In this document: positions 1 to 64,000 of the stretch, piece by piece
How the letters are laid out: every line of letters begins with the position of its first letter
Numbering within the stretch: the stretch's first letter is position 1
Translations under genes and position numbers: made by a program
Notes under the pieces: model-generated
What the model saw: the letters and a program-made list of their open reading frames with translations, nothing else
What the model was told of the DNA's origin: nothing
Databases searched by the model: none
Assembly: GCA_963825865.1 (NCBI GenBank)
Contig: CAWGVG010000005.1
Location: 32,001-96,000, forward strand
Direction: 5' to 3'
Origin: an uncultured Nitrososphaeraceae archaeon
Lineage (GTDB): Archaea > Thermoproteota > Nitrososphaeria > Nitrososphaerales > Nitrososphaeraceae
Length of the DNA: 64,000 nt

Positions 1-1444
1 GCCGAAGGCTTGTACAGGGAACCAAACCAGGAATTTCTCAGAGGCGCCTTGATGCCTTTCTTGGGATTTTCTCCATGGCTTCAAAAGATGGTAACAGATA
101 ACAGAATAGAGTGTTATGGATGGCCCATAGGTGTTACTGCATATTGGTTCAGAGAAATAGGCTCTGGGAGACCTGGCCTTTTAACAAAAATAGGTGTGGA
201 TACTTTTCTTGACCCAAGGCAAGATAGCGCCGCATTAAATGAACTTGCGAAGAGAAATGCTTCGTGCCACGTTAGCGTTATCGATATTGATGGAGAAGAT
301 TATCTTCTGTACCAAGCTCCTAAACCAAATTATGCTATGATTAGAGCCTCCGTATCTGATGAGAATGGTAATCTTTCATTGCAAGATGAGGGTATCAGAG
401 GTACTGTTCTTAGCATTGCCCAAGCTACTAAAGCAGGAGGACCAAACCAAGGTAAGGTAATAGCACAAGTAAGATGGATAACAAAGTCTGGTACAATAAA
501 TCCAAGGGATGTAGACGTGCCTGGTCCACTAGTAAATTATACTGTTGTTTCTCCAAAAGATACCACTGGCAGTGTGGCAGCATCGAATACGATCCAAGAC
601 TATCTTATAAAATAATTCCGCCATCTACAGAGAATCTACTTGTAGACGGCATACCCAAAATATCGCTTGGAGGACATAAAAAGATAATAGCCAGAAGGAT
701 TCTATTGGAGTTGCTCAAATTATTTAAGACTAAGCAATCTCCTGTTTTGGTCAACCTAGGAATAGGTATCCCTGCTTTGATTTCATTAGTTGCAGCTGAG
801 GAGAATGTAACTGATTTCATAATAACGGTACTGAATCTGGGCCTTGGGGAGGGCTTGCTCTTTCAGGAAATGACTTTGGATTAGCAATAAGTCCTTTTGC
901 ACTCTCTACGATGCCAGATGTATTTTCCAATTTTGAGGGAGGAATAGTTGATGCAGCATCTCTTGGATTTCTTCAAGTTGACAAAAAAGGAAATGTGAAT
1001 CCTTCTATGTTACCAAATAGGATCTTCGGGCCAGGCGGCTTCCCAGTCATAGCCGGCGGAGTATCAAGAATATATTTTGCAGGTTCGTTTATGGGAGGAA
1101 AAAGTGACATTAGTGTATCAGATAACAAAATTAGAATTTTGCATGAAGGTACAATACCAAAGTTCATTGAAAGCGTGTTCAAAATTGTATTTAGTGGACA
1201 TCAAGCAATAAAATATGGACAAGAGATCATGTATATTACTGAAAGGGCAGTTTTTAGGCTAAATCAGAGGGGACTAGTTTTAGAAGAGATTGCTCCTGGA
1301 ATTGAACTACAACGCGACATTATATCCAAGATGATCTTTGAACCTGTAATAGGAAATTCGATAAAGGAAATGGATAGAAGGATATTCAACGAAGGAAAGA
1401 TGGGGATTAGAGATGAGGTTATGTGTCATACATTAAATACATAA
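1..1444 (+). CDS. Acyl-CoA:acetate/3-ketoacid CoA-transferase (YdiF/propionate CoA-transferase-like), 5'-truncated by window, split by frameshifts
   Basis: ORFs 10-615, 474-884 and 911-1444 carry consecutive motifs: GRPGLLTKIGVDTFLDPR, DENGNLS, VNLGIGIP, LGFLQVDKKGNVN..GPGGF, YITERAVFRL..LEEIAPGI. Confidence 0.8.
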
Positions 1445-1663
1445 CCGCCACTACTATTATTATCATCATCGTCATAATATTAGGTGTTTAATCCATGATC
1501 CAATTTGTAATCAATCTTTTTCTGCAAGATTAATTGTAAATATGTGGTGAACTCTATACAATAAATTCAACTCGCCTTTGCAGAATATGTGGTGTGTGTA
1601 TGTTATACAGATTCCTAGGTTTTTCTTTCTACCATTGTCTATAACATCCATTATGATATATAT

Positions 1664-1954
1664 ATGACATATATTTTCAATAAAAAGTACAGAGACAGAT
1701 TAGATATATTTTCAGAAATCCTTGAGCTGGGAAATGGCAATGAAGTAAGAATTGGTAATATTTCGCATAAATCTGGTCTTCCATATAATCTGCTAAAGAA
1801 ATACTTGGAAATACTGCTATACAATAATTTATTGGAATATCATAAAGAGGATAAAACCTATAAAACGACGAACAAAGGCATCCATTTACTTGGACTCTAT
1901 CATAATTTAGTAAATAATATGTTTCTTAGGTGTCGTACTTCCAGACATCATTGA
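1664..1954 (+). CDS. Small archaeal winged-helix transcription regulator
   Basis: KYRDRLDI..IL ... YLEILL..NLLEY...YKTTNKG pattern shared with 17396 and 55966 paralogues. Confidence 0.8.
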   Translation: MTYIFNKKYRDRLDIFSEILELGNGNEVRIGNISHKSGLPYNLLKKYLEILLYNNLLEYHKEDKTYKTTNKGIHLLGLYHNLVNNMFLRCRTSRHH

Positions 1955-2231
1955 CAAAACGATGCACTATCTATATGGAATAGAAGAAGAATAATGAAAC
2001 TACTACTACTAGTGAAGTAACTGTAATCAATTGGTTAACCATAATAGCAGATTCTATAGACCGATTGGAGATAATCAATTTTGAGGATGATAATGCAAAG
2101 ACAAAACTGTTCAGCGAGCATCTATGGCATGATAATAAAAAACAATTACCTTGCAAATAAGAAGCCAGAGCACAAAAAAATAATGCAATAATAATATCTT
2201 TATCTTCTATTATGGGTACAATTCATCTACT

Positions 2232-3281
2232 AGATCTCTTGTGTAATTAGAAGCTTAGAGCTATATTCCTCTTCACATAGGATATCTATCTGACAAGCTC
2301 TTTGATGTCCTATAGCAAATTATGTAAGAAACCTTTGATATTCAGGTCATTTACCGGAGTAACTGTATCTGAATTTGAATCCATTTGTAACGAAATTGAA
2401 CATAACTACGAAGAGCACGAAAGAAGACGTCTTCTATCAAGGACGAGAATACGGGATATAGGTGCTGGTAGACCATTTAAGACTTAAAGTTAAAGAAAGA
2501 TTCGTTATGCTTCTAGTATACTACAGATTATACATTACATATACATTATCAGGATTTCTGTTTGACCTTGATCAAAGCAATGTTTGTAGAGATATATCAA
2601 TGATGGAACCACTTATCAAGGAGTGTATTCCATTGCCAAAGAAGATATACAAACGTACTAGGAGATTAAGAACTATAGATGAAGTAGAAGAGTACTTTCC
2701 TGGATTCAAGGCTTTCATAGACTCTACAGAACAAGAAATTCCAAGACCTAAGAACAAAAGAAGAAGGAAGAGTTACTATTCAGGTAGAAAGAAGAAACAT
2801 ACTGTCAAGACACAATTGATGGTAAACAGTGAAGGATTGATACTGCATAAGACAGGTCACAGAAGTGGAAGAAAACATGATTATGACATTTACAAACACA
2901 ATCATTCTATAACTCCATCACAAGTTGAAAACATAGTTAATCTTGGTTATCTTGGCATTGAAAAGGACTTTCCCACTGTAAAGTCTGTACTTTGGTATCA
3001 AAAAGAAAAAGGGTACATTGCTTTCATGTGATGAAAGAACTTACAACAAGAATCATTCTAGGCTAAGGATCATAGTAGAACATACCATATGTAAGATCAA
3101 AAAGTTTGGAATAATGGGTATTAAATTTAGAAACAGATTAAGGAAGTACCAATAACGTATCTGATATAATATCCAGGTCTCCTGAACTTCAGAGTTATAC
3201 AGTCTGACAGCATTTCAATCTAAGAAGACGGCTAAAACAAGTAGGGTGTTAGACTATAGCTCCTAATTACGCAAGAGATCT
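2232..3281 (+). mobile_element. IS5-family (ISL2/IS702-like, DDE_Tnp_4) insertion sequence with frameshifted transposase
   Basis: Terminal inverted repeats AGATCTCTTGTGTAATTAGAAGCT / AGCTCCTAATTACGCAAGAGATCT (2 mismatches); 3-bp target duplication ACT at 2229-2231 and 3282-3284; transposase motifs FIDSTEQEIPRP, YYSGRKKKHTVK, RIIVEHTI in ~2302-3222. Confidence 0.9.
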
Positions 3282-3302
3282 ACTGTAATAATGGCTAACA
3301 CA

Positions 3303-3370
3303 ATGTTTTCTGAGAAAGAAGTGGAATATATTAAGTTGCAGCGTATTGCAAGATAGCCACAGCTGCATCA
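3303..3370 (+). pseudogene. 5' remnant of a PPOX-class F420-dependent oxidoreductase-like gene
   Basis: MFSEKEVEYIKLQRIAR(IATA) resembles the N-terminus of that family, then breaks off. Confidence 0.4.
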
Positions 3371-3504
3371 GTATCATCAAAAGAAGAAAGCGACAAGAAT
3401 CGAAAGAGTAAATGATTCTTACTTTTGTCAAGAACACAGATAAGCGATTCTATACAGTTCATGTCGAAAAGGCTAAAAGCATCAGTAATAATAATTTAAT
3501 CTGT

Positions 3505-4032
3505 ATGACTTCAGCATCAGAGAATATAAAAAGTGTCGCAGTATCTGATTTTATGACTAGAAATGTAAAAACGATTAAAGAAAATGAAGCTATGAGACAA
3601 GCATGTAAATTAATGTATCAAGACAATATAGGAAGTATAGTTATCATAAAAAAGCATACTGACGGTCATGAGGCCGACACATCAGATGCTAAAATGAAGA
3701 ATGAGATACCGGTAGGAATAGTTACTGAGAGAGATATTGCTAGAATGGTAGGATTTTCAGCCAAGTTTTTTGCTGATATGACAGTCTCAGAGGTTATGAG
3801 TAAGCCTCTAATAACAATTAACTCCGATACATCAGTAAAAGATGCAGTAGCTTTGATGGAGGAAAAAGACATCAGGAGATTGCCGATTGTTGATAACGAA
3901 GGACAAATGGTAGGTATAATTACTGCTAAGGATATTTTTAAAGCATTTATGAAGATCTTTAAGCAAAGTGTGAAGGTCCAAGATTTAACGTCCGACGGCT
4001 TTGACCTGTTGGGACTAATTGGAGTAGAATAG
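3505..4032 (+). CDS. CBS-domain pair protein
   Basis: VSDFMTRNV...IGSIVI...GIVTERDI...VMSKPLITI...IRRLPIVD; the ORF track starts at 3412 but MTSASEN at 3505 is the more likely start. Confidence 0.9.
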   Translation: MTSASENIKSVAVSDFMTRNVKTIKENEAMRQACKLMYQDNIGSIVIIKKHTDGHEADTSDAKMKNEIPVGIVTERDIARMVGFSAKFFADMTVSEVMSKPLITINSDTSVKDAVALMEEKDIRRLPIVDNEGQMVGIITAKDIFKAFMKIFKQSVKVQDLTSDGFDLLGLIGVE

Positions 4033-4235
4033 CCTATCGCCTATTGCCCTATAGAGCATCTGAACGTTATTTACATAATATAGAACTGCGGGATTAACGT
4101 ACATATACGTTCCCAGAAATTGGTGTTATATGTCTGTTAATTTGTGTGTATTAGTCTTTCCTAGTATTGCTGTTTTATTTTGTTGTTTACTCTTTTAATA
4201 CTTCCAAATGTTGTTCTTATCCTCTTCTATTATTA

Positions 4236-5300
<1,065 letters not shown>

Positions 5301-5604
5301 TTTTCCTTTCTCTATTATTTCTTATATTGTAATGTATATTCCTTCTTTTCGGCAGTACCTAATATCATCATGATCCTATAAGCTTATGGATACATATCTT
5401 AAATGCAAATTGCAAGGACAATCACACTTGCTTAGACTTAGCCAGGTGGTTTATCAACGATGTTACTCATAACCATCTGGTGAAAATTTTCCTTTCATAT
5501 TAAAATTAAATAGGATATATCATTATCATTTTATTATCACATGTGCGTCTATGGCCAGCAAAATATCCTGTCAAAACATTCCTATAACAAGTGCAAATCC
5601 TTTG

Positions 5605-6708
5605 CTATGGAACAATTACCGCTCTACCTTCTATATTTCCTACTGCAAGTGAATCTATTGCTTTATTTATTTCTGTAAGCGGAAAACTCTGTATGCTGTG
5701 TTTTATCTTTTGATGTTTTGCTAATTCTATAACTTCTCGTACTCATTATAATTTCCCCAAAGTGAACATATAACTTGATATTCATTTATTACAGCTGAAA
5801 TCAAAGGCATATTTATCTGTCCTCCGAATAGACCAACCATCACTAATACTCCGCCCTTACTTAATGTTCTCACAGAATTTCTTATTGTCTCTTCTGTGCC
5901 TACACAGTCAATAACAACATTAAGCTCATTGCCACCAGTCTTTTGTAATACTTCTTTTTTTATGTCCTGTTGCATCTTTGCATTTATAGTATAATCTGCT
6001 CCAAGTCTTTCTGCTAACTCCAACTTTCTATCATTAACATCAATTGCTATCACATTTGAACCTGCACCAAATATTTTTGCGTATTGTACACCGTAAATCC
6101 AAGTCCTCCTACGCCAACTATTGCAATATTCGTTCCTGGTGCTAACAGATGCCTGATTTTTTTTATTGCCCTGTACGGCGTTAATCCCGCATCAGTCAAA
6201 GCTACCAGAGCCTCAGGCTTTATATTGTATTTTTGGTAATCTTTCACATTTACCAAAAACCTGTATGATGGCACTAAAATATACTCAGAATATCCTCCAT
6301 CATGCGATGAAGATAGTCCAGGCCATGTTGGATTTATACATAGTTGTTCATCGCCATTTTTGCAATGAATGCAAATTCCACATCCCCATCCCCCAAACAC
6401 AGCTACCAGGTCACCTATGTCTAAAACTCCTTTGGGAACAGAATTTCCCAGTTCTTCAATCCAACCTGCCACTTCATGTCCTGGTGTAATTGGTAATTGT
6501 ATTGGAATGATATCCTTCCATTCACCACTTATCAAATGCAAATCACTGTGGCATAGGCCTGCGGCTGCTACTTTAACTAAAACTTGCTCCCCTGTAGATA
6601 TTCTCGGTTTTGGAATATCATCGATAGATAGCAGTCTTTGGTATTCGTGAATCCTTGCAGAAAGAATAGTGGTAGCATTCTTTTCCTAATCCTTGTTGTT
6701 GCGGTCAT
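5605..6708 (-). CDS. Zn-dependent NAD(P) alcohol dehydrogenase, frameshifted
   Basis: GLCHSD, GHEVAG, CGICIHC..GDEQLC, DAGLTPYRA, GVGGLG, terminal GRAVIVP; 5' end approximate. Confidence 0.85.
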
Positions 6709-6837
6709 AGATATATCTCTCTTGTCCCATGGTAATACTCTAGGAAATAATATTTAGTGATTTCTAATTGTTGTTTTAATAATGGAAAGTATTCCTTGTG
6801 TATATATTCCATGAAAAATCTATCATGCTCTGATTTG

Positions 6838-7254
6838 CTAGTCAATATTAGAATGTAAGACATAAAGAGCTTCTAGGATGATGTGTTTGTCCTTAGAGTT
6901 ATACACTATTTGCTTTAAGAATTCTAATAATTTATCATCCTTGTATAGACTAAACTTAATTGACTTTTGTCTAAGTTTTTGCATATATGTAAGCCTTAGA
7001 TCGTCATCTTCAGGAAGGCTAGAACATTCGTCTATGAATTCATGAATTTCTTCTAATCTTTCCTTATTTGGATGACTTGTATTTATATCATAACCCATGG
7101 ATATCGGTTTAGAAACAGCTATAACTTGCTGCCGTCCTGCATCATGGACCTGATTGTTTTTAATTATTTTTTCGATTTGTTCTTTAGTTATAGTTTTATG
7201 TTTTAAATGGTAAGCCTGCCTTTCATTATCATTAATTATTTTCATATCCTCCAA
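6838..7254 (-). CDS. Hypothetical protein (possibly a fragment)
   Basis: 138-aa ORF with no recognisable motif. Confidence 0.4.
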   Translation of the reverse strand: MEDMKIINDNERQAYHLKHKTITKEQIEKIIKNNQVHDAGRQQVIAVSKPISMGYDINTSHPNKERLEEIHEFIDECSSLPEDDDLRLTYMQKLRQKSIKFSLYKDDKLLEFLKQIVYNSKDKHIILEALYVLHSNID

Positions 7255-7282
7255 GAACTGTTGGTTTAGAAGAAATCTATCA

Positions 7283-7655
7283 TTGACTGGTTTGTATTAT
7301 CGTTTTTCTAACTATGGTGAAAGCATAGCTAAGCCAGCTATAATTGGTGCAATAACGATAGGGCTTTCAGCATTATTTTGGCACATTCAAAATAACCCAA
7401 TAGCAGAACCTTCTCTTTCTGTTATTCCTAATGCAACTTCTAATTTTATTAATTTGGCTCAGATTCTGGAATCATTTACATTTGCTAAAGGCCTTTGAAA
7501 GAAGCGTTGTAGATTTTGATCCCATACTTTCCCCAGGAAGTGATATCAAAGTCGGTATAATTGACTACGTTGTTAAAATAGTAGGCGGTGGTCTCACCTT
7601 TGGTCTTCTTCTAATAGCTTTAAGGCGCAAGTTTGAAAGAAAACATACACGTTAA
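7283..7655 (+). pseudogene. C-terminal membrane segment of a larger protein (pentapeptide-repeat-protein-like tail), frameshifted
   Basis: LYYRFSNYGESIAKP ... GLLLIALRRKFERK tail with no N-terminal portion. Confidence 0.5.
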
Positions 7656-7677
7656 TTACAGTCGATAGCAACAATAT

Positions 7678-7926
7678 TTAGTCTTTGAAAGTCAACTTAA
7701 TTGTTACATTTTTTATATTATTATTATGTTCTGATACAAACCTGATAGCATCTTTAACTACAGTTGCATTGGTTAATAGATCTAACTTCATAGAATAGCA
7801 TTCTTTTGCTAATGACAAGGCCTGTATCTTTTCTCTATTATCACTTGAATGATATGATGTATTCCAGGCTTCTTTTAGAATTGCTGTCAAACCTGTAAGG
7901 ACTTTCTTATACTCTTCTGGTAACAT
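7678..7926 (-). pseudogene. C-terminal fragment of a thaumarchaeal HTH-helical protein (paralogue of 20247-20699)
   Basis: LP..Y...L.GL..ILKEAW...KIQALSLAKECY aligns by eye with LPFMHQISIEGIRDIIKECW...RISALKLAKECN. Confidence 0.6.
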
Positions 7927-8124
7927 GCAATGCCTCTATATGGAATAGAAGAAGAATGAAAGGATGTGATATATTTTATGAAAATGACTTAACACGAAAA
8001 GAAAGTCAGTCTCATTAGCTTTGAAGGTAATAAGATAATGCAATGAAGCTATCAATATGGAATTAGGCTACAAACTACAGTAGAGAATAACATATATTAA
8101 TCAAGCCGATAGTGATCTTTTTTC

Positions 8125-9117
8125 ATGGCTATAATGCATAATCCCAGAAAGGAGGCATTCAAGTATTCTTTGTTTCCTAGAATTAATAATAAAAATAGTA
8201 GCAGAATGAAAAAAAGAATAGTATATCCTTCTACTTGTTCTTGTCATATAACAGCAACTATATTGTCAGCATTGCTTCTATTTTATATGTCATCTGCTAT
8301 TCCAAGTAACTTAACATATAGTAATAATAAAAATATAGCAAATGCACAAGAGCAGTCATCAACACCAACATCAATCCCACTAACTAAAGCCAATGGAGCT
8401 AATAATAATAATACTATTCCAATTGCTGAATCTGTATACTCATTACAATCAATGTCGTTACCAATGTCAGTCGGCTCGTTTGTTTGGTATATAGTAGATG
8501 AAGCACACGAGAATACTGTTAGTGAATCACATAAGAAAATTTCTGATCACAATCCAGACTATCTTCCCACTAATCTTATAATGCCACAGGGAGTTAATTT
8601 ATCGTTCCTTGATGCTGATGCTCCATGGGATACTCCTCGTCCGCATACAATCAATATAGTGGAAAGCACTTCTGGAAATGTAATATATACTACTGGAAAA
8701 CTGGGATATACAAACAGTTCTCAACCAACAACCTTGCCCGTTGGAAAATATAATGTAATAGATACAAAGTATCCATGGATGAAAGGCGCTATAACTGTGA
8801 CAGATCAAAAAACTAATGGTAATCTAGTAATGGGTGGATTCTATACCCCAACCAATCAAGTAGCAAATAACCTAGATAATGATGGTGGAGCTCATCCTGG
8901 ATGGCTGAGATTTTACACAAACGAATTTCCAAAAAATGGCTTTAAAATTTTAAGTGAATACAACTTCCATTATGCTACTTGTAAATACTGTCCAGAAGCA
9001 TTTTGGCCAGATCAAAAAACAGCAGATCATACACTTATTATATATAGCACGAATCAACCTCTTTCAGAAGCTCTTATGAAATTAGGCAAAATGGTCTGGG
9101 ATAATGTCTATATATAA
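8125..9117 (+). CDS. Secreted cupredoxin-like protein lacking the type-1 Cys
   Basis: Signal/TM segment, IVDEAHE, YLPTNL..PQG..LSFLDAD..PHTINI, YPWMKGAITV; homologous to 35581-36582. Confidence 0.6.
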   Translation: MAIMHNPRKEAFKYSLFPRINNKNSSRMKKRIVYPSTCSCHITATILSALLLFYMSSAIPSNLTYSNNKNIANAQEQSSTPTSIPLTKANGANNNNTIPIAESVYSLQSMSLPMSVGSFVWYIVDEAHENTVSESHKKISDHNPDYLPTNLIMPQGVNLSFLDADAPWDTPRPHTINIVESTSGNVIYTTGKLGYTNSSQPTTLPVGKYNVIDTKYPWMKGAITVTDQKTNGNLVMGGFYTPTNQVANNLDNDGGAHPGWLRFYTNEFPKNGFKILSEYNFHYATCKYCPEAFWPDQKTADHTLIIYSTNQPLSEALMKLGKMVWDNVYI

Positions 9118-9368
9118 AAAAGAATGATTTAGATCTAACCATACCTCCTTAAACAATGCAAAGTTGGCTGTTTTAGTCCTTCTTTGGAGTATGTGCATGC
9201 TGAGATGGCTGATATAGCAAAAGTATAAAGCCTTGATTTGATAGGCATCCTAGCAAATGATACTTCAGGAGTTTTATTGAAACTCTTAATATTACCACAC
9301 ATATTCTCGAAAATCAAAAAATAACTCATAGGGAGCGCTGAAATTCTTATATTGTATTTTAGACATAG

Positions 9369-9992
9369 TTGTTTATGCTAAAATGGATGTATTTCTCATT
9401 TATAGTCTTAACTTCCTTTATAGCTGTGATAATTAGTAATAACAATAAAACTGATCTTACATTAGTTCTTGCTCAGGCAGCTACTAACAATAATAATACT
9501 TTACAAGCGCCATTATCATCACCCTCAGCAATAACTCATGACGTAAAAATAACATCTCCTACTAAAGGCCAACAAGTCCCAATAGGAAAAGACATTACAA
9601 TCACAGGTACTTCTTTAGCTAATCCAAATTCTAATTGTCAAATAACTGTAATTGTTAATCATGTAAAACCTTATCAACCTGCTACTGGAGCTGGACCAGG
9701 AGGATCTAAAGACTACTCAAAATGGAACTTTGTACTCAGTTCTAAATATACTACTATTCATCAAGGACAAAATAAAATTACAGCCAAATATAATTGCAGT
9801 AGCGCTAATCCTGGTGGATTATCGTTTAATAGTGTAAACGTTACTGGAGTGCCATCTGCTGTAATTTCTGCAGCAACAATACAACTATCACATCAGCAAC
9901 AACAACAACAACAATCAGTAACAGCAGAAAACAATAATTCTAATACTGCAATATCATCATCTGAATCAAGCGGAATTCCAGGAATACCCTAG
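9369..9992 (+). CDS. Secreted Ig-like domain protein
   Basis: Signal peptide; VKITSPTKGQQVP..ITITGTS...C.....N...YQ...DYSKWNF...GQNKITAKYNC. Confidence 0.65.
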   Translation: MFMLKWMYFSFIVLTSFIAVIISNNNKTDLTLVLAQAATNNNNTLQAPLSSPSAITHDVKITSPTKGQQVPIGKDITITGTSLANPNSNCQITVIVNHVKPYQPATGAGPGGSKDYSKWNFVLSSKYTTIHQGQNKITAKYNCSSANPGGLSFNSVNVTGVPSAVISAATIQLSHQQQQQQQSVTAENNNSNTAISSSESSGIPGIP

Positions 9993-10221
9993 TCTAAATA
10001 ACAGTAATTGAAGGAGTACTGTGTAGAAAGAGCAAGGAAAATGAAAAGGGAGTTATTGGCACAATCAAAATTGGTACAAGGTCTCAATTAGAGTAGATGA
10101 AATATCTAAATGATAAAAACAGTTTTTCATAAAACCGCATTATTCTGAACGAAGAAAAACAATATGAAATAGAGAGTATATATACATGGACCAAGAACCT
10201 ATCATTTTCTTTAAATAACAC

Positions 10222-11338
10222 TATACTGACTAACAAAATTGCGTATAGTTAGTTTACTTTTATTGTTCATTATGTATTTAGCTTAGGAATATGACTTGAA
10301 ACAACGTGGTCCTTTCATCTCAACACTTGGACTATGCTTACAGACATGAGTCTGACGCTAATATGCGAGAAAGGATTTTTCTGGTAAGGCGTGTTAAAGT
10401 GGATAAGGAAGAAGCCGCAAGTGTGGCTGAGTTAGAACTTCACAGATCCAGAGGATGGGCCTACAAGTGGTTGAAAAGATACGATAATAATGAAAATCTG
10501 GAAGGTTTGAAAGATAAACCTCGTAGCGGTAGACCTCCTGATATAACTGAAGAGAAGTTATTAGGGATAAAAAAGGAACTATCTGAAAATCCATCAGGAT
10601 GGAGGGCTAAGGAAATTATGAATATAATTTACAAGAAAACAGGTGTCAGGTATCATGAGGTTCATATATACAGGCTATTACATAAGTGGGGTTTCAGTCC
10701 TAAAGTCCCAAGAAAGAGGTTTGTCAACACTGCATCAAAGAAAGAAAAGAAGCAGTTCAAAAAAAGATTGAGGAGATAATCTCTTCCATACCTAAAGATT
10801 TCACAGTTGCAGTAGAAGATGAATCGATATTCATGCATGATGCTGTGATTAGGAGAAAAATGTGGACTCCTGAAAGTATCCACCCTGTAGTAACCGTTAC
10901 AGGCTCACACCAGAAAACTTGTGTATTTGTGAGTACTCAGCATCGACGGAATTCAATTCTTTCGGCAATACAGTACCTTCAACCAAGATATGTTTCTGCA
11001 GTATCTGAAGAAATTACAAAAGAAGTTTGGAAAAAAACTAATACTGTTTTTAGATAGAGCGGCTCAACACTATCGCTCAATTAAGGTCAGAAAATATTTG
11101 GAAGAAAAGAAGGATATCATTAGAGTTGAATACTTGCCAAAAGGTTCACCTGAATTCAACGCTATCGAAGAATGTTGGAGACAGGGAAAAGATGACTTAC
11201 TGGTTTCAAGATATTATCCCAAATTCCAAAATCTAAAGAAGGCTATTGCTGAGTATTATAGGACAAAACGGTTCAATCTTGATATAGTCAAGTATTTGTT
11301 AAGGAACGTAAGTTAACGAACTTATGTTAATGAGTATA
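10222..11338 (+). mobile_element. IS630-family insertion sequence
   Basis: OrfA HTH (KPRSGRPP, LHKWGFSPKVPR) at 10306-10779; slippery A-AAA-AAG at 10759-10766 leads into the -1 frame DDE domain (EDESIF, LDRAAQH, LPKGSPEFNAIEECW); one extra indel near 10930; imperfect TIRs TATACTGACTAACA / TGTTAATGAGTATA with TA ends. Confidence 0.88.
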
Positions 11339-11369
11339 GATAGGATCTCTCTCAAATTGAGAATAAATA

Positions 11370-11576
11370 TTGATAGTAATAATAACAACAATAATCCGGT
11401 TTCAAGGGGGGTGGCAGGGAGATGCGTATCGCAACTTTGTCAACTCGCTAAACTCATCTGTAACCAGGGCTGAATATTCAAAATGGTTTGATTATTATCT
11501 CAAGTATCTAAACAAATACGATAAGGATGGCGATTACCATGTGCTATTACAAGAACTTCCAAAGCTTGTCGAGTAG
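11370..11576 (+). pseudogene. N-terminal fragment of a tyrosine recombinase
   Basis: AYRNFVNSLNS..TR.EY...F..YLKYL resembles the core-binding N-terminus of archaeal integrases; no catalytic domain follows. Confidence 0.5.
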
Positions 11577-11596
11577 CGTATATTAGCTATCATTTA

Positions 11597-11932
11597 TTAG
11601 ATTGCATCTTCTCCTCTCTTTTTAGTTGCTATATCTACTGCAATGGGTGTACATCTACAACAAATATTTTTCCTCCCAATTCACTACTACCCAATCTATC
11701 TGTAATCTTTGATATTAATTCTTCAACTTGTTCATCTTTAACAACTCCACCTTAGTTCTTGGCATATATTCTGGTTGTGTTTGTGAAGCCTTTGAGCAGT
11801 AACAGGTTGCGGTTTTACTCTTCCACTTCCTTCTATTCTATAATGACTCATTCCTCCAACATTTACCTCTTTTAGTATCCCATGTGCATCTGCCAACATT
11901 CTATGTGGTATTATTATTTCAATTCGTTTCAT
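11597..11932 (-). CDS. P-II nitrogen regulatory protein, frameshifted
   Basis: MKRIEIIIP...GGMSHYRIEGSGR; downstream frames give RTKVE.VVKDEQVE, GGKIFV and IATKKRGEDAI*. Confidence 0.8.
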
Positions 11933-12257
11933 AACAATTTAATAAAACAGAGATATGATATAGTCTTTACTAGTTACCTTATATTCTCATTTTTAATAAC
12001 ATACTTGCTGCTGTTATTTAGTCAGGTTGTCTTCCTTGCTGAGCCTTCTATCGATGCACCAGAAAATGCTATTGCGGTATCAGACTATCTATCCTGTAGA
12101 TTGGCAAAAGAAACAAGAAATTACAGATGATGAATTTAACATTATCATATAGTTCAGTTACAATGCTCTTCATCTTTGAACTACATTTTAGATATGCAGA
12201 GTTATGATACATCTAAAATAATCTTAAGTTAATCGGACCTGTTAATAGAGATGATAT

Positions 12258-12707
12258 TTATATATAGTATTCTAATATTTTTTCAATATTGTCTTTTTCT
12301 TCGTCATTTGTATATTCTTGATATCTTGTAAAGTCGAGTGGAGTAATTATACCAACAGGTTTATTTAAATCACTTTTATCATCATTATCAACGACGAGTA
12401 AATGTCTTACATTGTTTTGCAACATCATATCAGCTGCTACTGATGGTGATGATAGAGAATTAATAGTAATAAGAGGAGAAGACATTATCTCTCTATTTGT
12501 AACTGCGTTGGTACTTTTATCATTAATACATACCTTTCTAACTAGATCACGTTCAGTGACTAAACCTTGTGGTTTGCCATTTCCATCAACTACTACTAAT
12601 GAACTAACATTCTTATCTTTCATTTTCTTGGCTGCTTGTTGAACTGAAGCCATTTCTTCAATGGTTTCTAGTTTTTTGTTCATTATGTGGCTGATCTTTG
12701 TAGTCAT
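12258..12707 (-). CDS. CBS-domain pair protein
   Basis: ISHIMNKK...VSSLVVVD..GKPQGLVTERDL...IMSSPLITI...VRHLLVVD. Confidence 0.9.
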   Translation of the reverse strand: MTTKISHIMNKKLETIEEMASVQQAAKKMKDKNVSSLVVVDGNGKPQGLVTERDLVRKVCINDKSTNAVTNREIMSSPLITINSLSSPSVAADMMLQNNVRHLLVVDNDDKSDLNKPVGIITPLDFTRYQEYTNDEEKDNIEKILEYYI

Positions 12708-12734
12708 GGTAATGTATCCAATTACTTACCTATT

Positions 12735-13619
12735 TTACGTGATTGTTCGTAAACTAAATTGATCCGTTATTTTATTCTGCGGTTGTTTGGCATTTATTGT
12801 AGTAATTTCAGCTCTTATGGTGTAATCTGTATTGGGTTTTAGGAACGGTGCTTGAAGGTGGTATGCACCGGTACTGCTAAAGTCCGGACCATATACTCTT
12901 GTCTCATTGATATCCTTTCCTGCTATCAACTCAAGTGGTAGTTTTTCTCCTGCTACGGTAAATGTTTTTGAAAATACCTTGTTAGTATTATTATCCTTAA
13001 ATATAGTTACATTGTATGTAAGTGGCGTTGACCTGTCTAACGGTACTGTTAGCGGCGTAAACTCTAGCAAAGTTCTCAAGTCTTTTGTGAGATTGAACGT
13101 TGGGCCTACACCTGAAGAGAATTCAAAGTTAGTTCCTCTTTCTATTCCGCTACTTACAGATACAACTGCAAGTCTCCATGGATGTATCTCACAATGATAT
13201 ACGAAATCGCCGGCTTTATTGAATGTATACTGAAAGAAAGAATTTGCTGTGGCTGGCATAATACCAGAGTTAAAGAGAGCACCAGAACCTGAAACTGATG
13301 GTAAACCACTAGTTACTGTATGAGGTTGTTCTGGATCATTGTTAAACCATGCTACAGTAGTATCAACAGGAACTGCAATTGAAGGAGGATAATAATGAAT
13401 AAGATTGGTTTTGTGAGCTGCTCCTGGGACTATACTTACTGCATATGTTGCTCCTATATTTTGTAGTGTAGCCATACTTCCTGTTTGTCCATAGACGTTA
13501 GCAATAGTAGTAGTTGTTGTTGTTGTAAGTGATGTTAATGCTACTGCAGAGGCTATTGTCGCTGCAGTGCAAATCAGAAGTAATAAAGTTTTATTGTAAA
13601 TAACAGGCATTTTTAGCAT
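12735..13619 (-). CDS. Secreted plastocyanin/azurin-family cupredoxin with C-terminal extension
   Basis: Signal peptide; YYPPSIAVPVDTTVAWFNND..PHTVTS...FNSG...YTF.KAGDFVYHCEIHPWR. Confidence 0.85.
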   Translation of the reverse strand: MLKMPVIYNKTLLLLICTAATIASAVALTSLTTTTTTTIANVYGQTGSMATLQNIGATYAVSIVPGAAHKTNLIHYYPPSIAVPVDTTVAWFNNDPEQPHTVTSGLPSVSGSGALFNSGIMPATANSFFQYTFNKAGDFVYHCEIHPWRLAVVSVSSGIERGTNFEFSSGVGPTFNLTKDLRTLLEFTPLTVPLDRSTPLTYNVTIFKDNNTNKVFSKTFTVAGEKLPLELIAGKDINETRVYGPDFSSTGAYHLQAPFLKPNTDYTIRAEITTINAKQPQNKITDQFSLRTIT

Positions 13620-14276
13620 TTTAAGGGGCCTTGTTTCTTAAAAGCTTTCGCTGATATAGATGCTCTCCATAAATATTCATTTGTCATCTATTAGAGTAAG
13701 ACGATGGATGATAGGAAAAGGAAACCACAAAGAGACAAGAACGGCAATGAAGACTGTTTGCTGTTAAGAACTATCAGACACATTTTAAAGTATAGCTAGC
13801 ATCTATTTTCAAATGTCGCCAGACAGTCAGTAGATCTTACTTAGACTCTTGGGGTAGAATAGATATATTCCTTCAAATATCTATCCTATCACCGGTGTTT
13901 TATCACAGGGGTTAACCACTGTTAACAATTCCGAGGGATGTATTGGATGCAGTGAATAACGGAAATGGTAATGATATATCGAATTTAAGGTGGGATGTGT
14001 GCTTAGCATACAGCCATAACTAAAATACACGCCCTAAGCTAATGTGGAAGAAAATAGAAAGTATTGAAGAGTCTACGTGGGATAAGGTAAAGGAATATTG
14101 TGGATTGGTTACGGATTCCAGAGACTTTATTCGCCATTTACAGGTATGAGAAAATGAAAGAAATTCTCTACACAAAAAGTAGAGACTGGCCTGAAAGTAA
14201 TGCTTTACAACAGGTTCATTAGCTTGTAGCCATCAGGAAAAATGGTAATAAATTGAATATCAAAACATGCAATAAG

Positions 14277-14373
14277 GAATTAAGCTACAAACTAACCATT
14301 ATTATGTCTATATAACACGACAATGTACCTTATATAAAAATGGAATCAACTCAATTAGTTTGTAGCTTAATTC
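14277..14373. repeat. 19-bp perfect inverted repeat (MITE-like)
   Basis: GAATTAAGCTACAAACTAA at 14277-14295 and its reverse complement at 14355-14373; related solo copy at ~8060-8077. Confidence 0.7.
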
Positions 14374-14413
14374 AGAAATAACATCATTCAAGGACTTTTT
14401 TCAACATGAGTAT

Positions 14414-15022
14414 ATGTATGTATGTATACAAACATTAAAGAGCGATACACCTGTTATTGCAATGGAGGATTCATCATCATCTGATAATAAAGAAGATATT
14501 GCAAAACAAATACTGTCAGGTGAAATAAACAAAGTCCATGTCAATCCTACAATTATAAATCAAAATGAATGTGCTGCATGCCATATACTGTTCAAATTAG
14601 TTGATAAAATGCAGCTAAGTGAATCAGATGCTTCTGACATATTATCAGAAATTCTATTTCACAATCCAAAGTTAAATGATTTTTTTATTGAAATGGTAGA
14701 AAATATCCATATGAAGCAAAGGATGATGGCGATACCATTTTCAATTAAGAGTAGAGATGCAAAAGACAGATTCGTCGAATCTAATTTTAAAAACCTTTTA
14801 GCTGAGTTAACTTCAGATCTTATAAATTATGGATCTGATATTGTTCTCCGTAAATTGTTAATATCGGCAATTGCATTGGAAATTGCCCAAAATATTGGTA
14901 TCGATCACCATGCTGCTACTGAGGAACTTTATTACTATATGCGAAAGTATGATCAGAAAACACACGAAGGTATCCTTGCATTTATTGATAGTTTATATAA
15001 AAGAATAAGTAGGAAAGATTAA
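14414..15022 (+). CDS. Helical hypothetical protein with a CxxCH motif
   Basis: 202-aa ORF (start possibly MEDSSSS); NECAACHILFKL; no signal peptide. Confidence 0.7.
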   Translation: MYVCIQTLKSDTPVIAMEDSSSSDNKEDIAKQILSGEINKVHVNPTIINQNECAACHILFKLVDKMQLSESDASDILSEILFHNPKLNDFFIEMVENIHMKQRMMAIPFSIKSRDAKDRFVESNFKNLLAELTSDLINYGSDIVLRKLLISAIALEIAQNIGIDHHAATEELYYYMRKYDQKTHEGILAFIDSLYKRISRKD

Positions 15023-15363
15023 AAATTATACTACTATGAGTCTCCCTTCTCTTATTCCGCCAGGAGTACACCATCTGCACGTAAGACCCATGAATGGAAG
15101 TAAGCTAATGAGTCCTACTCCAACCAGCATTCCAATGATGCAAATATTGAATTTTGTTATCTTGAACATATCACCTTAGTTTTGCACAGGTAAGTATTAC
15201 TAATATTCTCAATAATGGTTTAAAGAAATTAGTAGTCATTATGATAAATCAGTCATATTGATAGAATTAACCTGTGTTATTAGATGTCACATCATGAACT
15301 TTGAGTTGCAAAAATGAGTCAATTTTGATTCATAGTTGCTCTGGCGTGTGATTGCAAATGTAG

Positions 15364-15493
15364 GTTAACTTTGTTAACTAATCTTTTAATTGTCTAATTA
15401 TCTAAACCCAACACAAATATGTCTATTAACTTATAACCACCTATAATCTACCATAAAATAACAATAGGCGTTTTATTCATTAACTTGGTTAAT
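15364..15493. promoter_or_regulatory. Pair of palindromic TTAAC-N3-GTTAA operator candidates
   Basis: GTTAACTTTGTTAAC at 15364-15378 and ATTAACTTGGTTAAT at 15479-15493, upstream of the 15517 gene. Confidence 0.55.
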
Positions 15494-15516
15494 TAATAGT
15501 TAAAAAGCATTGGTAC

Positions 15517-16152
15517 ATGACTTTACAAATGAAAAAATACAATAACACTAAAACAATAATAGCTGTATCTAATAAATCAGCAATACTAGTATACGTTGTT
15601 AGTGCGCTAATGATTTCTACTGCTGCCGTATACTTTATTGTTGCTTCTCAAGATTACTCTGAACTTTCGCAGTCAGCATCGTCATCTGATAATACTACTA
15701 CCACTCCTGAAAGTAAGGGCCAAGGACATATAATTGCAACCGTGAATGAAATGGTATTTTTCATTATAGTTGGTGTAGCATATATTGCAGCTGGAATATG
15801 GATGCTAGAGAATAAGTATTATAGTAAAATACCATACATCATAGCTATTATAGGCTCAATAGCACTCATTGCATTTTATATATCTACAAGGACAATGAAT
15901 ATTCCTTCTATAGGTAGTACAAGATGGTATAGGTACAACAGATATACTTTCCAAGGTCATGCAAGCAGCTATAGCTGGTGTATCGATATACATTGTCAGG
16001 ACTTCAACAATAATATGGAGAAGTGCTACAACAACAAGAACATCATCATCAGCAGCAGAAATATTAGAATATCAAGAGCTAAAAACACAAGAGAAAGAAG
16101 AAAAGCCATCAAACTGAGAAAGAATTGGACTTTTCTGGCTACCAATAAATAG
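15517..16152 (+). CDS. Four-TM membrane protein (paralogue of 18811 and 37882), frameshifted near 15915
   Basis: EMVFFIIVGVAYIAAGIWML..K....PYIIAIIGSIALIAFYISTRT.NIP.IG; the next motif (VQDDIG..DILSKV) is in another frame. Confidence 0.7.
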   Translation: MTLQMKKYNNTKTIIAVSNKSAILVYVVSALMISTAAVYFIVASQDYSELSQSASSSDNTTTTPESKGQGHIIATVNEMVFFIIVGVAYIAAGIWMLENKYYSKIPYIIAIIGSIALIAFYISTRTMNIPSIGSTRWYRYNRYTFQGHASSYSWCIDIHCQDFNNNMEKCYNNKNIIISSRNIRISRAKNTRERRKAIKLRKNWTFLATNK

Positions 16153-16824
16153 TCAGAGACATTAGTGAAGCACAATGCAATAGCCGCTATATTCTCTTTC
16201 ACATCCAATAATGAAGAATACGTTTATGAAAGTGTTAGTGTTGACTTTCAAATAATGATTATGCAGGTTGCATCTTTAGATTGAGACAATCACATTTTAT
16301 CGATAAAAACGTAATAAAAATAAAGAAATTCATCGCATCTAACAATAATGTGAATCGAAGCCAGGGAAGATTATTGATTGATTGATTGATTGGTGTCGAT
16401 ATCATAATTTAATTTAAGCCTCATATTCCAATATAACACTATATGATCTATCATATACTGCGCATTCCTAACTAATAAATATCGTAGTAACAATTGCATT
16501 AATGGTAATAAAAGATAATGACTGAAAACATAATCACCCAAAGTTATTGTGAAGTGTGTGGAGTTGATGTAGATTCCCAAGCCAATCTAAGAAGATTGAA
16601 CTAAACATTTACCATCATCTATATTATCTTAATTGAGTGAACCTAAAAAAGGTATTTCAACATTCAAGAAACTCAAAAATAAATTAGGTCTTAGTAGTGG
16701 CGACAAGTACTCGTATTTGCTTATTCTCAACAACAGAAGAAGAACAAGGGATCACAAGATAATAGGGAGCAGAAACTCTTTTACATACCTCATTGTCACG
16801 TTATATTTTCAACTATTGTTAGTA

Positions 16825-17133
16825 TTATCTTCTAATCCATAAGCTGATTCTAGTAAAATTCAGAAATCCCTTAACCCACCTTGAATATGCTTCAAACCCC
16901 TTTTCTGTTACATGATAGAATGTAGAATCAGAAGTTTTAATCGAATTTATCAAATCTTGACTTTCCAACGTTAGCATAATATCAGATACTCTATCTTTGC
17001 GTTGTTGTTTAATACCAGGAACTTTAGTTATAATATGATACTTGCTTACAGGAGTCTTTATGGCGTTAATACATAAGTACTCTAATATTGAAAGCATAGT
17101 GTATTCGGATGAAAATCGCCTTTTTGCAGTCAA
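16825..17133 (-). CDS. Winged-helix DNA-binding protein
   Basis: ILEYL...VSKYHI...LESQDLI...FYHVTEKG. Confidence 0.7.
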   Translation of the reverse strand: MTAKRRFSSEYTMLSILEYLCINAIKTPVSKYHIITKVPGIKQQRKDRVSDIMLTLESQDLINSIKTSDSTFYHVTEKGFEAYSRWVKGFLNFTRISLWIRR

Positions 17134-17395
17134 ATTTAATGCATTTTTGAATTGTGGTTAAGGAAGCAGTTTTACTATTATGTGTTTTGTTTGCTTGCTT
17201 ATCCTTTTATGGATATGTAACAACAGAAAAAATTACATACTGACACAATATTTATCACCTATATATAGATATATATATTTAATTACTAGAGTAGTAGCGC
17301 CATGGTAAGGATAGCCGTTCACATGAATTTAGAGAACTTGTTGATTCCCTTGCGCCAGATCTCTAAAAGGATATTGTAGTACTAGAGCTGTCTTT

Positions 17396-17649
17396 TTAAT
17401 GTATAATATTTACGTCTGAGGAAGAATTATTAAGCAATTTAGAAATCTCATCATATAAATATAAAAACCTCATTCCCTTGTCAGATATTCTATACGTTCT
17501 TCGATTTCCTTCTTGATATTTTATTAGGCCAGCATAAATTAAAATTGATAAATATTGTTTTATCTGCGCATATGATAAAAAGGCGCTATACATTATTTGT
17601 AAAAGATAACAGCTCGATATATATCTTAACTAATTTCTGTTATTTTCAT
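17396..17649 (-). pseudogene. Small wHTH regulator with degenerate 5' end
   Basis: MYSAFLSYAQIKQYLSIL...GLIKY...YRISDKG matches the 55966 paralogue. Confidence 0.65.
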
Positions 17650-18512
17650 TATGGCATAAGCAAAGGCCTTTCGATTATTATGATATATCCTAGTTTTTTG
17701 TCTTTTGGATGCAATGCTAGATTATATGCATCTGAAGTTGCATCATCACCAATTATCAAAGCCAAACTAACATTATTTTTTGTTATTGAAGTATATTTAG
17801 ACAGCAAATTAGAATAAGACAAAATAGTATTTGTATCTATTGTACCGTTTACAAATTTAACTATTATAGAACCATATTTCTGAAGAACCATTTTAAGGTC
17901 TTGATAACTGCTGTTTTCGGTTGGCTTTAGATTATCTTTGTCTATAACTATGTCAAATTGTGTTGTTGCAGTTGAAGTTTCTTTACCAAAAGCAATATCA
18001 AAAAATTCATTATAGTTGCCTCTTGAAGAAATATACTCCCGCAGCTGTGGCCCTACTTCTTCGACTGTTTCTGCTATCGCACGAACTGCTTCCTCTTTAG
18101 TTTTGCTACCCATTGAAATAGTTATTCCAGCTGATATGGAGTTTCGCTCAAAGGCATCAGCCCAACGTTCAAGAACTCTTTTAGACTTTATCGTCAGCCT
18201 AACCATATACAATAAAGCGACTATAGAACCAGCTGAAAAAACTGTAATTAAAGGATCAAGAGAAAAAGGAAGATTTGCGTGAACTTCTAGCATATCTAAT
18301 ATAGATAAAATAAATAGAGCAACTACTATACCAATTATTATGTAAGAATTTTTTTCTATTGAATGTACTAGTGTTGCAGCCCTATGAGCATATCTTGTTG
18401 CTAATGTTGGAGATTCTGGTATGGATGATAATCCGTCATCATCATCATCATTGCTATTATTATTAGCTTTATCTTCGTCGATTTTTTTGTTGCTAGAGTC
18501 CTTAGTACTCAT
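17649..18512 (-). CDS. Hypothetical membrane protein (2 TM plus soluble alpha/beta domain)
   Basis: 287-aa ORF with two hydrophobic segments. Confidence 0.65.
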   Translation of the reverse strand: MSTKDSSNKKIDEDKANNNSNDDDDDGLSSIPESPTLATRYAHRAATLVHSIEKNSYIIIGIVVALFILSILDMLEVHANLPFSLDPLITVFSAGSIVALLYMVRLTIKSKRVLERWADAFERNSISAGITISMGSKTKEEAVRAIAETVEEVGPQLREYISSRGNYNEFFDIAFGKETSTATTQFDIVIDKDNLKPTENSSYQDLKMVLQKYGSIIVKFVNGTIDTNTILSYSNLLSKYTSITKNNVSLALIIGDDATSDAYNLALHPKDKKLGYIIIIERPLLMP

Positions 18513-18635
18513 AGATAAATTTCATATTCAAATGTTCTTTTTCAAAATATATAAAGCTGTAGGGGAACTTAGTTCACTGCTAAGAAAACTAAGTTACTCC
18601 TATTCTATTATAATTGCTTCAAGAATCTGTTCATA

Positions 18636-18814
18636 TGAAAACAACTAACATACTTGTTGGTGTTGCATATGATAAACTCATTCATGAGCATGAGTTTATT
18701 CGAGCAACAGATAAAGAAGCAAATAAGTTCTGTGTCCAGTGTATTACTTGCGGAATATGCTACTGTGACCTTTGGCAAGACTTTAAAAACATCAATAGTG
18801 GGTTTTACAAATGA
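18636..18814 (+). CDS. Small Cys/His-rich putative Zn-binding protein
   Basis: HEHEF...CVQCITCGICYCDL; possibly frameshifted at the 3' end. Confidence 0.45.
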
Positions 18815-19365
18815 AAAAATATAGCAACACTAAAACAATAATTGCTGTATCTGATAAACCTGCAATATTAGTATATGTTGTTGCTGCACTAATGATTTGT
18901 ACTGGTGCCTTATACTTTATTGTTGCTTCCCAGGATTACTCTGAACTCCCACAATCGTCAGCTGCTAGTAACAATAATAGTGATAGCAAAGACGAGGGAG
19001 ATACAATCGCAACTGTAAATGAAATAGTATTTTTCATTGTGGTTGGTATAGCATACACTGCAGCTGGAATATGGATGCTGGAGAACAAGTATTATAGTAA
19101 AGTGTCTTACGTTATAGCAACCATAGGCTCAATAGCGCTCATTGCATTTTATATATCTACAAGAACGATAAATATTCCATCTATAGGAGTACAAGATGAT
19201 ATAGGTGCAATAGATATACTCTCCAAAGGTACTGCAGTCGGCTATAGCTGGTATATCGATATACATTCTAAGATCGTCAACAGTAATATGGAGAAGTGCA
19301 ACAACAAGAGCACAACCGTCCTCGTTGTCATCGCAATCATCATCAGCAGGCAGCAGAAATATTAG
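18811..19365 (+). CDS. Four-TM membrane protein (paralogue of 15517)
   Basis: Clearly similar to 15517 over ~130 aa; GVQDDIGAIDILSK then a probable frameshift. Confidence 0.7.
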   Translation: MKKYSNTKTIIAVSDKPAILVYVVAALMICTGALYFIVASQDYSELPQSSAASNNNSDSKDEGDTIATVNEIVFFIVVGIAYTAAGIWMLENKYYSKVSYVIATIGSIALIAFYISTRTINIPSIGVQDDIGAIDILSKGTAVGYSWYIDIHSKIVNSNMEKCNNKSTTVLVVIAIIISRQQKY

Positions 19366-19777
19366 AACATGAAGTGCGAAAAATGCAGAAGAGAAACGAA
19401 AACCAGGAGAGAAACAAAGATGACTCTTCTGGTTGTAGCAAAGCAGAATGATTGTAAATTAAAAGTAGGGGTTTTCAGAACAGATTTGTACAAATCGCAC
19501 ACTCCTGTCATATATATTGCTCAGATAACAATAATAATCCTAGCTATTGAATTTACCATATTGTGCTATTATATTGCTGCATGTCCTACACTTGTACTTT
19601 CCTTTTTCACGCACTAATAGCAGTTCTAAAGAGAGACTCCGTGTATAATTAATGCATATTTTCCATTGCAGATGTTATCTAAAAGGTGTGTGCATTGATT
19701 ACTACACTTTTGCTTAGTATGCAATCCATTGATAAGAGACATGAGATCTAAATTCTTTGGGCTAGGCCTAAGTATTA

Positions 19778-19984
19778 TTATTCTTCTTTTTTCTTCTTTT
19801 TAACAACATACCACATACCATATTTGCTGTGCGGCCTGCACCTTAATTGGCGGTTGCAACAAGGGCATTTGAGACTACCATTTGATTGTATCCATTCGGA
19901 ACACCCTGTGCAATATTTCGCGTTAAAGTCTTTATAATAAGACAAACCTCCTACTTTCTTTCTAGCCTTATATTGATTGCACAT
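19778..19984 (-). CDS. Small Zn-finger protein
   Basis: C..YKA...KYCTGCSEWI...LKCPCCNRQLRCRP. Confidence 0.6.
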   Translation of the reverse strand: MCNQYKARKKVGGLSYYKDFNAKYCTGCSEWIQSNGSLKCPCCNRQLRCRPHSKYGMWYVVKKKKKEE

Positions 19985-20246
19985 CCCTCTGCATGGGATT
20001 ATTATAACAATAATACTCTAAAAATAAGAAAAATATAATCACATCGCAACATTGACATCATCGATATCATTCATCGTCAAACGTTAGCTCTGCGGAGTAT
20101 AAAAAGACTAGATTAAATATTTGATCTTTCGCAAAGAGGCTAACTTTTTGATTTGTATGTCCAATGGATCTTCATATTCTTTTTCCATGATCTCTGTCTT
20201 CCAGCATTTAACGCAGTAGATTCGATTCATTTCATTTTGATTCTAC

Positions 20247-20699
20247 CTATTTCGACACTCCTTGCATAGACTCAACCTGCGCTAACTTCTCTTGCAATTG
20301 TTTTAAATACATCACTGAAGGCCCTTCCTCAATCAACTTAAAGATTGCCTCATTGCATTCCTTTGCTAGCTTTAGAGCTGATATCCTTTGATACATGTTT
20401 ATATTTTCATCATCTTCATGCTGGTAGATATTCCAACATTCCTTAATGATATCACGAATACCTTCAATTGAGATTTGATGCATAAATGGCAAGGTTTCCC
20501 TAGCCAGATCATTCAGGTAGTTCTGGGACTCTGCAGTTAAGAACTTGATATCTCTGACTATAGTAGGAGGAGAAACGTTCAGCTCTTTGGCAATCTCATA
20601 CCCTTTCATATTATTACCTCTTGTCAGAAGTGTCCAAACCCGTTGCCGTCTTTCCCTTATAATCGCCTGGTTGTTTGGAAGATTATTATTTTTAGACAT
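20247..20699 (-). CDS. HTH-domain protein
   Basis: RERRQRVWTLL.RG....EIAKELNVSPPTIVRDIKFL. Confidence 0.8.
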   Translation of the reverse strand: MSKNNNLPNNQAIIRERRQRVWTLLTRGNNMKGYEIAKELNVSPPTIVRDIKFLTAESQNYLNDLARETLPFMHQISIEGIRDIIKECWNIYQHEDDENINMYQRISALKLAKECNEAIFKLIEEGPSVMYLKQLQEKLAQVESMQGVSK

Positions 20700-21053
20700 A
20701 TATTATGATTGCAGTTATTTCGTATATTCACACACAGACTGATAAATTTATTTCAAAGAAAAATAAATAAGCAAAGGTCATCAAATCAAATTAAAAAGTC
20801 ACACACTTAAGGTGTTATAGTTACCGAAGTGCATTGGTCCTTTAATTCCCAAAATAAGCACTTATAGTGATAGCTATGAGTAAATGTAGCTTTATTAAAT
20901 AACAATCGTTTGCTAATGAAAGCTTTATGCTAATAAAAGATATCTTCTCTCTTTTATCTTCTGTTTTGGAAAAGATTGATTTTTGTTGACTAGGAATAAG
21001 ATTCATGAGGAAAATGTTTATACATTAAAAAGCTTATCTGAAAATGATTTGAT

Positions 21054-21878
21054 CTGTCAACAGAAAAGCAAATACACGAACGGAAAACACTAGGATATTT
21101 CATTTCTGCAATTATTGTTGCAGTCATTGTTGCGAATTCTATAATAATTTTCTCAGATTCACACAATAAACCTTCTTCTACTTTTTTGATTCTAAATATA
21201 ACAGCAGCTATTGCGTCAAGTTTAGGTATAATTGTAGTATACCGTCATGGACTCCATGGAGTTCATGGTAGATCATATTTGTTTCTAACACTAGGTATTA
21301 TTTCTTGGTTCGCTGCAGACCTGACTCTTGCTTATTACTATTTTGCTTTAGGTATAGAGGAACAAATACTTGTATCTGTTACAGATGTTTTATGGTTTAT
21401 CGGATATCTATTCCTTGCAGCACATTTGTTCACAGTGCTTCGATTCATACGCAGTAGGATCAAATTAATGACTGTCATTCTAACATCGATAGTTACACTG
21501 TTGTTCATTACTTACATTGTGATTAACCTATTGCCTTCATCACGATTTCTTGCCGAAGGTGATTTTACGGCTTTTGTTGTTACTATCACCTATCCAATTT
21601 TGGATATGATGTTATTTGTTCCCTCAATGATAATACTAATTAGCTTACGAAAGGACGATGTACAATCAATTCCATGGATTCTTTCATCCCTCTCTCTATT
21701 AGTCAATGCTGTAGCGGATGAGCGATATGTAAATGACTTTGTAAATGGCCGTCTGCACAACCTATTGTTTTGGGATATATTTTATGTGACAGATTTCATA
21801 ATCATGGCAGGTGCTCTATTTTGGTATTATAGATTTCATATTTCACCTGAACGAAGAAAGATGAAAATTACTGGTTAA
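21054..21878 (+). CDS. 7-TM membrane sensor-like protein (MASE/histidine-kinase N-terminal type) without kinase domain
   Basis: LTLGIISWFAAD, SVTDVLWFIGY, YPILD; frame stays open upstream of the TTG at 21186 to a CTG at 21054. Confidence 0.65.
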   Translation: MSTEKQIHERKTLGYFISAIIVAVIVANSIIIFSDSHNKPSSTFLILNITAAIASSLGIIVVYRHGLHGVHGRSYLFLTLGIISWFAADLTLAYYYFALGIEEQILVSVTDVLWFIGYLFLAAHLFTVLRFIRSRIKLMTVILTSIVTLLFITYIVINLLPSSRFLAEGDFTAFVVTITYPILDMMLFVPSMIILISLRKDDVQSIPWILSSLSLLVNAVADERYVNDFVNGRLHNLLFWDIFYVTDFIIMAGALFWYYRFHISPERRKMKITG

Positions 21879-22596
21879 TAGGTCTCTATACGTTGACATA
21901 GTATACCCTATGTCAATTAACCGGTTTATCATATGTTTTTGTTCTTCTAATGCACCATGTGGATCCCGGGGATGGAGAGCAATTCTTATAATGCGAGGAT
22001 TTTGTTTAATCAACAAATTGAAACACCTTTCGTCTTTGGCAATGTTTATAGCATTTTTTTCTGGATAGCCAGTAGAATCCCAATTCAATACCTTGGAAAC
22101 TTTTATTTTCATAGATACATTATGGGAAAGCAATACAAACTTTTCTTGCGTTTCTGCTAAATCAAATCCTAACTTCTGCAATACCTCAATTGAGCTGTTG
22201 TTTAGCTTCCAAGCTGGTGGTACAAACACGTTTGGTTTTATTCCTATCTCGTGAAGTATCTCAAGCCCTGCACGTATTTCCTCTTCTGCGGTCTGCTTTT
22301 GTTATTGTATGAAAATCATCAAATCTGCCATTTCTACGCTCATGATAAAGACCATGTAGCGCTATATCGCATCTTTTGTAAGATTTGATTTTGTCTACAA
22401 ATTCAGGAAACCGCGGAAGGTCTTGCTTTTCCTTGAAGAAAGGTACCAGTGCAATATTGTAATTTATATCCAGCTCTTCGAGATCATCAGCAAACTGGAA
22501 TATTCTTGTAGAGAAAAAAGGACAGACATCATGTATTGTAACTATTGCTAATCGTGTTTGTTGCTGTTGTTGTTGTTGCTGCTGCGATTGTGACAT
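21843..22596 (-). CDS. DUF2334-like polysaccharide deacetylase, frameshifted
   Basis: IHDVCP, IALHGLYH, FVPPAW, RIALHPRD. Confidence 0.75.
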
Positions 22597-22916
22597 ATAT
22601 TGTTAATAATTGTATACAAACAGCAAGCTATTATTTTGTTAATGTTATTCCATCAATTATAGGCATAGTTGTTATCAGCCGTGCATTAGGCTTACCATTA
22701 GGTTGTAGTTTGTTATAATCGACGTATTTTTCAAGTGTCTTTATTAATCGAGAATGGTCGCATAAGTCCACTTATGGGAGTACTTTCCTTGGAACATAAC
22801 CTTTAAACTTACACTGTTCGTTTGTTAAATATGAATTGTTGTCCACGTAATATGATAACAATCACAAAACCTGCATACAGAAGGCCTGTTTCCAAGGAAC
22901 TAGGAAGGGGTTTCAC

Positions 22917-22975
22917 ATAAAGATCGTCGTCGATTTGAACCGGTGTCAGAGCTATGGACAATGTGTCTTTGCCGC
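22917..22975 (+). pseudogene. Ferredoxin gene fragment
   Basis: Reads IKIVVDLNRCQSYGQCVFAA, then ends at a 34-bp repeat. Confidence 0.5.
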
Positions 22976-23047
22976 ATGATTGTAAATTAAAAGTAGGGGT
23001 TTTCAGAACTTAATAAATATGGAGGAAGAGGTTGTTACAACAACAAC

Positions 23048-24380
23048 ATGGTAAGATTATCATCAAAGTTAGGAATAGGAGCACAAGAATTATCTAAACA
23101 GCAAAAAGCTATAGCCTTTGGCTCATGGTTTGGATGGTCTCTTGATGGCTATGACCTAGTTTTAATGCTCTTTGTTATATCATCTGTAAACCAACTTTTC
23201 TTTCCATCAACTGACCCTACACTTAGCTCTGCTAGCAACATTTGCCACATATACTATAGCACTTGTAATGCGACCAGTGGGAGGAGCTATTTTTGGAAAT
23301 TTTGGAGACAAACATGGAAGAAAAAAAGCAATGATAATAACAATTCTAGGATTTTCAGCTGTTACATTTTTAACTGGCTTACTTCCGACTTGGTCAACTG
23401 CTGGTATACTATCTCCGATATTACTTATAATTTTAAGATTTACACAAGGATTATTTGCTGGTGGTGAATGGGCAAGTGGTTCTGTAATCACAATGGAGAC
23501 AGCACCAAAAAGTATGCGTGGGCTGCTCTCTGGATTTGTACAAAGTGGATATTCTTTTGGATTTGTAATTGCATCATTAGCATATGGGTTAGCACTTGCT
23601 GCCTTTCCTGGACAATTATTTATAGAAGTAGGATGGAGGATAATGTTCTTCACGGGAATCATACCAGGATTACTTGCCTTATTCATAAGGCTTAAGATGG
23701 ACGAATCGCAAATATGGCTTAAAAAATCAAAAGAACAAAAGGCAATAGCTAAAACTCCGTTAAAAAAGGTAATATTTGATAAAGAACAGAGAAAACGATT
23801 CTTACTTGCACTAATAATTATGACTGGTCTTTTGTACTCTTATTATACTTCTATTGGCTTTATGCCTACATTTTTAGAAAAATACGTTAAGATAAACAGA
23901 AATGAAGTAGCTGCAATAATGATTGTTGTAACAATTGCAGCTCTGATTGGTACTATATTTACTGGATTTCTAAGTCAGTATATTGGAAGAATGAAGACAT
24001 TAACCATCTTTGCGGCAGCAGCTATAATACTTGCAGTACCATTGCTTTATGGTCTATATAGTACTAAAAATATCAATGAAAAAATACTGTATGCATCGAT
24101 GGTAGTATTTGTATCTTCAACAGCTTTTGGACCAATGCCTGCATTTCTATCGGAAAGATTTCCAACTGAAATAAGAAATAGTGCTTCAGGTTTTGCTTAT
24201 AACGGTGGACTGATAATTGGTGCATGGTCCCCACTTATTGCCATAAATCTTTTATCACATGTAGGGCAAAGCCTTCTTTTTGTACCATTAGCACTTGCAT
24301 TAAATATTATAATTGGTGGAGCAATAATATTTATAGGTTCAAGAGTAAACCCTGATACTCGTAACGTAGATTTAGATTAA
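23048..24380 (+). CDS. MFS transporter (metabolite:H+ symporter-like), one frameshift near 23230
   Basis: GWSLDGYD, MRPVGGAIFGNFGDKHGRK, LRFTQGLFAGGEW, ERFPTEIR. Confidence 0.9.
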
Positions 24381-24649
24381 TACATCAAAATAGCGTCAAG
24401 TATAAGCTGTAGGCTTTTGGTCTATTATCTGGTGCAGTGAAACAAATTCATCCTGTGTTAGTAAACTAAAATAAAATAAAATATAATTCCTTTTCCTTCT
24501 TGTCCAAGCAGGCAATAAACAAGATGTATTAAGCAACCATCTATCACCTATACGCTGAAATATCACGTTAGACGATATCTCTTCTATGATAAAAGTTACA
24601 TCGGTACTAGTAATCATCATAGCATCAATTATATCAATAGCAGCCATAA

Positions 24650-25098
24650 AGTTCAAAATCAACAGCTATTGGCTGAGATGCTTTCACCACTTATGCCAAG
24701 CATAGAGAATGTTATCCCAAAAAATCGTTACTGGAATTCTGTGATTGCAACTGCCACAGTAGCCGCAGAAACTATTGCTACGAATATTATCAAACATCCT
24801 ATTATTGATGCAGCAAAATCATTACCAAACGCATTTTTGGCAAAAACATATTCTGCTGCACTTTTAGAGAAGATAGAGGATAATTCAGCATAACTAAATC
24901 CTGTCAATAATACAATAAATGCAGCTATTATAAATGAAATCCACATTGCATTACCAGCAATGCCTGCGACATCGCCAATTATAACGTAAATTCCAGCTCC
25001 TAATATTAGACCTCTACCATACATTATAGCTTGGAATAGGCCAATGCTACGCTTCAGTTGATATTGAAGTTGTTTTTTTCTTTACCTTGTTCTGCCAT
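24650..25098 (-). pseudogene. Truncated APC-family amino-acid permease
   Basis: LKRSIGL, GLILGAGIY, SYAELSSIF..SAAEY; ends after ~4 TM. Confidence 0.75.
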
Positions 25099-25185
25099 GT
25101 ATTATAGTATAGAATATTCACATTTTGATATTATTATGTAGGACAAATTATTTATTATCATCACGATTATGATGATCAGCACCTC

Positions 25186-25848
25186 TCATTCTTTTGATTC
25201 ATCATTTTCAACTGTTGTCCACGGAAACCATTTTCCGATAATTTTACCCCAATCAATTTTTACAATTAAGTATAATATAGTGCCTAAAATTACAGTAGCG
25301 CCAACTGCTCCAATAAGAAGATAAACCGGGTCGTTAGCAACAGAACTAGAAGAACCAAAAAAGCGCTCAATAAATGGCCTTCCTAAAAATACTGCTCCCC
25401 ATACTATAGCTTCATTTAATATAAGTTTGCCAGAAAAAGTGGCAGTAGCGAATTTCCATGGGCTATATTTTGCAATACCTAATGGAATGTATACAAGGTC
25501 ATCTGGAATAGGGGTTAATGCAGCTAGAAAGGCCCCAAGCCACCCATATCTGGCTAAAAGCCTCTCTAATGGAGCCATTCTTTTCTTTGTATCAACATTC
25601 AGAATACTGCGACCATAATAGCTGGCGTAAAATATCATGATTTTAGCTGCAAGTGCTCCACATGCACTAGACAAGGAAATGAGATTAGGATCTAAATGTT
25701 TGTTAAACGCCGCTGTAATTAAAATTGGAAAATATGGGATTGGGATGAAAATGATAATACTTCCTACAAGGCTGATTACAAGTATACCAAGGTAGCCAAA
25801 ATTACCAAAAAATTCAAAAAGTTCACTGACAATATTAGTATCAACCAA
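25186..25848 (-). CDS. DedA/VTT (SNARE-associated) membrane protein
   Basis: GYLGIL..SL.GS..IF.P.P, YGWLGAFLAALTPIPDDLVYIPLG. Confidence 0.85.
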   Translation of the reverse strand: MVDTNIVSELFEFFGNFGYLGILVISLVGSIIIFIPIPYFPILITAAFNKHLDPNLISLSSACGALAAKIMIFYASYYGRSILNVDTKKRMAPLERLLARYGWLGAFLAALTPIPDDLVYIPLGIAKYSPWKFATATFSGKLILNEAIVWGAVFLGRPFIERFFGSSSSVANDPVYLLIGAVGATVILGTILYLIVKIDWGKIIGKWFPWTTVENDESKE

Positions 25849-26231
25849 GCAAAAACTTAGTCATGGCAGTCCTATATAATTAGTAGTTGTCGATTTTATT
25901 GTTGCATATAGCCTCAATTACCGATGACTGAAGAAAGCCGAAATGTATGCTACCTATAGAGAGGATAAGTATTGTTGGCAATAGCTAACTTCAACCTATC
26001 TCAAAAGGGTTGCTGCAACGTTAGAAAATAAGAACGAAATGTCAAAAAGTATTGATAGAATTCATATTAGTAGTGGTTTGCTTGAAGGAGATATATGAGG
26101 CAATGGCAAAGTGCTTGCAGATTACATTATTGAACTTTGTCCATATGGTCTAAATATGTGAATGAGAAGAAAGCAAATCAATGTAAAATTAAATTTATAA
26201 TATGTGATTCACACACATATATCTGCCAGAT

Positions 26232-26663
26232 GTGCAAAATAATAAGCAAATGATATCAAAAATTCTTGTCGCTGTTGATGGTTCTGAATATGCAGAAAAG
26301 GCTTTTGAATATGCATCTTATCTGGCTAAAAAATGTGGATCTGGATTACTAATTGTACATGTGCTTGAAGAATTCCTTAGTGTTGGCCAGTCGATCTTGA
26401 AAGAATTAGAACAAAGAGATCTAGAGATGTTGAAAAAATACAAGTCAAGAGCAAAAGAATCATCAGCAATTACCTATATCGATGTTATCGAGTCAAGAGG
26501 AAATGATGTTGCAGAAGAGATATTACGTGTAGCAGATAAGCAAAAGGTAGATACAATAGTAATAGGTAGCAGAGGAGCTAAAGCTTCCAAAGAATTTCTT
26601 ATGGGAAGTGCTTCATATAAGGTTACTCATTATGCAAAGTGCCCAGTAGTCATAGTAAGATAG
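26232..26663 (+). CDS. Universal stress protein
   Basis: KILVAVDGSE...DTIVIGSRG...LMGSASYKVTHYAKCPVVIVR. Confidence 0.92.
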   Translation: MQNNKQMISKILVAVDGSEYAEKAFEYASYLAKKCGSGLLIVHVLEEFLSVGQSILKELEQRDLEMLKKYKSRAKESSAITYIDVIESRGNDVAEEILRVADKQKVDTIVIGSRGAKASKEFLMGSASYKVTHYAKCPVVIVR

Positions 26664-26778
26664 GAAAATTTGTGGTATACTATCTAATTCACTTAGAACC
26701 AGTACCTATGCATCTTTCTCAATTAAAAATGGAAGTTGCAATTCTATTAATAACTAAAAAATATATACTACAGACACA

Positions 26779-27252
26779 TTGACTGAAACAAAAGGAAGGT
26801 TTTCTAAGATTCTGGCAGCAGTAGATGGATCAGAGCAATCATTTAAAGGAGCAGAATATGCTATTGAGATTGCAAAAAAGTGTAGTGCTCAAATAATCGC
26901 ATTTACTGTACTTGATATATCTAAGCCAAAGCATTTGCCTTCTACCTTCATTACAGCACCTACTTATGGTATGAGAGAATTGGAAGAGGAAAGGAAAGAA
27001 GCCCAGCAGTGGCTAGATAAGATTGCCAATATGGTGTCAGAAAAAGGTAATAATAATAATGTTCAGTTCAAATCACGAATTGAAAGCTCAATGTCGGTAG
27101 AAGGTACAATAGCAAATTATGCTGAAGAGGAGAATATAGATTTAATTGTAATTGGTACTAGAGGTAAATCAGGTTTTAAGAAGTTACTGCTTGGAAGTGT
27201 TGCTTCTAAAGTAGTAACTTATGCTCATTGTTCTGTATTGGTAGTAAAGTGA
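26779..27252 (+). CDS. Universal stress protein
   Basis: KILAAVDGSE...DLIVIGTRGKSGFKKLLLGSVASKVVTYAHCSVLVVK. Confidence 0.92.
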   Translation: MTETKGRFSKILAAVDGSEQSFKGAEYAIEIAKKCSAQIIAFTVLDISKPKHLPSTFITAPTYGMRELEEERKEAQQWLDKIANMVSEKGNNNNVQFKSRIESSMSVEGTIANYAEEENIDLIVIGTRGKSGFKKLLLGSVASKVVTYAHCSVLVVK

Positions 27253-27556
27253 ACTATTGATATTAATTATGCAAAGCTTAGTAGTGTCTCTTAGCTACTA
27301 TTAAAAAATCGAAATAGGAGAAATATATCTAGCAGCGTATGTGATTATAACACAGGGGAGAGAATATCTATGAACGAAAGATCGGATAAGAATAAAGACG
27401 AGGTTTGATGGTCGAGATTATGTGTGTTAAGTATTTAGTATTCAATATAAAAGTAGTAATTTGCTCTTCGTTGTCTATGTCAATCATAATAAAACAATTT
27501 TAAAATAAGAAATAGTAATATTGAAGATAAGAAGAAAAATAGCGATAATGAAAACC

Positions 27557-27638
27557 TTCTTATCTTTCATTTTCTTGGCTGCTTGTTGAACTGAAGCCAT
27601 TTCTTCAATGGTTTCTAGTTTTTTGTTCATTATGTGGC
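27557..27638. repeat. Identical 82-bp copy of the 5' part of the CBS gene (12610-12691)
   Basis: Direct sequence identity read by eye. Confidence 0.85.
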
Positions 27639-27751
27639 CATTTGGATCACCTTACACAACATAATTACTTAATATACTTCTAATTTTTTCTTTCCGATTG
27701 TGCTGTCCCATGCGATCATACCTTTTCTACAACTTGCATTGTATTACTTTA

Positions 27752-28102
27752 CTACTTGTTTGTAGTTTTTGAATAGAACAGATTATCAACATCAATTATC
27801 ATTGCCTCAAGAAACCTTTTATAAGCTTCAAGCAACTTTCTTTTCTTGTCTGCAGGATGAATGTAATCTAAGTATGATACCAATGCTTCCGCATTATTTA
27901 CCATGCCAGTTATACTATCTTCTAATATGAGCTTCTCTTCTACTCCAGATGCAATTGAATCTATTAATGACTTCAGTGATTGTGCCACATTTATTGCTTT
28001 CAGAGTCACTAAGGTCGTTTTTCCAGAGGAAGAAATTTTCTTTTCTTTATTTCTTTTAGATACCATTGATCTTGTCTCCTTAACCAACATATTGACATTC
28101 AT
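27752..28102 (-). CDS. Hypothetical helical protein
   Basis: 116-aa ORF. Confidence 0.5.
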   Translation of the reverse strand: MNVNMLVKETRSMVSKRNKEKKISSSGKTTLVTLKAINVAQSLKSLIDSIASGVEEKLILEDSITGMVNNAEALVSYLDYIHPADKKRKLLEAYKRFLEAMIIDVDNLFYSKTTNK

Positions 28103-28310
28103 ACCACTTATATATATTAGAAAATGCTGTATACACTACAATGCACAACATTTCAAGACATTAAATACTAAGTCTTGTGTTATGATTAATAAAGGGCCTA
28201 TTATCGATAAAAAATTGGCATGATAGTAATTCTGTGATAACTTGTAGTAACTGATCCATAGTAATTATTTTAGGATATGAATTTTAATTAGAGCTTGTTT
28301 TTAACTAAAA

Positions 28311-28778
28311 ATGAATATGTCAACTACTACTACTGGTGCTAGTCAAAAAACGATATTGTCCAAAATATTAGTTGCAATTGATGGCTCTGATGCCTCAATG
28401 GATGCAGCAACTTATGCTATCTCTCTATCTAAAGGATATAATAATTCAGAACTTTATGCTTTGCATGTTATACGTGCTGATGTTGATTTATTCGGACCAC
28501 ATGAAACATCAGAGTTTATGACAACAATGAGAAATGAAGGAGAAAAATATTTGAATAAAGTTAAACGTAATGCAAATGAAAAGAATATTCAGATAAAAAC
28601 AGAAATTATTGCTTGTATAAATATAGCAGGAGGTATAGTAGATTATGCTGAAGAAAATGATATTAACCTAATTGTAATTGGAACAAGGGGGCTATCAGGA
28701 TTTAAGAAACTATTACTTGGAAGTGTTGCATCACATGTTGTAACTTATGCACATTGTCCTGTAATGGTAGTGAAATAG
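28311..28778 (+). CDS. Universal stress protein
   Basis: KILVAIDGSD...LIVIGTRGLSGFKKLLLGSVASHVVTYAHCPVMVVK. Confidence 0.92.
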   Translation: MNMSTTTTGASQKTILSKILVAIDGSDASMDAATYAISLSKGYNNSELYALHVIRADVDLFGPHETSEFMTTMRNEGEKYLNKVKRNANEKNIQIKTEIIACINIAGGIVDYAEENDINLIVIGTRGLSGFKKLLLGSVASHVVTYAHCPVMVVK

Positions 28779-29126
28779 TTATTTTACTTCAAACCTTTCA
28801 GATAACAAAATCAAAAAACAATAATTACAATTTTTGGTTTTAGATTTATTCATTCATTAGACAATCGCGCGCGATAAAGCTTGTATTTTTTCTCTCTTTT
28901 CATCTGACTGCTGTGGAGCATTACATGCCTCTCTGAATATTGCTGTGAAGCCAACAAGACATTTCTCATATTCTTCGGGCAGCCTTTCGTCAATGTATCT
29001 TCTGATGTTGTTCTTGGACTGCTTCCAACGGGAGTAAGATGTACATAATTACGTTAAAATAAAAAAGTAGTTTTAAGAAGTTAAGATATTTAAGATACTA
29101 CCCAGCAATAGCAAGTTGGGACATAT

Positions 29127-29783
29127 ATGAGTTCGTCGGAAGATCGTGACATAGAGCCATTTGATTGGTTCAATAGATTCTTTGGTGGGAGCAGAAGAAG
29201 TGGCGGAAGAGGAGGAGGATTTTTTGGTTTTCCTGATATTTTCAGGGGATTTGATGATATGAGAAAAGAAATGGAAAGACAATTTGAACAACAGTTTAAG
29301 GATATAGAGAGTAAAGCACCAAAAGACCTCGTAAAAGAATATGAAACATCTACTGGGGGTAAGGTAAGAGAATATGGGCCATTTGTTTATGGTTATTCTA
29401 TGACAATAGGTCCTGATGGTAGACCAAAAGTAAGAGAATTTGGCAATGTTAAATCACCATTTAGTAGCAGAGGCTTTTTCACTAGGCCACTTGTATCATC
29501 TGAACGGGAACCTTTAGCAGACGTAACAACTACAGATAAGGAGGTAAAAGTGGTAGTAGAAATGCCAGGTGTTAGCAAAGAGAATATCAAGGTGAATGTC
29601 TATGATAATTCATTAGAAGTAACAACTACTGGCACAGATAGAAAATATCATGAAGTTATTGAAATACCTCCTGAAACAGATATTGAAACAGTTACATCAA
29701 CTTATAAAAATGGAATACTTGAAATAGCATTCAAGAAAAAAGAACAGACAAAACCAAAGGGAAAGCAGATAAAGATAGAATAA
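29127..29783 (+). CDS. hsp20: Archaeal small heat-shock protein Hsp20
   Basis: GPFVYGYSMTIGPDGRPKVREFGNV, REPLADV, VEMPGVSKE, TYKNGILEI. Confidence 0.93.
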   Translation: MSSSEDRDIEPFDWFNRFFGGSRRSGGRGGGFFGFPDIFRGFDDMRKEMERQFEQQFKDIESKAPKDLVKEYETSTGGKVREYGPFVYGYSMTIGPDGRPKVREFGNVKSPFSSRGFFTRPLVSSEREPLADVTTTDKEVKVVVEMPGVSKENIKVNVYDNSLEVTTTGTDRKYHEVIEIPPETDIETVTSTYKNGILEIAFKKKEQTKPKGKQIKIE

Positions 29784-29835
29784 AGTCATTTTCTTTCTCA
29801 TTAACATTTACACTTTTTGAGTTTATATCCTGTTC

Positions 29836-29926
29836 CAGGTATTAGAACAGGATCAAGCAAAAATCCATCACAATCCTCAATTGTCTTCATCAGATCAAGC
29901 TATTCTTGGTCCAATACCAGGAACAC
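29836..29926. repeat. Near-identical ~91-bp copy of the 3' part of ORF 38731-39048 (38947-39037)
   Basis: CAGGTATTAGAACAGGATCAAGC...AGGAACAC with 3 mismatches. Confidence 0.85.
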
Positions 29927-30206
29927 GAGCACTAGAGTACTAAAAAATCATTTTCCAGCAGAATTAATCGATATGTGATAAGTAGAGGTGGTAAGCATTA
30001 TTTTGAAGACGAAATACAATAAGCTTTTGAATAGACCTGTCTGATTGGTAAGTATTGAAGACCATTAAGGTTCCTGCCACAAGAGGGTTTAATTGATCGA
30101 TATCAGATCCTGGTAGAAATTCGCCCATTTTCTTATCTTAAGAGGTTTTCTTCAATTTTTTAATTTCAGAAAATTAAAATCTCCTTGCATTTGTACTTCC
30201 ACTTGA

Positions 30207-30575
30207 GTGGGAATGAGAAAAGAGTTTATTGTTTCAAAGATCGAAGCTTCCCAAGATGGAAGTCCTTATGTTTATGTCGTATTTACGGATGCTAATGAGC
30301 CAAAATCAGCGGGAGGACATGCAGGGAGAAACTTTCCTCAAAGTCGTTTTGGTGTTGGTGCAGGTGCAGTACCATTTAGCTCTCCAGAAGACCTAATGAA
30401 GAATCTGCCTAAAGCTATGTCGAATATGTTAGGAGGTGGAGGGATGGGTACGTCTTCTGATACACCTACATTTAAAATTAGTATGAAAGAATATGATGAC
30501 ATGCAATTAAAGATTGGAGATAAAGTTACGATAGAGATTAAAAGAGTTGCAGATAGTAGTAGTACTGGAGTTTAA
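30207..30575 (+). CDS. Hypothetical protein downstream of hsp20
   Basis: KEFIVSKIEASQDGSPYVYV...TFKISMKEY..M.LKIGDKVTIEI. Confidence 0.7.
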   Translation: MGMRKEFIVSKIEASQDGSPYVYVVFTDANEPKSAGGHAGRNFPQSRFGVGAGAVPFSSPEDLMKNLPKAMSNMLGGGGMGTSSDTPTFKISMKEYDDMQLKIGDKVTIEIKRVADSSSTGV

Positions 30576-30987
30576 TTAAATAGTAAAAAGCGTTAAGTAT
30601 ATTCATAATTATCTCTCTTGATTCGGCTAACAAGCTAATGACTTATTGTTCAGAAATTGTTCAGAATTTTAATATGCAGAGATATGGAGAAGATGATTCA
30701 TATAACAAAACAGCTTTCAAAATTTGTAACATAAGAGAAGAAAAATTCTAGAGCAACCATATTGAATTACGATTGAAATTAGTTTGAAAAAGGATGCGCT
30801 ATATAGCGCATACCTTGTTAGAAAGTGGCTATAACTTTTAACCCCTTTAGAAATATACTTTGAAAAAGAAGGTGAATGGCATGTAGGCATGTATAGCCTG
30901 TCATTCCAACTTACATTAGATGATTCCTCTATTACTATTACAAAGATACAAGAAACTCTTTTCTGTTGGTATGCTGGTTGAAAAATC

Positions 30988-31221
30988 ATGAAAGTCATCC
31001 AGGCCACCTCTGAGATTCCGGGTATGACCAAGGGAGAGGTCGATAGATTCCTTGAAAGTAAACTGAATTTGCAGTTGGCTACCATCGATGGACAAGGTTG
31101 GCCCAATATTCACTCCGTCTGGTTTTACTATGATAAAAATGAAGAAAAACTCTTGATAACAACATCAAAATTGGCCAAGAAAGCACAAAGACAAACCGAA
31201 TGTGTATTTTTCCATAGATGA
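30988..31221 (+). pseudogene. Pyridoxamine-5'-phosphate-oxidase-like flavin/F420-binding protein, truncated
   Basis: EVDRFLESKLNLQLATIDGQGWPNIHSVWF. Confidence 0.7.
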
Positions 31222-31833
31222 TGAGACTTCTGCTCCCAAAGGAGCTAGACTTGTTTATTTACCTATTATTAGTTACGGTTCAATTATAACTAGATTATAG
31301 GTGGTTATAAGTTAATTAATTGGTACTGATAATAGTAGTATCTAGCTAACTAGCCATAAGCTATATTATTATTACCGCCTTTCGTAACAATAGGACTTAT
31401 TTGTTTATGATTGCCACCATTATCGCACTTAAAAGCGATTTTTCAGGCGGCTATATAACATTCACAAATCTAATTCAGCGTTGAACAAGGTATAATGACG
31501 ATAGTATGCATATATATTTCCTATGTTAACTAAGATTTTTAAATAATAAATTCACAGCTTACGGTTTGAATAGATGCGTAGTTGACTCAATGAATAGAAG
31601 CATCCAAAAAGATATATTTATAGGCCTAGGTTTAGTGTTGGTTATTGAATTTTTTTGTTTACTTCACTCTCTTTAAGACCTCAGATAGAGTCACTACTAC
31701 ATAGCCTCCATCCAGATATCTGAAGCGTGATTGCAAATGCTTCGAAATGTGAATTAACTTTGTTAACTAATCTTTTAATTATCTAATTATCTAAATATAC
31801 AATGCATTAGTCAATAATGCAAATCGTAAGTCT

Positions 31834-32310
31834 ATGTTCAACACAAATATCTCTATAAGGATAAGTTTTACTGCTGTTGTATTAGCGGCAGCAATAGCAT
31901 CTGCTAGTGCAGTATTGGAAATTGGAATTATTAATGGCAGTCAATCTCAAATAACACCCTCCTCACCTACTTCGCCATCACCTACTAACAAGACTGTTTC
32001 ACCTGAACTAAAATCAAAGATGTGTGATCCTAATAACCCAAAGCTTAGGTTTGTTAATACAACTGAGTCAAATATATGTGGTATTCCAAAAACAATAAAA
32101 AACGTCACAACACCAACACCAACACCACCTACACCTTCATCACCAACACCACCTACACCTTCATCACCAACACCACCTACACCTTCATCACCAACACCAC
32201 CTACACCTTCATCACCAAAACCAATAACACCACCTTCATCACCAAAACCAATAACACCACCTTCAGAAACAATACCAACCCCACAGGAACCCATACCTGG
32301 ATTACCATAA
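31834..32310 (+). CDS. Secreted Pro/Thr/Ser-rich protein
   Basis: Signal peptide, CDPNNPKL..VNTTES.ICG core, 24-bp tandem repeats encoding PTPPTPSS at ~32115-32265. Confidence 0.7.
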   Translation: MFNTNISIRISFTAVVLAAAIASASAVLEIGIINGSQSQITPSSPTSPSPTNKTVSPELKSKMCDPNNPKLRFVNTTESNICGIPKTIKNVTTPTPTPPTPSSPTPPTPSSPTPPTPSSPTPPTPSSPKPITPPSSPKPITPPSETIPTPQEPIPGLP

Positions 32311-33850
32311 CTACTACTACTAATAACATCACTCACCTATGATCTTTGTAATATTGCTGCTATTACTATGATACCACTATAACTGGTACTACCAACTAAG
32401 ATGATAATAGAAATCCTACTGACTGACGAAATTGTCAAGAGGGCAAAATACGTAAACGAGATTTCAAATTATGTATCGGTTTGCTCATATATCTTGTTGA
32501 ATTACTACTGCTGTCAGATATTTTTAAAGTATCATCATCAACAAATCTTATATATCCTCACGTTTGATTTTTGCGTGCGATGTTGATATTGCAAAGACCA
32601 TATAGATTTACTACATGATGACCATATCTCTTTCCATTTAAAACCACAAATATTGCAACTCCACAATTGAATAGAGTTGGTGTTATTTATTCCACGTCTT
32701 TTGACTGTTAAATAGCCACGTGATTTACAATTAGGACAGGACAGTTACGATAGCGCCTCTGTTAGCTGATCAACTCCAAACTGAACCAATGTTACTATGA
32801 AATATTACTAATTTGGATTATTAATTTGATTTAACTATGTTAATTCAGATTTTTTAGGTGATAATAATAGTACGTTATTGAAACCCTCAAAGTAATTTTC
32901 ATGTATAAAGATAACTAAGAGACCAGTAATGGCACTTATTTTTACCCATCACCACCACCAAACAGGAGGTAAAGATAAAGGCTTTAGATTCCCTACCAGG
33001 TACTACAGTATCGTTATCAAGTATATACAATTCACTACCTATGATATGTCATAATTCTGTTAGGGCAGATCAGATGCAAGTATTTAATGTAGATAATAAT
33101 AATAATTCTGCTGCTACTACTACCATTACCTCTGGCCCTGGTTCTGATCGTAATAATAATAATAATAATGATGATGCTATTGAATATCTCGAATGGTGTA
33201 AGAACAATAATCCAAATCATCCAGATCATTGTAATTGCCATTGGGAAGAGTATCAGGTTTAGTAAATAAATAAATAAAGAAAAGGGGTTAGTTTGTTAGA
33301 AAGAGCTATAGCTAATCCTATCCCGATTATTCTGTAGAGTAATAATACGATGACGAATGAAGACCTAAAGATAAATCCTAAAAGCAAAGAAGCGCTACAT
33401 AATTACATTCAAGCGTAAGAACCAGAAGGAGGCCTTACATTTCTTTATAATCTAGTTACTACTGATTATTACCAATAATGGGTAAATGACTAACTTCAAT
33501 TGATTTGATATTCTCATTAGTTATACGAGAAAAGTCAGCATTAAATCACATTAAATGCTTACTATTGATTATCGTTTTGTGCTTCTTCCTCTGTTGATGT
33601 CAACTTTTAATTTCTATCTCACTTAAGAACTAAAATTAGACCACAGAAATAATGTTTCAAAGCGATTGTTATTGACCTAACACTTAACATACCTCTATAC
33701 ATAGAAGCAGGTTACAAAATAACAACTCCTACGAACGAATGAACTCTCCTATTCTATCATATTTCATTTATTCAATGGTGTTATTATTTTTCTCTCCTCA
33801 TCATAATCAATCGTATTTATTCTTCATTGGCATTTCAAAAGAAAAGAGCT

Positions 33851-34315
33851 CTAACACAAGAACTCATACTGGTGTGTTCCAGTTTCCTTTACAATCCCAT
33901 ATCGCTTCAAGGTGTTTGTCCACTTCTTGATAGTTCGCATGTCTGTGCCTCTGAGAGAAGAGATAGCGTTATAGAGGTGCTTATCTAGAATAAACTGGGG
34001 GACTTCCTCATACCATCCAGTTTCAATTATGAACCTAAATAATTCCTCCTTTAGCTGATACACTTTGGGCGGGATTGCTTTGTTGTTTTTACCATTGCCA
34101 TCGCCGTTATCTTGTAAGAAAGTATACGAAATCTTTTGTGTGCTTTGTGCTTGTGTGTATCTAACTGCCAGATGGTTCTTGATAGCAATTTCAACCTCAT
34201 TTGAGAGACCATACATACCTGAATTCTTCTCCCTTACGACCTCTTTCAGACTGTCCATGAGATTTATTGGTAGAGAAAAGGTGTAATTGTTGTTACCTCT
34301 CCTAGTTCTTGCCAG
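33851..34315 (-). CDS. Putative RHH plus wHTH DNA-binding protein (plasmid/virus-like)
   Basis: GAGGAGG Shine-Dalgarno-like site before an in-frame CTG at 34315; YTFSLPINLMDSLKEVV...LSNEVEIAI (RHH-like); RGTDMRTIKKW...LKRYGIV (wHTH-like). Confidence 0.55.
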   Translation of the reverse strand: MARTRRGNNNYTFSLPINLMDSLKEVVREKNSGMYGLSNEVEIAIKNHLAVRYTQAQSTQKISYTFLQDNGDGNGKNNKAIPPKVYQLKEELFRFIIETGWYEEVPQFILDKHLYNAISSLRGTDMRTIKKWTNTLKRYGIVKETGTHQYEFLC

Positions 34316-34622
34316 CTCTTAAGCCTCCTCTCCTCTAGATATATATATATTTGTATTGTTGTATTGTCCTTTTTGTATAGTAGTATAGTGTAGTATAGTA
34401 GTGTAGTACTGGTACTATTAGTATATTGTACTCATAAAAGTGAAAAAAATGTAAAATATTGATAAAACGTTCATAAGATTTACAGGCAGCAGCAGAGCTG
34501 CAAGGAACAGCACACATGCACACGACACACACGAGTTCATGCGTGTTTTATATGTGTAGTTTGTGCTCCTGCTGCCTGCATTGTTTACTACTACACCTCC
34601 TCATCAGTATCGATATTGAGAT

Positions 34623-35415
34623 CTAAGTCAGAGTCATTGCCATCATCAACAACATCATTAAGGTCGATTGATTCTGTTGCTGCTTGCCAGCTGCTTCCTT
34701 AGTCTTCGCCGCCTGCTGCTCTTCAATTCTATCTTTACGATACTTGACAAATTCCTCATCTGAATCTATATTTAACTCGGCTTTTAGTTCCTCAAACTTT
34801 GAAACTACCGCTTTCATAGTTTCATAGTTTGTAACCAGATCTTGGAGTTCATCTTCAATCTCCTTACGTCTAGCAACTATGTCGATCATTCCTTCGACAT
34901 CTGCAAGACTCTCCTCCATCTCCTCCCATTTTGTGTGTGTTGCCTTGTATTTCACATACTCAATGTAATCCTCGATATCACCTATCGCTCCAGGACTAGA
35001 CGATACTGGTTGCTCGGATATGACCCTTCTGTAATCTCTTTTAGGAAACAACGTTGTCAACTTGTGCATTATGTATTCCCATAGTCTCTCGCTCCCAACC
35101 GCTGCAAGAACACCGTCTATCCTACTCTACTGTGTTCTAAAAAATCACTATCGATTACATTATCATAATTTGATAGAAATCCTCTCTCTTTGAGGCGTGG
35201 ACTGTATGATAGTATTAGAGGAGGCTCTTTGATCAATCCAAAATAGTTTAGTGTTTCTTCGTCAATTCCTATCCTTGGGATATCTCTAACCTTCGAAGCG
35301 ATATGTAATCCAACCATATCGTAATCAGTTATGATTACCACATGTCCACCTGATCTTGCTGGCAGCTCGAACTAACCTTTTGGCATACTCTGTTAGATAG
35401 CCTGTTGTTTCTACT
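34623..35415 (-). pseudogene. C-terminal Toprim-containing fragment of a TopoVI-A/TopoVIII-like protein
   Basis: ETTGYLTEYA...VVIITDYDMVGLHIA...PRIGID...(E)IDGVLAAVG across frames; 5' part missing. Confidence 0.5.
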
Positions 35416-35473
35416 ACTCATCATATCATAATCATAGAAACAAGTTCATATTAAGACATGCTAAACCATGTAA

Positions 35474-35529
35474 GTTAACGTTGTTAACTGCCAAGTAGTG
35501 TAAGGCTGAGTTGAATTAACTATGTTAAT
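35474..35529. promoter_or_regulatory. Pair of palindromic TTAAC-N3-GTTAA operator candidates
   Basis: GTTAACGTTGTTAAC at 35474-35488 and ATTAACTATGTTAAT at 35515-35529, upstream of the 35581 gene. Confidence 0.55.
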
Positions 35530-35580
35530 CATTGCCTATATAAGACAAAGTAGAAGAGATACAATAGCATATCTAGACAT

Positions 35581-36582
35581 ATGTTAAATGCTAATAATAA
35601 TGAGTACAATAAAAAGGAACAATTCAAAACTGTATCGTCTTCTTCTTCTTCTTCTTCCAGATACAGAATACTGAGCCTAATAGATAATTTTATCGAACAG
35701 ATATTCCAAATCAGAAAAACGCTCCTAGGAGTTTCTATTTCTGCATTAGTATTAGCTACATGTATTACTATAGCATTGACCATAGTAGTTTTGTCAATAA
35801 TCCCATTTAACATTGTCTTTGCAATAGCTGAAAATAGTAGTACTCAGCAGCATCAGCAACCCAACCTAAACGCATCTTATATTTACCAAACTCATACTAT
35901 GGTTCTTGGCAAGGATATAAAGAACCTTGTAATAGTAATTCCAGATGAAGGACACGAAGATCCTAATCAATCTCCAAAGGATTTAAGAATTGTCAATCAG
36001 CCATATCTTCCTCAGAATGCAGTAGTAAATGTTGGTACTATAGTAACATGGTTTAATGCAGATGTTGATCATCCTCACACGATAAGTCTAGTAGATAATA
36101 ATTCGAAGAGTCTTATATATGAAAGTGGTATTATCAAAAATTATACTGCTTCAAGGCCAATTAAGCTTAACAATACTGGTACTTTTACTTACTCCGGGCC
36201 AAGTTTTGATAAGGGTGTTCCAAGCTATAAAATGAATGGAACATTAACAGTAGTCAACCAACCGCTAACTACTTCTTTTAATAATAATACTACCACTGCT
36301 AGCACACCATCACCAACAGTAACAACAACAGCAACTAATAATGTTGACACTATATCTACACTTATGGTACCAGCAAATCAACTTGACAAAGCCATTTCGG
36401 AAATAAAAGGTCAAGGTTTTGGAATTGACAATCAATATCCATTTATGAGTCTGCGTGGAGGTGGTTCAACAGCTGGAGGAGATAGAAATCAGGTATTATT
36501 AGTATTGACAAGTTCTGGAAAGAGTCTAAATGAAGTAATATCTGCCTTGAACAACATATCACCTACAATGCCATATAGATAG
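35581..36582 (+). CDS. Membrane-anchored/secreted cupredoxin-like protein lacking the type-1 Cys
   Basis: IPDEGHE, YLPQNAVVNVGTIVTWFNADVDHPHTI, GTFTY...MNGTLTV; homologous to 8125. Confidence 0.65.
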   Translation: MLNANNNEYNKKEQFKTVSSSSSSSSRYRILSLIDNFIEQIFQIRKTLLGVSISALVLATCITIALTIVVLSIIPFNIVFAIAENSSTQQHQQPNLNASYIYQTHTMVLGKDIKNLVIVIPDEGHEDPNQSPKDLRIVNQPYLPQNAVVNVGTIVTWFNADVDHPHTISLVDNNSKSLIYESGIIKNYTASRPIKLNNTGTFTYSGPSFDKGVPSYKMNGTLTVVNQPLTTSFNNNTTTASTPSPTVTTTATNNVDTISTLMVPANQLDKAISEIKGQGFGIDNQYPFMSLRGGGSTAGGDRNQVLLVLTSSGKSLNEVISALNNISPTMPYR

Positions 36583-36933
36583 ATAGTAGCAGCTCAACAG
36601 AAGACTAACGCAATAGAAGAAGATAATTTATATACAAGTAGGTAAAAAACCTATGAGGAAGACTTTTTTATTCCATTTTCTGCGTAGAGGCAAGCTTTAA
36701 AGATTTTTTCAGCTGATAAATAAAAAACATTATAGAACGTATACTGATTAAAAATATTACATTTAGCAGTCTACTTTAGTCAGACACTAGTCAGAAATCA
36801 TATAATAATTGTTTACGTATTGTTGTATTTTATGCGCGCTTATGAAATCCTTCTAAGATTTACACTATGCAATGCAATCTATGTTTCAAGAACTATCATA
36901 TTAGATTGATAAATAGTATTTAAGTTATCCAAT

Positions 36934-37435
36934 TCATTTTACCACCAGTACCGGACATGATGCATAGGTGACAACTCCTGAAGCAACGCTTCCAAGTAAC
37001 ATCTTTTTAAAACCTGATCTTCCTCGGGTACCTATCACGATAAGATCAATGTTTTCATGTTCAGCGTAATCTACTATCTCACCTACTATGGGTTTAGTTG
37101 CCAGGATTACTTCTGTTTTAAGCCGTTACTTTGTCCATATTTTTATTACCATCATTGTTAGTTTGTTCTTCTTTAATTTCATCTATCCAATTCATAACTA
37201 CATGCTTAGATATATTCAAGAGCTCTTCTAATGACCCAGTATCAGATGGCGGTATATCAAACAAGTATGCATAACCATCTGGAGTTAAAACGTGAATAGC
37301 AATCAACTCTGAGTTATTTTTCTTTGCCATCATAGTAGCATATCGCGCCGCATTCTTAGATGATTCCGAACCATCCATAGCCACTAATATTTTTGAAAAT
37401 TTTCGTTTCAATAACTTCATATATTTTATTATCAT
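36934..37435 (-). CDS. Universal stress protein, frameshifted near 37120
   Basis: KILVAMDGSE; second frame gives DLIVIGTRGRSGFKKMLLGSVASGVVTYASCPVLVVK. Confidence 0.85.
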
Positions 37436-37660
37436 TAGTATTAATAGATGTAAATGGAAAAAGGATTAAAAAAGTACAAATTTCTTGCTAGGTACACAAT
37501 AGCAGAACAGTTAATCATATGTTTTTCTTTTATTATGAGATTCAAGCCTTAGGTGAATCTCTCAAGGATTTTCTTTCTCCGCCCCCCGATACAGGTTTAT
37601 GATCGTTGTCAAAAGATTCGGTCTACATAGCAACTACGTTGTCAATCTACTGCTTTCTTT

Positions 37661-37867
37661 TTATGGAAAAGGTAAAGGTAGATCGAAAGGGGTTGTTGTG
37701 TATTTTGTAGAATGTTGAGTCTTTTTATTATTTGTGCAGGTAATAATGTCAGCACTACATTTGTTGTGACTAGCAGCAGGAGTAATAGTGGTAGTAGTAG
37801 CGTTCGCTTGTTGTTGCAACAATATTACTACTGAAAAGACTCCTCCTATTACTACTAGAGCTGCCAT
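37661..37867 (-). CDS. Small secreted protein
   Basis: Hydrophobic N-terminus, two Cys, PFDLPLPFP tail. Confidence 0.45.
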   Translation of the reverse strand: MAALVVIGGVFSVVILLQQQANATTTTITPAASHNKCSADIITCTNNKKTQHSTKYTTTPFDLPLPFP

Positions 37868-37881
37868 TGTTAGCAGTAGTG

Positions 37882-38391
37882 TTATGATGATAATAGGCGG
37901 TGAATCTCCTCCTTAAATTTCCTCCTTATACATAACAGCAAATAACTTCCAAGTAAGATTATTGAAACTTGCAGGACTTTACTGAGCATATCAATGAAAC
38001 CAACGTCTTCTTGTAGTCCTACTATTGGAAAATTGATAATTCTAGATGATACATATATTGCAATTAATACAGCTGACCCTACAATAGATATAGTATAAGG
38101 CAGTCCGCCATTAAATCTGTTTTTAATTATAAACATCCATGCTGCAATTCCAAAATAAGCTACAGCTGTAGTTGTAAAGAATATCGTCTCAAGTGTTGCT
38201 GCCACTTCCTTTCCAGCTTGTGCAGATTCTTCTAATGCAGCTATACAATAAATTAGTCCCGTAAGAGCCATAAGTGCTGTCAGAACTAATGGTAGTTTTG
38301 GAGTAAACATTAATGGATTTTTTATTTGCAGTAAGTTGCTTACTTTTTTATTATATGCATTATCATTATTATCGAATTTTCTTTTTGTCAT
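37882..38391 (-). CDS. Four-TM membrane protein (intact member of the 15517/18811 family)
   Basis: ETIFF...AYFGIAAWM...PYTISIVGSAVLIAIYVSSR...GLQEDVGFIDMLSKVLQV. Confidence 0.75.
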   Translation of the reverse strand: MTKRKFDNNDNAYNKKVSNLLQIKNPLMFTPKLPLVLTALMALTGLIYCIAALEESAQAGKEVAATLETIFFTTTAVAYFGIAAWMFIIKNRFNGGLPYTISIVGSAVLIAIYVSSRIINFPIVGLQEDVGFIDMLSKVLQVSIILLGSYLLLCIRRKFKEEIHRLLSS

Positions 38392-38730
38392 GTGAATGGA
38401 GTTGACTATGAATTAGATATTATTAAAAACAAGGCACGCACTGAGTTACAGTGCACTATATATTCCCAGGTACTTTTATAGTTAAGCAAAGCATAAATCT
38501 CACAGCATGCTATAAGATGTAACCTCCATCATAGCACCATGATGGATGGAACAATCATTGAAAAATAGCGAATATATCCCTGTACCTGCCATTACAGCAC
38601 TATCCATAATAGCTTCCAGAGAGAGAGTGACTCTATCTACACTACAGAAATAGTAATAGAGTCTTCTTCTATATTTTTGGATGTAAATAAACGCAAATAA
38701 AAAATAATCATTTTCTTCAAATACTAAAAA

Positions 38731-39048
38731 GTGGAGATCATTACTACATATATGTATATGACAATGATAATATCTTCTGTACTGTCTATTGTTGTAGTAT
38801 CGTTATTATTAATTGCTGGTTCAATTGAAAATGCTGCCAAGATACAACAAGCGATGGCACAGAATTCCGCCGGTGGCAACCTGAAATTAGGTCCACTTGA
38901 GAAAATGACTATTACAGGACTGTCCAGGCTATCACCTGAACAGAAGCAGGTATTAGAACAGGATCAAGCAAAAATCCATCACAATCCTCAATTGTCGTCA
39001 TCAGATCAAGCTATTCTTGGTCCAATATTAGGAACACAAACGAAGTAG
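38731..39048 (+). CDS. Small secreted hypothetical protein
   Basis: Signal peptide ending ..QQAMAQ. Confidence 0.5.
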   Translation: MEIITTYMYMTMIISSVLSIVVVSLLLIAGSIENAAKIQQAMAQNSAGGNLKLGPLEKMTITGLSRLSPEQKQVLEQDQAKIHHNPQLSSSDQAILGPILGTQTK

Positions 39049-39392
39049 AGAGTTTGTTAGTAAGTTAGTCATTTTCTATAGCAATAAAGAACAAGTGGAT
39101 AAAAAGAAGTAGAAGAGAATGAAACAGTTTACATCGTTCTTTTCCAATAGTAGGAGATTCAACATTCCACCACTTGTTGTGAAGATACAAAGCAGGTGCC
39201 TGTTTGTAGATTGCTGTTTATCAGAATTGTTTCTTCATTATTGTTTCTGTCATGAACTACTACTGTTTTGTGGATAACCTTGACATGATCATGATTATGA
39301 TCGCATCCGTCTTTGTGATCACATGCTCTTGGGTATTGTAGATTATTTTGTGAATACATTTGATAAAACCATTCAAAAAATAAATATATCTT

Positions 39393-40200
39393 ATGAATAT
39401 AGGTATAGATCCAATTTCATTGAATGCAAGTAAAACTATTTTCAATAGAGTGATAATGATCACAACTGCTATTTTGATATCTTGGCTTTTATTAATGTCA
39501 GTGATCATAACAACAGAAAGACATCAAGCTTTTGCAAGATGTCCTAATGGCACTCACAAAAGCCCTAGTGGTGATTGTGAACCAGTTGTCAAATCTTCTA
39601 CAAAATTACCAAGATGTCCTAATGGCACTCATAGAAGTCCCAGTGGTGATTGTGAAAACGTTGCATCATCATCTCCTTCATCCCCTGAAGGTGTAACACG
39701 TAGTGAAGGTACCAGCACAACAAGCAGGAGCCAGAGTGAAAATAATAATAATCCTTCTTTGCTCGCCTACAAATCCCACTATCACTACTACTACTTCTAC
39801 GTCAGGCGGACAATGTGACCAATCACTTTGGAACCATGTTTATAATCCAAGCAGATTACAAGTAGTCGAACCGTGTAAAACCGTTTCAGGAATAATAGAA
39901 AGTAAGAGAGTTGAAGCAGACGGAGATTATCATATAAGATTAAAGTTAGATCCAGAGTTTGCTAACCTTGTAAATGCAGCTAATGTGAAAGGTCAATTTG
40001 GAGATTTGGTTTTAGAGCCTATTTGTATGAACCGAGTAACACAATTGGATGCAATATCGGCTTGTCAGAACTTTCATCAAAACATCGATATTCCAGCAAT
40101 TGGTTCTCATGTTGAAGTTACAGGCTCGTATGTTCTCGATAACGAGCATGGCAAATGGGCTGAAATCCATCCAGTAACTTCTATAACAAAATTACCTTAG
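39393..40200 (+). CDS. Secreted protein with two Cys repeats and an OB-fold-like C-terminal domain, frameshifted near 39760
   Basis: RCPNGTH(K/R)SPSGDCE twice; then LWNHVYNPSRL...EADGDYH...LVLEPIC...DNEHGKWAEIHP. Confidence 0.65.
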
Positions 40201-40251
40201 CTATATAAGCAGTAATATACATAAATTCTACTTTCTAGATCATATAAATGA

Positions 40252-40455
40252 ATGACTTGGAAATTGATTCATGACGATGAAACTGTCGGTGAATGGTCTG
40301 ACGATTTAATCGATAAAATAGTGAATGAATTAATAACTAAAAAGAAACCAGCCCTATCAAAGTCTCAAAGCTTAAATCAAAAGGAAGGCGCCAATATAGT
40401 AGCAGAATTTCTCCCTGATCCAATTCGAGAAGCATTACTAAATTTACAGAAATGA
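40252..40455 (+). CDS. Small hypothetical protein
   Basis: 67-aa ORF preceded by TATA-like AT-rich boxes. Confidence 0.45.
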   Translation: MTWKLIHDDETVGEWSDDLIDKIVNELITKKKPALSKSQSLNQKEGANIVAEFLPDPIREALLNLQK

Positions 40456-40710
40456 CGAATACTGACCAGTGAATACTGTTGGAAAAGTTACCAAGTACAT
40501 GACATACTCGCGTACTTGATCTTACGCAAAAGGTTCCCATTTGTCGTAAGTTTCTATAAATAGGGAAATTTCCCAGTTTAATTAGAAAGTCCTAAAAAGG
40601 ATACTTATGGATTTTCGATTACTAACACTTGCAAGTACTAATCCCGAATTCGATGTCACTTATTCGATTCTCGACTATTTCGCTGTAGCAATGCTTGCAA
40701 TAATAGCATC

Positions 40711-43186
40711 TCATTTCTTTGGCACTCCTTTGCACAGGTGCTTTTCCATGAACCACTTATCCCCTCTTTGCTTGCAGTCATGACAAGCCCAAGTATCAGA
40801 ATGGCCTAGACGATAGATTGATTTGGGTCGGATAATATCGTTCGGATCGTTCGGATCGTTCGGACTGCTAATTTGAGCGTGATTTTGGGGTATTTTGTCG
40901 AACGATATTTTATCTTCGAACGATTCGAGCGATTCGAACGATACTTTACGTATCTTGATAATCTTGACCCTTGTTTTCGTATCTTTATCATACTTGATTG
41001 TGATTCCAATTTCCCGAAGGTTTGTCTTGACTTCCGTAATCCTTCTGCTTAAAGAATTAGCAGATTTAGGCCACAACTTGTACTGGTGTTAATCTTTAAT
41101 TCATTGGCAATTGGTTCAAGGTCGTTAAGCAGATTTGTTGCAGTCCCCTCCCATTCCTGCTTATCTTCCATAAGCTTTATGATTGTAGTCCCAACAGGAC
41201 TTGACTCAATTGCTGCTTCTACCTGCAGGCCAATGTTATTGTAGTAAGCACCAAGGAATTTGTTATCTTCGTGACCCATACACCTTGATATAATTTCGCC
41301 TAGTTCGGCAAAGTCTGCCATCCTAGGAAGGCCTTCTTTTATCTCAATTCCACCACTCCTTTTAACTTGCAGCACCTTTGCTAATATGTCAAAAATATAG
41401 CCAAGGAGTTGAGGTTTTATCTTTTCAAACCTCTGCCATATTTCTTCAATTCTTCGAATTTTATCTTTTGTTATGCGTTCAATTCTATGATAATCCCCCT
41501 ATCGAGAAGGTCTGCTTTTGTTGCAGCTAAATTAATTCCGTTAAGCCCTATGCACCTCTTGAAGTTGTAAATTATATCGTCATCATCGCTATACAACTCT
41601 CTCTTAGAGAACCCACTACCAGTTACTGCCCTACATAATTGGTCAGATATCCATTCTGGAATATTTGACATGTTATCGAAATATGCAATGTAATTATGGC
41701 TTAGTTTCTGAACCAGTTCGTTGATATCTCTTGGAAATGTTAACGTAAGTATACTACTTGGATCAACCAGCATTTTTATTAATTCTTGAAGTGTCGATTT
41801 GGCGCTTCCTTGTTCTCCATGCAACATCAAAATAGGTTTGGGATATCTGGATAGAATAACGATATAATATAGCATTTTAACAACAATTTGTTATCTTCGC
41901 CTTTGACATTGATTAACTGCATGAATTTATCAAAAATGTCTGGTGTGTATTCCTTTGATGGATAAACTTGTGGCTGCTGGTTACTATATCTTTTAAAAAT
42001 GAATAGGTGCATATTCTACAGTCCAGCCATTTTCTGTGATTTTTACAGCCAACCATTCTTTATTTGTTAAATCGCAGAAAATTGTATGTGCTTCTGCTGG
42101 AATACTACTATTTGCAACACGTAGAATGCAGATTCCTTGCATATACCGTCAAATTCTGCCCTTGCTTTCAGTATATTCAGAACATTAGTGACATTTTCAT
42201 TATTCAATACATCTTGTTCAAATTTGTAAAATGTCCTGCAGAGCCAATTTTTGAATCGTGAAGATTTAAGGGGAAGGGTTTCAGTATGCTCACCAATTCT
42301 TACAGCAGCATAAGGTGATCCAAACTGGTCAAGGAATAACTCAGAACATTGTTCTTCAACTAGTCCCAGTGCTATTTGTGCAGCATCTTCTCTTATTACA
42401 GCAGAAGCAGCGCGGCCATTATTATTACCATTATGTTGTTCACCAGTAGTAGTATTACAGAGTATGTCCGTTGCCATTTTCTGAAAGAAGTTTTAACCAT
42501 TGCTCACTCAAATAAAATATAATTTCCTGTTTTAGTTTCTGATCATTTATCCCCAATCCTTTTGCTTGCTTTTCAAAATTTGCAATTGTCTTTGACCATT
42601 TAGGTTCGATATCAAACCTTATCGCTTTGCCATTCATTTTAATTAAAATTGTGGAGCCTTCTTTTGCTATCTTGGAAATATTGTGTTTCTTCAACTTTGG
42701 TGGAATCTGAAAGAAGAAGCTTTGGTGCTGACCGTCATGCTGCTGTTCTTCTTCTTGCTGTTTTCTATCTGATTTAGATGATGACTTCCTTGATCTTTTT
42801 CCATTTCCATTATTGCCGTTGCCATTGAAAAATCCAGAGGTTTTATCTTCCCTTAGCAACAAGCATTCATTTCGAAAGTATGTAACCAAACTTCTGGCTA
42901 TACTATAATCTATCGATTCATCTGATGATAGTAATTTGTCTTCAAGTGATTTGACTGTCCTATCAAGGTCGGACTTGTAGAAATGGCAGTGCATAATTTT
43001 TGACCTATCTTCATGCCAGAGGGTCATCATTGTGGTATTGCTGCTGTTGTTGTTGTCGTTAAGTGGTAACATGAACTTGGTGAATCCAAATCCTTCTAAT
43101 GCAGGGTCGTTAATTTCAATATCCTTGGTAATATTATTCATGGCTAACTTACTTGAATCTTCACCGTTAGAATTTTGGAAATACAA
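40711..43186 (-). CDS. Replication-associated P-loop ATPase/helicase-like protein of an integrated element, split by several frameshifts
   Basis: Walker A PILMLHGEQGSAKST, Walker B AYFDN, DQLCRAVTG, GIN..ATKADLLDR, RMADF, W.GTAT.LL wHTH, terminal C..C..H.C Zn finger; the 42455-43186 ORF may be a separate gene. Confidence 0.7.
40837..40942. repeat. Opposed arrays of 9-bp repeats (iteron-like)
   Basis: ATCGTTCGG x3 at 40837-40863; TCGA(A/G)CGAT at 40898, 40916, 40925 and 40934. Confidence 0.75.
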
Positions 43187-43476
43187 TTATGATAAATTTT
43201 AGAATTTACATCTTCTATTATTCGACCTACTGCCTGTCTTAAAATATATACACAATCGTCACGGTCAACTTGATATAATTCCCTAATTATTCTCGGACTT
43301 AGATCTTCAAGATCAATTACAAAAGGCGGGATAGGTTGGAATGCTGAGGCCTTGAGGTAATGATGTGCTCTGTGGTAATATTTTCTAATGTCAAATTGTT
43401 GCTGGTTTACACTGTTAGCGACGGGATCAATAACCTTGGCAAGGTGCTGCTTTAATTCGTCTATGAGAAATTCCAA
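43144..43476 (-). CDS. Hypothetical protein of the integrated element
   Basis: 110-aa ORF co-oriented with neighbours. Confidence 0.5.
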   Translation of the reverse strand: MEFLIDELKQHLAKVIDPVANSVNQQQFDIRKYYHRAHHYLKASAFQPIPPFVIDLEDLSPRIIRELYQVDRDDCVYILRQAVGRIIEDVNSKIYHNCISKILTVKIQVS

Positions 43477-43542
43477 TGTCCAATCGTCAGCAGTGTTGTT
43501 GTTGTCTGCTCGCTGTTGATGATGTTGAAGGAGAAGCCATTA

Positions 43543-45016
43543 CTAAGCGGTACCTCCTCTATTGTCAGTTCTAGTTGAGTTAAAAAGATCATTTTCCCAA
43601 CCAAGATAGAATGCCTCAGTTATCTTACGATACATGCTCTGTCTTATTGTCAATCCATCCTCTGAGCCCTCAGGAACAGAATCAGGATCTATATCGTCAC
43701 ATTCTAAATCGGGCTCATCAGGACAATTTTCGTAGTAAATATCCTCATCCCAGAGTCGGTCGACTGAGTCTTGCACTATCTTTTCAAATACGCCTAACAG
43801 GCGTTTATTTATCAGCATGGAATTGAGTTCGCAAGCAAATATTCTATCGTGTTTTTCAACAAACCTGTCATACCTGATGGAGTCATTTTCTTTCAGCCAC
43901 TCAATCTTTTCTGCTGAATAATCCTTCTCTAGAAGATGGTATTTCTTTATCTGCTCGTCGGTGATAGCAATTCTTTCGAATGATACCAGATCAGAGATTC
44001 CGAACAAATCTAACCATTCCTGGATTTGTCTATCCATATCCTCACCATACAGGTCGAGGTCACCAAAATAGCGAACATAGATTTCCTTGTCTGGATGGTC
44101 ATCTGCAAACTCCTTCAGCCTTACACAATTCAGGTAAGCAAAAGTCAGGCTGCTGAACCCATGATTCAGTATTATCCTAACGTTTCTGCCGTCCAGGACC
44201 TTTCTGAATTTCTTACCGAGTCCAGCCTCCTCAATCCACACTTCGACGTATTTGGGTTGCGCATACCATTTACCAGGTGGACTGCCTTCTTCACCTGGAA
44301 TACATTTACCGTCATAACGTGAAGGCGCATATTTAACATCCTCAATTGCATTGTCGATATATTCATCAGGATCTTGAGGATTTTCTGGTTCTGTAGGATC
44401 TTCAGGTCCAGAATCATCATAATCATCCAATACTTCCCTACCACTTCTGTTATCTTCAAAACAATCAATAGGTAATTGCGGATAATGTTCCCAGCCAGGC
44501 GGGCAATATATTGAGTTCTCTAGCACGGACCGTGTATTTAATCAGGCTCTTGTAATCTTTAGTTTTGTCCAGCAGCTTCAGTGAGTCGAGCCGATATAGC
44601 AAAGTTCTAATCATCGGCTTAAATCCCTCTGAGTCGTAGAATGGTAAGTCTACATCTCGTATGTGTTTGATAATCTTAAACCATTTGCCATTCTCTATAT
44701 GATTGCGCCATTTTGGATTATCTACCATACTCATGATGCTATTGTCTAGAACGCCGTTGCGTGGGTCCTTTGCTAACCGTTTTAGATATCGACGTACGGT
44801 AGTAGGTGGAATACCTGTTACCCTGCTAATTTCGCGTGCGGATTTTCCTGCCCTATTCATTTCCAGTATTATCTTCAGATAATCTTGATAGCGGCTTCCC
44901 TTTAGTGGTGGCGGCGCAGGTGGCGGTGCTACAGGTGGCTCACCTTCTGTTGCTGGTGGTGCTGGTGTTGTTGTTGTTGTTGGTAAATCGATATCATCGG
45001 CAGAAGAATTGTCCAT
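43543..45016 (-). CDS. HTH plus TopoVI-A/Spo11-like Toprim protein (Mini-A-like), one frameshift near 44500
   Basis: HTH SAREISRVTGIPPTTVRRYL; IRTLLYRL (candidate catalytic Tyr); QPKYVEVWIEE, HGFSS, YFGDLDLYGEDM, FERIAITDEQI. Confidence 0.7.
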
Positions 45017-45018
45017 TA

Positions 45019-45634
45019 TCAGGCTGCCACCTCTAGATTATCCTGTTTTGTTTTGTGCTTGTGTTCTCGACCAGTGAAATAATCTCGAATTATCCATCTT
45101 GCTACGTCGTTTGTACCATCTGAGCGTACTCTACCGAGAACCTTTTCAAATGTTATAGCCCCGTGTGGCCATCCATTAGATCTGCAAATCCTGTAATTTT
45201 TTAATTGCCAGTTATTCAGATCCCCCGAGGCAGCACCGAATTGCTCTATTATCTGGTGCAAAACCTTATGAGTAGGATCAGAATTACTATTTCTTGTAAT
45301 CATGATCAGCAACTCCTGCTTGGTATGATTGCGTCTTCAAAACCTGGTTCTGGTGTGGGGTGGTATCCGCACCGCTTTTTACAATAACGTTATCAACAGT
45401 TAGGAAAAGGTGGTTATCTCTATGGCGGATCTTGTCTGCTTGGATTGGAGGTTGATTTGGCGGCCTCTCAACCTTTTGTTGATGTCTAGCGTCTCTGCAT
45501 TCAATGATTATTGATTCCGAAATAGTATCTGTATAGAATATTGGACACGGATCACACAGGCACTTTGTGATTATGATATACCGTTGTTGTTTTGGATTGC
45601 TTTTAATAGCTAGATTGCGGGTATCTTTATTCAC
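45019..45634 (-). CDS. Two small hypothetical ORFs of the element (45287-45634, 45019-45312)
   Basis: Co-oriented, overlapping, Cys/His-containing. Confidence 0.45.
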
Positions 45635-45679
45635 CGATTCTATCGGAATGGGGGTTATTGCTGCCTTGGGGGTCCAATC

Positions 45680-45850
45680 CTAGACAGCACCTCCATTATT
45701 TTTATTCTTCGGATTGACACTTAATGATGTCCTGCAGTGTGGACATGAACACACAAATTGGTTTCTGCCTGTATAAAGCCAGACATGTCCACACCTTCTA
45801 CATATCATTTCTCTTGCTTCTTTTTTTATGGTAACAATTTTTGTTGACAT
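45680..45850 (-). CDS. 56-aa Zn-ribbon protein (below the ORF-track cutoff)
   Basis: MSTKIVTIKKEAREMICRRCGHVWLYTGRNQFVCSCPHCRTSL...*. Confidence 0.7.
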   Translation of the reverse strand: MSTKIVTIKKEAREMICRRCGHVWLYTGRNQFVCSCPHCRTSLSVNPKNKNNGGAV

Positions 45851-45939
45851 GTTGTCTGTCAGTAGGCTAATAAGAGGTTGGTATTAGCTAACTATCATTA
45901 GATACCTACAAAGATGTAGACTGAGATGGAGATGGAAGA

Positions 45940-46506
45940 ATAGAGACAAGAGCAAGAAGGGTACTTTGCCCTGTCTGTGGTGAATACGGCTTTTTAACTA
46001 AAAGGTGGGTAGAAAGTAGCTACTATCCTAGGTTTGTTAGTTATGATATTATGATGATGGAAGAATATGCCAGAGGTTTAGAGAAACATCCAAATAATGT
46101 TGAATTAAAGAGGTCATATCAAGTCTGGAAGCAAACGATTAGAGGAAATGTATATCGTGGTGAATCCAAAAAATGTGTTGCGGACCTATCTCCAATAGTA
46201 GAACAAGATAAGGAAACGCTCTATAGGGTCACATATGGTAGATATAATCATTATTATATTGGCCATTATAGTTCTGAAAAATATCAACTACAGATGCAAG
46301 ATTACAAAATGCATAAGAGAAAGTCAAGGCCCAACGGAAGAAAGTGGTGTCATCTTCAGTCAGATAGTTGTCATTTGTATCCGAATCAGCCTTCAAGAAG
46401 AGAATTTTATCTTGATTCATTACCGAAGGGCTGTTTGATTGCATACTGTGACATAATAAAACACAGAATAAAGAAAGGTGACTATTGGTCACCCACTATC
46501 GATTAG
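45940..46506 (+). CDS. Divergent Zn-binding hypothetical protein
   Basis: Frame of the 46051 ORF is open upstream through LCPVCGEYGFL; later YYIGHY...KWCHL; start uncertain. Confidence 0.55.
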   Translation: METRARRVLCPVCGEYGFLTKRWVESSYYPRFVSYDIMMMEEYARGLEKHPNNVELKRSYQVWKQTIRGNVYRGESKKCVADLSPIVEQDKETLYRVTYGRYNHYYIGHYSSEKYQLQMQDYKMHKRKSRPNGRKWCHLQSDSCHLYPNQPSRREFYLDSLPKGCLIAYCDIIKHRIKKGDYWSPTID

Positions 46507-46580
46507 TTCTTTCTTCACCGACAACAGGTTTTAGAATCCCAGACGAAAACAATGATTGTGTTACGTTATTGAGTTGCTGC

Positions 46581-47915
46581 CTAATCTGTCGTCTTTGACA
46601 AACCTGCAATTAATTTCTCAAACATTGACTGCATACTGTTAAATCTTTCCTCCATTGCTCTAAATTTGATATCTTCAGCAGCCTTGATTTCATCAAAAGC
46701 AGATGGAACTAATGGATAACTACATTTAGAGCAATATTTGTTTTCTATTGCATTGACTAAACTACACCTAGGACAGTTCAGAACTGATGGTCTTTTCTCT
46801 ATCTGTTGTTCTGAAATAATACCATTCTCAACGAGTATCTTTTGCTTTAAATCATTTCCCATTCTTCTTTTAATATATCTAGCACCCTGTTTTGAATTCA
46901 TAGACCATCTGACCTTCTTCTTTAAAGCATACTCCGGAAGATAATCAGAATCGGCAGTAATTGCAGAATGCCTAATACAATACGGATTCCACTTCTTGGT
47001 TTTTAACAAATAATCAATTTTTTCCCTTTCATTTGTATCTTTTACTTCACCATTTTGCAATAGCCTAGTCATCCTCTTCCTTAATTCTTTCATCATATTC
47101 CACAATGCTTTCGGCTTTAATGGGGAACCGTTACGCAAGTTACAGATCAGTTTAGCGTTCGGTTCGTTTCTGAAAGGATGCTGATTCAGCCAGTCTCTCA
47201 CATAGGGAAACGAACATGTTAACAATACAGGACCTGCGCCTGTCTTTGCCTCATGGGGGATTTCTCCTTCTCCATACTTTTCCCTCAACCGGATATGTTT
47301 AATTTTCAGTAAGGTGATTTCATGCGGCCGTGCATCCAGATCCCACATTAAAGTTAATATCGCTTTATTTCTTGCGTAAGGTTCGTATTTAATCAGAGTT
47401 AATAGTTCGTCTCGCTCCCATAGTTCCGTTTCAGCATATGGACTAATGCGTTTAGTAGCTTTTTGCTTGATTTTAACAAAATCTGGAGTGCTCCACTCGC
47501 GTTCTGATAAGATCTCAGGTATATATACTTCAGAATGTGAGTATTTCTGCTTATGAGCATTATGTAACCACCTAAAAAAGAGTCTTATTCTATTTAGATA
47601 ATGATTCCACGTGGTAATCCATTTTTTATCTGGATCGTGTTGATCATCCTTGATCTTTGTATTTAGAAAAGATGTAATTTGGTCTTTCATGGTTATTTCG
47701 TAAAATCCTTCGGGTCCAAGGAATCGAGTAAAGTCGATAATTACCTTGAGATTATTAATTTGATGATTTTCCGAAGAACCCTTGTCTCGCATATATCTAT
47801 AGAAATCCATAATTATCGATGCATTGTTCCTATTGTGAAGAGAATCAACTTTACCTACCAGCGTAGAAAGTTTTATTGACATTGCTCTTCCTTCGTTTCT
47901 CCTTTTTAAATCCAA
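46581..47915 (-). CDS. Tyrosine recombinase/integrase with C-terminal Zn ribbon
   Basis: DLDARPHEI (R), KTG (K), PYCIRHS, VRWS, GARYIKR (Y); CPRC...CSKC; adjacent to the tRNA 3' end. Confidence 0.92.
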   Translation of the reverse strand: MDLKRRNEGRAMSIKLSTLVGKVDSLHNRNNASIIMDFYRYMRDKGSSENHQINNLKVIIDFTRFLGPEGFYEITMKDQITSFLNTKIKDDQHDPDKKWITTWNHYLNRIRLFFRWLHNAHKQKYSHSEVYIPEILSEREWSTPDFVKIKQKATKRISPYAETELWERDELLTLIKYEPYARNKAILTLMWDLDARPHEITLLKIKHIRLREKYGEGEIPHEAKTGAGPVLLTCSFPYVRDWLNQHPFRNEPNAKLICNLRNGSPLKPKALWNMMKELRKRMTRLLQNGEVKDTNEREKIDYLLKTKKWNPYCIRHSAITADSDYLPEYALKKKVRWSMNSKQGARYIKRRMGNDLKQKILVENGIISEQQIEKRPSVLNCPRCSLVNAIENKYCSKCSYPLVPSAFDEIKAAEDIKFRAMEERFNSMQSMFEKLIAGLSKTTD

Positions 47916-48036
47916 CTACGTTCCCGTGTAGCATCTGTATCTACAATCCCATCTTTTCTCAATATATGTTTACGAGCTTCTAGTTGCAAGACACCTATTA
48001 TAATTAAAGTTTCAGTATATGAATTCGTATACATAG

Positions 48037-48165
48037 TGCGGTCACCGGGATTTGAATTCCCGCTCAATCCCTTATATGGGATAGAGTCCCGGGTTACGGG
48101 CTGACCCCGCATTATATGTAAATGCATGGAAGGCCAGTGTCCTTACCAAACTAGACGATGACCGC
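48037..48165 (-). tRNA. tRNA-Gly(TCC) with two BHB/BHL introns
   Basis: Exons 48165-48127, 48102-48088 and 48056-48037 join into a cloverleaf GCGGTCA...TTCAAATCCCGGTGACCGCA; introns are 24 nt (37/38) and 31 nt (53/54); TTTAATA box upstream. Confidence 0.92.
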
Positions 48166-48235
48166 TGTCTACATACTAGCCGAGCATGAGATGGATATTA
48201 AATCTTAGCGATCTAATACGGAAATGAAGGAATAA

Positions 48236-48802
48236 TTATTTTTCTTCAGGGAAGATGTAGTTGAGCAGCATATCGATTGCCTTATCTTTTGCCTTTCTTT
48301 TGTAGTATTCTATGCTCTTTTTTGGAATGTCCAATGCCTTTTCTTTCTCAACTTCATCGACAGGTCGATGATCTAAAGCACCTTCAAATTGAACTCTATA
48401 TCCCTTTAACTTAGATGCTACCACAGAATCGTAAACATCCCTAAGCCAAACAGAACCGATAAAGTAAATATAAGGTGGATTAATATTGGGTTTAATAGCA
48501 TCTACTACATGGTCAAATGTCTGTTCCACATTTTCTGAAATATAGTCTATCGCAATTAATTTTTTTTCAATTCCTCCATTTACCAAATGTTTCCTTATGT
48601 TTTCAGCGGATTTTTCATTTGCAACAACTACGATCGCGGTTTTATGCTTATCAGGTTTTGACTGCATAATAATTCTAAAAGCATCCATACATACCTTTAC
48701 TCGCTCCTTTATATAATCAGGTAACATTCCATCCATTGATTTTCCTGTGTGTATAGCATAAAGTATGATCAGATTTCCGTCCGTAAAGTGGTATTCAGAC
48801 AT
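48236..48802 (-). CDS. Hypothetical protein (YdcF/DUF218-like fold possible)
   Basis: Intact 188-aa ORF; ERV, L...GI....I.ID..SEN..QTF pattern. Confidence 0.6.
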   Translation of the reverse strand: MSEYHFTDGNLIILYAIHTGKSMDGMLPDYIKERVKVCMDAFRIIMQSKPDKHKTAIVVVANEKSAENIRKHLVNGGIEKKLIAIDYISENVEQTFDHVVDAIKPNINPPYIYFIGSVWLRDVYDSVVASKLKGYRVQFEGALDHRPVDEVEKEKALDIPKKSIEYYKRKAKDKAIDMLLNYIFPEEK

Positions 48803-48967
48803 AAATGTCCATGGTAGATCATCACAGGTTCACATATATAGATTCACTGAAGATAAAATATTGTTTCTGTCTGTGGATTACCGGAAAATAATAATGAGTG
48901 GTTTTAACTCGAAGCTATTTGCAAATCATAGATTATAGGAGGAATGCGATATTTAAGGGAAGATAGA

Positions 48968-49303
48968 CTACCAAGATGTCACTTTTTTTGGAGCAGATAA
49001 TAGTCTTTCCAGTTCATCTAATCTCTGTACATTCTCTGGATTGATACGCAACTCTGAGAAAGATTTGTCAAGCCTAATTTTATGCATGACTGCCAAAACT
49101 TCTTCTATACTTACACCATGTTTTATATCGTATTCTATCTGTTTGGCGCAACTTGAGATGGTACTATACTTTTTAAAATTACGTTTTTCGAATGCCGACG
49201 CATCAGGAGAAATACCTTTTATATAACGGATAATAACTTTTTCAACATGTTCTAAATGCCAATCCTTCATTGCAAAATTATTGGATTTCATAAATACTCT
49301 CAA
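48968..49303 (-). CDS. Hypothetical protein
   Basis: Intact 111-aa ORF, F.MKDWHLEH.EKVI.RYIKG. Confidence 0.65.
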   Translation of the reverse strand: MRVFMKSNNFAMKDWHLEHVEKVIIRYIKGISPDASAFEKRNFKKYSTISSCAKQIEYDIKHGVSIEEVLAVMHKIRLDKSFSELRINPENVQRLDELERLLSAPKKVTSW

Positions 49304-49900
49304 CTTCCTTTACAAAAAATGGATATTTAAATTGATATATGCAAAGGATATGTTATCGAAAAAGATGCATAAGGGTTTCAATTCAAGACTGCAAGCATTA
49401 TATGTAATATTCTCATAGTATTTTTAAATCAATGATATTTTACGCCGCAGATGAGATATGGCTTTGTTATAAAAAATGCAATGGCATTGATCTTCAAAGC
49501 CGATAAGAGTAAATCATTGGAACATACAGATAAACATGCATATCTATCTAAATATGCTTTATCTCTGTCGGTGTGTATGGAACTCAAGTAAATATTATAT
49601 CCCGAATCAGTTTGAAATATTTTAAAAAAGTGCAAACTATTGATGAACGTTAAGATTATAATAAACTCAATATTTTATTTGAAAAATAGTCTGAATTAAG
49701 AATTTGTCGTAAAACCTTTAACAAATTATATAAAATACAATCAGTATAATAGTTTGCATAAGAGTCAAAATGCAAAAACGATGTAACTAACGTAGCAGGT
49801 GATCGTTCTTTACCTCTAAATAATAAAAAATTAAATTTTCAGTCTTTAAGTAAATAAAATAATATAGAAATCATTTTACTACTCTCATCGCTAATAATAA

Positions 49901-50386
49901 TTATCCTCGTATTGCCTGCCCAAAGTTTATTTTCACTTTGAGTTCATTTGAAATCGGCATTGTCTTGTCGGCATTCGTAAATTGCACAACTGCTGTTACA
50001 TTTTGTACCTTGTTCTCCAAATTGGTTGCAAGCGTCTCTGTACCAGAGCTATTAGCAGTAAACCCTCCTTTAAATGAAGATGTTTTTATCAAAGTTCCAT
50101 TAAGAATATATACTCTCATCAAAGCATTTACGGTTTGATTTACAATTGAAGGGTCAGAAACAGTATAATTTACACGTACTTTGATCTGGTGTGTCTGGTT
50201 GGAAGTTGTAGAGGCGAAATGAGCATTATCTAAGGTCAGGAAAACTTGATTTGCTGGGGGATCCGCAGATATATTATGCAATAATGCTGATGGCAATATA
50301 GTTAGATCTAATATTGCAAATGTCATTGCCATTGTAAACAAAAGAATTGTTCGGAAAAACAAAGTGCTTTCCTTAATTTTGTTCAT
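49901..50386 (-). CDS. Secreted beta-sandwich protein
   Basis: Signal peptide; QIKVRVNYTV.D...NALMRVY..NGTLIKTSSF. Confidence 0.65.
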   Translation of the reverse strand: MNKIKESTLFFRTILLFTMAMTFAILDLTILPSALLHNISADPPANQVFLTLDNAHFASTTSNQTHQIKVRVNYTVSDPSIVNQTVNALMRVYILNGTLIKTSSFKGGFTANSSGTETLATNLENKVQNVTAVVQFTNADKTMPISNELKVKINFGQAIRG

Positions 50387-50682
50387 TACAACATTTCATC
50401 TCCCCAATAGCATAAAGACAATACAATTTGAGTGTTTTGACAATTTTATAAAAGAAGGTTAGAGGTCATAGTATAACGTCAGTTAATATATATATATATA
50501 TATATATATATTCACAATTAGGAAGAAGAAAAAGCGGAGGAAAATAGAATAGATTTATGAATCCATAATACATCGGTCATTAGACAGATAAACATCTACG
50601 AACTAAAAACGGGATTTGCTCTTCAACTCTCATATTCAAAAGTACAATTAGGGCGAAATGCATAGTAAATATGGAGTAATTC

Positions 50683-51733
50683 TGCATTGGTGCATAATTC
50701 GACCATACTATGTGACATCGGTTTCACAATCTATTTTTTTCTACAACGAACATAGTGTATAACGATGCTTTTAGCATCATTTCCTTGACTATGTTTGGAA
50801 ATTTCTTTGCAGATACATATACTCTACAAACATCCTTTTCAAGTAAGAGAAAATGCTGTTTCAGCAGCCGTCCATCGAGATCCACATCTAACTTTAGCCT
50901 TCCATTTTTCAAAATTCTTTTGCTACTGCCTGCTGATGCTGCAGTACGACTATTTTTTTCGTGGATGGCAACAAACTATTGATCTATCATATGTAGAGTT
51001 TTTTCCTTACCTTGATTGAAGCTTCAATATCGTTATCGGAAAGATATTGAAAATTCTCTTTACTATCATCATATGCTCCATCTGCAATTACTCTTTTCAG
51101 AGTATTATTATTTTCTGAAGCATTATCTATCATTTTTTTTCTTTAACCTACTACCGTCATCTACCTCTTCGCTTGTAACATCGAGTGAAACAATTTTCTT
51201 TTTCCTGATATCTATAGCTACTACATGTATTTTCAGGTAACCTTTTTTTCTTACATTCCATTTATGAGGCAGCCACTCTCCTCTGTTAGTTACCTTTATT
51301 CCAGCACTATCTAATACTATGACAATATCATTTCTCTATTCTTTCATTAATTTTGATATCCAGTTGGTTTACTCGTCTGTTTATTGTACTGTAATCTGGA
51401 ATGGATGATGGTGCTATCTCACCTGCATGTGCTCTTACTACATCTAATCTGTCTATAAGGTAGGTAGATGAAAGTATACTCGCATATAACCAACTAATTG
51501 AACGAATGAATCGGGGTATCATTATGATGCACCTTCTTTACTATCATATCCATCCTATTTAGCTCACTATTCCAATTGTCAATGACATCAAAATCGAGTA
51601 TACTATTTCACCACCTCTTGCCAGTGATTCGTTATAGATACACCAGTTAACCACTAGACAACACCATAGTATGTAAGCTAAATGCGAATAGGTCAAACGA
51701 TATCAACAGAACAGCAAGTTATGCAACAATGAA
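50683..51733 (-). mobile_element. Decayed IS5-family (IS903-group) element
   Basis: 9-bp target duplication GAGTAATTC at 50674-50682 and 51734-51742; TIRs TGCATTGGTGCATAA / TTATGCAACAATGAA; transposase remnants YNESLARGG, PDYSTINRR, LDSAGIKVTNRGEW. Confidence 0.85.
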
Positions 51734-52204
51734 GAGTAATTCCATCGCTATCCACACGGGATGATTACTAGGCAACTGCAGTTTAGATTGCTTTTATTCA
51801 TGAACATAACAGTATAAGACATAGATTTAACAAGTACACAACGGCTAATGCGACTAAACGAAGTATCCATGGCAGATAGCACTATCAGTTATTAGTGTCT
51901 GTTGTTTTTTTGTCAGTCTTATATGTGCACATTACCAGCTCATACTCCGGTACAGCAGTGTAATACCAATCATCCTTTTTTTATTTATTGTCTATTTTAT
52001 CATATTTATATACAAAGAATTAATATGTTGAGCTAATCAATCGCATAGTTGTTGGATTCAAGGAAAAGTACATGGACTTTTCGAAGAATAACGGGGCCAT
52101 TTCGTAACTCACTATTAGAAATCTAATATGTTTTCTACTGTAAAAATAAAACAGAATCAAATTATAAACCCTGATACTCTAATGGAATAAAGGTATATAT
52201 TAAA

Positions 52205-53171
52205 ATGGATTATATCGAAGGACATCTAGAATCAATAAGCAATAATGGCTTGTTGTGGATAGATATCCAAAAACCTACTCGCGATAAGATGATTATGCTT
52301 GCACAGAAGTATACCTTACATGAACTAAATGTTGAAGACTGTCTATCCAAGATTCAACTCCCTAAAATAGACAGACACGAGGACTATGTATTCATTATAC
52401 TTCATTTTCCTACTATAGAGAAAGACAAAAGCTTAGCTAGATTCAGCCAATTATCAATATTTGTAGGAATGAACTATCTAGTAACAGTGCATCAAGGAGA
52501 TCTTAAACCCATAATGGAGATGTTTCAGCTCTGTAAGCAAACTGATAAACAACGCCAAGCTGTTATGGGCAAGTCCCCTGGTTACTTACTCCATAGCATC
52601 ATCGATGTATTGGTAGACGATCTTCTACACATATTAATGAAAGTAGTAGGTAACCTTGACGATATAGAGGATTCAGTATTTGATGATAGAAAATCAGACG
52701 CCAAGACAATTTCTCTTTTAAGAAGAGAGATAACAACCCTTCGACGTATCGTTATTCCACTTAGAAGAACAGTATTGGAGATGACCAAAGACATACAGAA
52801 GTTCTCTGAAGAAGACCTTCGGCCATATTTTGCTGATGTAGAGGACCATATTGAAAAGATTTTGGAAACATTGGAAGAATCAAAAGAGACTATAGAAATC
52901 TACAAGGATACAGACTTTATGCTCAGTACCTGAAAAATCTAATAAAATTCTTGCAGTTCTCACAATCCTCTTCACTCTTTCTATTCCAGCTACAACAATA
53001 GCTACCATCTATGGAATGAATATTGAATTGCCGGGGTCTATTGGTCATCCTTGGACATTCCTCGGTCAGTATACGACCTTGATCTTGGTATTGCTAGCAT
53101 CCATAATATTAGCTTTATTGATAATCGGGTACTTTCGTCGTCTTGGATGGATTTCTCGACCTGTCTCGTAG
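52205..53171 (+). CDS. corA: CorA Mg2+/Co2+ transporter, frameshifted near 52930
   Basis: LWIDI..P, LHELNVEDC..KIQLPKID, YFADVEDH; GMN motif and two TM helices in the next frame. Confidence 0.88.
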
Positions 53172-53532
53172 GAACCCTACAAGCTTAAGGTCAAGTATCA
53201 CAGTATACTCTATCAGAAGATCTGCCAGATAGGGCACACGAGGTTCGGAAGCTTTGGATAAAACTGGTATGTTACAATAAACGTAAAATATCAATATGCG
53301 AAGTTTCGTGTTAATACTGACATATAAGAAGGTACATACCTTTAATCAGTTCAATACCCTACCTGAAGAATTGGTTAAAAATATCTACATCGCAAACCTA
53401 TCTTTTCTTATCGCAATTCTGTTGGGAGAAGCTTTGAATTTTAAATATCCCCCTACGTTTGTCTAATTTACTACAAGTTATCTAAAATATAGCTTTTATT
53501 ATAGATGTATCGAAGATATGTCATCGTGAGGT

Positions 53533-53808
53533 TTGTGTTATATGGTTAATCTGTTTAAGCGGTGGAAACCAAAAGGGAAAATGTATAGTCTAAGATGTTC
53601 CCAATGTGAATCTGGTTTTCTCTGTAGCTTTAATCTTGATGCACCAATCTGCGGGAAGTGTTTACAAAAGGCAAAATCTTTGGATTCTACTATAGATCAT
53701 GAGAAGAAATGTATTAAATGTGGCAAGACTGGAGTGATATATGGCAAACAACATTGCTATCCTTGTTACTTTGGATTTGAAAAAAATAGTAGTCAATTCA
53801 TCTTATAA
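53533..53808 (+). CDS. Small multi-CxxC Zn-finger protein
   Basis: CSQC, CGKC, CIKC, CYPC. Confidence 0.55.
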   Translation: MCYMVNLFKRWKPKGKMYSLRCSQCESGFLCSFNLDAPICGKCLQKAKSLDSTIDHEKKCIKCGKTGVIYGKQHCYPCYFGFEKNSSQFIL

Positions 53809-54006
53809 CGTTGTTGTGTATCTAAGAATTCCTCAACAGACAAAGGTTATGAGAATCTGCCAATGATTTATTGTGTGAATGAAAATCTAAAAAATACATC
53901 TTTCTAACTAGACATGTTTTTCAGACACTTATCACATTGAGTCACTAAAATACTGGAGAATTTTATGTTAAATCATATTGTTTTAAATTAACAGGAGTAA
54001 TGAATG

Positions 54007-54149
54007 TGGGGCCGAAGGGATCTATTCTGACACGGTTTGTAACCGTAGTCAATTGAACCCTTGATCCACGGGTTTCTTCTTGGTCTAATAACTAGCCCTC
54101 ATTTTTTAGATCTGGAGCCCGTTGCGATGCCTGGCTTCGCTACGACCCC
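54007..54149 (-). tRNA. tRNA-Trp(CCA) with two introns
   Basis: Exons 54149-54112, 54073-54053 and 54021-54007 give GGGGTCG...CTCCAGA...TTCAAATCCCTTCGGCCCCA; introns are 38 nt (37/38) and 31 nt (58/59, clear BHB). Confidence 0.9.
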
Positions 54150-54936
54150 CGTATAGCAACGCGTTAAGGATATCTGCGAATATGTGTATAAGTCTTGCTC
54201 TGAGTAAATTATAGCTCATTTAACATCTATTAACCTTGAGCTCATTTGAGTAATTGTTGCCCTCGGCCCTTAGCACAATAGTACCTTTATTCGTATCTAT
54301 AAGATGTGTGGATACCCGACCAAATTTATAGATGTTACAAAGGTAAATATAGTTTGAGTGGAATTTAGTCAAGAAGATGATCAAATTATAATTCCTGAAA
54401 TTAATATTAAGTCATGCCCTAGATGTAAACTAAATAATATAGTAAATATAAGACATAATAAATAAATAAATAAAAATATTCAAAGATTCTGTTACAATGA
54501 CTGTAGTAAATGGTTCTTTATAAATCTCGACTTTGGAAAGACATATGTCTCTCCCAGAGGTTACTTCTTCAATGTGGATATAATTTACTGGCGAATCATT
54601 AGAAATGTTCATGTTTTTCGTTAAATTATATAATAATATTTGTCAAGTTACCAAAATACAACTTATAATGACAAAACTAGACAAGCAACTTCGTAGAATA
54701 CAATCGTAGACGCAGATTATTCATCTAATAGGTTTAGCGAAACAATAGCAGATATTATTAACGATGTCATAGAAGAAAAATATCCAACAATTTTAAAGCT
54801 TTTTAATCTGACGAAGACTTGACAAAACCCTTGTATTAAACACCATATTTAACATACCTGGGCTATTAGTTAATTCAACAGTAACAAAGGGGATTTAACC
54901 ATCAACTTAAATACAAGAAAAAAACAATCAACGTCG

Positions 54937-55812
54937 ATGACAGGAGAGACTCAGCTGCGCGCAAGGCGTACAAGAATCAGAATTCTAAGAGCTATTGCTG
55001 AAAGAGATGGTTCAGCAGGTTTCTCAGATATCAGAAATGCTACTGGTCTTTCTACTGGTTCAATCTACTACCATTTAGAGAGAATGCAGAATTACGTTAC
55101 CAAGGATTCTAAGCATTATATAATTACAGAAAAAGGCTTACAATTGCTGCATGAAATTGATGGTAGGTATCCTTCTTCCCCTGCTCGAAAAAAAGACGAA
55201 GGATCATCAATTACGGGGAGCGTTCAATCCGAAGGAACAATAATAAGGCAAAGCAGTCGTTTGGGACAATTTATTCGTGAATATACATTTATTTCAGTAA
55301 TTGCGGGTGTTATGATCTTCATAGCCGTTGAACTATTTGTAAACTCTAATATAATTTTCCCTAGCATAGCTACCGTTGGAAAGATAATTGCTAATGCGAG
55401 CTTAATATCTTCACTTTCAATCACTGCACTTCTTTCCGTTTCATTTTTATTGATGTTAAAAAGGCAAATGCTTCTCCCGGGATATAGAGGAATAATGCTA
55501 TCTGTATTAACAGTACTATCGGTTTTATTGGTTAACATTCTAATCTTTTCTAGTCTTGGGGCACACGTAGGAGCAAGTTCAAGTATAACTACCGTTGGAA
55601 AGATAATTGCTAATGCGAGCTTAATATCTTCACTTTCAATCACTGCACTTCTTTCCGTTTCATTTTTATTGATGTTAAAAAGGCAAATGCTTCTCCCGGG
55701 ATATAGAGGAATAATGCTATCTGTATTAACAGTACTATCGGTTTTATTGGTTAACATTCTAATCTTTTCTAGTCTTGGGGCACACATAGGAGTAACATCA
55801 GCAACATTCTAA
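54937..55812 (+). CDS. Membrane-anchored wHTH (ArsR-like) regulator with internal 219-bp tandem duplication
   Basis: TRIRILRAI...GFSDIRNATGLSTGSIYYHL...YIITEKG; 55370-55566 is identical to 55589-55785. Confidence 0.8.
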   Translation: MTGETQLRARRTRIRILRAIAERDGSAGFSDIRNATGLSTGSIYYHLERMQNYVTKDSKHYIITEKGLQLLHEIDGRYPSSPARKKDEGSSITGSVQSEGTIIRQSSRLGQFIREYTFISVIAGVMIFIAVELFVNSNIIFPSIATVGKIIANASLISSLSITALLSVSFLLMLKRQMLLPGYRGIMLSVLTVLSVLLVNILIFSSLGAHVGASSSITTVGKIIANASLISSLSITALLSVSFLLMLKRQMLLPGYRGIMLSVLTVLSVLLVNILIFSSLGAHIGVTSATF

Positions 55813-55965
55813 TCTTTTCTAGTATCTACCACAATATAGGTTTCAGACCTAAGGCGTTTCTCCATTATAATGCTAGAAAGCGTTGCAAATTCCTCTTTTG
55901 GTCTAATAAATAATAACACTATTTGCTCGATTCCTTTTTATGACCTTTCCGTGTCATTTCATATT

Positions 55966-56232
55966 ATGAAATATAGGAGCAGAACTGACATAGCCGCATT
56001 GATTCTGGAAGCTGCGAACGGTGGGGCAGCCAAGACAAAAATAATGTATAGAGCATTTCTGTCTTATGCACAGCTGAAAGAATATCTGGCTGTGTTACTA
56101 GAAAACGGCTTGATAGAGTATAAAGAGGGGAATCAAATTTTTAAAATAACTGAAAAGGGCATACATTTCCTACAATTATATAGCCAAGTTGGAGAATTAA
56201 TTTCTGCTAATAATGAAATAGGTAAGATATAA
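55966..56232 (+). CDS. Small archaeal winged-helix regulator
   Basis: MKYRSRTDIAALILEAANGGAAKTKIMYRAFLSYAQLKEYL...FKITEKG. Confidence 0.88.
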   Translation: MKYRSRTDIAALILEAANGGAAKTKIMYRAFLSYAQLKEYLAVLLENGLIEYKEGNQIFKITEKGIHFLQLYSQVGELISANNEIGKI

Positions 56233-56280
56233 AAACTCCTTAATCGATTAGAATAGTAATCACCTAATTATCGGGGAGTG

Positions 56281-57407
56281 TGGGCATAATTTGATCACGC
56301 AATTTTCAAGGAGTTTTGTTGTTGTTGTTTGATTTGCTTCCTAACATGTGTTTGATTGTTTCGGATGTTCTTTGTGAGTCTTACAATTGTAATAAACAAT
56401 GATTTGATAGAGTAGTACTGATAGCAGTACTATTCCTGCTGCCTTTCTGATATCCTCTTATTGACAAAAGATCTATTTTGAAGACATCTTTGAGGTGTTA
56501 TATCAAAGCTTCTACTGATATGCTTCTCCACGAGTAAATTACCTGTCATAATTTGGATTCATAGAATTCTATCAATTGCAGTCTGTCACTTGAAGTATTG
56601 TTGTATATTGCTGGTACTGGACATACCCAGCTAAAATCCTCTTCTATTTATGCTTAAATCGAATAGTTTGTAGTCGTCATATCCAGAATCACCTGTCACG
56701 TAACGTACTCCTTTTGGAAGTGAAGATATTATCGCAGGATATATCTGATTATCTTGTACATCAGCCTGAGTAAAATCCTCTGATAGAGGATACTATAAGA
56801 GAACCAGTGCTTGCTATTATGTGAAGTTTGTACCAAATATCCAACCCTTGGTGTGACTGAATCTCCATCTGGCATCTATATCAATACCAGAACGAAGTAC
56901 TACTCCTTTGATCATGGATGATTCTGTGCCAGAGATGACCTTTGGCTCTAAGCAATATACTATCTATTGTAACAATTTCGCTCAAGACTCGCAATAGTTG
57001 ATATCCTTTCTTTGATGTCTACAGATGTTGTCGAAAGCCCTTCTGTCAAATGTCCTTCTGTCAGGAAGACTGGTTAATCCACAAGCTTTCATTATCTTTC
57101 TATTGTAATGATAACAATCCATAACAAGGAAATCATGTAATGCTCGATTAGAATCTAGTCTGAACCATATCCTGACTACAAAACAATGTAATATCACTGT
57201 GGAAGAATAGACATATAGTCTACCTCTTCTTTTCTTTTTCCCCCCGATACTCTGGCCAAGGTACCAACCCCCTATGCTAATTAAGATGGAATCCTGAAGC
57301 ATTTGTTGCAGCAAGTCTTCTTTGGGTGGATTTGATCGTTTCTCACCAGAACATCTGACACTCCGAGGATAGCTTTATACAAAATCATCAATGGGAATTA
57401 TGCTCCA
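56281..57407 (-). mobile_element. Decayed DDE transposase element (DDE_Tnp_1-like)
   Basis: RRGRLYVYS, LPDRRTFDRR, IDSILL, GIDIDARW, YKLH, GDSGYDD remnants; imperfect ends TGG-GCATAATT / AATTATGCTCCA. Confidence 0.7.
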
Positions 57408-57670
57408 GTCTCAATTATCTATAAATTATATTGAGACAATTTTTGACTGTATATGAGCATTTTTAATTGATGACGTAGACAATATATATATATATATACT
57501 ACAAGAATCATGTTAAGATGAATTATGCTAAGAAGAATAATAAATGAAAAAATCCATGTTGCAGTTCTCCCAACTTATCTAAATCTTATTGCATCATTTG
57601 TCAAACAAATCGAATGATTATAATGATAGTCAGACTAGGTTATAAGATCTTACAAAATAAAATAATAAAA

Positions 57671-58522
57671 TTAATCAACTGGGTTTAGTATTTTGTGCTG
57701 TTGAGTTTCTTTCTCTTTCTCCTTCTCCTTTAACAAGATATTGTAAGCTCCCTCTGTGTCTGAATTCTTGTGAACAATTGCTCTTACTGCTTTTATCATT
57801 GCAACAGGATGATCGGATTGCCAAATGTTTCTACCCATATCAACTCCTACAGCACCATGCTCTATTGCATTATATGCTAGTTCAAGTGCATCAATTTCTT
57901 TTGACAATTTCTTGCCACCAGCTATTACCACTGGAACAGGGCACCCCTCAACAACCCTTTCAAAGTTTTCGCAGTAATATGTTTTAACTACATGCGCACC
58001 TAATTCAGCAGCTATTCTGCATGCCAAACCAAGATACCTAGCATCTCTAGCCATTTCCTTGCCAACAGCTGTGACTGCTAGAACAGGAATACCATACTTT
58101 TCACCTTCATCAACAAGTTTAGACAGAGCTGTGAGCGTTTGATGTTCGTATTTGCTTGCTACAAAAATTGAGAGAGCAAGGCATGTAGCATTTAGTTTGA
58201 TGGCATCTTCAATAGAGGTTGTGATACTTTCATTAGACAGATCTTCTCCAATAATACTGCTCCCGCCAGAAACTCGCAAAACTATTGGCACATCCGTATT
58301 TGGATTTACTGATGTCCGCAAAACCCCTCGGGTAATCATCAATGAGTCAGCATGTGATAAAAGAGGCTGTATAGTTCTACAGGGTATCTCTAATCCTTCT
58401 GTTGGACCCAAAAAGTATCCATGGTCGACTGCAAGCATAACACACCGACCATCTTCTGGACGAATGATTTTTGACACTCTATTTTTCATGCCCCAATCCA
58501 TGTTCTGATTCCTGTCATTCAT
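57671..58522 (-). CDS. lsrF: LsrF-like thiolase / DhnA-type class I aldolase
   Basis: MDWGMKNR, MLAVDHGYFLGPT.GLE, LACRIAAELGAHVVKTYY, VIAGGKK, GVDMGRNI. Confidence 0.85.
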   Translation of the reverse strand: MNDRNQNMDWGMKNRVSKIIRPEDGRCVMLAVDHGYFLGPTEGLEIPCRTIQPLLSHADSLMITRGVLRTSVNPNTDVPIVLRVSGGSSIIGEDLSNESITTSIEDAIKLNATCLALSIFVASKYEHQTLTALSKLVDEGEKYGIPVLAVTAVGKEMARDARYLGLACRIAAELGAHVVKTYYCENFERVVEGCPVPVVIAGGKKLSKEIDALELAYNAIEHGAVGVDMGRNIWQSDHPVAMIKAVRAIVHKNSDTEGAYNILLKEKEKEKETQQHKILNPVD

Positions 58523-58554
58523 GCTCTTTTTTTATTATATATAGTTTCTACAAT

Positions 58555-59592
58555 TTATTTGGATGTCACAATCACTTTCATTGAATCCTTTCCTTCATCT
58601 GCGCATCTTATTGCATCATCAGTATTTTTAATGTCAAAACGGTGGGTTATTAAACACTTTACGTCTAAGCGCTTCTCTACAATCAATTTTAATGCCTGGT
58701 TTGTTTCAATCTCTGATGCGGCATAAGTCGGAATGATAGATTGTTCATTTGCGTATAACTTGTTCACATTGACCGGAATTTCCGATCCTTTGGATGGGAC
58801 ACCAAAGAGCATTATTTTACCTGCTTTTCTTGTTACGTCAAAAGATTGTTCAAGTGCTTTTGCGCTTCCTGTGGCAACAATTGAGATATCAACACCTCTG
58901 TAGCCAGTAACATTTTGTATTTTTTTGATGAGGTTACTTTCAGTCATAGAATTAAAAGCTTGGACATTATCATATTTTTTTGCAAAATCCACTCTAAAAT
59001 CGTTGATGTCGAGTACAATGATTTTTCCTGCACCCAATGCTTTTGCAAGAGTCACATGCATCATTCCTGCAGGACCTGCTCCGAATACTGCAATATCATC
59101 GCCTTTTTGAAAATTGCACTTGTTTATTGCTCTTATACAACATGCTAGTGGCTCAATAAGTGATGCTTCATCAAACGTTACGCTGTCTGGTAATTTTATA
59201 AGCCCTCCTCGAGAAAGGTTCCATTCAGGTACTAAGAATTCTTCGGATAATCCACATGGATCAATTTTACTTTTTTGATACATGGCACACATCGTATAAT
59301 CTCCATGCCAGCAATAATAGCATGAATAGCAGCTAACGTGATGATGAATGAAAACGCGATCTCCCGGTGCAAAATCTTTCACGTATTTTCCTGTATTTAT
59401 AATCTCACCTGAAGGCTCATGTCCAAGTCCAGAGGATGACATCCCATATTGACCATGGACTTTCTCCAAATCAGAACCACACAGTCCGCATGCGCGCATT
59501 TTTATAAGAACATCTCCATCACCTAGTTTTGGAGTTGCTACATCGTCAATTGAAACTGCATTTTTACCTTTGACAAAGACAGCTTTCATCAA
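58555..59592 (-). CDS. Zn-dependent (sorbitol/threonine-type) dehydrogenase
   Basis: CGLCGSD, GHEPSG, CYSCYYC......C, EPLACC, GAGPAG. Confidence 0.9.
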   Translation of the reverse strand: MMKAVFVKGKNAVSIDDVATPKLGDGDVLIKMRACGLCGSDLEKVHGQYGMSSSGLGHEPSGEIINTGKYVKDFAPGDRVFIHHHVSCYSCYYCWHGDYTMCAMYQKSKIDPCGLSEEFLVPEWNLSRGGLIKLPDSVTFDEASLIEPLACCIRAINKCNFQKGDDIAVFGAGPAGMMHVTLAKALGAGKIIVLDINDFRVDFAKKYDNVQAFNSMTESNLIKKIQNVTGYRGVDISIVATGSAKALEQSFDVTRKAGKIMLFGVPSKGSEIPVNVNKLYANEQSIIPTYAASEIETNQALKLIVEKRLDVKCLITHRFDIKNTDDAIRCADEGKDSMKVIVTSK

Positions 59593-60185
59593 TCGGAGAT
59601 TAGAACTTCAACTATAAAAAATGTCTTAACACATCACAACATATTAACGAAATTTGAAAAATTTGCGTTCCATCATATAAAACAATCCGTTGTTTTTGAA
59701 ACAAGGGATTGTTATTTCAAAAGTAGTAAAATATATTTTAATATTGCAGCTTCGTATTCTTAAATAAGGTATTGTCATAAAAACCGTTCCAATAACTGAT
59801 ATAAGATTAGATTATATGGTTACTAAAAGTGTGATAAAAATAAATTCCTCTATGTGACGTTATAGCGGCATAATAATGACTAAATCGCATAGTGGTATTG
59901 AGTCGTAATATGCAATCCAATAAAGATTCACCCTTTCCGTACCTTGGCATGGTTAGCTCTTTCTAATACTGTTAGGATTGATCATTGATCGTAGAAAGTA
60001 TCTACTGCAAACACAGATACATTCCCTTCTCCTTGGATAGGTATAGTAATATAGTTCTTTGAATCAATTTTTAATCTACATTATAAAGAAATTTACTAAT
60101 CCTGATAGCGATTATTGCAGTTGTGGTAATTGTTATTTAACTCTGGTATGGGTAGAACTTATGGTTCGATATATTATCTATATAT

Positions 60186-60204
60186 CGCACAAAATCTTTA
60201 TAAA
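60186..60204 (+). promoter_or_regulatory. BRE/TATA promoter of the ilv-leu operon
   Basis: CGCACAAAA-TC-TTTATAAA (TATA at 60197-60204), implying a start site near 60225-60230. Confidence 0.65.
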
Positions 60205-60244
60205 TTATATCATTGCAATCTATGAATAATGCCTTGGGCTAAAA

Positions 60245-60319
60245 GTGAAGGGTCTTGTATTACCTCGCAGCCTGCAGGGTACAGCGGTTACAGTTGTACT
60301 TCTGGTGCTGCTGCTTTAA
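60245..60319 (+). CDS. Candidate branched-chain amino-acid leader peptide (uORF)
   Basis: GTG-initiated MKGLVLPRSLQGTAVTVVLLVLLL*; 8 Leu and 5 Val in 24 codons; last 8 codons all Val/Leu; ends 52 nt before ilvB. Confidence 0.65.
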   Translation: MKGLVLPRSLQGTAVTVVLLVLLL

Positions 60320-60371
60320 ATCATACTCTGCACTTTATTTTGACAGGGCATTTTGGTGGAGATATATATAA

Positions 60372-62063
60372 ATGGTGGAGATGGCCGGCGCAAAAGGCTT
60401 GATTTGTGCTCTTGAAAAGGAGAACGTGGACATAGTGTTTGGACTTCCAGGTGGAGCAAACCTTCCTATCTATGATGCTCTAGTGGATGCTGGTCACCTA
60501 CGTCATATTCTTGTACGGCATGAACAGTCTGCTGCTCATATGGCTGACGGCTATGCAAGAATAAAAAGGAGAGCTGGAGTGTGTTTTGCTACTTCTGGTC
60601 CAGGTGCCACTAATCTTATCACAGGTATCGCTACAGCATATGCTGATTCTTCTCCTTTGATCGCTGTAACTGGTCAAGTGCCATTAGCTATGATCGGAAA
60701 AGATGCTTTCCAAGAAACTGATATCATTGGTGTTGCTAATCCTTGTACAAAGTATGCGTTCCAACCAACAACAGCAAGCGAAATCCCAGAATCAGTAAAA
60801 AAGGCTTTCTATATAGCAGAAAGTGGAAGACCTGGTCCTGTGCTCATAGATATTCCCAAAGATGTGCAGCAGGCTACTGCAGATATGAAATTTCCTGAAC
60901 TTATCAAGGTAAGGGGTTACAGTCCTATCGTTGATGCTGATCTATCTCAAGTGGGAAAGGCTGTTGAAATTTTGCTTAAAGCGGAAAGGCCAATCATAAT
61001 GGCTGGTGGGGGTGTAATTCTTTCAGGTGCTTTTTCCGAATTACAGGCACTTGCAGAATTGTTAATGACTCCTGTAGTAACTACCTTTAAAGGAAAAGGC
61101 GCGTTTCCTGAAAATCATCCTCTTGCTATGGGACCCATTGGAATGCATGGACATGCGGAGGCCAATAAGATCATCATTGAAGCAGATTGCATACTCGCAG
61201 TGGGTGCAAGGTTTTCTGATAGATCGATAGGAAGATTTGACGAGTTTGGAAAAGGGATGAATATTATCCATATGGATGTCGATCCTGCAGAAATTGGTAA
61301 GAACAAGTCTGTCGATGTCGCAGTCATAGGCGATGTAAAATCATCGTTGAGAACACTTGTTAAGATGCTTCCAAGAAAAATGGTGAAAAAAGATACAGAA
61401 AACCCTTGGCTAAAGAGAAAAAAGGAGCTAATCGGATACTATGCTGAAACGCTTAAAGACTATCCAAGGGACCTTACAGCCAAAAAAACTCTAAAAAAAC
61501 TTAGAGAAATTTTACCTGCCAACGCAATTGCAACTACTGAAGTGGGTCAATGTCAGATGTGGACATCATTGCATTTTGATGTAATTTCACCTGGTACCTT
61601 TTTTAGCTCGACAGGTCTTGGAACAATGGGATTTGGATTTCCTGCTTCAATAGGTGCAAAGGCGGCTAGGCCAGAAGTGCCAGTGGTAGACATTGCAGGC
61701 GATGGTTCTTTCAACATGACAGAAAATTCTCTAGCCGTATCTGTTCTAGATAACCTCCCGGTAATCGTGTTTTTAATGAATAATTATATGCTTGGAATGG
61801 TAGCTCAATGGCAGAGAACATTTTATAACAGAAGATACATGGGAGTACATCAGCACAACCTCCCTGATTATGCAAAGATAGCAGAGGCATATGGTGCACA
61901 GGGAATCAAAGTGCAATCATCGCAAGAGTTAGAAAAGGCAATTAAATCTGCCTTGAAGACGGAAGTTGCCACTGTCATCGATATTCCAATTGATCCTGAA
62001 GAAGATGTTTATCCGTTTGTAGCACCTGGTACAGGTCTTAAAGATATGATTACAGGATCATGA
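60372..62063 (+). CDS. ilvB: Acetolactate synthase large subunit
   Basis: FGLPGGA, RHEQSAAHMADGYAR, TSGPGATN, GRPGPVLIDIPKD, GDGSF...NNYMLGMVAQWQ. Confidence 0.97.
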   Translation: MVEMAGAKGLICALEKENVDIVFGLPGGANLPIYDALVDAGHLRHILVRHEQSAAHMADGYARIKRRAGVCFATSGPGATNLITGIATAYADSSPLIAVTGQVPLAMIGKDAFQETDIIGVANPCTKYAFQPTTASEIPESVKKAFYIAESGRPGPVLIDIPKDVQQATADMKFPELIKVRGYSPIVDADLSQVGKAVEILLKAERPIIMAGGGVILSGAFSELQALAELLMTPVVTTFKGKGAFPENHPLAMGPIGMHGHAEANKIIIEADCILAVGARFSDRSIGRFDEFGKGMNIIHMDVDPAEIGKNKSVDVAVIGDVKSSLRTLVKMLPRKMVKKDTENPWLKRKKELIGYYAETLKDYPRDLTAKKTLKKLREILPANAIATTEVGQCQMWTSLHFDVISPGTFFSSTGLGTMGFGFPASIGAKAARPEVPVVDIAGDGSFNMTENSLAVSVLDNLPVIVFLMNNYMLGMVAQWQRTFYNRRYMGVHQHNLPDYAKIAEAYGAQGIKVQSSQELEKAIKSALKTEVATVIDIPIDPEEDVYPFVAPGTGLKDMITGS

Positions 62064-62070
62064 CACTAAT

Positions 62071-62610
62071 ATGTCAACAACAACAACAACAACTACGACA
62101 AACGAACAAAGTAAACATTGGTATATACTATCTGCTCTGCTAGAAAACAAACCAGGTGTTTTATTTAGAGTGACAAACCTTTTCAGAGCACGAAACTTTA
62201 ACATTGAAAGTATAACGGTAGGTTCCACTGAACAGGTCGATCTTTCAAGGATGACGATTACCACTAAGAGTGATGAAAAAACGCTAGATCAGCTTGTAAA
62301 ACAGCTTAGGAAGTTGATTGATGTAGTAGAGGTAAAAGTGCTTGATACAGATAAAACAGTTTTCCGCGAACTGGCCTTAATCAAAATGAAGGCAGAAGAT
62401 CCCACTACAAGAATGGAAATAACTAATTTCGCATCTATATTTAGAGCAAACATACTTGACATAGGAAAAGCAACCATTCTTGTAGAACTTACAGGAACCC
62501 CGGACAAAATAGATGCGTTTAAAAATCTCGTCGGACATTATGGGATAATACAGTTGGCAAGAACTGGTGTTTCAGCACTCCCAAGAGGTGAAACCTTAGT
62601 GTTAGACATG
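62071..62610 (+). CDS. ilvN: Acetolactate synthase small (ACT) subunit; no stop codon before leuA in this sequence
   Basis: LENKPGVL.RV..LF.AR.FNIESITVG, QLRKLIDV, RELALIK, ELTG.PDKIDAF, ARTGVSAL.RG. Confidence 0.93.
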
Positions 62611-64000
62611 ATGGATAAAGTTAGAATTTTTGATACTACGTTAAGAGATGGTGAACAGACGCCAGGGGTATCAGTTACTCCAGAACAGAAATTCAAGATT
62701 GCTATTAAACTAGATGAAATAGGTGTAGACGCTATTGAGGTTGGTTTTCCAATTGTTTCTCAAGGTGAAATGGAAGCAATAAAAGCAATAACCAAACAAG
62801 GATTAAATGCGGAAGTTTGTGGTCTGGCACGTACAGTTCAAGCGGATATTGATGCTGCAATAAATTGTAATTTAAAGTATGTACACACTTTCATTGCTAC
62901 TTCTGACATCCATATGCAATACAAGCTTAAAATGAGTAGGGAGCAGGTGTTAGAAAAAGCAATATGGGCAGTAGATTATGCCAAGAAAAATGGCATGCAG
63001 GTAGAATTTTCGGCAGAAGACGCAACGAGATCAGATAAGGTATTTGTAAACACGGTTTTCAAGGCAGTTGCTGATGCCGGTGCTGATAGATTAGATATTC
63101 CTGATACTGTCGGTTATGCCACTCCTCAATATATTGCAGAACTCGTTAACGATGTGAAGATAGCAACGAAACTTCCCGTCAGCATACATTGTCATGATGA
63201 TTTTGGGCTAGCTGTGGCTAACGCAATTTCTGGAATAAATGCCGGTGCCTCCTGTGCGCATGTAACAATAAATGGTTTAGGAGAAAGAGCGGGAAATGCA
63301 TCACTTGAGGAATTTGTTATGGCGCTTCAATGTCTATATAATAAGAAACACAATATTAAAACTGAGTTACTTTATGAAACCTCCAAACTTATCTCCAACA
63401 TAATGGGAATAATTGTTCAACCAAACAAAGCAATAATTGGTGAAAATGCTTTTGGTCATGAATCTGGCATCCACACACACGGTATTATAAATAATCCGCT
63501 TACTTACGAACCAATTAGTCCGGAACTAGTTGGAAGAAAAAGATGGATGCAAGCTGGAAAACATGCTGGGGCCCATGGTATCAAAGCAATGTTAGAAGAA
63601 TTTGGGATCAAACCAACAGATGAACAGCTACATAATATCGTCGAAAAACAAAAAAACCTTGCAGACAAAGGAAAATCAATAACTACCGCAGAACTTTTAT
63701 CAATAGCTGGAGATATTATGCATAATAACAGGTTTGAAGAGAAATTCAAACTCTATGATTTTCATATTGTAACTGGAATGAATACCATACCAACAGCTGT
63801 TGTTAGATTGAATACAGATGGTAAAGATTTCATTGCATCTGAAATTGGCGTTGGACCAGTAGATGCTGCATTGAAAGCTATACAAAAGGTCGCAGGAGAA
63901 ATGGAGAACATCAAGATCCGTGAATACAGATTAGATTCTATTACAGGAGGTTCCGATGCGTTAGCCGAAGTTTCAATAAAGGTAGAAGACAAAAAAGGAA
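62611..64000 (+). CDS. leuA: 2-isopropylmalate synthase (LeuA/CimA family), runs off the window
   Basis: RIFDTTLRDGEQTPG, EFSAEDATR, PDTVG, HCHDDFG, GLGERAGNA, AFGHESGIH, GVGPVDA. Confidence 0.9.
   Translation, partial: MDKVRIFDTTLRDGEQTPGVSVTPEQKFKIAIKLDEIGVDAIEVGFPIVSQGEMEAIKAITKQGLNAEVCGLARTVQADIDAAINCNLKYVHTFIATSDIHMQYKLKMSREQVLEKAIWAVDYAKKNGMQVEFSAEDATRSDKVFVNTVFKAVADAGADRLDIPDTVGYATPQYIAELVNDVKIATKLPVSIHCHDDFGLAVANAISGINAGASCAHVTINGLGERAGNASLEEFVMALQCLYNKKHNIKTELLYETSKLISNIMGIIVQPNKAIIGENAFGHESGIHTHGIINNPLTYEPISPELVGRKRWMQAGKHAGAHGIKAMLEEFGIKPTDEQLHNIVEKQKNLADKGKSITTAELLSIAGDIMHNNRFEEKFKLYDFHIVTGMNTIPTAVVRLNTDGKDFIASEIGVGPVDAALKAIQKVAGEMENIKIREYRLDSITGGSDALAEVSIKVEDKKG

Follow-up and report, generated by a model that had tools for sequence, protein, structure and literature searches.

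Leader-peptide attenuation is a textbook form of gene regulation that depends on the coupling of transcription to translation, and to our knowledge it has been described only in bacteria; a full-text literature search found no archaeal precedent for it. The enterobacterial leader-peptide attenuators are ivbL (ilvBN), ilvL (ilvGMEDA) and leuL (leu), the last of which uses the rare Leu codon CUA. In E. coli, TnaC senses free tryptophan via its nascent peptide and blocks Rho. For Corynebacterium ilvBNC, the portions of the two reports cited here describe an attenuator made of an uORF and three hairpins (PMC10272879, PMC11857589). In mycobacteria, leaderless short ORFs encoding polycysteine, which were unannotated, form the first cistron of an amino-acid operon, and the cited part of the source proposes that a stalled ribosome blocks an RNA structure (bioRxiv 10.1101/834739).

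Here, we describe a leader in front of ilvB-ilvN-leuA in an ammonia-oxidising archaeon, which its closest named relatives place in the Nitrososphaeraceae, found in a window of 64,000 nucleotides (the whole stretch of DNA that was analysed; Table 1). Judging from the sequence comparisons below, it is probably a ribosome-stalling sensor of Val/Leu (and possibly Ile) supply in the 5' leader of the archaeal operon, with a hairpin that would lower expression. Like ivbL, ilvL and leuL, it combines a short leader ORF in a branched-chain operon, a run of end-product codons and a hairpin before the first gene. Val and Leu dominate the run as in ivbL, and an otherwise rare Leu codon is used as in leuL, with CTG making up 39% of the Leu codons in the tails of the archaeal leaders versus 9% in ilvB of the same loci. 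In contrast to these three attenuators, the archaeal leaders have an archaeal promoter and RNA polymerase, their ORF appears to be leaderless and has no Shine-Dalgarno (SD) sequence of its own, the putative regulatory codons abut the stop, the hairpin begins at the stop, and neither conserved 1:2, 2:3 and 3:4 helices nor a regular U-run is present.

As far as the cited part of the preprint describes the mycobacterial polycysteine ORFs, the archaeal leaders resemble them in their apparently leaderless start, missing annotation, place as first cistron, run of cognate codons and proposed direct block of a structure, but differ in belonging to another domain of life, in using Val/Leu instead of Cys, and in having a hairpin upstream of the SD, with no change of SD/AUG access in folds. 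The Corynebacterium ilvBNC leader, in the portions cited, and the bacterial leaders L095 and L196-L206, which served as our controls, stand before the same operon and likewise encode a V/L/I-rich peptide ahead of a GC-rich hairpin. In L095, for instance, the peptide is MYPSLIQNATLRLSEKIVSLVVLVVLQ, and a hairpin of −18.5 kcal/mol comes after it. These bacterial leaders of ilvBNC type, as the cited portions and our controls present them, have an SD-led ORF and a T-run terminator and share no sequence homology with the archaeal ones. As with TnaC, a ribosome held at the end of the leader ORF would decide the fate of the RNA behind the stop; unlike TnaC, the signal would be hungry codons, and the factor, speculatively, would be FttA. 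The archaeal leaders also differ from curated leader families in that they match no Pfam, NCBIfam or Rfam entry (24 leader peptides against Pfam and NCBIfam and 11 related loci against Rfam, at E up to 1). When the leader region of the window was searched against Rfam at E up to 10, only a chance-level sRNA match upstream was returned (E 6.1).

Table 1. Features of the leader and the operon in the window
Feature	Position	Strand	Remarks
TATA box TTTATAAA	60197-60204	+	Preceded by a BRE-like A-run, 60191-60194
Leader ORF, 5' part	60229-60270	+	ATG frame reads MPWAKSEGSCITSQ...
CC pair	60271-60272	+	One C extra compared with relatives; shifts the frame
Leader ORF, 3' part	60273-60316	+	Frame of GTG 60245, ...LQGTAVTVVLLVLLL
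Eight Val/Leu codons (putative sensor)	60293-60316	+	VVLLVLLL
Leader stop TAA	60317-60319	+	
Hairpin	60326-60348	+	Arms 60326-60332 / 60341-60348, A60343 bulged, loop 60333-60340 CTTTATTT; RNAfold
TTTT run	60351-60354	+	
GGTGGAG, SD-like site of ilvB	60355-60361	+	
ilvB, acetolactate synthase large subunit	60372-62063	+	TIGR00118, 701.7 bits (cut-off 538); three TPP-enzyme domains
ilvN (residues 19-175) in frame into leuA (residues 179-643)	62071-63999	+	ORF runs out of the window

A first-pass annotation of the window had claimed a BRE/TATA promoter, a 24-codon uORF (60245-60319) ending in eight Val/Leu codons, and a hairpin, a TTTT run and a GGTGGAG ribosome-binding site between this uORF and ilvB, and all of these are present. 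The 24-codon ORF begins with GTG, not ATG. An ATG lies at 60229, 32 nt after the TATA start, a distance that fits the leaderless spacing of the same genome, in which TATA motifs peak 30–38 nt ahead of the first ATG of long ORFs. The distance from the TATA start to the leader ATG is 29–39 nt in nearly all leaders, and nearly all relatives have the box cTTTATAAATTAT at this distance. By this spacing, the leader ORF of the window and those of its relatives would begin with a leaderless start, as the mycobacterial-type short ORFs do. A scan for bacterial promoters and terminators found no terminator-like site. Two further motifs were seen: a conserved ATATCAYTGCAA between TATA box and leader ATG in Nitrososphaeraceae, and, in the Nitrosopumilus group, a conserved TTAAAATTAT located 32–35 nt ahead of the ilvB start, which could be a second promoter.

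The first-pass annotation had further suggested that a single-base indel would join the uORF to an ATG at 60229 or 60222. The former holds, by the frame of the relatives and by a contig from run X2, while ATG 60222 opens an ORF of only 6 codons. As assembled, the frame of ATG 60229 comprises 57 codons and runs into ilvB; with a single base removed, the leader ORF has 29 codons, from ATG 60229 to TAA 60319, and ends 52 nt ahead of ilvB. The same opening as in the window leader is found in L002 (MPWTKGEEFCITSSQ) and in L149-L151 (MPWAKGEEF.), and L002 reads cagctgca where the window reads cagcctgca. The frame is kept in every relative with this leader type (L002, L005, L006, L008, L040, L047 and L149-L155), all with 29 codons. 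Public runs were examined as Logan assembled contigs; run X1 yielded none here, and those from X14 and X16 do not span 60271. The sole contig crossing the site, which comes from another sample (run X2, 5129 nt, depth 8.08 of 13.1), has one base missing at 60271, and the other X2 contigs break at 60244-60271, with two 61-nt pieces at depths of 2.7 and 2.3. A contig from an RNA library (run X14) reads from 60287 through the hairpin into ilvB and shows neither the start nor the end of a transcript.

The extra C bears on the possibility that the window genome holds a dead copy, in which the base is real, the 57-codon frame crosses both the hairpin and the ilvB start, and the operon has lost its amino-acid control or has it in changed form. 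We consider this unlikely, though still a serious contender. The assembly does carry the C, the X2 contigs are broken into 61-nt pieces as a polymorphic site gives, and the same genome has a second unusual change in this operon, namely the ilvN-leuA fusion, found in the window genome only, where the ilvN stop is replaced (TTA where L002 has TAA). However, the only bridging contig lacks the base, relatives of the same leader type all keep the 29-codon frame, and a one-base error in a CC pair is an ordinary artefact of a metagenome-assembled genome. The Val/Leu run is also still intact at eight of eight codons, which would be unexpected after long disuse. In the window leader, 9 of the last 10 residues are V/L/I; since none of the 868 TATA-anchored short ORFs of the genome reaches 8 or more (3 reach 7 or more), the run is beyond chance.

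The first-pass annotation had proposed a search for a conserved V/L/I-rich uORF in orthologous leaders, and one was found: candidate leaders, with a leaderless ORF of 13–37 codons, precede ilvB in 27 of 40 loci of relatives. In the own family of the window organism, 13 of 25 genomes have the leader and 12 are without it. Among the other families of the order with ilvB (n = 15), 11 leaders are clear and 4 doubtful. Records of named ammonia-oxidising archaea contain it in 36 of 46 cases, including Nitrososphaera, Nitrosopolaris, Nitrosopumilus, Nitrosarchaeum, Nitrosotenuis and Nitrosopelagicus, and 26 of 44 ilvB loci in an independent metagenome collection score at least 6.

In order to compare like with like, all ORFs of 10–45 codons within 260 nt upstream were scored by the number of V/L/I among their last 10 codons, and the highest score was taken as the statistic. 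A count of at least 7 is reached in 40 of 82 ilvB upstream regions of ammonia oxidisers versus 1 of 82 when these regions are read on the reverse strand; because related sequences are not independent, such comparative counts overstate significance. The same count occurs in 1 of 33 loci outside the ammonia oxidisers, and that one is a bacterial attenuator, and upstream of 26 of 793 random genes of the window genome. As positive controls, the known-type bacterial leaders L095 and L196-L206 were recovered by the same method. The link between leader and ilvB holds in at least 12 families, and an order-wide element, not a single case, is strongly supported by these comparisons.

An exact 37-base search of metagenome contigs gave no match, and no contig of the same species was found in metagenomes, the closest having 91% ilvB identity. 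One of the 8 leaders looked up in existing annotation is a called gene, named 'hypothetical protein'. Leaders of other types (His, Trp, Thr, Phe, Arg and others) were also sought among the 868 TATA-anchored short ORFs, and none lies before a matching biosynthesis gene; likewise, no His-rich ORF was seen by eye in the hisG upstream regions of 28 loci of relatives. As these searches turned up no leader of the His, Trp or Thr type, amino-acid leaders, if the mechanism is real, are not a general habit of these organisms.

In the stalling mechanism that we propose, the mRNA would start at or next to ATG 60229, and a ribosome would load on this 5' end without a leader and translate the 29-codon ORF (interrupted in the assembly by the one extra C), which would sense charged Val/Leu(/Ile) tRNA. 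When Val and Leu are scarce, the ribosome would linger on the run that abuts the stop. If its A site stood on one of the final two to four codons, the leading edge of the ribosome, placed 15–16 nt beyond the P site by the footprint geometry in the cited part of PMC7261190, would reach the base of the hairpin, so that the hairpin would be blocked and the operon expressed. When they are plentiful, the ribosome would finish and depart, the hairpin would form and ilvB expression would fall, most likely through transcription that is stopped or stalled ahead of ilvB. That the ORF is translated, that ribosomes stall on it and which way the switch works are inferences, and the output step is one most of all. 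A stall at codons −5 to −8 would leave the ribosome short of the hairpin. Direct masking would work for the last few codons only, and under severe starvation the outcome could be reversed.

The hairpin of the window begins 6 nt past the leader stop and is the positional homologue of a CTCTGC/GCAGGG hairpin in relatives; in relatives of the family, GGTGA stands 7–12 nt ahead of the ilvB start. By itself the hairpin is no more stable than chance (−6.7 versus −5.3 kcal/mol for shuffles, z = −0.74). In most leaders it begins −3 to +3 nt from the stop, and over 58 leaders its stability has a mean z of −0.94, with 13 of 58 below −1.65. A MAFFT alignment of 21 leaders had misaligned arms and for this reason gave no consensus structure in RNAalifold. 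A second alignment still left two subgroups one column out of register, and an alignment-free arm-swap test was used instead. Native pairs of arms fold at −9.91 kcal/mol versus −7.91 kcal/mol for chimeras, and none of 5000 permutations reached so low a value. Restricting the test to 16 lineage representatives gives −13.0 and −8.67 kcal/mol, again with 0 of 5000 permutations as low. The hairpin arms co-vary across lineages.

Of the two mutually exclusive pairings in the first-pass annotation, the one with the uORF body is clear in the window but weak among relatives. When the untranslated leader of the window is folded, it shows this alternative pairing of 60324-60332 with 60273-60281 (z = −1.9 relative to shuffles of the ORF body), whereas over 48 leaders the antiterminator pairing of the uORF body with the 5' arm has a mean z of −0.39 and falls below −1.65 in 8. 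The V/L tail was found to pair with neither arm of the hairpin (mean z 0.09 and 0.01), and a conserved ribosome-dependent antiterminator helix is absent across the leaders.

Nor was a hairpin with a U-tract terminator, proposed in the same annotation, found as a general output. The U-tract behind the hairpin is not enriched: in 17 of 58 leaders at least 4 of 8 bases are T, and 5 of 58 have a run of at least 5 T in the spacer. In L029, L030 and L031, deep lineages among several, strong GC hairpins have no T-run behind them. Since the gene ends of the window genome show no excess of hairpins (z −0.13 versus −0.11 inside genes), a hairpin terminator is not the usual 3'-end signal of this organism. 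Some lineages have their own features at this site: in Nitrososphaeraceae a conserved GTTTGTTTGAAA lies behind the 3' arm of the hairpin, and in Nitrososphaera a TTTG pairs with a CAAA adjoining the stop, which has a terminator-like look.

Control of access to the ribosome-binding site by the stalled ribosome was the other output suggested at first, and folds with the ribosome placed do not bear it out. Over 61 leaders, placing the A site at −5 gives an unpaired probability from SD to AUG of 0.52, and placing it at −2 or at the stop gives 0.53 in both cases. Individually, ilvB SD/AUG access is lower by more than 0.1 in 5 leaders and higher by more than 0.1 in 4, depending on the ribosome position. 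A switch of ribosome-binding-site access was therefore rejected. On the whole, what stands of the original attenuator idea is a conserved, apparently leaderless Val/Leu ORF before ilvB, while the details of its mechanism do not.

These results also touch the possibility that the same Val/Leu sensor has another output, which could be access of FttA/aCPSF1 to naked leader RNA, 5'-to-3' decay or processing, or initiation at ilvB. The first version is modelled on the bacterial tna operon, in which the stalled ribosome covers the Rho site, and in the decay version hairpin and stalled ribosome would be blocks to 5'-to-3' decay or processing. The evidence for a sensor (composition, frame, like-for-like test and codon variation) applies to it in full, archaeal RNA polymerase terminates at oligo-T and does not need a hairpin, and it agrees with the lack of a general U-tract, with the ordinary gene ends of the genome without hairpins and with the GC hairpins of the three deep lineages. 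However, its translational version is opposed by SD/AUG access that is independent of the ribosome position, no sequence points to a particular factor site, and a conserved GTTTGTTTGAAA lies behind the 3' arm in Nitrososphaeraceae, with the TTTG:CAAA pairing in Nitrososphaera looking terminator-like. Another output seems rather improbable to us, and we prefer a hairpin that stops or stalls transcription.

In a profile of 61 leaders, V/L/I make up 61–89% at each of the positions −1 to −8 and at most 36% beyond −10. The tail is V/L/I at 68% in frame versus 19% and 10% in the other two frames, and other hydrophobic residues (F, M, A, W, Y, C and G together) account for 10% of it. The run has a period-3 pattern, with T at the second codon position, always lies in the frame of the leaderless ATG and always ends at the stop. 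The peptide sequence is not conserved across leaders; composition, position and frame are. Within the tail, 145 of 357 same-residue pairs differ in codon. In the head of the ORF, where synonymous-biased substitution had been proposed as a check, none was seen: variable columns by codon position number 44/37/45, without third-position bias. We take the missing bias to speak against a functional peptide but not against translation. By these patterns, what selection preserves is the codon class, and neither the peptide nor the nucleotide sequence.

A regulator that binds DNA, such as one of the Lrp family, might act at promoter-proximal sequence, with the V/L run as an untranslated nucleic-acid motif; in archaea, responses to amino acids usually depend on Lrp-type regulators, and the conserved ATATCAYTGCAA of Nitrososphaeraceae would suit one. 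We find this very improbable as an explanation of the run, whose period-3 pattern stays in the leaderless-ATG frame and ends at the stop, and whose nucleotides vary by lineage while the residue class is constant; such a regulator may well exist in addition, yet it leaves the ORF unexplained. That the ORF encodes a small hydrophobic peptide with its own function, such as a membrane peptide, and stands before ilvB incidentally is hardly credible: its C-terminal end is indeed hydrophobic and one leader of 8 is already a called gene, but the stretch of about 8 residues is too short for a membrane span, V/L/I far outweigh other hydrophobics in the tail (68% and 10%), the remainder is unconserved between families and has no third-position bias, none of 24 leaders matches a Pfam or NCBIfam family, and the link to ilvB extends across at least 12 families.

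A wider form of the reading that we prefer would be ribosome-mediated amino-acid attenuation in Archaea, to which we give an even chance. The leader would be ancestral to the ammonia oxidisers and kept in most families, from soil Nitrososphaera to marine Nitrosopumilus, and it would work by direct masking of a stop-codon hairpin, without the bacterial set of terminator and antiterminator, the hairpin acting on RNA polymerase alone or with FttA. The leader element is mostly unannotated, but a rule for locating it is now available. With a conserved archaeal case, the attenuation principle would extend to a eukaryote-like RNA polymerase. If the reading is true, these leaders would be a natural substrate for studying how the position of a ribosome reaches archaeal transcription and termination factors, and they would represent cis-acting, metabolite-responsive control in ammonia-oxidising archaea, a globally abundant group in which we know of no other such element.

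Between an alcohol-dehydrogenase-like gene (58555–59592, minus strand) and the divergent ilvB (60372–62063) there are 780 bp without a long ORF. ilvB encodes the large subunit of a biosynthetic acetolactate synthase (TIGR00118, 701.7 bits, cut-off 538). All the elements of the Val/Leu attenuator proposed in the first-pass annotation were found within the final 180 nt upstream of ilvB, with two amendments. The 24-codon ORF is present, but its start codon is GTG, not ATG; the hairpin is also present, but it is not more stable than shuffled sequences (−6.7 vs −5.3 kcal/mol, z = −0.74).

Elements of the ilvB leader, in window positions
Feature	Position	Strand	Basis
TATA box TTTATAAA	60197–60204	+	sequence
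ATG, start of candidate leaderless ORF	60229	+	sequence
24-codon frame opening with GTG	60245 (start); TAA 60317–60319	+	sequence
Eight final codons VVLLVLLL	60293–60316	+	sequence
Hairpin	60326–60332 paired with 60341–60348	+	folding
TTTT	60351–60354	+	sequence
GGTGGAG	60355–60361	+	sequence

The TATA box begins 32 nt before the ATG at 60229. TATA motifs in this genome peak 30–38 nt upstream of the first ATG of long ORFs, so the spacing is that of a leaderless start, and leaderless mRNAs seem to be common here. The frame from this ATG opens like the leaders of the closest relatives (MPWAKSEGSCITSQ in the window, MPWTKGEEFCITSSQ in the related locus L002, MPWAKGEEF... in L149–L151). At 60271–60272 the window reads CC where L002 has a single C, and downstream the relatives' reading resumes in the window's other frame (...LQGTAVTVVLLVLLL). 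With one C removed, the ORF spans 60229–60319 and has 29 sense codons, a length common to L002, L005, L006, L008, L040, L047 and L149–L155. Contigs of four public sequencing runs were aligned to 59950–60650. Run X1 gave none, those of the RNA libraries X14 and X16 begin at 60287 and 60461, and X2, a DNA run from a separate study, gave four. The only X2 contig to span this position (5129 nt, depth 8.08 of 13.1) lacks one base at 60271, and two 61-nt X2 pieces terminate at 60271. An intact leader allele therefore exists in nature, and the window's extra C is either an error of assembly or an allele of this strain. The earlier suggestion that a one-base indel would join the Val/Leu run to an ATG near the predicted start site thus agrees with both the 29-codon relatives and the X2 contig.

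Two further features surround this ORF. In Nitrososphaeraceae the stretch from the TATA box to the leader ATG contains a conserved ATATCAYTGCAA (window 60205–60228; L002, L003, L007, L009, L043, L048), which could be a promoter-proximal element or the operator of a regulator. Directly upstream of the ilvB ATG, an (AT)n tract (60361–60371) varies in length between samples, and the X2 contig has an additional AT after 60361.

For comparison, we retrieved ilvB with 1.5 kb of flanking sequence from 40 relatives within the same order. A candidate leader was found in 27 of them, including three weak ones (L026 and L038, 5/10 each; L032, with a TTG start). In the common pattern a TATA box is followed 29–39 nt on by an ATG, which opens an ORF of 13–37 codons with a Val/Leu/Ile-rich end; after the stop codon, ilvB comes 30–74 nt further. 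Within Nitrososphaeraceae the leader occurs in 13 of 25 genomes; the other 12 (L004, L014–L024) have none, and their ilvB has a nearby TATA box of its own or a short leader. Of the 15 other families in which ilvB was matched, 11 have a clear leader and 4 a doubtful one (L026, L032, L036, L038). In named ammonia-oxidising archaeal records the leader was assigned at 36 of 46 loci, and so the Val/Leu-rich uORF expected in orthologous leaders does recur. It occurs in Nitrososphaera (e.g. MPRTDSEHNVHVLVLLELA, MPQTGSEQSRHKVKILVLLVLA), in Nitrosopolaris and in Nitrosopumilaceae (Nitrosopumilus, Nitrosarchaeum, Nitrosotenuis, Nitrosopelagicus), where it has 13–20 codons and often contains ...LLLVDLVL. 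No convincing leader was found in the Nitrosocosmicus-like group (L054–L058 score 6/10, L059 5, none with the element's architecture), and none was seen in the sampled non-ammonia-oxidising archaea (Bathyarchaeia, Wolframiiraptor, Methanomethylicota, Geocrenenecus and others). The bacterial locus L095, our positive control, showed a classical leader and a strong terminator hairpin. An independent collection of metagenome contigs repeats this result, with 26 of 44 loci scoring at least 6 (ilvB identity at least 66%).

Several loci stand apart. L012 and L013 (genus g3, Nitrososphaeraceae) carry a variant leader, Ile-rich instead of Val-rich (MTIYKPIIQLNYYKFEKGIITLIEILKLV), and their genomes contain 9–10 ilvB-like matches each. 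Metagenome contigs with ilvB identity below 66% (L196, L197, L199, L202, L205, L206, L216, L223) have strong Val/Leu/Ile leaders, up to 10/10, several of which end in ...ILQ or ...IIQ, as does the Acidobacteriota record L095; these are probably bacterial attenuators. The TATA boxes of three others (L207, L215, L217) look archaeal, and these loci may widen the archaeal range. Bathyarchaeia (L091, L092, L096, L097, L099, L100; also L213) have a different 16-codon uORF, MRD[CRY]HL[HN]S[WR].R[RW]V..L, about 100 nt upstream of ilvB (about −150 to −100), with its own SD-like GAGG, GGGATCGTC repeated twice in the DNA and Val/Leu/Ile codons at its end. Being conserved as sequence, this uORF may represent an RNA or protein-binding element; Rfam gave no match to it. 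Upstream of hisG, no His-rich leader ORF was found at 28 loci; L124, L127, L147 and L148, from thermophilic-looking families, share a GGGGA...TCACTTC...CCC-like stretch about 100–170 nt upstream, which may represent a tRNA gene or part of one, as in L139.

The Val/Leu/Ile run was scored as the highest count of these residues in the final ten codons among all ORFs of 10–45 codons (ATG/GTG/TTG) in the 260 nt upstream, applied identically throughout. A score of at least 7 was reached by 40 of 82 distinct ammonia-oxidiser ilvB upstream regions vs 1 of 82 of their reverse strands, though neither these counts nor those below are probabilities, because the leader sequences are related by kinship. The same score was found in 1 of 33 non-ammonia-oxidiser loci, that one being a bacterial attenuator, and, for random long ORFs of the window's genome, in 26 of 793 upstream regions. 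Of this genome's 868 leaderless short ORFs anchored to a TATA box, three reach 7 and none reaches 8; the window's run scores 9. By position, Val/Leu/Ile make up 61–89% at each of −1 to −8, 43–49% at −9 and −10, and at most 36% further upstream. In this tail they account for 68% of codons in frame vs 19% and 10% when the same nucleotides are read in the other two frames, and thus the enrichment is a property of the reading frame. It is specific to these residues (F, M, A, W, Y, C and G jointly give 10%), with Leu (40%) and Val (21%) ahead of Ile (7%), and CTG makes up 39% of tail Leu codons vs 9% in ilvB of the same loci. Beyond this pattern, leader peptides of different families have nothing in common.

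The hairpin begins near the stop codon, its first paired base lying −3 to +3 nt from it in most leaders. Its stability against dinucleotide shuffles is uneven (mean z −0.94 for 58 leaders, 13 of 58 below −1.65): very strong in several deep families (z of L025 −6.3, L030 −4.4, L031 −4.4, L035 −4.1), moderate in Nitrososphaera, and absent or weak in the window and much of Nitrosopumilaceae. The stems vary by lineage (CTCTGC/GCAGGG, GCAAACCCTG/CAGGCGTTTGC, CCCACAG/CTGTGGG, AGGGCTCA/TGAGCCCT and others). When native 5' and 3' halves were compared with chimeras, native arms folded more stably (mean −9.91 vs −7.91 kcal/mol), and none of 5000 permutations reached the native mean; for 16 lineage representatives the values were −13.0 and −8.67 (0 of 5000). 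Judged by these predicted folds, the hairpin is therefore conserved as a structure.

As to its output, premature termination or arrest of transcription would rank first, and factor-dependent termination, RNA decay or processing second. The X14 contig begins at 60287, crosses the hairpin and continues into ilvB, a course that fits read-through transcripts initiated at the upstream promoter. It is not proof of a start or, since RNA libraries can contain DNA, of transcription. Whether the hairpin acts as a bacterial-type terminator is not settled. The 3' arm in Nitrososphaeraceae is followed by a conserved GTTTGTTTGAAA, and in Nitrososphaera TTTG pairs with CAAA adjoining the stop codon, a terminator-like layout. 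However, at least 4 T among the 8 bases downstream of the hairpin occur in only 17 of 58 leaders, and a five-T run within the spacer in 5 of 58. Moreover, RNA structure is not in excess at the 870 gene ends of the window's genome (z −0.13 vs −0.11 within genes); T5 runs are enriched there instead, about twice coding sequence (143 vs 60 of 870).

The folds also bear on how a ribosome might act. The proposed antiterminator, pairing the uORF body with the 5' arm, holds in the window (z −1.9) but is weak across relatives (mean z −0.39, 8 of 48 below −1.65). A switch in ribosome-binding-site access, also proposed, is not supported, as the unpaired probability from the SD to the AUG is 0.52, 0.53 and 0.53 with the A site at codon −5, −2 and the stop. 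With the A site at −5 the hairpin stays intact; at −2 or the stop it opens in leaders whose stem begins at the stop. According to passages of PMC7261190, the archaeal ribosome footprint is 27 nt, and its 3' edge lies 15–16 nt beyond the P site. This geometry and the folds imply that a ribosome must stall within the final two to four codons to mask the hairpin directly. At position −2, 89% of leaders have Val, Leu or Ile.

A separate element occurs in the Nitrosopumilus/Nitrosarchaeum group (L062, L063, L067, L069–L071, L073, L075, L076), an invariant CACATTAAAATTATGG between leader stop and ilvB. It lies 32–35 nt upstream of the ilvB start, the distance at which a TATA box would stand if ilvB were leaderless. 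Should this element be a second promoter, the leader would have a different mode of action there, e.g. interference.

In groups of equal length, variable columns at codon positions 1/2/3 number 44/37/45 in the head of the leader ORF and 25/16/27 in its tail. The head is therefore not selected as a protein, and the synonymous bias looked for in the uORF did not appear in this part of it. The tail retains T at the second codon position, and identical-residue pairs use different codons in 145 of 357 cases. None of 24 leader peptides matched Pfam or NCBIfam, and only one of eight looked up corresponds to a called gene, annotated 'hypothetical protein'. These features are those expected of a leader peptide, and they disfavour both a small membrane peptide and a nucleotide motif.

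Downstream, the ORF from 62071 to the window end (62071–63999) holds ilvN (residues 19–175) in a single frame with 2-isopropylmalate synthase (residues 179–643), with the junction near 62590–62600. A separate, stop-terminated ilvN of about 160–186 codons exists in 25 relatives (L012, L018, L019 and L029 give no clean reading). In L002 the two genes share a frame and are parted by one TAA where the window has TTA. The joining reflects either a genuine gene fusion or an erroneous base.

The principle of leader-peptide attenuation is well known in bacteria. In the full-text literature searched, which mostly excludes subscription journals, no report of it in any archaeon was found, and the archaea passages of PMC11616081, PMC7858274 and PMC2965389 are silent on it. 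The closest items in that literature are bacterial, namely the Corynebacterium ilvBNC uORF and attenuator (PMC10272879, PMC11857589), attenuation in Mycobacterium tuberculosis (PMC13236596) and mycobacterial leaderless polycysteine ORFs (10.1101/834739). Compared with bacterial attenuators, what is new here is the domain, together with the leaderless start, a run that directly adjoins the stop and the absence of the classical helix set. It is well supported that a leaderless leader ORF, whose translation rate necessarily depends on Val/Leu(/Ile)-tRNA, precedes the operon making these amino acids, and that it is placed for its ribosome to meet the conserved hairpin. Scarcity of Val/Leu(/Ile) would then lead to expression of the ilvB operon.
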